This document shows, one piece after another, positions 1 to 10,322 of a stretch of DNA of 10,322 nucleotides. Source of the DNA: a virus. Its lineage: Duplodnaviria > Heunggongvirae > Uroviricota > Caudoviricetes. Below the pieces are notes generated by a model. That model saw nothing but the letters and a program-made list of their open reading frames with translations, was not told the origin of the DNA and did no database searches. The DNA lies in the IMG/VR virus record IMGVR_UViG_2526164646_000015, one strand, 5' to 3'. Position 1 is the stretch's first letter; each line of letters starts with the position of its first letter. The position numbers were made by a program, and so were the translations under genes.

Positions 1-333
1 CTACTTATCCTGTGTGGAAATGAATTATTAGGATTTGTAATAGCGATGATGCACAGTACATACAAAGGGATTATCGCCAACATGGATATATAAGAGTAAG
101 GGACTACTCTCTTTCTATTTTTAATCTATTATCGTTAAACAATAGATTAAATACGATAAGTTAAGCATCATCTCTCATAGTGTTTAAATTAACATATTTT
201 TCAATATAAAAAATAAGACTCTGGCTTCAGTTGTGCGCGGATTTTCTTACAGGTGTAGGATAATAGCCTTCACAAAATAATTATCCGCGCAATTTTCGTG
301 AATGGAGCGCATAGACTAAGGTCAAAATCACAA

Positions 334-763
334 TTATTCATAGATAAAAGTGACACCAATGACTGACTGGACGGTTCCGGCTGAAACCTTGTTTCCTGTT
401 TGTCCATAGGTTGCGCTTAAACCCAGAGGTACTTTGCTTTTATTTACTGTCCCCAGGGAGACATTTTCTCCCGTAGCCAGTATTTTTCCATTACGCATTA
501 GAGTGACACCCACTCCCGATGCTTTTGTTGCATCAGGTGCTGTGTTAGCAAACACTTGTCGGCTACTGTCAGTGGTGGCACCCGAAAGATAAAATGAGAG
601 CTTTTGTTCGCTTGAGCAATATACGCCAAGGGGTATTTCTGCGCTTCCAGGAAAGTCCGGGAGATCCACGGTGACATTACGACTATCAACGGTGCAGCCG
701 CCTGTTGGCATAACAACACTGTTATTTGAAATAATATTCCACGTAAAATTACGCGGATTTCCG
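334..763 (-). pseudogene. FimH-family fimbrial adhesin gene, 3' fragment (C-terminal pilin domain only); 5' part replaced by IS1
   Basis: ORF 334..777 (-) translation (..[42 protein letters not shown]) matches, from memory, the C-terminal pilin domain of E. coli FimH (..PTGGC..LPDYPGS..YC..GVGVQLTRNG..VQSIIGVTFVYQ). The frame runs directly into the IS1 terminal repeat at 764, so the tracked start (TTG at 775-777) is IS1-encoded and no native N-terminus or signal peptide is present. Confidence 0.7.
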
Positions 764-818
764 GGTAATGCTGCCAACTTACTGATTTAGTGTATGATGG
801 TGATTTTAAGGTGCTTGC

Positions 819-1070
819 GTGGCTTCCATTTCCATCAGATGTCCTTCCTGCTCCGCTACTGAAGGCGTGGTGCGTAACGGCAAAAGCACTGCCGGACATC
901 AGCGCAATCTCTGCTCTCATTGCCGTAAAACATGGCAACTACAGTTCACTTACACCGCCTCTCAGCCCGGTACGCACCAGAAAATCATTGATATGGCCAT
1001 GAATGGCGTCGGATGTCGCGCCAGTGCACGCATTATGGGCTTGGCCTCAACACGGTTTTACGTCACTTAA
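819..1070 (+). pseudogene. insA: IS1 insA, C-terminus altered by an apparent 1-nt deletion
   Basis: Translation [73 protein letters not shown] follows canonical InsA, then diverges ([10 protein letters not shown], canonical ..[18 protein letters not shown]). ATGGGCTTGGCC here versus remembered ATGGGCGTTGGCC implies loss of one G. GTG start at 819. Confidence 0.6.
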
Positions 1071-1515
1071 AAAACTCAGGCCGCAGTCGGTAACCTCGCG
1101 CATACAACCGGGCAGTGATGTGATTGTCTGCGCTGAAATGGACGAACATTGGGGCTACGTCGGTGCTAAATCACGTCAGCGCTGGCTGTTTTACGCGTAT
1201 GACAGGATACGGAGGACGGTTGTGGCGCACGTCTTCGGTGAACGCACTCTGGCCACACTGGAGCGTCTTCTGAGCCTGCTGTCGGCCTTTGAGGTCGTGG
1301 TATGGATGACGGATGGCTGGCCGCTGTATGAATCACGCCTGAAGGGAAAGCTGCACGTTATCAGCAAGCGTTACACTCAGCGCATTGAGCGACATAATCT
1401 GAATCTGAGACAACATCTGGCAAGGCTGGTACGGAAGTCACTGTCGTTCTCAAAATCGGTGGAGCTGCATGACAAGGTCATCGGGCATTATCTGAACATA
1501 AAACACTATCAGTAA
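1003..1515 (+). CDS. insB: IS1 InsB (transposase catalytic portion; normally expressed as InsAB' fusion)
   Basis: 170-aa ORF ..[132 protein letters not shown] is near-identical to remembered IS1 InsB. Confidence 0.85.
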
Positions 1516-1530
1516 GTTGGAGTCATTACC

Positions 1531-2454
1531 CAGGAGTCGCTGAAAAATACGCGTTAATCGAACAATGGCGACAACAATTTCCCATTGAAGCGATGTGTCA
1601 GGTATTTGGTGTATCCAGGAGCGGTTATTACAACTGGGTACAGCATGAACCCTCAGACAGAAAACAAAGTGATGAGCGGCTAAAACTGGAGATTAAGGTG
1701 GCACATATCCGCACTCGCGAAACATATGGAACCCGGCGGCTCCAGACGGAGCTGGCAGAGAATGGCATCATCGTTGGTCGTGACCGACTGGCACGTCTTC
1801 GTAAGGAGCTGAGGCTACGCTGTAAGCAGAAACGCAAGTTCAGAGCAACTACGAACCCGAACCACAATCTGCCAGTTGCGCCAAATCTGCTGAACCAGAC
1901 GTTCGCTCCTACAGCACCAAATCAGGTCTGGGTGGCGGACCTGACGTATGTTGCCACACAGGAGGGATGGTTGTACCTCGCTGGCATCAAAGATGTTTAT
2001 ACGTGCGAAATTGTCGGCTACGCCATGGGAGAGCGCATGACAAAAGAGCTGACAGGTAAAGCCCTGTTTATGGCGCTCAGGAGCCAGCGCCCACCTGCCG
2101 GGCTAATCCACCACTCTGATCGAGGTTCACAGTACTGCGCATACGATTACCGGGTCATACAGGAGCAGTCTGGTCTGAAAACATCAATGTCGCGTAAAGG
2201 TAACTGTTACGACAACGCTCCGATGGAAAGCTTCTGGGGAACGCTGAAAAATGAGAGCCTGAGCCACTATCGTTTTAATAACCGGGATGAAGCCATCTCA
2301 GTAATACGGGAATACATTGAGATTTTCTACAATCGTCAGCGTCGTCACTCTCGTCTGGGGAATATCTCCCCGGCAGCCTTCAGGGAAAAATATCATCAGA
2401 TGGCTGCTTAAAAAAAGAACAAATGGTAGTGTCCGCTATTGCCAGTACACCTCA
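1531..2454 (+). mobile_element. IS600-like (IS3 family) element, 5'-truncated copy lacking about 340 bp including nearly all of orfA
   Basis: 1531-2454 is the reverse complement of the inner 924 bp of the second copy (9123-10046) wherever spot-checked (both junction regions and the orfB start); orfB translations are identical. Homology starts immediately after the IS1 right end and stops at ..GTACACCTCA (2454), a typical IS3-family CA terminus. Confidence 0.85.
1593..2411 (+). CDS. IS600-like orfB transposase (DDE integrase-core domain), IS3 family
   Basis: 272-aa ORF with IS3-family OrfB hallmarks (..WVADLTYV..GWLYLAGIKDVYTCEIVGYAMG..HHSDRGSQYCAYDY..GNCYDNAPMESFWGTLKNE..) and identical to the ORF at 9166..9984 (-). 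orfA, needed for the normal OrfAB frameshift fusion, is missing upstream. Confidence 0.85.
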   Translation: MCQVFGVSRSGYYNWVQHEPSDRKQSDERLKLEIKVAHIRTRETYGTRRLQTELAENGIIVGRDRLARLRKELRLRCKQKRKFRATTNPNHNLPVAPNLLNQTFAPTAPNQVWVADLTYVATQEGWLYLAGIKDVYTCEIVGYAMGERMTKELTGKALFMALRSQRPPAGLIHHSDRGSQYCAYDYRVIQEQSGLKTSMSRKGNCYDNAPMESFWGTLKNESLSHYRFNNRDEAISVIREYIEIFYNRQRRHSRLGNISPAAFREKYHQMAA

Positions 2455-2700
2455 CTGACATGCTAAAGCAAAAAATAGATGAATAAGTTGAGTTGTGCAT
2501 ATGTAGCCTGACCGTCACAAAGTATATGGTGTCTGTACCAGTAAGATGATGGCCGGACTCTTTAAAAAAGAGCTGACCTGCACAATACAGGATGGACTTA
2601 GCAATGGCTGCTCCTGGCACAAAGCGGACAGTGATCACCGTTCTTACGACTACTTTCTGACTTCCTTCGTGACTTGCCCTAAGCATGTTGTAGTGCGATA

Positions 2701-2726
2701 CTTGTAATGACATTTGTAATTACAAG
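2701..2726. promoter_or_regulatory. relO-type operator (TTGTAAT / ATTACAA repeats) in the relB promoter region
   Basis: CTTGTAATGACATTTGTAATTACAAG sits 11 bp upstream of the relB start; it contains direct and inverted TTGTAAT hexads, consistent with the known RelB-RelE operator architecture. Confidence 0.6.
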
Positions 2727-2737
2727 AGGTGTAAGAC

Positions 2738-2977
2738 ATGGGTAGCATTAACCTGCGTATTGACGATGAACTTAAAGCGCGTTCTTACGCCGCGCTTGAA
2801 AAAATGGGTGTAACTCCTTCTGAAGCGCTTCGTCTCATGCTCGAGTATATCGCTGACAATGAACGCTTGCCGTTCAAACAGACACTCCTGAGTGATGAAG
2901 ATGCTGAACTTGTGGAGATAGTGAAAGAACGGCTTCGTAATCCTAAGCCAGTACGTGTGACGCTGGATGAACTCTGA
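2738..2977 (+). CDS. relB: RelB antitoxin
   Basis: 79-aa product MGSINLRIDDELKARSYA..LEK.GVTPSEALRL.LEYIADNERLPFKQTLLSDEDAELVEIVKERLRNPKPVRVTLDEL is near-identical to E. coli K-12 RelB as I recall it; stop overlaps the relE start (TGATG). Confidence 0.95.
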   Translation: MGSINLRIDDELKARSYAALEKMGVTPSEALRLMLEYIADNERLPFKQTLLSDEDAELVEIVKERLRNPKPVRVTLDEL

Positions 2978-3264
2978 TGGCGTATTTTCTGGATTTTGAC
3001 GAGCGGGCACTAAAGGAATGGCGAAAGCTGGGCTCGACGGTACGTGAACAGTTGAAAAAGAAGCTGGTTGAAGTACTTGAGTCACCCCGGATTGAAGCAA
3101 ACAAGCTCCGTGGTATGCCTGATTGTTACAAGATTAAGCTCCGGTCTTCAGGCTATCGCCTTGTATACCAGGTTATAGACGAGAAAGTTGTCGTTTTCGT
3201 GATTTCTGTTGGGAAAAGAGAACGCTCGGAAGTATATAGCGAGGCGGTCAAACGCATTCTCTGA
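2977..3264 (+). CDS. relE: RelE mRNA-interferase toxin
   Basis: 95-aa product MAYFLDFDERALKEWRKLGSTVREQLKKKLVEVLESPRIEANKLRGMPDCYKIKLRSSGYRLVYQVIDEKVVVFVISVGKRERSEVYSEAVKRIL matches K-12 RelE; translationally coupled to relB. Confidence 0.95.
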   Translation: MAYFLDFDERALKEWRKLGSTVREQLKKKLVEVLESPRIEANKLRGMPDCYKIKLRSSGYRLVYQVIDEKVVVFVISVGKRERSEVYSEAVKRIL

Positions 3265-3335
3265 ACCAAAGCATGACATCTCTGTTTCGCACCGAAGGTG
3301 ACACTTCTGCTTTGCGTTGACAGGAGAAGCAGGCT

Positions 3336-3491
3336 ATGAAGCAGCAAAAGGCGATGTTAATCGCCCTGATCGTCATCTGTTTAACCGTCATAGTGACGGC
3401 ACTGGTAACGAGGAAAGACCTCTGCGAGGTACGAATCCGAACCGGCCAGACGGAGGTCGCTGTCTTCACAGCTTACGAACCTGAGGAGTAA
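3336..3491 (+). CDS. hokD: HokD (RelF) Hok-family small membrane toxin
   Basis: Not in the ORF track (below length cutoff). ATG at 3336, TAA at 3489-3491; translation MKQQKAMLIALIVICLTVIVTALVTRKDLCEVRIRTGQTEVAVFTAYEPEE (51 aa) matches HokD/RelF of K-12 Qin from memory. Confidence 0.9.
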   Translation: MKQQKAMLIALIVICLTVIVTALVTRKDLCEVRIRTGQTEVAVFTAYEPEE

Positions 3492-3558
3492 GAGACCCGG
3501 CGAGTGAGAAATCCCTCGCCACCTCTGATGTGGCAGGCATCCTCAACGCACCCGCACT

Positions 3559-3590
3559 AAACCCGCTTCGGCGGGTTTTTGTTTTTATTT
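3559..3590 (+). terminator. Rho-independent terminator downstream of relB-relE-hokD
   Basis: AAACCCGC-TTCG-GCGGGTTTTTGTTTTTATTTT: 5-6 bp GC stem, tetraloop, long T tract on the + strand. Confidence 0.7.
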
Positions 3591-3708
3591 TCAACGCATT
3601 TGAAGTTCTGGATGGTGCCGGAATAGAATCAAAAATACTTAAGTAGCGCGCAGGGATAAAAGGGATGGACCCCGAACAGGGGAGTGCTACTTATCTGGAA
3701 GGATTCTG

Positions 3709-3960
3709 ATGATGAACATCGAAGAACTGCGTAAAATTTTTTGTGAAGATGGCCTCTATGCTGTGTGCGTTGAAAATGGAAATATTGTTAGTCATTACCG
3801 CATTGTGTGTTTGCAAAAAAATGGGGCTGCGTTAATTAATTTTGTGGATGCCCGAGTGACGGACGGATTTATCTTGCGCGACGGTGAGTTTGTCACTTCA
3901 TTACAGGCATTGAAAGAGATCGGAATAAAAGCTGGCTTTTCTGCTTTTTCAGAAGAATAA
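3709..3960 (+). CDS. rem: Rem (small Qin-prophage protein of unknown function)
   Basis: 83-aa ORF MMNIEELRKIFCEDGLYAVCVENG.. has the length and position (just after hokD) of K-12 rem and matches my recollection of it; function unknown. Confidence 0.75.
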   Translation: MMNIEELRKIFCEDGLYAVCVENGNIVSHYRIVCLQKNGAALINFVDARVTDGFILRDGEFVTSLQALKEIGIKAGFSAFSEE

Positions 3961-4026
3961 ACTCATCTACAATCTTGCGCGGGGCTGAACTCCCGCTGAG
4001 TAACACCGTGCCACCGGAGAAAACCG

Positions 4027-4227
4027 ATGGCACGCAACGCAAAATATTACAATCATGATAATTCGACCGTTCTTGCCCACACGCACGAGCGGTATTCTCA
4101 CGCATTTAAGTCAGACTGGTACCAGCATCCCTCATGCACTGAAGAACAGGCCGAATGGCTTATTCAGTGTTACCGCAGGCGCGGATGCGAGGTTAAAAAA
4201 GCCCTTAGCCTCGACTACCGTCACTAG
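4027..4227 (+). CDS. Hypothetical small protein (66 aa), Cys/His-containing, unknown function
   Basis: ORF with a well-placed Shine-Dalgarno (CCGGAGAAAACCG-ATG) between rem and ydfU; no family recognised. Confidence 0.45.
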   Translation: MARNAKYYNHDNSTVLAHTHERYSHAFKSDWYQHPSCTEEQAEWLIQCYRRRGCEVKKALSLDYRH

Positions 4228-4306
4228 ATAATCTCCGTCAGGCTCCCTTACTCCGAACAGCCACCGCGTCCGTCCCGCACATTCCAGCAACGGATCTGGA
4301 GGTAAC

Positions 4307-5356
4307 GTGCGGGTATTACTTCGACCTGTTCTGGTTCCGGAACTCGGGCTGGTGGTCCTTAAGCCCGGTCGTGAATCCATGCCGGTATTCCACAATACCC
4401 GGGTACTGGTGGAGCCGGAACCGAAAAGCATGCGTAATCTGCCGTCCGGGGTCGTTCCTGCCGTTCGCCAGCCGCTAGTGGAAGACAAAACATTGCTGCC
4501 GTTTTTCAGTAACGCACGGGTGATTCGTGCTGCTGGTGGTGCTGGCGCATTGTCTGACTGGCTGTTGCGCCATATTAAATCCTGCCAGTGGCCACACGGC
4601 GATTATCATCACAGCGAAACCGTCATTCACCGTTATGGTACCGGCGCAATGGTATTGTGCTGGCACTGCGACAACCAGCTGCGTGACCAGACATCCGAAT
4701 CACTCGAGCAACTTGCTCATCAAAACCTGTCAGCATGGATGATTGACGTCATCGGTCACGCAATAAGCGGTACGCAGGAGCGTGAATTATCTCTAGCTGA
4801 ATTATCCTGGTGGGCGGTCCGCAATCAGGTGGCGGACGCGCTACCGGAAGCGGTATTACGTCGTTCGCTGGGGTTGCGTGCGGAAAAAATCCGCTCAATG
4901 TACCGTGAAAGCGACATCGTACCGGGAGAGCAGACCGCCACCAGCATACTGAAACAGCGCACAAAAAATCTTGCGCCGCTGCCTCACGCCCACCAGCAAC
5001 AGAACCCACAACAGGAAAAGACGGTGGTCAGCATTGCCGTTGATCCTGAGTCTCCGGAATCTTTCATGAAACGACCTAAACGTCGCCGCTGGGTTAACGA
5101 GAAATACAAACGCTGGGTGAAGACACAGCCGTGTGCGTGTTGTGGTAAGCCAGCCGACGATCCCCATCACCTGATTGGTCATGGTCAGGGCGGAATGGGG
5201 ACCAAATCTCACGATATTTTCACGCTACCGCTGTGTCGGGAGCATCACAACGAGCTTCATGCGGATCCTCTGGCGTTCGAAGAAAAGCATGGTTCTCAGG
5301 TTGATTTAATTTTTCGTTTTCTTGATCACGCCTTTGCAACTGGCGTGCTTGGGTAA
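4307..5356 (+). CDS. ydfU: YdfU-like DUF968 prophage protein with C-terminal Cys/His (HNH-like) motif
   Basis: 349-aa ORF, same length as K-12 YdfU; GTG start at 4307 preceded by GGAGGTAAC; C-terminus ..CACCGKPADDPHHLIGHGQGG..LPLCREHHNELH is the Cys/His cluster typical of DUF968 proteins in lambdoid nin regions. Confidence 0.85.
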   Translation: MRVLLRPVLVPELGLVVLKPGRESMPVFHNTRVLVEPEPKSMRNLPSGVVPAVRQPLVEDKTLLPFFSNARVIRAAGGAGALSDWLLRHIKSCQWPHGDYHHSETVIHRYGTGAMVLCWHCDNQLRDQTSESLEQLAHQNLSAWMIDVIGHAISGTQERELSLAELSWWAVRNQVADALPEAVLRRSLGLRAEKIRSMYRESDIVPGEQTATSILKQRTKNLAPLPHAHQQQNPQQEKTVVSIAVDPESPESFMKRPKRRRWVNEKYKRWVKTQPCACCGKPADDPHHLIGHGQGGMGTKSHDIFTLPLCREHHNELHADPLAFEEKHGSQVDLIFRFLDHAFATGVLG

Positions 5357-5368
5357 AAGAGGTGACTG

Positions 5369-5725
5369 ATGCTCATAGATTTGGTTTTACCTTACCCGCC
5401 GACGGTGAACACTTACTGGCGACGCCGTGGCAGCACATATTTTATCTCGGAGGAGGGAAAGCGTTATCGCCGGGCTGTGGCGCTTATTGTTCGCCAGCAG
5501 CGGCTGAAATTAAGCCTGTCCGGAAGGCTGGCGATAAAGGTGATTGCAGAGCCACCGGATAAGCGTCGTCGCGACCTGGACAATATCCTGAAAGCACCGC
5601 TGGATGCGCTGACGCATGCGGGAGTGTTAATGGACGATGAGCAGTTTGATGAAATCAATATCGTTCGTGGTCAGCCAGTATCTGGTGGACGTCTGGGGGT
5701 GAAGATTTACCCCATAATGCATTAA
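5369..5725 (+). CDS. rusA: RusA-family Holliday-junction resolvase
   Basis: 118-aa ORF with AGAGG RBS; motifs PDKRRRDLDN, DALTHAGVLMDDEQ and GGRL align with E. coli RusA (PDRRRRDLDN, DALTKAGFWLDDAQ, GGRL), including the catalytic acidic residues. Confidence 0.85.
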   Translation: MLIDLVLPYPPTVNTYWRRRGSTYFISEEGKRYRRAVALIVRQQRLKLSLSGRLAIKVIAEPPDKRRRDLDNILKAPLDALTHAGVLMDDEQFDEINIVRGQPVSGGRLGVKIYPIMH

Positions 5726-5739
5726 GAGCAGGTCAAAAA

Positions 5740-6561
5740 ATGAAACTGGAAGATTTACCGAAATACTACTCCCCAAAATCCCCTGGCCTGACCGATGCAT
5801 CGGCCTCAACGTCAAAAGATGCGCTGAGTATCACTGATGTGATGGCCGCGCAGGGCATGACACAGAATCGGGCTGAGATGGGTTTTTCTGCGTTCCTGGG
5901 GAAAATGGGCATCAGTATGAATGACAGGGCGCGGGCAACAGAATTACTGGCAGATTATGCACTCAGTCGGTGCGATCGTGTGGCGGCGTTGAGAAAACTT
6001 CCGGCAGAAATAAAACCGGTAGTGATGCGCATTATGGCTTCGTACGCTTTTGAGGATTATGCCCGCAGCGCAGCGAGTAAAAAGCAGTGCCCTTGTTGCT
6101 ATGGGGAAAAATTTATTGAAAGCATAGTTTTTACAAACAAGATCCAGTATCCGGATGGTAAGCCGCCGGTATGGGCAAAGTGTACGAAAGGTGTGTATCC
6201 GTCTTACTGGGAAGAATGGAAAAAAGTCAGGGAGGTGGTAAAAGTTGCCTGTCCGGAGTGTGGCGGAAAGGGTGAGGTTTCCACCGCCTGTAAGGATTGC
6301 CGTGGGCGTGGTGTCGCCATTCATCGTGAAGAGTCGGTAAAACGTGGTATGCCTGTTATCAGAGACTGCCAGCGTTGTGGTGGTCGTGGCTATGAAAGAC
6401 TACCATCAACGGAGGCATTTAATGCTATATGCGAGGTGACAAACCAGATAACACGCGCGTCATGGGAAAAAACAGTTAAGAAATTTTATGATGCGCTGGT
6501 GACCCGGTTTGATATTGAAGAAGCATGGGCTGAGCGGCAGTTAAAAAAGGTAACTAGGTAA
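5740..6561 (+). CDS. Late-gene antiterminator Q-like protein (QuuQ/phage-82 class) with four DnaJ-type CxxCxG(xG) zinc-finger repeats
   Basis: Position (after ydfU/rusA, immediately before a PR'-like promoter, tR'-like terminator and tRNA genes) is that of Q in lambdoid phages; N-terminus MKLEDLPKYYSPKSP resembles what I recall of K-12 QuuQ; repeats CPCCYGEK, CPECGGKG, CKDCRGRG, CQRCGGRG are read directly from the translation. Family assignment is from memory, not a search. Confidence 0.65.
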   Translation: MKLEDLPKYYSPKSPGLTDASASTSKDALSITDVMAAQGMTQNRAEMGFSAFLGKMGISMNDRARATELLADYALSRCDRVAALRKLPAEIKPVVMRIMASYAFEDYARSAASKKQCPCCYGEKFIESIVFTNKIQYPDGKPPVWAKCTKGVYPSYWEEWKKVREVVKVACPECGGKGEVSTACKDCRGRGVAIHREESVKRGMPVIRDCQRCGGRGYERLPSTEAFNAICEVTNQITRASWEKTVKKFYDALVTRFDIEEAWAERQLKKVTR

Positions 6562-6566
6562 CAAGG

Positions 6567-6595
6567 TTGATTTTTCCGGAATCTGTGGTAAATTC
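6567..6595 (+). promoter_or_regulatory. PR'-like late promoter (sigma70 -35 TTGATT, extended -10 TGgTAAATT)
   Basis: TTGATT (6567-6572), 16-nt spacer, TGgTAAATT (6586-6594), 5 bp after the Q stop codon; matches the position of PR' in lambdoid phages. Confidence 0.55.
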
Positions 6596-6642
6596 GTCAT
6601 GATGATGGGCGTTTTATGCCTGGCGTTAGAAGAGTTTCTACA

Positions 6643-6668
6643 ACCCGCCGCTGAGCGGGTTTTTTTAT
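6643..6668 (+). terminator. tR'-like intrinsic terminator (target of Q antitermination)
   Basis: ACCCGC-CGCTGA-GCGGGTTTTTTTATTG: 6-bp GC stem plus T7 tract about 50-70 nt downstream of the PR'-like promoter, giving a short 6S-like leader transcript. Confidence 0.7.
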
Positions 6669-6705
6669 TGCGAAATTAATTACGGACCGTTATTATTCTG
6701 CTCCC

Positions 6706-6781
6706 GGCCCTTTAGCTCAGTGGTGAGAGCGAGCGACTCATAATCGCCAGGTCGCTGGTTCAAATCCAGCAAGGGCCACCA
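6706..6781 (+). tRNA. tRNA-Ile2 (anticodon CAU, lysidine-type, ileX/ileZ-like)
   Basis: 76-nt cloverleaf: acceptor GGCCCTT/AAGGGCC, D arm GCTC..GAGC, anticodon loop CU-CAT-AA, T arm GCTGG-TTCAAAT-CCAGC, terminal ACCA. Close to remembered E. coli ileX, hence Ile2 rather than Met. Confidence 0.85.
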
Positions 6782-6882
6782 TCACAAACCGCCATTAGCT
6801 TATCAGGAAGAGCAGACGACACGATAACAGGGTTGTTGGTGCGGGGGGCGGGTCCCCGATGGCGGTCCATTATCGGTATTCA

Positions 6883-6959
6883 GCGTTGTTAGCTCAGCCG
6901 GACAGAGCAATTGCCTTCTAAGCAATCGGTCACTGGTTCGAATCCAGTACAGCGCGCCA
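6883..6959 (+). tRNA. tRNA-Arg (anticodon UCU, reads AGA; argU/argO-like)
   Basis: 77-nt cloverleaf: acceptor GCGTTGT/ACAGCGC (one G-U), D arm GCTC..GAGC, anticodon stem ATTGC/GCAAT with loop CT-TCT-AA, T arm ACTGG-TTCGAAT-CCAGT, discriminator G, CCA encoded. Confidence 0.85.
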
Positions 6960-7069
6960 TATTCATTCTTCCAGATTCCTTCCGGCAGAGCCTTATACTG
7001 AAATATACCTGGCTCAGGATATTGTTGAAAATATTATATATTTGTCAAAAATAAAAGTTCTGTTAAGTA

Positions 7070-7423
7070 TTGATTGAGTATTTGTTATACGGTCTAATGG
7101 TTTTTTCAGCATTAAGTATTTATCATTCATATGGTGTGGGTAGAGTGAATATTGATGAGGCGTCGGGGTGTTTCATCCTTAGGCAGCGTATTGATATAGT
7201 CAATGCAGCACGAGCAAAGGCCTTCAGCCGTTTGACAGTTTTGTTCTGTACTCCTGATCGTCTTTCGGGAAGAGACGTTATTATTCTGAATAGTGATGCT
7301 ATACAGAGGGTTTGCGATGAGTTCATGGTTGCTAATTCAGAATTATTTGCTCTTGTTCAGGAGTACAACAGAATAGCCAGGACCTGTGGTATGGATGAAC
7401 TTCGGATTACTCATCTGGGGTAG
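7070..7423 (+). CDS. Hypothetical protein (117 aa), hydrophobic N-terminus, unknown function; cargo (moron) ORF
   Basis: ORF from the track; TTG start at 7070 or ATG at 7097, neither with a convincing Shine-Dalgarno. Contains 3 AGA, 3 AGG and 3 AUA codons (6 of 11 Arg, 3 of 11 Ile). No family recognised. Confidence 0.35.
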   Translation: MIEYLLYGLMVFSALSIYHSYGVGRVNIDEASGCFILRQRIDIVNAARAKAFSRLTVLFCTPDRLSGRDVIILNSDAIQRVCDEFMVANSELFALVQEYNRIARTCGMDELRITHLG

Positions 7424-7503
7424 ATACATATCTGGATTATCACCTGTTACGGTAAAAAGTGATTGCTTACTGTTTTTGTTAATGGCATTGCAGCAGCCGG
7501 ATA

Positions 7504-7590
7504 ATGTCAGTGCCGGCTGACGGTGTGCTGGTGGCGGGTGTGGTGGTTGTTGCTTTCCCGTTGCTGAAAAAGAAAACGCCAGACTGTTAG
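7504..7590 (+). CDS. Candidate small hydrophobic peptide (28 aa: MSVPADGVLVAGVVVVAFPLLKKKTPDC), speculative
   Basis: Manually read ORF; ATG lies in the loop of a CAGCCGG..CCGGCTG hairpin; predicted single TM helix followed by KKK. Weak RBS; no homology recognised. Could be a chance ORF. Confidence 0.2.
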   Translation: MSVPADGVLVAGVVVVAFPLLKKKTPDC

Positions 7591-7815
7591 CCGGGTATCA
7601 GTTAGCGGGAGAAATTTTTAAATACTTCACAATTCAGGCGGTTGACTGTTGTCTGGTTTGCGGGGAGTTTGTTAAAAGAAACTGGCATGGTGAATCCCCC
7701 TGTGCGGAGGGGCAATCAGCGAGTAGGTATATGGGATAATCGCGGATTCAGGTGCTGGTACTGAATTCACCGGGAGGCACCCGGCACCATGGAATGGCAC
7801 ATAGCGCCACTCTCC

Positions 7816-7850
7816 AGCCCCTCTCCGGAGGGGCTGTTTATATTGATTTT
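7816..7850 (+). terminator. Intrinsic terminator (perfect 8-bp stem AGCCCCTC-TCCG-GAGGGGCT plus T-rich tail)
   Basis: Perfect palindrome 7816-7835 followed by GTTTATATTGATTTT; lies between the convergent + strand cargo ORFs and the stop codon (7871) of the - strand ORF. Confidence 0.6.
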
Positions 7851-7870
7851 GTCAGATGTGAGTAAACTCC

Positions 7871-8206
7871 TTATGGACTTTGTTGTTTTAGTCCATAAGG
7901 ACATATTTGCAGAGTGCAACGGTTATTAAAGCATTCATTCAATACGTTATCTGTATTTGTAGGGCATTCCTGGCTGTTTTTGATTAAATTCCAGAATGTT
8001 TTATTGAATGGTACTACGTTGTAAATGGTTACAGGTAGCACTTTGTTATTGAGCATGATGCCTGTGTGAGTCAGTGTAAATATACTTTCAGGAGGTAAGA
8101 AAGCATCCGATTGATACCAGATTATTAATTTTATTTTACTCCATATGACTGAAAAAGATATTCCGCATGATGGCTGGATAACTGTATCAATCACAATCCA
8201 CTTCAT
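7871..8206 (-). CDS. Hypothetical protein (111 aa), Trp/Cys-rich, unknown function; cargo (moron) ORF
   Basis: ATG at 8206 preceded on the - strand by AAGGA at 7-nt spacing; a TATACT -10-like element lies further upstream in very AT-rich DNA. No family recognised. Confidence 0.4.
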
Positions 8207-8450
8207 TTAGTTTCCTTGTTTATGCCTTGCTGGTGATGTTCTGAAAAGTATAAATGATATTTTTGAATTAAACCATAGAGCAGAATTATTTTTCTGATGT
8301 TGTTTATTGTTTATTTAAATGCAGGGTGGTTTATATCTCGTCTTGTAGTTTATCCATGCATATCTGCTTGATAATCAGGTTTTTATTTAAGGTATGGTTT
8401 TGTGTTTTTTCTGTATTACATGTCAGGTATTTTAAAGAATTATTTTTCAG

Positions 8451-8654
8451 ATGTTGGAAAGAACCATGGCATTTAAACACTATGATGTTGTCAGGGCGGC
8501 GCCGCCGTCAGATCTTGCGGAAAAGCTGACACATAAACTGAAAGAGGGCTGGCAGCCGTTTGGTAGTCCGGTGGCCATAACCCCTTATACCCTGATGCAG
8601 GCGATTGCAGCAGAAGGTGATGTGGTGGTCAGTGGTGCAACTGAGCCGGAGTGA
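8451..8654 (+). CDS. Small conserved-looking prophage protein (62-67 aa), unknown function; possibly DUF1737-like
   Basis: ORF MLERTMAFKHYDVVRAAPPSDLAEKLTHKLKEGWQPFGSPV..; the more likely start is ATG 8466 (MAFKHYDVV). The YDVV..LAEK..LKEGWQP.G pattern resembles small phage proteins I recall near lysis cassettes, but I cannot confirm the family without a search. Confidence 0.5.
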   Translation: MLERTMAFKHYDVVRAAPPSDLAEKLTHKLKEGWQPFGSPVAITPYTLMQAIAAEGDVVVSGATEPE

Positions 8655-8897
8655 TACTACGTCATCGTACTGGCCCGGCATTCCAGGCCATAAAAGACAG
8701 TCTGGCAGTGGGACTAAATGCACTGACGCTGACGGATATTACCAAAAATGCAACGTATGGCGTTGAGATAGAAAGTCTGGTGCTGGAGATAAATGCACCG
8801 GCATCATCATAAAAAGTGAGCCAGTCAAATGGAAGGTATCGTTAAACTCACCGGTAGTGTCAGTGGGTCGTCTGAGACGCTTGCATGAGTTATCAGA

Positions 8898-8928
8898 GCC
8901 ATCAGTAGTTAACTGGTGGCTTTTTTAT
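8898..8928 (+). terminator. Intrinsic terminator immediately upstream of the holin start
   Basis: GCCATCAG-TAGTTAA-CTGGTGGC (8-bp stem, one G-U) followed by TTTTTTATTGTTG; ends about 35 nt before the holin ATG. Confidence 0.6.
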
Positions 8929-8961
8929 TGTTGTCAGCTTCCGGATAACGGGAGACGGGGT

Positions 8962-9122
8962 ATGGACCAGATGGAAAAAATCACAACAGGTGTGTCATAC
9001 ACCACGTCAGCGGTGGGAACGGGCTACTGGTTCCTGCAGTTGCTGGACAGGGTTTCCCCGTCTCAGTGGGCGGCAATAGGCGTGCTGGGGAGTCTGCTGT
9101 TTGGGCTGCTGACATATCTGAC
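8962..9122 (+). pseudogene. Phage-21-type pinholin (S21-like class II holin) gene, 3' end removed by IS600 insertion
   Basis: ATG at 8962 with GGAG RBS; [54 protein letters not shown] aligns with remembered phage 21 S ([60 protein letters not shown]..). The frame enters IS600 at 9123 and the last 6 codons (EVYWQ*) are IS-encoded, so the charged C-terminal tail is lost. The tracked ORF start at 8857 is an upstream in-frame extension, not the real start. Confidence 0.75.
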
Positions 9123-9165
9123 TGAGGTGTACTGGCAATAGCGGACACTACCATTTGTTCTTTTT

Positions 9166-9984
9166 TTAAGCAGCCATCTGATGATATTTTTCCCTGAAGG
9201 CTGCCGGGGAGATATTCCCCAGACGAGAGTGACGACGCTGACGATTGTAGAAAATCTCAATGTATTCCCGTATTACTGAGATGGCTTCATCCCGGTTATT
9301 AAAACGATAGTGGCTCAGGCTCTCATTTTTCAGCGTTCCCCAGAAGCTTTCCATCGGAGCGTTGTCGTAACAGTTACCTTTACGCGACATTGATGTTTTC
9401 AGACCAGACTGCTCCTGTATGACCCGGTAATCGTATGCGCAGTACTGTGAACCTCGATCAGAGTGGTGGATTAGCCCGGCAGGTGGGCGCTGGCTCCTGA
9501 GCGCCATAAACAGGGCTTTACCTGTCAGCTCTTTTGTCATGCGCTCTCCCATGGCGTAGCCGACAATTTCGCACGTATAAACATCTTTGATGCCAGCGAG
9601 GTACAACCATCCCTCCTGTGTGGCAACATACGTCAGGTCCGCCACCCAGACCTGATTTGGTGCTGTAGGAGCGAACGTCTGGTTCAGCAGATTTGGCGCA
9701 ACTGGCAGATTGTGGTTCGGGTTCGTAGTCGCTCTGAACTTGCGTTTCTGCTTACAGCGTAGCCTCAGCTCCTTACGAAGACGTGCCAGTCGGTCACGAC
9801 CAACGATGATGCCATTCTCTGCCAGCTCCGTCTGGAGCCGCCGGGTTCCATATGTTTCGCGAGTGCGGATATGTGCCACCTTAATCTCCAGTTTTAGCCG
9901 CTCATCACTTTGTTTTCTGTCTGAGGGTTCATGCTGTACCCAGTTGTAATAACCGCTCCTGGATACACCAAATACCTGACACAT
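9166..9984 (-). CDS. IS600-like orfB transposase (DDE), IS3 family
   Basis: 272-aa ORF identical in translation to 1593..2411 (+). Confidence 0.9.
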   Translation of the reverse strand: MCQVFGVSRSGYYNWVQHEPSDRKQSDERLKLEIKVAHIRTRETYGTRRLQTELAENGIIVGRDRLARLRKELRLRCKQKRKFRATTNPNHNLPVAPNLLNQTFAPTAPNQVWVADLTYVATQEGWLYLAGIKDVYTCEIVGYAMGERMTKELTGKALFMALRSQRPPAGLIHHSDRGSQYCAYDYRVIQEQSGLKTSMSRKGNCYDNAPMESFWGTLKNESLSHYRFNNRDEAISVIREYIEIFYNRQRRHSRLGNISPAAFREKYHQMAA

Positions 9985-10019
9985 CGCTTCAATGGGAAAT
10001 TGTTGTCGCCATTGTTCGA

Positions 10020-10322
10020 TTAACGCGTATTTTTCAGCGACTCCTGTGCAAAATACGCTGTTGCTTTTTTTAATATATCTCGCTCAAGGCGAGCTTCATT
10101 TAACGCCTTACGCAGTTGCAGAATTTCAGATTCCAGTTCAGCCACCGTGCGGGAACCAGGAGTACCGAGCCCTTTTCTGGCGGCGGTAACCCATTGTCCT
10201 AAAGTGCCTTCAGGAAGAGATAATCGGGAAGCGCCTTCACTGATCGAAAGTTGATTTTCAAGAACCGTTCTGACAGCTTCGGCTTTGAACTCTTTAGAGT
10301 AACGTTGGGTTTTTCTGCTCAT
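10020..10322 (-). CDS. IS600-like orfA (HTH DNA-binding component of the OrfAB transposase)
   Basis: 100-aa ORF MSRKTQRYSKEFKAEAVRTVLENQLSISEGASRLSLPEGTLGQWV..ILKKATAYFAQESL has the IS3-family OrfA layout (HTH followed by leucine-zipper-like segment ending ..KKATAYFA); overlaps the orfB frame as expected for programmed -1 frameshifting. Confidence 0.9.
   Translation of the reverse strand: MSRKTQRYSKEFKAEAVRTVLENQLSISEGASRLSLPEGTLGQWVTAARKGLGTPGSRTVAELESEILQLRKALNEARLERDILKKATAYFAQESLKNTR

Follow-up and report, generated by a model that had tools for sequence, protein, structure and literature searches.

Transfer RNA genes are common downstream of the antiterminator gene Q in lambdoid phages, as in SfI, Sf6, ST64T and p21 (PMC3636060), and the copy number of argO correlates genome-wide with the use of AGA in laterally acquired genes (McDonald et al., 2015; PMC4539685). 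The locus described here resembles these systems in that its tRNAs are predicted to read codons seldom used by the host and favoured in phage and foreign genes, and in that they occupy the same slot after Q. The published studies, however, describe a match of tRNAs and codons across a whole genome or a whole phage; a specific pairing of a tRNA with one adjacent gene is not among their findings, and no such pairing is supported at this locus.

Among individual phages, a close counterpart is the Stx2a phage Stx2_EH2201 (LC567829.1), in which Q is followed by a small ORF, a DNA methylase gene, tRNA(CAU), tRNA-Arg(UCG), tRNA-Arg(UCU), stx2A, stx2B and, on the minus strand, iraM. A search for ileZ, argN and argO in a library of papers returned nothing on the tRNAs of Stx phages, for which the classical references are Schmidt (1997) and Plunkett (1999). 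Also close are some 1180 chromosomal prophages of E. coli and the phage mEp460_ev081 (LR597641.1), which are 98.5–99.4% identical to our locus over the end of Q, the tRNAs, the ORF that follows them and a DUF3927 gene (98.5% over the 1141-bp stretch for mEp460_ev081 itself). Their copies lie within fuller prophages that have lysis and structural genes, whereas the copy studied here sits in a remnant bracketed by insertion sequences and differs from them by a nonsense mutation in DUF3927.

A preliminary description of this locus held that tRNAs for rare isoleucine and arginine codons lie directly upstream of a 117-residue cargo ORF enriched in those codons, as upstream of stx in Stx phages, and took this to argue that the ORF is translated and that its acquisition or selection went hand in hand with that of the tRNAs. 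We asked how far each element of this account holds.

Results

The locus lies in the late region of a defective prophage

The window is the whole stretch of DNA analysed, 10,322 nucleotides of IMG/VR record IMGVR_UViG_2526164646_000015. Many E. coli chromosomes have prophage segments that are ~98% identical to positions 3322–9123. In the window this piece is flanked by an IS1 and by an IS3-family element present in two inverted copies. It is a defective lambda-like remnant that carries the "cargo" segment between Q and lysis, with the following features:

4307–5356, DUF968 gene
5369–5725, RusA
5740–6561, plus strand, Q late-gene antiterminator, 273 aa (ORF list and annotation of relatives)
6568–6596, plus strand, pR'-like late promoter just 3' of Q, TTGATT, 17 nt, TGgTAAATT (read from the sequence)
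6642–6668, plus strand, tR'-like intrinsic terminator, 7-bp GC-rich stem and T run (terminator scan)
6668–6696, plus strand, promoter-like site TTGCGA-17-TATTAT (consensus scan, 9/12)
6706–6781, plus strand, predicted tRNA-Ile2, anticodon CAU, ileZ type (ARAGORN; Rfam, 72.5 bits)
6789–6869, plus strand, decayed tRNA-Arg(UCG), argN pseudogene (alignment to argN)
6883–6959, plus strand, predicted tRNA-Arg, anticodon UCU, argO type (ARAGORN; Rfam, 68 bits)
7070–7423, plus strand, longer frame of the ORF, 117 aa, TTG start
7145–7423, plus strand, predicted conserved coding sequence of the same ORF (ORF92), 92 aa, GTG start, phrog_2873 (homology, dN/dS, AlphaFold2)
7459–7590, plus strand, small DUF3927 gene, disrupted here (annotated in locus L001; alignment and translation)
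7656–7845, plus strand, STnc100-family sRNA with its own terminator at 7815–7836 (Rfam RF02076; terminator scan)
7871–8206, minus strand, iraM, anti-adapter protein, convergent to the late transcript (NCBIfam PRK09919, 162 bits; PGAP)

Near-identical genomes list the product of the Q gene as "antitermination protein"; in mEp460_ev081 its annotation is phage antitermination protein Q. The pR'-like site scores below the 9/12 threshold of the consensus promoter scan, and its tentative assignment as pR' follows from its location between Q and the terminator. Together, the pR'-like promoter and the tR'-like terminator delimit a short leader transcript. Positions 6594–6665 also give a weak, sub-threshold isrK-like match in Rfam (E = 0.28).

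The tRNA module resembles that of Stx2a phages

Both tRNAs of the preliminary description are found by ARAGORN and Rfam. The tRNA with anticodon CAU is identical at 68 of 76 positions to ileX, the lysidine-dependent tRNA-Ile2 of E. coli K-12, and at all 76 to ileZ of the Stx2a phage; in near-identical genomes its PGAP annotation is tRNA-Ile. Its acceptor stem has the pairs C4-G69 and C5-G68, which we take to be determinants for TilS. These features identify it as a predicted tRNA of the lysidine-bearing Ile2 type rather than a methionine tRNA. The tRNA with anticodon UCU matches argO of the Stx2a phage at 76 of 77 positions and K-12 argU at only 57 of 77 (74%), which fits the identity of 75% reported for argO and argU (PMC4539685).

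Between the two lies a 101-nt spacer, and only its two ends can be aligned with argN, whether that of the Stx2a phage or that of locus L011. The remnant at 6789–6869 keeps the acceptor, the D-arm and the 3' end, with the anticodon arm scrambled. As a live tRNA the spacer is ruled out: neither ARAGORN nor Rfam at E <= 1 finds a tRNA there, and the predicted fold is without an anticodon loop. The cluster thus consists of ileZ, a decayed argN and argO.

The module also appears to carry a promoter-like site of its own at 6668–6696. The block with this site is kept upstream of ileZ in four differing upstream contexts (the window and three others), and beyond the block the sequence is unrelated in the three other contexts. 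Conservation of the block across all four suggests that the module may bring its own promoter with it.

Comparison with Stx2_EH2201 extends this likeness to the flanks. Homology spans 6666–6967 and resumes at 7627–8623; between these blocks, 659 bp here, holding the ORF and DUF3927, replaces 1368 bp with stx2AB in the Stx2a phage. Shared features include the same 40-nt block upstream of ileZ, a module that is the same by descent, and the same slot downstream of Q and upstream of cargo, followed by an STnc100-like region and a convergent iraM. The two differ in that the Stx2a phage has a tRNA-Arg(UCG) where argN is decayed here, that the module follows a DNA methylase gene there and the tR'-like terminator directly here, and that the cargo is stx2AB there and the 92-aa gene with a broken DUF3927 here. 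The resemblance proposed in the preliminary description thus holds well, and it is true positional homology, by descent.

The ORF is a conserved gene of probably 92 codons

The 117-aa ORF has a full-length match to phrog_2873 (residues 10–117 to profile positions 1–108 of 108, E = 2e-69), a family with a weak link to phrog_4827. Its homologues form three types, with protein identities of 57–63% and DNA identities of ~72–76%. Despite this ~28% DNA divergence, the types align over 92 codons without indels and end at a common stop codon. Each of the three pairwise comparisons between types gives a dN/dS of ~0.26, third-position differences make up 39–43 of 77–89 differences, and no frame but the sense frame is open in every type. 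When 1.8 billion representative proteins are searched with a profile, a small family of 21 representatives emerges, whose distant members, at 91–106 aa and 21–40% identity, have a common motif, ATG starts and a purine-rich Shine-Dalgarno-like sequence just upstream; one of them likewise lies downstream of a Q gene. By this record of conservation, ORF92 appears to be a genuine moron-type gene under purifying selection.

AlphaFold2 predicts a confident two-helix hairpin (mean pLDDT 84.7). A Foldseek search of the PDB gave no match at E <= 0.001 and generic helical hairpins only, so that no function can be inferred from the fold. Pfam gave no credible match, only RHIM at E = 0.09, which fails the cutoff, and tblastn against GenBank phages returned mEp460_ev081 as the only record.

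The antisense ORF at 7123–7326 (67 aa) was also considered and rejected as a shadow frame: its dN/dS of 0.21 arises from shared wobble positions, and the frame has two stops in types 1 and 2.

A number of clues bear on where the protein starts. The type-3 homologue, which PGAP does annotate at 92 aa, begins behind an AGGAG site and has a stop in the same frame just upstream; one type-2 locus likewise carries an in-frame stop just upstream of the GTG; and the putative N-terminal extension differs by 7 nt in length in another type-2 locus, L009. From the upstream stops, the 7-nt shift and the PGAP start of type 3, the 117-aa frame would be over-extended, and the stretch from 7070 or 7097 to 7144 was rejected from the conserved protein. 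A start at ATG 7097 would yield a protein of 108 aa, and the 108-aa phrog_2873 model begins at the equivalent of this ATG, whereas our comparison across types favours the shorter protein. The type-1 start is without a good Shine-Dalgarno sequence, and the 117-aa TTG frame is without a clear one. Taken together, these observations indicate that the conserved protein probably starts at GTG 7145 and is 92 aa long. As a real gene the ORF is thus borne out by dN/dS and family conservation; its extent of 117 aa is not. The claim that it follows the tRNAs directly needs a similar correction: the ORF is indeed downstream of them, across a gap from tRNA-Arg of 110 nt to TTG 7070 and of 185 nt to the conserved GTG 7145.

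PGAP leaves the ORF unannotated in all 36 near-identical type-1 E. coli genomes sampled and in L001.

The rare codons of the ORF follow base composition

The codon counts given in the preliminary description are exact. The 117-codon ORF (GC 41%) has 11 arginine codons (AGA 3, AGG 3, CGT 3, CGA 1, CGG 1) and 11 isoleucine codons (ATA 3, ATT 7, ATC 1). Its AGA/AGG/ATA density of 7.6 per 100, or 8.7 per 100 (8/92) in ORF92, compares with 0.58 per 100 in a seven-gene sample of K-12, so that enrichment over host genes is real; the intact related phage mEp460_ev081 has 242 such codons in 12,628, or 1.9 per 100.

Against the composition of the ORF itself, the picture is different. Mononucleotide shuffles give 6.0 ± 2.2 rare codons against the 9 observed (P = 0.13); AGR makes up 0.55 of arginine codons where composition predicts 0.44, and ATA 0.27 of isoleucine codons where it predicts 0.32. 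The density of 7.6 per 100 lies within the 2.7–8.8 per 100 found in six frames of flanking non-coding DNA and is thus no higher than in AT-rich DNA that encodes nothing, the finding that the preliminary description itself had named as counting against it. The AraC-like, TolA-like, TfpB and IraM genes, which are AT-rich cargo not immediately after the tRNAs, have similar densities, at 5.1–6.5 rare codons per 100. At the homologous slot in the Stx2a phage, stx2A has a density similar to that of the ORF (7.2 per 100) and the adjoining stx2B has 0. The rare codons of the ORF are probably a by-product of base composition.

Moreover, their positions are hardly conserved. The three types have 8, 3 and 5 rare codons; of the 12 alignment columns with a rare codon, only two are common to two types and none to all three. 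Conserved arginine positions use CGT or CGA, and opposite the majority of AGR codons the other types have Lys, Gln, Asn, Gly or Ser. This looks like the pattern expected from drift at variable sites in AT-rich DNA. Since the codon load equals composition and the positions are not conserved, the rare codons are no evidence for translation or for co-selection, and the argument for translation drawn from them is not supported.

By two comparisons ORF92 nonetheless stands somewhat high. Its density is the highest of any mEp460_ev081 gene, at 8.7 against 4.3 per 100 in other AT-rich accessory genes (P = 0.04, uncorrected, among ~50 genes), and its 8 rare codons exceed the 3, 5, 3 and 6 of homologues (Fisher P = 0.10). 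This excess is suggestive at most; with ORF92 at the top of the phage and above its homologues, there may be a modest relaxation of codon choice beside the tRNAs. As a share of demand, the ORF supplies 9 of the 242 AGA/AGG/ATA codons of mEp460_ev081 (<4%), and the integrase, the tape measure gene, J and a 449-aa cargo gene each have more rare codons than it does. Locally, AGA-ATA-GCC-AGG forms a codon cluster at 7370–7381.

The tRNA module and ORF92 are distributed differently

Of 5,426 complete E. coli genomes, 1180 have the 1141-bp stretch comprising the end of Q, the tRNAs, the ORF and DUF3927 at a coverage of at least 80%. Counts for the tRNA module are 7597 places and 3061 genomes, and for the ORF 1486 places and 1314 genomes, so that the module is found at ~5 times more places than the ORF, with many different cargoes. 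Type-1 ORFs are contiguous with the tRNAs in about 1180 of ~1185 genomes. Sampled type-1 copies are at least 98.3% identical, with too few substitutions for an analysis of polymorphism; because these copies form a block at least 98% identical, their near-perfect linkage counts as a single event in one lineage.

Other homologues give a different view. Type-2 homologues sit after an AraC-type gene; they are in loci without a tRNA or follow ileZ-argN, whose Arg tRNA is UCG and not UCU, at a distance of 2.2 kb. The type-3 locus has no tRNA. Of two distant homologues, the one after a Q gene has a tRNA-Thr(UGU) 650 nt upstream and the other has no tRNA nearby. The linkage of tRNAs and ORF, whose conservation in relatives had been put forward as a check, is thus not conserved across homologues.

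Discussion

We favour, at a probability of about 0.78, a reading in which a widespread tRNA module and a real gene, ORF92, stand together in the stx slot, the rare codons of the gene would derive from AT-rich composition, and the tRNAs would serve a general demand. The ileZ-argN-argO module, its argN decayed, lies 3' of Q, the late promoter and the terminator. Late transcription that Q carries past tR' would produce its tRNAs, which probably have a promoter of their own as well. A 659-bp cassette of the 92-aa gene and the broken DUF3927 fills the slot that Stx phages use for stx2AB. ORF92 would owe its wealth of AGA, AGG and ATA to being AT-rich foreign DNA, where codons rare in the host are only weakly selected against. 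Most likely the tRNAs serve the needs of the phage as a whole and of acquired genes, supplementing the scarce tRNA-Ile2 and tRNA-Arg(UCU) of the host; ORF92 would benefit from them like any AT-rich cargo gene and would not be the reason for their presence. This general-demand reading agrees with the correlations of McDonald et al. (PMC4539685) and with the tRNA-after-Q pattern (PMC3636060).

The closest rival is the one implied by the preliminary description: that tRNAs and ORF have been selected as one unit, in which the tRNAs are kept beside this cargo specifically for its translation, as has been proposed for stx. Its appeal lies in the density of the ORF, the highest in the related phage at ~2 times that of other AT-rich accessory genes (though the P of 0.04 is uncorrected) and similar to that of stx2A in the homologous slot, and in the nearly constant adjacency of type-1 copies to the tRNAs. 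That adjacency, however, traces to the single nearly identical block, and stx2B, next to stx2A, has none of the codons in question. The codon load is what composition predicts and falls in the range of non-coding frames; no rare-codon column is common to all three types and only two of 12 to two of them; homologues of types 2 and 3 experience the same purifying selection at a distance of 2.2 kb from tRNAs or at loci without any; and the module is at ~5 times more places, with many cargoes. With under 4% of the phage's rare codons in the ORF as well, we regard joint acquisition or selection of tRNAs and cargo as unlikely. A more sceptical view would make the ORF no gene at all: a frame left open by chance in AT-rich DNA between genes, or else the shadow of a feature on the opposite strand. 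The silence of PGAP in the 36 sampled type-1 genomes and L001, the TTG start of the 117-aa frame without a clear Shine-Dalgarno sequence, codon usage indistinguishable from random, and a similarly low dN/dS (0.21) in the wobble-sharing antisense frame are all consistent with it. We nevertheless judge it very improbable: no frame other than the sense frame stays open in every type, and the antisense one is interrupted twice in types 1 and 2; 92 codons are retained without indels and to the same stop at ~28% DNA divergence; distant homologues, equal in length, begin with ATG and have Shine-Dalgarno-like sequences just upstream; PGAP annotates the type-3 homologue; and the AlphaFold2 model is confident.

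One further proposal keeps ORF92 as a gene and gives its codons a regulatory part, such that it would be poorly translated in the lysogen until late transcription raises the ileZ and argO tRNAs, which would link its production to induction. In its favour, tRNAs and ORF, both placed downstream of tR', are predicted to share one Q-dependent late transcript, and rare codons cluster locally at 7370–7381. Against this, the promoter-like site conserved with the module suggests expression of the tRNAs independent of Q, the host already has ileX and argU, and the rare codons are not conserved in homologues; we think gating of this kind highly doubtful. The fuller version, in which ORF92 is an overlooked helical-hairpin protein whose translation depends on the adjacent tRNAs and is tied to induction (a codon-gated moron), strikes us as very unlikely. 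By the general-demand reading, the arrangement itself is ordinary, since a tRNA module next to cargo in a lambdoid late region is already known.

What is new here is small: a conserved 92-aa gene is left unannotated by RefSeq in every type-1 copy sampled. The resulting annotation gap concerns ORF92 in the stx slot in ~1,300 of 5,426 complete E. coli genomes, about a quarter. There is also a lesson for the reading of such loci, namely that many host-rare codons next to phage tRNAs are evidence for neither translation nor co-selection unless they exceed compositional expectation. Beyond such housekeeping the importance of the locus is little.

Features downstream of ORF92

By pairwise alignment and translation, the DUF3927 gene has a nonsense change at 7480 (GAA to TAA); its counterpart in L001 is annotated "DUF3927 family protein". 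The STnc100 match that follows scores 124.2 bits against a gathering score of 47 and covers positions 1–206 of the 206 in the model.

The tRNA module and its upstream flank

6568-6668, short transcript unit with a pR'-like promoter and the tR' terminator, directly after the antiterminator gene Q
6668-6696, promoter-like TTGCGA-17-TATTAT, upstream of ileZ
6789-6869, decayed tRNA-Arg(UCG) (argN), within the 101-nt spacer separating the two tRNAs

Comparison with the argN of Stx phages revealed the nature of the spacer between ileZ and argO: it is a decayed argN, still matching in the acceptor, the D-arm and at the 3' end, whereas the anticodon arm is scrambled or replaced. Some related genomes (e.g. 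H124) carry a PGAP 'tRNA-OTHER' call within the matched tRNA region. From the promoter-like site, transcription would start 2-3 nt before ileZ; four loci share this site together with the tRNA module, although their sequences farther upstream are unrelated. The unit after Q, whose transcript may be a StxS/6S-like leader RNA, weakly resembles isrK, an sRNA of Salmonella prophages, at a score below threshold (E = 0.28), and its Trp-leader match is at chance level.

Genes downstream of ORF92

7459-7590, DUF3927 small gene, nonsense change at 7480
7656-7845, STnc100 sRNA (Rfam family), full-length strong match (124 bits)
7871-8206, minus strand, iraM, 34.5% GC

Codon 8 of the DUF3927 gene is changed from GAA to TAA in the window; the gene is intact in near-identical E. 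coli prophages. STnc100, closed at its end by its own terminator, separates the cargo cassette from iraM, which is convergent, and in an Stx2a phage the same block comes after stx2B (homology 7627-8623). iraM is a further AT-rich cargo gene drawing on tRNA-Ile2: ATA makes up 6 of its 13 Ile codons, and it has only one Arg codon. Its transcription opposes that of the late operon.

Insertion sequences

756-1538, IS1 copy
1526-2461 and 9116-10051, IS3-family element, two 936-nt inverted copies
1593-2411 (plus strand) and 9166-9984 (minus strand), IS3-family transposase ORFs, 272 aa each

The IS1 copy and the two IS3-family copies, which are 99% complementary, bracket the prophage fragment. No E. 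coli genome covers at least 80% of the window. With so many IS elements, the host is suggested to be Shigella-like or rich in IS elements for some other reason. At several loci with type-2 ORF92 homologues (L003-L008), an IS3-family insertion lies immediately upstream of the homologue, thus creating a chimeric 119-aa ORF (P0017) with a foreign N-terminus.

Follow-up and report, generated by a model that had tools for sequence, protein, structure and literature searches.

What does a defective prophage of Shigella flexneri, the host here, carry between its Q/tRNA region and its holin gene? In the window, by which we mean the whole stretch of 10,322 nucleotides that was analysed, this interval had been described from the sequence as an AT-rich cassette of about 1.9 kb that matched nothing known and might form an undescribed system in the slot held by stx in Shiga toxin phages. 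We find that it is a patchwork of accessory genes of lambdoid prophages, chiefly iraL, which is common and has been annotated before.

The interval between the Q/tRNA region and the holin gene

The placement of the interval between Q with its tRNAs and the holin gene was confirmed by Pfam, a terminator scan and the tRNA coordinates, and all four ORFs of the original prediction are present (Table 1). The downstream boundary of the slot is a holin gene interrupted beyond codon 54, where an IS3-family element has inserted at ~9124, and because the holin is truncated by this element the prophage is defective. The remnant is flanked on both sides by inverted IS copies. On 839 contigs the exact 59-aa holin product appears under the name 'Lysis protein S [Shigella flexneri]'.

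The AT-rich blocks were borne out: GC content is 0.48 across the whole window but drops to 0.31 at 6960-7144, to 0.345 within the 111-aa gene and to 0.29 at 8207-8465. The interval is enriched in terminator-like sites (6 versus 1.6 expected) but not in promoter-like ones (7 versus 5.4 expected). At least one gene, iraL, has a promoter of its own. The terminator-like hairpin at 8895-8933 lies 30 to 40 nt 5' of the holin start codon and is identical in the CFT073 copy. A further 67-aa ORF (8326-8529) was judged spurious; it lies in a spacer of 29 to 31% GC and has no Pfam or NCBIfam family match. Enteropathogenic E. coli (EPEC) prophages carry a PasA/PasC-type sRNA in the interval before the holin. 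A search for such an sRNA between the nanS-p remnant and the holin gene, on both strands, returned no significant similarity, and AgvB and AsxR gave no match at E<=1.

Table 1. Features of the interval and its flanks (positions in the window)
Feature	Position	Strand	Description
Q	5740-6561		Pfam Antiterm; upstream of interval
tR'-like terminator	6642-6661		Terminator scan; upstream of interval
tRNAs	6706-6781, 6883-6959		Upstream of interval
117-aa ORF	7070-7423	+	TTG start
orf92	7145-7423	+	92 aa, GTG start, inside the 117-aa ORF; phrog_2873; conserved protein-coding gene
DUF3927 gene	7459-7590	+	PHROG 'TciB-like'; small hydrophobic protein; inactivated by TAA at 7480-7482
28-aa ORF	7504-7590	+	
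STnc100 sRNA gene	7656-7845	+	Rfam RF02076 (cmscan); full length, 190 nt
iraL	7871-8206	-	Intact, 111 aa; RssB anti-adaptor, IraM/IraL family
iraL 5' UTR and promoter region	8207-8320	-	TSS 8239; -10 TATACT at 8247-8252
67-aa ORF	8451-8654	+	
nanS-p/yjhS (phage sialate O-acetylesterase), N-terminal remnant	8466-8687	+	Pfam PF08410, 62 bits
53-aa ORF	8651-8812	+	Spans deletion junction and nanS-p C-terminal tail (homology 8705-8797)
Intrinsic-terminator-like hairpin and T-run	8895-8933	+	12-bp stem, then TTTATTGTTG
Class II holin gene, truncated	8962-9141	+	Pfam PF04971 (Phage_holin_2_1), 83 bits, profile positions 1-54 of 64
IS orfB	9166-9984	-	

The 111-aa ORF corresponds to iraL

By its sequence, the 111-aa ORF is IraL, which published work describes as stabilising RpoS, the stress sigma factor. 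The product is 100% identical to WP_000871291.1 of uropathogenic E. coli CFT073 and matches NCBIfam NF007393 over residues 1 to 110 with 162 bits against a curated cut-off of 121. A scan of the current Pfam-A gave no match for IraL, unlike a precomputed table, which lists PF11183 (PmrD). IraL was characterised in 2014 in CFT073 as c1429 (Hryckowian et al., mBio, PMC4045071), where it binds RssB and lengthens the half-life of RpoS. The same study found that iraL is significantly enriched in Shigella and that its deletion in S. sonnei leads to lower RpoS. We infer that IraL is still expressed and active in the strain analysed here. The view that the segment encodes a host-fitness function thus holds for at least iraL, the one module with a demonstrated function; the notion that it is undescribed found no support, its central gene having been published in 2014.

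Among the closest known relatives is IraM of E. coli K-12 (b1160), which belongs to the same NCBIfam family and has been solved in complex with RssB (PDB 8TWD). Anti-adaptors of this family contact RssB via three residue clusters of a PmrD-like N-terminal domain. IraL is 62% identical to IraM over 107 aa free of gaps, and chain A of 8TWD matches residues 1 to 78 in a sequence comparison (E = 9e-32). At the published RssB-contact residues, 11 of 15 positions are identical and 3 are conservative: all five of cluster I are identical, cluster II has three of five identical and two conservative replacements, Pro66 is conserved, and cluster III differs (H63N, I64V), H63N being the one position of the 15 that is neither identical nor conservative. 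Presumably, IraL acts as IraM does, by occluding the 4-5-5 face and the linker of RssB. IraM is a paralog of IraL and not its ortholog. Mg2+ starvation induces IraM through PhoP; IraL, by contrast, is active in logarithmic phase without stress and has a reported difference in RssB contact; the K-12 iraM gene also lacks an adjacent STnc100.

The iraL promoter carries a deletion in the predicted -35 element

The published 5' RACE sequence of iraL, ACATCACCAGCAAGGCATAAACAAGGAAACCA (PMC4045071), agrees with the minus strand in 31 of 32 nt, counted from 8239. The -10 element is intact, and single substitutions relative to CFT073 occur at -1 and in the 5' UTR. The predicted -35 element has lost 1 nt, reading TTTA-A in place of the TTTACA of CFT073. 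Since this deletion destroys TTTACA, expression of iraL may be lower or absent here. The same deletion was seen in every S. flexneri locus examined and in some E. coli; E. coli whose iraL is intact commonly carry this -35 variant. The 2014 paper had noted -35 variants of iraL and left their activity open (PMC4045071).

Control of iraL by PhoP, as for iraM, was considered and rejected. A PhoP-box-like motif with one mismatch lies at 8301-8317 (-62 to -78), one hit against 0.17 expected, but at least one such motif arose in 33 of 200 shuffles and it is therefore not counted as evidence.

An STnc100 sRNA gene converges on iraL

An sRNA gene that the original prediction overlooked lies 25 nt from iraL and converges with it. 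This STnc100 gene reached 124.2 bits in cmscan, above the gathering score of 47, and its match (E = 4e-28) spans model positions 1-206. The conserved hairpins of the covariance model are present, as is an intrinsic terminator in which a hairpin at 7815-7836 is followed by a T-run. The transcript likely spans ~7685 to 7845, and published STnc100 qPCR primers (PMC12370729) match exactly at 7687-7706 and 7760-7779. STnc100 is presumably expressed in this strain. Published work on STnc100 consists of detection and predictions only. A 42-aa minus-strand ORF, annotated by PGAP as a 'hypothetical pseudogene' (~7672-7800), is antisense to STnc100 and is probably spurious.

Among the PasD sRNAs of EPEC, PasD2 shares the 5' core GCAUGGUGAAUCC...GGAGGGGC with this STnc100, starting at 7685, and occupies the same context, 3' of a DUF3927 gene and 5' of nanS-p. 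The 3' half of STnc100 could not be aligned with PasD2, and this includes the PasD seed region. PasD sRNAs, which are relatives of STnc100, bind Hfq.

Remnants of the DUF3927 and nanS-p genes

Two of the four ORFs first listed proved to be fragments of known genes. The 28-aa ORF, taken for a possible membrane peptide, does exist, but it is the C-terminal remainder of a 43-aa DUF3927 gene interrupted by a nonsense codon. In an alignment with MS6198, 042 and mEp460, the change GAA>TAA at codon 8 is found only in the window. Consistent with this, Pfam PF13064 matches with 53.5 bits over profile positions 26-53 only, and no intact ORF of ~43 to 52 aa spanning the whole domain was found; phrog_1470 also matches the gene. 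PGAP calls an intact 43-aa protein, WP_000562553.1, at the DUF3927 position. From its reading frame, the gene is a pseudogene in this strain. A literature search on 'TciB' found no relevant work.

Likewise, the ORF of 62 to 67 aa is present but is a fragment of nanS-p and not an independent gene. Its 62-aa DUF1737 domain stops at a TGG>TGA nonsense codon (8652-8654), while in-frame nanS-p homology runs on to ~8687, where a deletion begins. By tblastn, residues 1 to 74 of YjhS align to 8466-8687 at 86%, and residues 596 to 626 align to 8705-8797. On the phrog_143 profile of 634 positions, the N-terminal remnant covers positions 1-58 and the C-terminal tail positions 582-632. Compared with the NanS-p (YjhS) family of prophage 9-O-acetyl-sialate esterases, the DUF1737 N terminus is 86 to 90% identical and the C-terminal tail is recognisable. 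PGAP annotates the remnant as partial, lacking the C terminus. The spacing between the N- and C-terminal parts is 36 nt in 23 viral contigs versus ~1544 nt in the 14 with a full-length nanS-p. The 53-aa ORF across the junction is, on these alignments, a by-product of an internal nanS-p deletion of ~1.5 kb; its product is named 'YjhS [Shigella flexneri]' in source records. No single ORF of ~630 aa joins DUF1737 to the catalytic SASA/SGNH domain. With this domain deleted and a stop after residue 62, the remnant cannot be an esterase.

orf92 is a small conserved gene

The 117-aa ORF was also found, but the conserved coding sequence within it is the 92-aa orf92, starting at the GTG at 7145. Divergent homologs at 67 to 72% nucleotide identity keep the same 92-aa ORF with its start and stop; homologs were located in L006 (3026-3304; WP_001017777.1) and L007 (3071-3349). 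The dN/dS ratio is 0.26 in frame versus 0.8 to 1.25 out of frame, and third-position substitutions are in excess. orf92 is thus a real protein-coding gene under purifying selection, even though PGAP mostly leaves it uncalled.

A full-length match to PHROG 2873 (194.8 bits; residues 1 to 92 on profile positions 17-108) and a weaker one to phrog_4827 were obtained, and searches of Pfam, NCBIfam and PADLOC gave none. An AlphaFold2 (AF2) model with a pLDDT of 85 places helices at residues 3-35 and 50-81, so that orf92 is predicted to form a two-helix hairpin. Foldseek searches with this model against PDB and BFVD returned nothing at E<=0.001 and only generic helical hairpins, the best at E 0.32 to 0.38; a profile search of PDB sequences found no match. 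The family comprises 19 representative clusters in 1.8 billion proteins, all unannotated. A genome scan with a narrower alignment found orf92 only in E. coli, in one metagenome-assembled (MAG) contig, which is probably mis-binned, and in Citrobacter braakii, whose homolog occupies the same slot between tRNAs and holin. A promoter-like site at 7025-7052 does not stand out from chance expectation. orf92 is the only uncharacterised part of the segment.

Distribution and assortment of the modules

The 2-kb segment is ~99% identical in DNA sequence to the potB-island prophage of CFT073, with the same gene order, the same genes flanking iraL and the same location in the prophage late region. The window differs in its host and in the more advanced decay of the prophage (IS-cut holin gene, nonsense codon in DUF3927). 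The segment has already been annotated in RefSeq, where it appears as DUF3927, IraM-family anti-adapter, partial DUF1737 and hypothetical, and every ORF belongs to an existing Pfam, NCBIfam or PHROG family. The view that the segment matches nothing known is wrong. Among 5,426 complete E. coli genomes, 859 carry the segment at ≥80% coverage and 1,446 carry iraL with its promoter. Because the segment is a known, annotated patchwork, nothing in it is out of the ordinary except a small conserved protein, orf92.

The full cassette is present in 26 of 62 viral contigs. orf92 occurs together with DUF3927 and STnc100 in 60 of the 62; in 15, these three stand without iraL or nanS-p, and 14 have a full-length nanS-p. 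Thus the block of orf92, DUF3927 and STnc100, the block with iraL, and nanS-p in its full-length or deleted form assort independently among phages, contrary to the idea that the cassette travels as a unit.

Comparison with Stx2a phages clarified the relationship to stx. In Stx2_EH1910, for example, the order is Q, tRNAs, stx2AB, STnc100, iraM-like gene, nanS-p and holin gene. The window and these phages have in common, in the same order and downstream of Q and ileZ/arg tRNAs, STnc100, an iraM/iraL-like gene that points leftward, nanS-p and a gene for a class II holin. It differs in having orf92 and DUF3927 in place of stx, and in the internal deletion of nanS-p. The IraM-like protein of the Stx2a phages represents a third allele, which shares 72% identity with IraL and 66% with IraM. 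The window has the position of stxA/stxB downstream of Q and the ileZ/arg tRNAs; the toxin genes themselves are absent, and the ORFs match other families. The designation as an stx-equivalent slot is accordingly right as to position, but iraL, STnc100 and nanS-p are no alternative to stx, since in some Stx2a phages they lie directly 3' of stx2AB. A defence function was also considered and set aside: at E<=0.01, PADLOC-DB gave no match for orf92, DUF3927, IraL or the two nanS-p remnants.

Interpretation of the interval

We consider it very probable that known accessory modules of the late region ('morons') make up the interval as a mosaic, within a lambdoid, Qin-like prophage that is defective and IS-disrupted in S. 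flexneri. To this extent, the original prediction of horizontally acquired accessory cargo in a lambdoid late region was right. For orf92 and DUF3927, 'mosaic of morons' is a description of organisation and not of activity. Because iraL lies antisense to the late operon of the phage, it is not transcribed with that operon, contrary to what had been supposed. In the proposed mechanism, a sigma70-type promoter belonging to iraL would drive its leftward transcription. The 111-aa product would adopt the PmrD fold and bind the adaptor RssB, and RssB bound in this way would no longer deliver RpoS to ClpXP, resulting in higher RpoS during growth. STnc100 is a terminator-ended sRNA convergent with iraL, the same sRNA that lies 3' of stx2B in Stx2 phages. 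The upstream modules are orf92 and the gene for a DUF3927/TciB-like membrane peptide, here a pseudogene, and the downstream module is a dead nanS-p.

Of the other readings, the one that fares best would make orf92 the novel cargo: a small helical-hairpin effector, directed at the host and expressed from the late transcript or from a weak promoter of its own, with DUF3927 and STnc100 as its usual companions. We regard this as a tentative possibility. Purifying selection, the conserved position just 3' of the late-region tRNAs in E. coli, Shigella and Citrobacter, the linkage to DUF3927 and STnc100, the confident AF2 model and the lack of similarity to any characterised family in family, PDB and Foldseek searches speak for it. 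On the other hand, the family is tiny, PGAP usually makes no call, a helical hairpin says nothing on activity, and the promoter-like site is at chance level.

It is unlikely that the whole interval is functionally dead in this strain, as hitch-hiking debris in which the -35 deletion, together with silencing of the AT-rich promoter by an H-NS-type mechanism, keeps iraL off. The defective prophage with its IS-cut holin gene and inverted IS copies, the inactivation of DUF3927 and nanS-p, the fixation of the deletion in the predicted -35 in S. flexneri loci and the 29% GC of the promoter region would all fit such decay. Yet the iraL ORF has stayed intact, and 100% identical to the active allele, beside decayed neighbours, and the same -35 variant is often seen in E. 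coli that have an intact iraL. The enrichment of iraL in Shigella and the lower RpoS of the S. sonnei deletion mutant (PMC4045071) also count against it, as does an intact orf92 from a family under purifying selection.

More doubtful still is a linked reading in which orf92 is an undescribed small effector and, in addition, the convergent STnc100 and iraL form a regulatory unit, with Q-dependent late transcription or the sRNA itself modulating IraL. If true, such a unit would couple the state of the prophage, via RpoS proteolysis, to the general stress response of the host. Finally, that the ~1.9 kb is one undescribed multi-gene system for virulence, defence or envelope functions, expressed with the late operon in the stx slot, is extremely improbable and already largely refuted: it has the position, the AT-rich composition and the recurrence of the whole arrangement in viral contigs and E. 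coli genomes correct, but its parts (IraL, STnc100, DUF3927 and the nanS-p remnant) are individually known and assort independently, two of the genes are pseudogenes here, iraL is antisense to the late operon with its own mapped TSS, no PADLOC defence match was found, and the iraL/STnc100/nanS-p block co-occurs with stx2 and does not replace it.

Read as a mosaic, the cassette that looked temptingly unknown consists of iraL, a lysogenic-conversion gene already published as stabilising RpoS, amid a catalogued sRNA and gene wreckage. The small conserved family of orf92 is a modest lead and not a new system. The fixed -35 deletion may bear on the strength of iraL expression in the S. flexneri lineage. 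In this species iraL has stayed intact within a defective prophage whose genes for lysis and for the esterase have decayed, a pattern that fits selection for altered control of RpoS.

The interval encodes the anti-adaptor IraL

The window represents a lambdoid, Qin-like prophage that is defective. The original prediction placed the interval at 6960-8960 between Q and the tRNAs on one side and the holin gene on the other, and assigned it four open reading frames (ORFs); this location and all four ORFs were confirmed (table). The proposed AT-rich blocks also were evident, with a GC content of 0.29 to 0.35 at 6960-7144 and 7871-8465 compared with 0.48 for the whole window. Of the promoter/terminator architecture claimed for the interval, terminator-like sites were enriched (6 versus 1.6 expected), but promoter-like sites were not (7 versus 5.4).

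An IS3-family element at about 9124 cuts off the holin gene beyond codon 54; on 839 contigs, the identical truncated 59-aa product is named "Lysis protein S [Shigella flexneri]". Because this exact product is recorded from S. flexneri, we take that species to be the source of the window. The interrupting element carries one of two identical, inverted orfB copies (IS600-like), between which lies the prophage remnant. Homologs of the first tRNA in Escherichia coli prophages are labeled tRNA-Ile by PGAP (ileZ type, decoded after lysidine modification), and CFT073 has three tRNAs at this site versus two in the window.

Features of the window
Feature	Position	Strand	Basis or remark
IS1	about 800-1515		Adjoins left orfB, beside fimbrial-like gene remnant
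IS3-family orfB, left	1593-2411	+
Prophage remnant	2412-9165
relB/relE, hokD, DUF968 gene, rusA, Q			Gene order upstream of interval
Q	5740-6561		Pfam Antiterm
tR'-like terminator	6642-6661		After Q; terminator scan
tRNA	6706-6781		ARAGORN, tRNA-Met (CAT)
Second tRNA	6883-6959
117-aa ORF	7070-7423	+	Contains orf92
orf92	7145-7423	+	92 aa, GTG start
DUF3927 nonsense codon	7480-7482		GAA>TAA
28-aa ORF	7504-7590	+	DUF3927 tail
STnc100	7656-7845	+	Rfam RF02076
STnc100 terminator	7815-7836		Terminator scan
111-aa ORF	7871-8206	-	iraL
62- to 67-aa ORF	8451-8654	+	nanS-p N terminus
NanS-p/YjhS residues 1-74	8466-8687		TGG>TGA at 8652-8654
NanS-p/YjhS residues ~596-626	8705-8797		Within 53-aa ORF
Class II holin gene	Start 8962		Downstream of interval
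IS3-family orfB, right	9166-9984	-	Truncates holin gene

The view that this DNA matched nothing known did not hold. Of 5,426 complete E. coli genomes, 859 gave Megablast matches covering ≥80% of the segment (best identity, 99.4%), and RefSeq labels the products of the segment as a DUF3927 protein, an IraM-family anti-adapter, a partial DUF1737 protein, a 53-aa hypothetical protein and a holin. Across 2 kb, the segment and the potB-island prophage of uropathogenic E. coli CFT073 are about 99% identical.

[quoted passage not shown] IraL retains 11 of the 15 IraM residues that were reported as RssB contacts (PMC10844676) and has conservative replacements at 3; H63N is a difference. A precomputed Pfam table assigned IraL to PF11183 (PmrD), in line with the report that IraM has a PmrD-like fold, whereas a current Pfam-A hmmscan returned no family at E ≤ 0.1; this mismatch is a difference of library versions or thresholds. 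CFT073 IraL binds RssB and extends the half-life of RpoS during log phase, iraL deletion lowers RpoS in CFT073 and Shigella sonnei, and Shigella is enriched for iraL (Hryckowian et al. 2014, PMC4045071). In later reports, iraL (c1429) was upregulated in a fur mutant and at 37 °C. IraL would be made from its own promoter, on the strand opposite the late operon, and would sequester RssB and shield RpoS from ClpXP. Such lysogenic conversion is the function supported for the interval, and the original prediction was right in its general view of the region as fitness cargo acquired horizontally.

Pseudogenes, STnc100 and orf92

Two of the predicted ORFs are fragments of known genes. The 28-aa ORF corresponds to the end of a DUF3927 gene of 43 aa (phrog_1470, "TciB-like") that carries a nonsense codon in the window, and the 62- to 67-aa ORF is the DUF1737 N terminus of the phage sialate esterase NanS-p/YjhS, of which about 1.5 kb is absent between the N- and C-terminal remnants. 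In viral contigs, this gap measures 36 nt where the gene is internally deleted and about 1544 nt where it is full length. The C-terminal remnant retains GAUAGAAAGU-CUGGUGCUGGA-GAUAAAUGCA verbatim at 8767-8797 (+), a motif that appears among the RIL-seq target sites of PasA, an sRNA of EPEC; no PasA/PasC gene was found in the window.

Overlooked in the original prediction was a full-length STnc100 sRNA (124 bits; gathering score, 47), convergent with iraL at a distance of 25 nt and exactly matched by the published STnc100 qPCR primers. STnc100 is reported to be a relative of the Hfq-binding PasD sRNAs, but the similarity of the window copy to PasD2 is confined to the 5' core. In Stx2 phages, STnc100 lies 75 nt 3' of stx2B, and elsewhere it also follows DUF3927. 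One prophage late region of E. coli O43 RM10042 (NZ_CP028122.1, 1668-1880 and 3639-4618) holds five copies, four in tandem between an orf92 homolog and nanS-p and one after a tolA-like moron. These copies and positions suggest that STnc100 is a boundary or 3'-end element that late-region morons reuse, and a likely site of recombination.

The 117-aa ORF contains a real gene, orf92. Two further E. coli prophages have homologs of 67 to 72% nucleotide identity (one annotated as WP_001017777.1) that retain the 92-aa ORF, GTG start and stop, and dN/dS was 0.26 in frame versus 0.8 to 1.25 in other frames. The family (phrog_2873) comprises 19 unannotated representative clusters among 1.8 billion proteins, and in Citrobacter braakii, too, a homolog has tRNAs on one side and a holin/endolysin pair on the other. 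AlphaFold2 modeled a two-helix hairpin (pLDDT, 85); fold and profile searches returned nothing specific, and a PADLOC search gave no matches. A 62%-identical homolog occurs on a 2.7-kb contig labeled "MAG: Bacillota bacterium" (JAEWMQ010000075.1), which is most likely part of an enterobacterial prophage that was mis-binned.

The cassette is a mosaic

The cassette does not travel as a unit. The similarity to phage mEp460 stops after the first 832 nt of the 2-kb segment (orf92, DUF3927 and most of STnc100), and vB_EcoS-640R1 shares only nucleotides 532 to 2001. Among 62 IMG/VR contigs with orf92 and enough downstream DNA, the arrangement was complete in 26; 15 had orf92-DUF3927-STnc100 without iraL or nanS-p, and 14 had full-length nanS-p. 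In EPEC E2348/69, iraL adjoins a full-length esterase followed by PasC, and a separate locus reads DUF3927-PasD2-esterase-PasA-holin. In one Stx2a phage, the order is stx2AB-STnc100-iraM-like-nanS-p-holin, so the iraL block is a neighbor of stx rather than a substitute. Instead of an uncharacterized, undescribed system, the interval comprises IraL, the sRNA STnc100, one selected protein and two pseudogenes; orf92 and the pairing of STnc100 with iraL are minor leads.

The iraL promoter varies among lineages

In the window, the CFT073 iraL 5'RACE sequence (PMC4045071) begins at 8239 on the minus strand, with 31 of its 32 nt matching. At 8301-8317 (+), 62 to 78 nt upstream of the iraL transcription start site, is a PhoP-box-like direct repeat, TGTTTATTGTTTATTTA; it is the sole match in the window and is kept in all iraL loci examined, but at least one match occurred in 33 of 200 shuffles. 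In the -35 region (8262-8275, minus strand), a 1-nt deletion takes out the C from the hexamer that reads TTTACA in CFT073, which makes the strength of iraL expression in the window uncertain. This TTTA-A variant is shared with all six S. flexneri iraL loci compared, MS6198 and ECMA0423; CFT073 and 042 have TTTACA, E2348/69 has TTTACAA, and phage 640R1 has TTTATA. This polymorphism could tune IraL, and hence RpoS levels, lineage by lineage.

What the first reader, a model, noticed from the sequence alone, without database searches (positions are those of the whole stretch)
7871..8320. 111-aa Trp/Cys-rich ORF of unknown family on the opposite strand, with its own SD and AT-rich promoter region
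The ORF ([32 protein letters not shown].. with a C-terminal cluster of four Cys) has a good Shine-Dalgarno (AAGGA, 7 nt from ATG) and a TATACT -10-like element upstream. It is transcribed against the phage late operon and ends at a palindromic terminator, so it looks like an independently expressed lysogenic-conversion gene rather than a late gene. I do not recognise the family. Hydrophobic N-terminus plus Cys-rich C-terminus could indicate a secreted or membrane-associated disulfide-bonded product, but this is conjecture.
Basis: partly seen in the sequence, partly recalled or inferred. Interest (0 to 1): 0.5.

Follow-up and report, generated by a model that had tools for sequence, protein, structure and literature searches.

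The report
iraL, a known prophage RssB anti-adaptor
The 111-codon reverse-strand ORF is iraL, an already characterised prophage gene whose protein blocks the adaptor RssB, so the stress sigma factor RpoS escapes ClpXP degradation; it is a real gene, not a new family.

Summary
The ORF at 7871..8206 (-) is real. Its CDS is 100% identical in DNA and protein to iraL (c1429) of E. coli CFT073. It scores 162 bits against NCBIfam NF007393, 'anti-adapter protein IraM' (cutoff 121). It is 62% identical to K-12 IraM, and its residues 1-78 match the crystallised IraM in PDB 8TWD.

IraL was described in 2014 (mBio, PMC4045071). [quoted passage not shown]

The gene is an AT-rich, independently transcribed moron between Q and the holin of a Qin-like, IS-degraded prophage. 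The chromosome is Shigella flexneri-type.

- The family is not unknown.
- The secreted, disulfide-bonded idea is not supported. The hydrophobic N-terminus forms the beta-strands of a cytoplasmic PmrD-like barrel that contacts RssB.
- The 'terminator' hairpin has its T-run only on the + strand.

Three small loose ends remain:
- The four tail cysteines are invariant across the family and unstudied.
- All Shigella copies examined carry a 1-bp deletion in the -35 region.
- A weak PhoP-box-like site lies upstream.

Novelty: already known. Interest: low.

The parts
7871..8206 (-). iraL coding sequence (111 aa, stop included). The CDS is 100% identical in nucleotides and amino acids to CFT073 iraL/c1429 (WP_000871291.1).
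   Evidence: NCBIfam NF007393 162 bits vs cutoff 121; PDB 8twd_A E=9e-32
8213..8217 (-). Shine-Dalgarno AAGGA, 6 nt upstream of the ATG
   Evidence: read from the sequence
8207..8239 (-). 5' UTR (33 nt), from the published 5'-RACE transcription start (A at 8239) to the base before the ATG. It differs from CFT073 by one C->T change at 8209.
   Evidence: PMC4045071 gives the mRNA 5' end as ACATCACCAGCAAGGCATAAACAAGGAAACCA; mapped by alignment
8247..8252 (-). -10 hexamer TATACT of the sigma-70 iraL promoter
   Evidence: 7 nt separate it from the mapped start site
8267..8274 (-). -35 region GGTTTAAT. CFT073 reads GGTTTACAT, where TTTACA sits 15 nt from the -10. The window and all six Shigella loci lack the C, leaving TTTAAT.
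   Evidence: In E. coli, 166 of the 1430 genomes that carry this 60-nt promoter stretch match the window's version exactly.
8301..8317 (+). PhoP-box-like direct repeat TGTTTATTGTTTATTTA, 62-78 nt upstream of the iraL start site. This is a weak lead only.
   Evidence: It is the only match with <=1 mismatch in the window (1 found, 0.17 expected, 33/200 shuffles reach 1). It is invariant in all loci compared.
7815..7836 (.). GC-rich hairpin (9-bp stem, 4-nt loop), 35 nt downstream of the iraL stop. The T-tract is on the + strand only and the A-tract is on the iraL side. It most likely terminates the convergent + strand unit (tRNAs, 117-aa ORF, tciB-like gene) and marks or stabilises the iraL 3' end.
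   Evidence: 78-nt segment containing the hairpin: MFE -27.4 kcal/mol on the minus strand and -28.2 on the plus strand; z = -2.8 and -3.2
5740..6561 (+). Context: late antiterminator Q gene (Pfam Antiterm), followed by a terminator-like hairpin at 6642..6661
8962..9141 (+). Context: class II holin gene truncated by IS600 (IS600 starts at about 9123). The late operon is dead in this prophage.

Best explanation
The ORF is iraL. It is a monocistronic, AT-rich moron in the Q-to-holin slot of a Qin-like defective lambdoid prophage, on a Shigella flexneri-type chromosome.

It is transcribed in the lysogen from its own sigma-70 promoter (-10 TATACT, start at 8239, 33-nt leader, AAGGA ribosome-binding site).

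The 12.8-kDa cytoplasmic product folds through residues 1-78 into a PmrD-like beta-barrel. That barrel binds the response-regulator-like adaptor RssB and occludes the alpha4-beta5-alpha5 face of its receiver domain. RssB can then no longer hand sigma-S (RpoS) to ClpXP, so sigma-S is stabilised and the general stress regulon is primed even in exponential growth.

Shown here:
- Identity of the gene.
- Family membership.
- Fold.
- Conservation of the contact residues.
- Promoter correspondence.
- Genomic context.

Shown only in the literature for the identical protein: RssB binding and sigma-S stabilisation.

Inferred: that the allele in this strain, with its altered -35, is expressed at a useful level.
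For: - Identity: the CDS is 100% identical in nucleotides and amino acids to CFT073 iraL.
- Family: NF007393 scores 162 bits against a cutoff of 121. The protein is 62% identical to K-12 IraM, and phmmer against IraM in PDB 8TWD gives E = 9e-32.
- Fold: in the AlphaFold model, residues 1-78 have pLDDT 81-92. They superpose on 8twd_A with target-normalised TM-score (TMt) 0.90 and rmsd 1.3 A, and on PmrD 4hn7 with TMt 0.72.
- Contacts: all five IraM cluster-I residues that touch the RssB receiver domain (I4, I6, W22, K26, I42; PMC10844676) are identical in this protein.
- Published function: PMC4045071 reports that IraL co-purifies with RssB and binds its N-terminal domain in two-hybrid assays. 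Deleting iraL lowers log-phase sigma-S in CFT073 and S. sonnei and halves the sigma-S half-life. The same paper maps the 5'-RACE start.
- Selection: dN/dS is 0.10-0.16 against paralogues.
- Context: CFT073 and E. coli 042 have the same order, hokD-DUF968-rusA-Q-tRNAs-DUF3927-iraL(-)-DUF1737-holin.
- Distribution: about 1650 of 5426 complete E. coli genomes carry an iraL-type copy.
Against: - Nothing contradicts the identification.
- The -35 region of this allele lacks one base relative to CFT073, giving TTTAAT instead of TTTACA. Expression in this strain is therefore unverified.
- The current Pfam-A copy gave no hit, whereas precomputed tables list PF11183 PmrD.
- The role of the invariant Cys-rich tail is not explained by the published mechanism.
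Confidence: 0.95

Rival explanations
1. The gene is iraL, but this allele is weakly expressed or silent. The 1-bp deletion degrades the -35 hexamer and shortens the spacer, and the 31%-GC upstream region could also be silenced by H-NS. On this reading it contributes little to sigma-S control in this lineage. This rival is compatible with the identification; it concerns activity only.
For: - The deletion turns TTTACA, 15 nt from the -10, into TTTAAT, 14 nt from it. It is shared by all six Shigella loci fetched.
- It is a minority variant in E. coli: 166 exact matches among 1430 genomes with this promoter stretch.
- GC is 0.31 across 8100-8400.
Against: - The CDS is perfectly conserved, and the only coding variant seen among the Shigella loci is synonymous (TGT->TGC at 7901). 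That argues for continued selection despite heavy IS decay all around it.
- PMC4045071 reports a sigma-S defect in an S. sonnei iraL mutant. Whether S. sonnei has the same -35 variant was not checked here.
Confidence: 0.2
2. One reading: a secreted or membrane-anchored, disulfide-bonded lysogenic-conversion protein of an unknown family.
For: The N-terminal third is hydrophobic, and four Cys are clustered in the tail.
Against: - The maximum 19-residue hydropathy is 1.44, there is no charged n-region followed by an uninterrupted h-region, and Asp sits at position 7.
- Residues 1-33 are beta-strands of a soluble barrel in the model and in the IraM-RssB crystal structure (PMC10844676).
- The partner RssB is cytoplasmic, and the identical protein co-purifies with it.
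Confidence: 0.02
3. A PmrD-type connector that protects a phosphorylated response regulator such as PmrA, rather than acting on RssB.
For: - The fold resembles PmrD (4hn7 TMt 0.72).
- Precomputed Pfam tables assign PF11183 PmrD.
Against: - Identity to PmrD is only 14-20%, against 62-65% to IraM.
- The identical protein was shown to bind RssB and to stabilise sigma-S (PMC4045071).
- The RssB-contact cluster I is fully conserved.
Confidence: 0.03
4. A chance ORF in AT-rich DNA, with the real gene on the + strand.
For: None beyond the low GC content.
Against: - No + strand ORF of 40 aa or more covers the region.
- The frame is conserved in all homologues and dN/dS is about 0.1-0.16.
- There are published transcript and protein data (PMC4045071).
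Confidence: 0.005

Closest known systems
IraL (c1429, formerly ycgW) of uropathogenic E. coli CFT073; Hryckowian et al. 2014, mBio (PMC4045071)
   Same: - The CDS is 100% identical in nucleotides and amino acids.
- The neighbouring genes and orientation are the same (Q, tRNAs, DUF3927, iraL on the opposite strand, DUF1737, holin).
- The -10, transcription start and ribosome-binding site are the same.
   Different: - The host prophage sits at a different chromosomal site. In CFT073 it is at potB. Here it is a Qin-like remnant beside ydfJ/ydfI and ydeP-safA-ydeO.
- There is a 1-bp deletion in the -35 region, an A instead of a G at position -1, and a C->T change in the leader.
- CFT073 has three tRNA genes upstream and the window has two.
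- Here the prophage is cut by IS600 and IS1.
IraM (b1160) of E. coli K-12, the PhoP/low-Mg2+-induced RssB anti-adaptor; structure 8TWD (PMC10844676)
   Same: - 62% amino-acid identity and the same length class.
- The same PmrD-like barrel over residues 1-78.
- All five cluster-I RssB contacts are identical.
- The four tail Cys and the ICPYG motif are identical.
   Different: - The promoter and flanking DNA are unrelated. DNA similarity stops at the CDS borders, and iraM lies next to e14 beside ycgX.
- Cluster II is 3/5 identical and cluster III 2/4 identical (T13S, L75I, H63N, I64V).
- IraL is reported to bind only the RssB N-terminal domain and to act in unstressed log phase.
Other prophage-borne IraM-family paralogues, for example the copy immediately downstream of stx2c in E. 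coli strain 136
   Same: - The slot (between Q and the holin) is the same, and so is the orientation against the late operon.
- It is 107 aa, with the same Cys4 tail.
   Different: - DNA identity is about 74%.
- It lies next to Shiga toxin genes and an intact SASA-family esterase gene, rather than the truncated esterase remnant seen here.
PmrD (polymyxin-resistance connector protein, PDB 4HN7)
   Same: The beta-barrel fold of residues 1-78 is shared. Both are small proteins that bind a receiver domain (PMC10844676).
   Different: - Identity is only 14-20%.
- PmrD has no Cys4 tail.
- The target is different (PmrA~P rather than RssB).
The cspB/cspF/ynfU cargo of K-12 Qin, as the occupant of the same moron slot
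   Same: The prophage backbone is the same: relB-relE-hokD-rem-ydfU-Q ... essQ.
   Different: K-12 Qin carries cold-shock-protein genes in the slot. The window carries tRNAs, a 117-aa ORF, a tciB-like remnant, iraL and an esterase remnant.

Membership tests
IraM/IraL/RssC anti-adaptor family (NCBIfam NF007393) | Full-length match to the family model above the curated cutoff | tested here: met
   162 bits against a cutoff of 121, covering residues 1-110 of 111
IraL specifically (as distinct from IraM) | >=95% identity to CFT073 iraL over the whole CDS (the criterion used in PMC4045071) and the iraL-type promoter and context | tested here: met
   The CDS is 100% identical. The 681-bp region around it is 99% identical, with one indel in the -35 region.
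IraM/IraL/RssC anti-adaptor family | PmrD-like antiparallel beta-barrel plus helix in residues 1-78 | tested here: met
   phmmer against 8twd_A gives E = 9e-32. The model has pLDDT 81-92 over residues 1-80, with TMt 0.90 and rmsd 1.3 A to 8twd_A.
IraM/IraL/RssC anti-adaptor family | Conservation of the residues that contact RssB in the IraM-RssB crystal structure | tested here: met
   Cluster I is 5/5 identical. Cluster II is 3/5 identical with 2 conservative changes. Cluster III is 2/4 identical (one search compared with PMC10844676).
IraM/IraL/RssC anti-adaptor family | Binds RssB and stabilises sigma-S against ClpXP | not testable with these tools
   Published for the identical protein from CFT073 and for an S. 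sonnei mutant (PMC4045071). Not measured for this strain.
Prophage moron (independent transcription unit inside a prophage) | Own promoter, own 3' boundary, deviating base composition, location between conserved phage modules, orientation independent of the phage operon | tested here: met
   - The promoter and start site correspond to published 5' RACE.
- A hairpin lies at 7815-7836.
- GC is 0.31-0.39 against 0.46-0.53 in the flanks.
- The gene lies between Q and the holin.
- The Q-S slot holds other cargo in K-12 Qin.
PmrD family (Pfam PF11183) | Sequence match to the PmrD model | tested here: inconclusive
   hmmscan against the current Pfam-A copy gave no family at E <= 1. Precomputed tables list PF11183 for this protein and all its relatives. 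The fold is similar, but identity is only 14-20%.
   The maximum Kyte-Doolittle 19-residue window is 1.44, and Asp7 interrupts the N-terminus. The segment is beta-strand in the model and in the homologue's structure. No dedicated signal-peptide predictor was available.

The most novel reading that the evidence does not exclude
The C-terminal tail (ECP-x9-C-x4-C-x4-CPYG) is not a dispensable floppy end. It would be a conserved metal-binding or redox-sensitive module that controls the stability or activity of IraL/IraM, making the anti-adaptor itself a sensor.

For:
- C81, P82, C92, C97, I101, C102, P103 and G105 are invariant in 15 family members down to 53% identity.
- The structural paper removed this tail as 'less conserved', proteolytically unstable and flexible (PMC10844676).
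- I found no paper that addresses these cysteines.

Against or neutral:
- AlphaFold gives the tail low confidence (pLDDT 46-52).

A second, smaller possibility is that the -35 deletion shared by the Shigella loci retunes iraL expression.
Probability: 0.25. Interest if true: 0.4.

Novelty: already known. Interest (0 to 1): 0.12.

Why it matters
As a discovery it does not matter: iraL was named and characterised in 2014, and RefSeq already labels it an anti-adapter protein.

It is still useful for annotation and biology:
- It shows that, in a Shigella prophage otherwise shredded by IS600 and IS1, the one cargo gene kept perfectly intact is a host-physiology regulator that raises RpoS during growth.
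- Phage-centred resources still call this family 'unknown function' (PHROG 4407), so naive phage annotation will keep flagging it as novel.
- The invariant Cys4 tail and the polymorphic -35 region are cheap, testable follow-ups for people working on RssB anti-adaptors.

Tried and rejected
- Pfam-A scan of the ORF gave no hit, which at first agreed with 'unknown family'. NCBIfam, the PDB sequence search and RefSeq annotation then overturned this.
- I tested for a PhoP box, because iraM is PhoP-regulated. There is one 1-mismatch site at 8301-8317, but it is not significant window-wide (0.17 expected; 33/200 shuffles reach 1). K-12 iraM upstream showed only chance-level 2-mismatch sites. I kept this as a lead, not a finding.
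It proposed other minus-strand sites at 8313..8285 and 8155..8128. I disregarded these in favour of the published 5'-RACE start.
- I considered the hairpin as the iraL intrinsic terminator. In that simple form I rejected it, because the T-run is only on the + strand.
- I considered a membrane or secreted product and rejected it.
- I tried to name the source organism from accession numbers in the literature. Only two of five accessions were found: S. flexneri AUSMDU00008355 and an S. boydii reference.
- The word-indexed homology search returned only Escherichia proteins (20 clusters). Salmonella RssC, about 49% identical to iraL by ClustalW alignment of the genes according to PMC4045071, was not recovered, so family breadth beyond Escherichia was not measured. 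I ran no further search on a known family.

Full report
**1. The observation**

The window contains a minus-strand ORF from the ATG at 8206 to the stop at 7871.

- AAGGA lies at 8217..8213, six bases before the ATG.
- TATACT lies at 8252..8247.
- The protein has four Trp and five Cys. Four of the Cys are at residues 81, 92, 97 and 102.
- GC falls to 0.31-0.39 over 7800-8550, against 0.46-0.53 on either side.
- A 9-bp GC-rich hairpin lies at 7815..7836, 35 nt past the stop. Its T-run is on the + strand only, so the scan scores it as a + strand terminator.
- No + strand ORF of 40 aa or more spans the gene.

**2. What it is**

A megablast of 6960-8460 against complete E. coli genomes hit 2720 of 5426 genomes. 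RefSeq labels the ORF 'anti-adapter protein IraM' there. The evidence then converged.

- NCBIfam NF007393 (anti-adapter protein IraM) scores 162 bits against a curated cutoff of 121.
- phmmer against PDB sequences finds IraM in the IraM-RssB complex 8TWD at E = 9e-32.
- The literature describes a paralogue, IraL, in uropathogenic E. coli CFT073 and in Shigella (Hryckowian et al. 2014, PMC4045071).
- I fetched the CFT073 potB-prophage region. The ORF is 100% identical to CFT073 iraL in protein, and also in nucleotide sequence over the CDS. It is 62% identical to K-12 IraM.
- A later paper gives the CFT073 locus tag as c1429.

**3. Promoter**

The 2014 paper mapped the iraL mRNA 5' end by 5' RACE to ACATCACCAGCAAGGCATAAACAAGGAAACCA. 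The window's minus strand reads ACATCACCAGCAAGGCATAAACAAGGAAACTA from position 8239, which is one C->T difference at 8209.

The leader is 33 nt.

One base is missing upstream relative to CFT073 and E. coli 042: GGTTTA-ATTC against GGTTTACATTC. This removes the C of the best -35 candidate, TTTACA.

- All six Shigella-type loci I retrieved share this deletion.
- Among the 1430 complete E. coli genomes that carry this 60-nt promoter stretch, 166 match the window's version exactly and 255 match the CFT073 version exactly.
- Most of the rest have the C plus a neighbouring T->A change, as in an ST131 strain.

Whether the deletion lowers expression is not known.

**4. Source and context**

The truncated holin product of the window (59 aa, fused to IS600) was looked up by exact sequence.

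- It occurs on Shigella chromosomes of 4.4-4.6 Mb.
- The whole 10,322-nt window is 99.9% identical to CP026765.1 and to LR213452.1. LR213452.1 is S. flexneri AUSMDU00008355 (PMC9376355).
- Another carrier of the same junction is an S. boydii reference genome.

The backbone is relB-relE-hokD-rem-DUF968(ydfU)-rusA-Q ... holin. Apart from rusA, this is the order in the K-12 cryptic prophage Qin. K-12 Qin carries ynfS, cspF, cspB and ynfU between Q and essQ. The window carries instead two tRNA genes, a 117-aa ORF, a tciB-like remnant, iraL and an esterase remnant.

CFT073 and E. coli 042 have the same Q-to-holin cargo. A more distant IraM-family paralogue (about 74% DNA identity) sits in the same slot and the same reverse orientation, directly after stx2c in a bovine strain.

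iraL is thus a classic moron in the variable Q-S region. In this window the holin is cut by IS600 at about 9123-9141. The left side is bounded by an inverted, IS1-truncated IS600 copy. The late operon that would run antisense through iraL is therefore dead.

**5. Is the gene under selection?**

- The frame is intact at 111 aa in all six Shigella loci.
- The only coding difference among them is a synonymous TGT->TGC change at 7901.
- Against diverged paralogues (K-12 iraM, the stx2c-linked copy and a 90%-identical variant), Nei-Gojobori dN/dS is 0.10-0.16 for the distant pairs and 0.41 for the close pair. dS is near saturation for the distant pairs.

**6. How it works**

The mechanism below is published for the identical protein.

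- IraL co-purifies with RssB.
- It interacts with the RssB N-terminal receiver domain in two-hybrid assays.
- Deleting iraL lowers log-phase sigma-S in CFT073 and S. sonnei.
- Deletion shortens the sigma-S half-life from about 5 to about 2.5 min.

The IraM-RssB crystal structure (PMC10844676) shows the following.

- IraM residues 1-78 form a PmrD-like beta-barrel.
- The barrel bridges both RssB domains and covers the alpha4-beta5-alpha5 face where sigma-S binds.
- There are three contact clusters.

In the window's protein:

- Cluster I (I4, I6, W22, K26, I42), which touches the receiver domain, is 5/5 identical.
- Cluster II (RssB C-terminal domain) is 3/5 identical, with T13S and L75I.
- Cluster III (linker) is 2/4 identical, with H63N and I64V.

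This pattern fits the report that IraL binds only the N-terminal domain, but that link is my inference.

An AlphaFold model built on a 15-sequence alignment gives pLDDT 81-92 over residues 1-80 and 46-52 over the tail. Residues 1-78 superpose on 8twd_A (target-normalised TM-score, TMt, 0.90; 1.3 A) and on PmrD 4hn7 (TMt 0.72).

The hydrophobic N-terminus is therefore buried barrel and interface, not a signal peptide or membrane anchor. The best 19-residue hydropathy window is 1.44.

**7. Regulation reported by others**

iraL mRNA or protein rises in a CFT073 fur mutant (PMC7157518). It also rises 1.6 log2-fold on a shift from 23 to 37 degrees C (PMC12890032).

I looked for a PhoP box because iraM is PhoP-dependent. 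One 1-mismatch site lies at 8301..8317, 62-78 nt upstream of the start. It is the only such site in the window, but it is not significant: 0.17 expected, and 33 of 200 shuffles reach one.

**8. The hairpin**

The hairpin at 7815-7836 has an A-rich run on the iraL side and a T-rich run on the + strand side. The 78-nt segment that contains it folds at about -27 to -28 kcal/mol on either strand.

The most economical reading has two parts.

- It terminates the convergent + strand unit (tRNAs, the 117-aa ORF and the tciB-like gene), keeping that transcription from running antisense into iraL.
- It also provides a stable 3' stem for the iraL mRNA.

This is inference. End-mapping would settle it.

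**9. What is not explained**

The four tail cysteines and the surrounding CP...ICPYG motif are invariant in 15 family members down to 53% identity. The structural study nevertheless removed the tail as less conserved, unstable and flexible. A literature search for IraM, RssB and cysteine found nothing on these residues. A metal-binding or redox role is possible but untested.

**10. Verdict**

- The 'unknown family' reading is wrong.
- The 'secreted, disulfide-bonded' reading is wrong.
- The 'own promoter, lysogenic conversion' reading is right.

Interest is low. The small open points are the Cys4 tail, the Shigella -35 deletion and the weak PhoP-like site.

Noticed in passing
window 8451-8812 (+): The DUF1737 ORF (67 aa) and the following 53-aa ORF match the first ~58 and last ~50 positions of the same 634-position PHROG profile (phrog_143). 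In a stx2c phage the same slot holds a 645-aa SASA-family carbohydrate esterase. The two small ORFs therefore look like the ends of a nanS-p-like esterase gene that lost its middle.
   Followed up: partly
window 7459-7590 (+): The DUF3927/TciB-like gene has an in-frame stop at codon 8 (VIAYCFC*WHC...), where E. coli 042 has Glu. Only a 28-aa C-terminal piece is called in the Shigella genomes.
   Followed up: partly
window 7070-7423 (+): A 117-aa ORF matches phrog_2873 (unknown function) at E = 2e-69 from residue 10 onward. RefSeq does not annotate it in CFT073 or E. coli 042. It looks like a real but unannotated phage gene of about 108 aa.
   Followed up: partly
window 1531-2454 (+) and 9123-10322 (-); IS1 at 763-1530: Two inverted IS600 copies bracket the prophage remnant. 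The left copy lacks orfA and abuts an IS1. The right copy cuts the holin gene. Other Shigella genomes show rearranged versions of the same junctions, so the segment seems to have been inverted or moved by IS600 recombination.
   Followed up: partly
window 334-777 (-): A fimbrial-subunit-like ORF (weak Pfam Fimbrial hit in the matching Shigella locus) ends against the IS1 element and appears truncated.
   Followed up: no
window 6706-6781 and 6883-6959 (+): There are two phage-borne tRNA genes just after Q. ARAGORN calls the first tRNA-Met (CAT), while RefSeq calls the homologous gene tRNA-Ile. The second is tRNA-Arg (TCT). CFT073 has three tRNAs here (Ile, Arg, Arg), and the window lacks one Arg gene. 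A terminator-like hairpin (6642-6661) and a promoter-like site (6668-6696) lie just upstream.
   Followed up: no
window 2738-3491 (+): An intact relB-relE-hokD toxin-antitoxin cluster, as in K-12 Qin, is retained next to the IS elements.
   Followed up: no
L010 6003-6326 (-) (E. coli strain 136): An IraM-family paralogue (107 aa, about 74% DNA identity to iraL) lies immediately downstream of stx2c A/B, in the opposite orientation. Some Shiga-toxin phages therefore carry an RssB anti-adaptor-like gene beside the toxin.
   Followed up: partly
window 7871-8206 (-), database behaviour: The current Pfam-A copy returns no family for IraL even at E <= 1, whereas precomputed tables list PF11183 (PmrD) for it and all relatives. 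PHROGs files the family (phrog_4407) as 'unknown function'.
   Followed up: no
K-12 IraM residue 63 (L002 2997-3320): His63 is one of the cluster-III contact residues in the IraM-RssB structure. It is Asn in all 15 family sequences aligned here, including the iraM-type cluster representative. The K-12 residue seems to be the exception.
   Followed up: no

Follow-up and report, generated by a model that had tools for sequence, protein, structure and literature searches.

A Qin-type remnant bracketed by IS600

The window, by which we mean the whole 10,322-nucleotide stretch of DNA analysed, holds a run of lambdoid prophage genes between two copies of the insertion sequence IS600, with a phage-21-type holin gene (S) at its right edge (Table 1). 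The intact open reading frames (ORFs) of the remnant include relB, relE, hokD, rem, ydfU, rusA and the antiterminator gene Q; structural, replication, immunity and integration genes are all absent. The gene order ydfV-relB-relE-hokD-rem-ydfU beside ydfJ-ydfI-ydfZ is collinear with the Qin prophage of Escherichia coli K-12, to which the DNA from ydfV′ to ydfU is 93% identical and the flank from ydfJ′ to dcp 98.5% identical. The part from Q to S is a different, Stx-phage-like mosaic module, and the Q region (5363–6924) is 97.5% identical to phage vB_EcoS-640R1 (640R1), which also shares the DUF1737 gene, the 53-amino-acid ORF and the IraM-family gene found upstream of S in the window. Gene order and identity mark the window as what is left of a Qin-type lambdoid prophage in a chromosome of the Shigella flexneri type. 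As had been predicted from the sequence beforehand, it keeps toxin–antitoxin genes (relBE and hokD), Q, two tRNAs and cargo genes. The accompanying description of a lysis-defective prophage is correct in that no lysis genes remain, but it understates the decay, because the phage DNA has shrunk to 6.7 kb.

Table 1. Positions of the features in the window and the evidence for each
Feature	Position	Strand	Evidence
IS1 truncating the left IS600 (insA/insB)	764–1530	+	ORFs; Pfam DDE_Tnp_IS1 on related loci; BLAST against the second IS1 in L004, L006 and other loci
Second IS600 copy, partial (924 bp, orfB only), inverted relative to the right copy; right-end terminus at 2454 adjoins ydfV	1531–2454	+	Window self-matches, ORFs, junction sequence
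ydfV, first 87 codons kept, 3′ end replaced by IS600	2455–2713	−	93% DNA match to K-12 Qin from L014 20158; protein comparison
relB, relE and hokD toxin–antitoxin genes	2738–3491	+	Pfam RelB, ParE_toxin, HOK_GEF; collinear with K-12 Qin
Antiterminator Q, intact, 273 amino acids	5740–6561	+	Pfam PF03589, E = 6e-55; same length as 640R1 Q
Late-promoter-like hexamers TTGATT-17-TAAATT (6567–6595) and first terminator hairpin/T-run (6642–6667), downstream of Q	6567–6667	+	Sequence reading; terminator scan
tRNA-Met (CAT) and tRNA-Arg (TCT)	6706–6959	+	ARAGORN, Rfam
Intrinsic-terminator-like hairpin, 12-bp stem, 5-nt loop, with U-run	8895–8929	+	Pattern scan, RNA fold, phage comparison
Small predicted hairpin CUUCCG-GAUAA-CGGGAG over the Shine–Dalgarno sequence of the first holin start	8938–8954	+	RNA prediction
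S21-type class II holin, 5′ portion (codons 1–54), predicted dual start Met1/Met4	8962–9122	+	Pfam PF04971; 54-residue identity to 640R1 S
Holin–IS600 fusion ORF, 59 amino acids: 54 native residues, then EVYWQ and stop from the IS600 end	8962–9141	+	ORF, alignment; exact product in public databases
IS600, right copy: terminus 9123, orfB 9166–9984, orfA 10020–10322, 64 bp more past the window end	9123–10322	−	Annotated IS600 matches, Pfam, far end in L005

On the left side, IS1 has cut off the left part of the second IS600 copy, and beyond the IS elements lie ydeQ′ and ydeP, which in K-12 are found about 60 kb away. IS600 and IS1 had been expected to stand in place of ydfV, flxA and the dic genes. 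Both flxA and the dic genes are indeed absent from the remnant, whereas the first 87 codons of ydfV are still present.

Within the cargo, between the tRNAs and the IraM-like gene, positions 7656–7845 (+) match the Rfam STnc100 small RNA (124 bits, gathering score 47), which ends in a strong terminator at 7815–7836. The neighbouring 111-amino-acid ORF at 7871–8206 (−) is of the PmrD/IraM family (‘anti-adapter protein IraM’ in 640R1, Pfam PmrD in public gene calls) and constitutes regulatory cargo within the late region.

Downstream of Q, the hexamers and the first hairpin with its T-run may represent pR′ and tR′, by analogy with lambdoid phage organization. The Q/pR′ switch looks structurally intact, and no early genes are left to drive Q. 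The layout agrees with the established scheme, by which transcripts from pR′ terminate unless Q modifies the polymerase (PMC7547250). In an intact phage, Q-modified RNA polymerase from pR′ would also read through the terminator-like hairpin before S. A strong terminator had been predicted at 8898–8928, about 35 nt upstream of the holin start, and our fold agrees, with the stem beginning 3 nt further left. The stem occupies 8895–8923 and the U-run continues to about 8929 (UUUUUUAUUGUUGU / TTTATTGTTG after the stem), 33–38 nt before the ATG at 8962; the predicted folding energy is −17 kcal/mol, compared with −6.1 ± 1.8 for shuffled sequences (z = −5.9; 0 of 200 shuffles as good). Its stable, GC-containing hairpin and immediate U-run make it a putative Rho-independent terminator. 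The hairpin is identical in 640R1 and near-identical in the Stx2-converting phage 86 (Stx2-86), and in the 933W group homology to the window starts at 8893, two bases before it. Moreover, a hairpin with a U-run 30–60 nt before the S start is found in 933W, Stx2a_1447, VT2-Sakai, Stx1_EH1995 and cdtI (L015–L020), with different stems (AGGGACCATCGG/CCGGTGGTCTTT in VT2-Sakai; GGCCAC/GTGGCC in cdtI) that differ in partly compensatory ways. Because its position is the same across phages with different stems, a terminator upstream of S appears to be a conserved part of the late-operon design. K-12 essQ has no comparable hairpin and U-run within 120 nt upstream, and the terminator is thus a trait of the Stx-phage-like S module and not of every S21-type holin. 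It is plausible that the hairpin insulates S from cargo transcription unless Q-modified polymerase reads through, a reading supported by the conserved position of such hairpins upstream of S in many phages.

The smaller hairpin, over the Shine–Dalgarno sequence, is predicted in the window, 640R1, Stx2-86, 933W, Stx2a_1447, VT2-Sakai and Stx1_120412; the stem is invariant in all seven, and covariation evidence is hence absent. It probably balances the antiholin and holin starts, a role that we take to be the one assigned to such hairpins in the dual-start holin literature.

Truncation of the holin gene

The ORF at the right edge encodes a class II holin of the phage-21 type with a length of 59 amino acids. 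Positions 8962–9138 match the Pfam family PF04971, ‘Bacteriophage P21 holin S’ (E = 1.2e-23; 83 bits, cut-off 26), but cover the profile only at positions 1–54 of 64. Over residues 1–54 the protein is identical to the intact, 71-amino-acid S of 640R1 (L001) and differs at one residue from S of Stx2-86 (L002), which is also 71 amino acids long when intact. After T54 the window protein continues as EVYWQ and stops (...TYLT-EVYWQ*), whereas the intact S proteins of 640R1 and Stx2-86 read NLYFKIREDRRKAARGE at this point. In a megablast search against phage records, 343 records matched, all annotated as holin or lysis protein S, the best at 99.7% over 8820–9122. A full-length PF04971 member has about 68–71 residues, two transmembrane domains (TMDs) and a basic cytoplasmic tail; the 59-amino-acid product, of which 54 residues are native, falls short of this and is, judged by alignment, a truncated member (a pseudogene or fusion) rather than an intact one. 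The Pfam match and the intact-gene alignments thereby bear out the original prediction that an IS600 terminus breaks the S21-like frame at 9122/9123 and removes the C-terminal tail; the possibility that the frame is full length in related phages is answered by the 71 residues of the intact relatives.

DNA identity to intact S genes ends after ...CTGAC(T), and from 9123 (TGAGGTGTACTGGCAATAGCGGACAC...) the window has the same terminus as the end of the other IS600 copy at 2454. The breakpoint is accurate to one base on either side, because the T at 9123 could belong either to the native codon ACT or to the IS end. The right element matches RefSeq features annotated as ‘IS3-like element IS600 family transposase’ at about 99%, and its proteins match Pfam HTH_Tnp_1, HTH_21 and rve. 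In a near-identical chromosome (L005), the complete element measures 1,264 bp (10162–11425) with the ends TGAGGTGTAC... and TGAGGTAGCC...; its length, its orfA/orfB organization with helix–turn–helix and rve DDE transposase domains and its TG...CA terminal repeats are those of IS600, an identification that rests on the RefSeq matches.

Up to the breakpoint, window S resembles the S21 pinholin of phage 21, EssQ of Qin and EssD of DLP12 in its PF04971 match, its TMD1–loop–TMD2 arrangement and the same conserved 14-residue core. The sequence begins MDQM..., and Met1 and Met4 form a dual-start motif, as in S of 640R1 and 933W and in EssQ; by this motif, an antiholin starting at Met1 and a holin starting at Met4 are predicted. 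Unlike those holins, window S ends at residue 54 of 71, and the final four residues of TMD2, the anchoring Lys and the charged tail are missing; five IS-encoded residues take their place, and no SAR endolysin or Rz gene lies next to it. Between the terminator hairpin and the end of S codon 54, the cassettes of 933W, Stx2-86 and 640R1 (terminator-S-DUF1327-R-Rz) are 94–99.7% identical in DNA to the window. In these phages the cassette is complete and morphogenesis genes are present; in the window, nothing of phage origin follows codon 54.

An active pinholin makes small heptameric pores that depolarize the membrane, and its TMD1 leaves the bilayer. Residue-by-residue truncation of S21-68 found the C terminus to be largely dispensable down to K56, and a basic residue at position 56 to be needed as the anchor of TMD2 at the cytoplasmic face; Arg can substitute there, and His, Glu or hydrophobic residues leave reduced or very limited function (bioRxiv 10.1101/2021.04.20.440580). 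In S21-68 numbering (by manual count), T51 is the last native residue of the window protein, and the IS-encoded residues after it place E at 52 and Q at 56. TMD1, the loop and 19 of some 23 TMD2 residues survive in the product, but the lysine that anchors TMD2 and the charged tail on the cytoplasmic side are missing. Most likely the product forms pores weakly or not at all.

We consider it unlikely that the truncated holin is still active, or is kept for a host role as a membrane-depolarizing toxin (in abortive infection or stress) made when Q or read-through passes the terminator. Such a role could draw on an intact ORF, Shine–Dalgarno hairpin, dual start, TMD1 and most of TMD2, which the IS-derived EVYW extends to nearly native length; on the finding that S21-68 can form pores without most of its charged tail (bioRxiv 10.1101/2021.04.20.440580); on intact Q, pR′-like promoter and terminators; and on the fixation of the allele on 839 contigs. 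However, Q occupies the position of the required basic residue 56 and a Glu has been brought in at 52, clonal descent within S. flexneri explains the wide occurrence, and the sequences, being nearly identical, give no sign of selection.

The IS600–ydfJ junction and the missing lysis genes

The exact 59-amino-acid fusion was found in 1,465 public index blocks, 100 of which have contigs longer than 1 Mb, and ten 20-kb loci around it were compared. The flank past position 10322 was read from near-identical chromosomes with 9 to 18 mismatches to the window; three of them (L005, L009 and L013) are collinear with the whole 10,322-base window at 99.85–99.9% (L005, 99.9%). The original prediction had pointed past the window end to the rest of IS600 and to any S 3′ end, endolysin gene R and Rz. 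The near-identical genomes show the remainder of IS600 and then ydfJ, at a junction that in L005 lies at 11425/11426 (CTACCTCA|CCCATC). There, CCCATCTTGCTGG... opens 6 kb of sequence with 98.5% identity to K-12, which carries, in order, ydfJ (from L014 6021, about codon 89), ydfI, ydfZ, rspR, ydfG and dcp.

No tblastn match to the 640R1 proteins YdfR (DUF1327), lysozyme R or Rz was found in the window, L003, L005 or L006 (8 to 20 kb each), and the S 3′ end (AACCTGTATTTCAAAATC...) is absent from the window, with up to 3 mismatches allowed, and from all 11 Shigella-type loci; among all the loci compared, it occurs only in intact phages. In the intact relatives, S-DUF1327-lysozyme-Rz follow directly after the same S sequence, with a Phage_lysozyme match (E = 1.5e-23) that has a hydrophobic, Gly/Ala-rich N terminus and an Rz match (E = 9e-50). 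A pinholin/SAR-endolysin system has an adjacent SAR endolysin and an Rz/Rz1 spanin, and neither is present in the window or in 8–20 kb of the related loci, which agrees with the earlier claim that no endolysin follows the holin, here in near-identical genomes past the window’s own end. Because the endolysin and the spanin are absent, no lysis is possible, and the remnant cannot lyse its host; a Qin-type remnant of this kind can give the host no lysis function. IS600 had further been thought to separate S from lysis genes downstream. That no lysis genes lie next to S stands, but they have been deleted rather than separated, and IS600 joins ydfJ.

A target duplication of 3 bp, proposed as a check on the insertion, is not there: the bases next to the right IS600 are GAC on the S side and CCC on the ydfJ side (flank from L005). 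Its absence is as expected after deletion or recombination and is no argument against the identity of the element as IS600. The far IS600 end is joined to ydfJ, none of the S 3′ end, ydfR, R and Rz is present, and the duplication is missing; the event was therefore an IS600-associated deletion out of the prophage into host ydfJ and not a simple insertion. One IS600 occupies the place of everything from S codon 55 to ydfJ codon 88: lost are the final 17 S codons, the genes for DUF1327, endolysin and Rz/Rz1, all other phage genes up to the prophage end, and the start of ydfJ. The K-12 interval from essQ codon 55 to ydfJ codon 88 spans about 8.4 kb and contains ydfR, rrrQ, rzpQ/rzoQ, cspI, gnsB, ydfO, nohA, stfQ, tfaQ, pinQ and ydfK. 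Two routes could have led to this state: a deletion adjacent to IS600, or recombination between two IS600 copies in direct orientation. Taken together, we hold it to be very probable that the window is a Qin-type remnant in which IS600 cuts S after codon 54, with a deletion reaching into ydfJ and a product that is probably weak or dead.

A simple insertion of IS600 into S, with the S 3′ end, endolysin and Rz intact just past the element and the cassette split rather than lost, would suit a window that ends inside IS600, and IS600 is placed in this way in the late regions of other prophages (L021 and L022). Nevertheless, ydfJ′ directly follows IS600 in five window-like chromosomes, the 3-bp duplication is absent, and neither R, Rz and ydfR homologues nor the S 3′ end occur in the 8 to 20 kb around the junction. 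On these sequences, a simple insertion is already refuted for the sequenced relatives, and we regard it as extremely unlikely for the window. The chance that the junction is an assembly artefact, from collapse or mis-joining at an IS600 that is highly repeated in these genomes around a remnant found in two orientations, is close to negligible, given that the same holin–IS600 junction is present in more than 10 independent complete chromosomes and on 839 contigs and that identical junction bases are kept in both orientations.

Complete RefSeq E. coli genomes were also searched for the holin–IS600 junction, and no record covered at least 80% of the query. The nearest RefSeq E. coli matches were unrelated IS600 insertions in EHEC prophages, upstream of S or downstream of Rz, with no S5′-IS600-S3′ intermediate among them. 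Two such independent insertions leave the holin intact: one lies between a nanS-like esterase gene and S (NIID080884, L021 2544–3700), and the other just after an Rz-like lysis gene in O26-type strains (L022 3484–4640).

As to the origin of the two inward-facing IS600 ends, we considered and rejected a single intramolecular transposition of the replicative type, because the inverted 3-bp duplication that it predicts is absent (CCC at ydfJ, CTG at ydfV). To our knowledge, IS3-family elements do not normally transpose by an intramolecular replicative route. We favour separate insertions followed by homologous recombination. The 5-mer CTGAC adjoins both inward-facing right ends (2455–2459 and 9118–9122), the native sites being ...AACA|CTGACATGC in ydfV and ...CTGACATATCTGAC|TAACC in S; the shared 5-mer could reflect IS600 target preference or chance, and it does not fit a 3-bp target duplication.

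Orientation and occurrence of the remnant

The 6,668-bp segment between the inverted IS600 copies (2455–9122) is found either way round between the same chromosomal flanks, ydeP-ydeQ′-IS1 on one side and ydfJ′-ydfI on the other. Five loci have the orientation of the window (L005, L008, L009, L011 and L013) and six are flipped (L003, L004, L006, L007, L010 and L012). Both the inverted-IS600 bracket and the two orientations are new here. Like essQ in K-12 Qin, window S follows Q and is directed towards ydfJ; since orientation and integration side are the same, the window has the ancestral Qin orientation. L011 is in the window orientation, yet it carries five single-nucleotide polymorphisms common to all flipped loci. 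Across the 11 loci the pattern, with few informative sites, fits one inversion within a sub-lineage, as opposed to frequent switching.

It seems highly improbable that the remnant serves as an invertible cassette, whose flips would rewire which host genes receive phage-type antiterminated transcription. Such a cassette would rely on the intact Q, the pR′-like promoter and terminators competent for read-through. Transcription that resists the terminators and proceeds past S′ would head for ydfJ′-ydfI in the window orientation; where the segment is flipped, as in about half of the chromosomes compared, it would be directed at ydeQ′-ydeP-safA-ydeO, which are acid-resistance regulators. The host genes beyond S′ are co-directional with S′ in either orientation. 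In practice, a remnant that lies either way round can mislead synteny comparisons and short-read assemblies.

Integration of Qin at the 5′ end of ydfJ, the variability of prophage remnants between K-12 and S. flexneri, and the IS-mediated crippling of a Shigella lambdoid prophage have been described (PMC6379469). The defective Stx prophage of Shigella dysenteriae 1 is flanked by IS600 (McDonough and Butterton 1999, as cited in PMC6379469); as far as that citing account goes, it resembles the present locus in that IS600 and IS1 bracket a short lambdoid remnant and that deletions and rearrangements have made it non-inducible. The window differs in species and locus (the Qin site at ydfJ), in having no stx, in its inverted IS600 copies and in a remnant that is flipped in some strains. 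Our literature search found no paper on this holin–IS600 junction; the papers that came up treat Qin and IS-mediated prophage decay in general. The locus is an ordinary case of the already catalogued IS-driven decay of cryptic prophages in S. flexneri; it documents one more step of that decay in Shigella and carries little weight beyond annotation.

For annotation, the exact 59-amino-acid product is present on the 839 public contigs and in many complete chromosomes, under the names ‘Lysis protein S [Shigella flexneri]’ (UniRef Q7UCH5_SHIFL) and ‘MULTISPECIES: class II holin family protein [Shigella]’. These names give no sign of the truncation by IS600, and a fusion that is labelled as an ordinary lysis protein S or class II holin should be marked as truncated. 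The 4.44-Mb chromosome of ECMA0423 (CP178302.1, L003), labelled Escherichia coli, carries the Shigella-type junction and IS1/IS600 arrangement and, by this locus, looks like a Shigella or EIEC-type genome. In another flipped chromosome (CP182555.1, L004 3534–6400), the left 2.9 kb from ydfV′ to ydfU is strongly divergent, with many single-base indels and several genes uncalled, a pattern suggestive of recombination with a further Qin-like sequence or of heavy pseudogenization.
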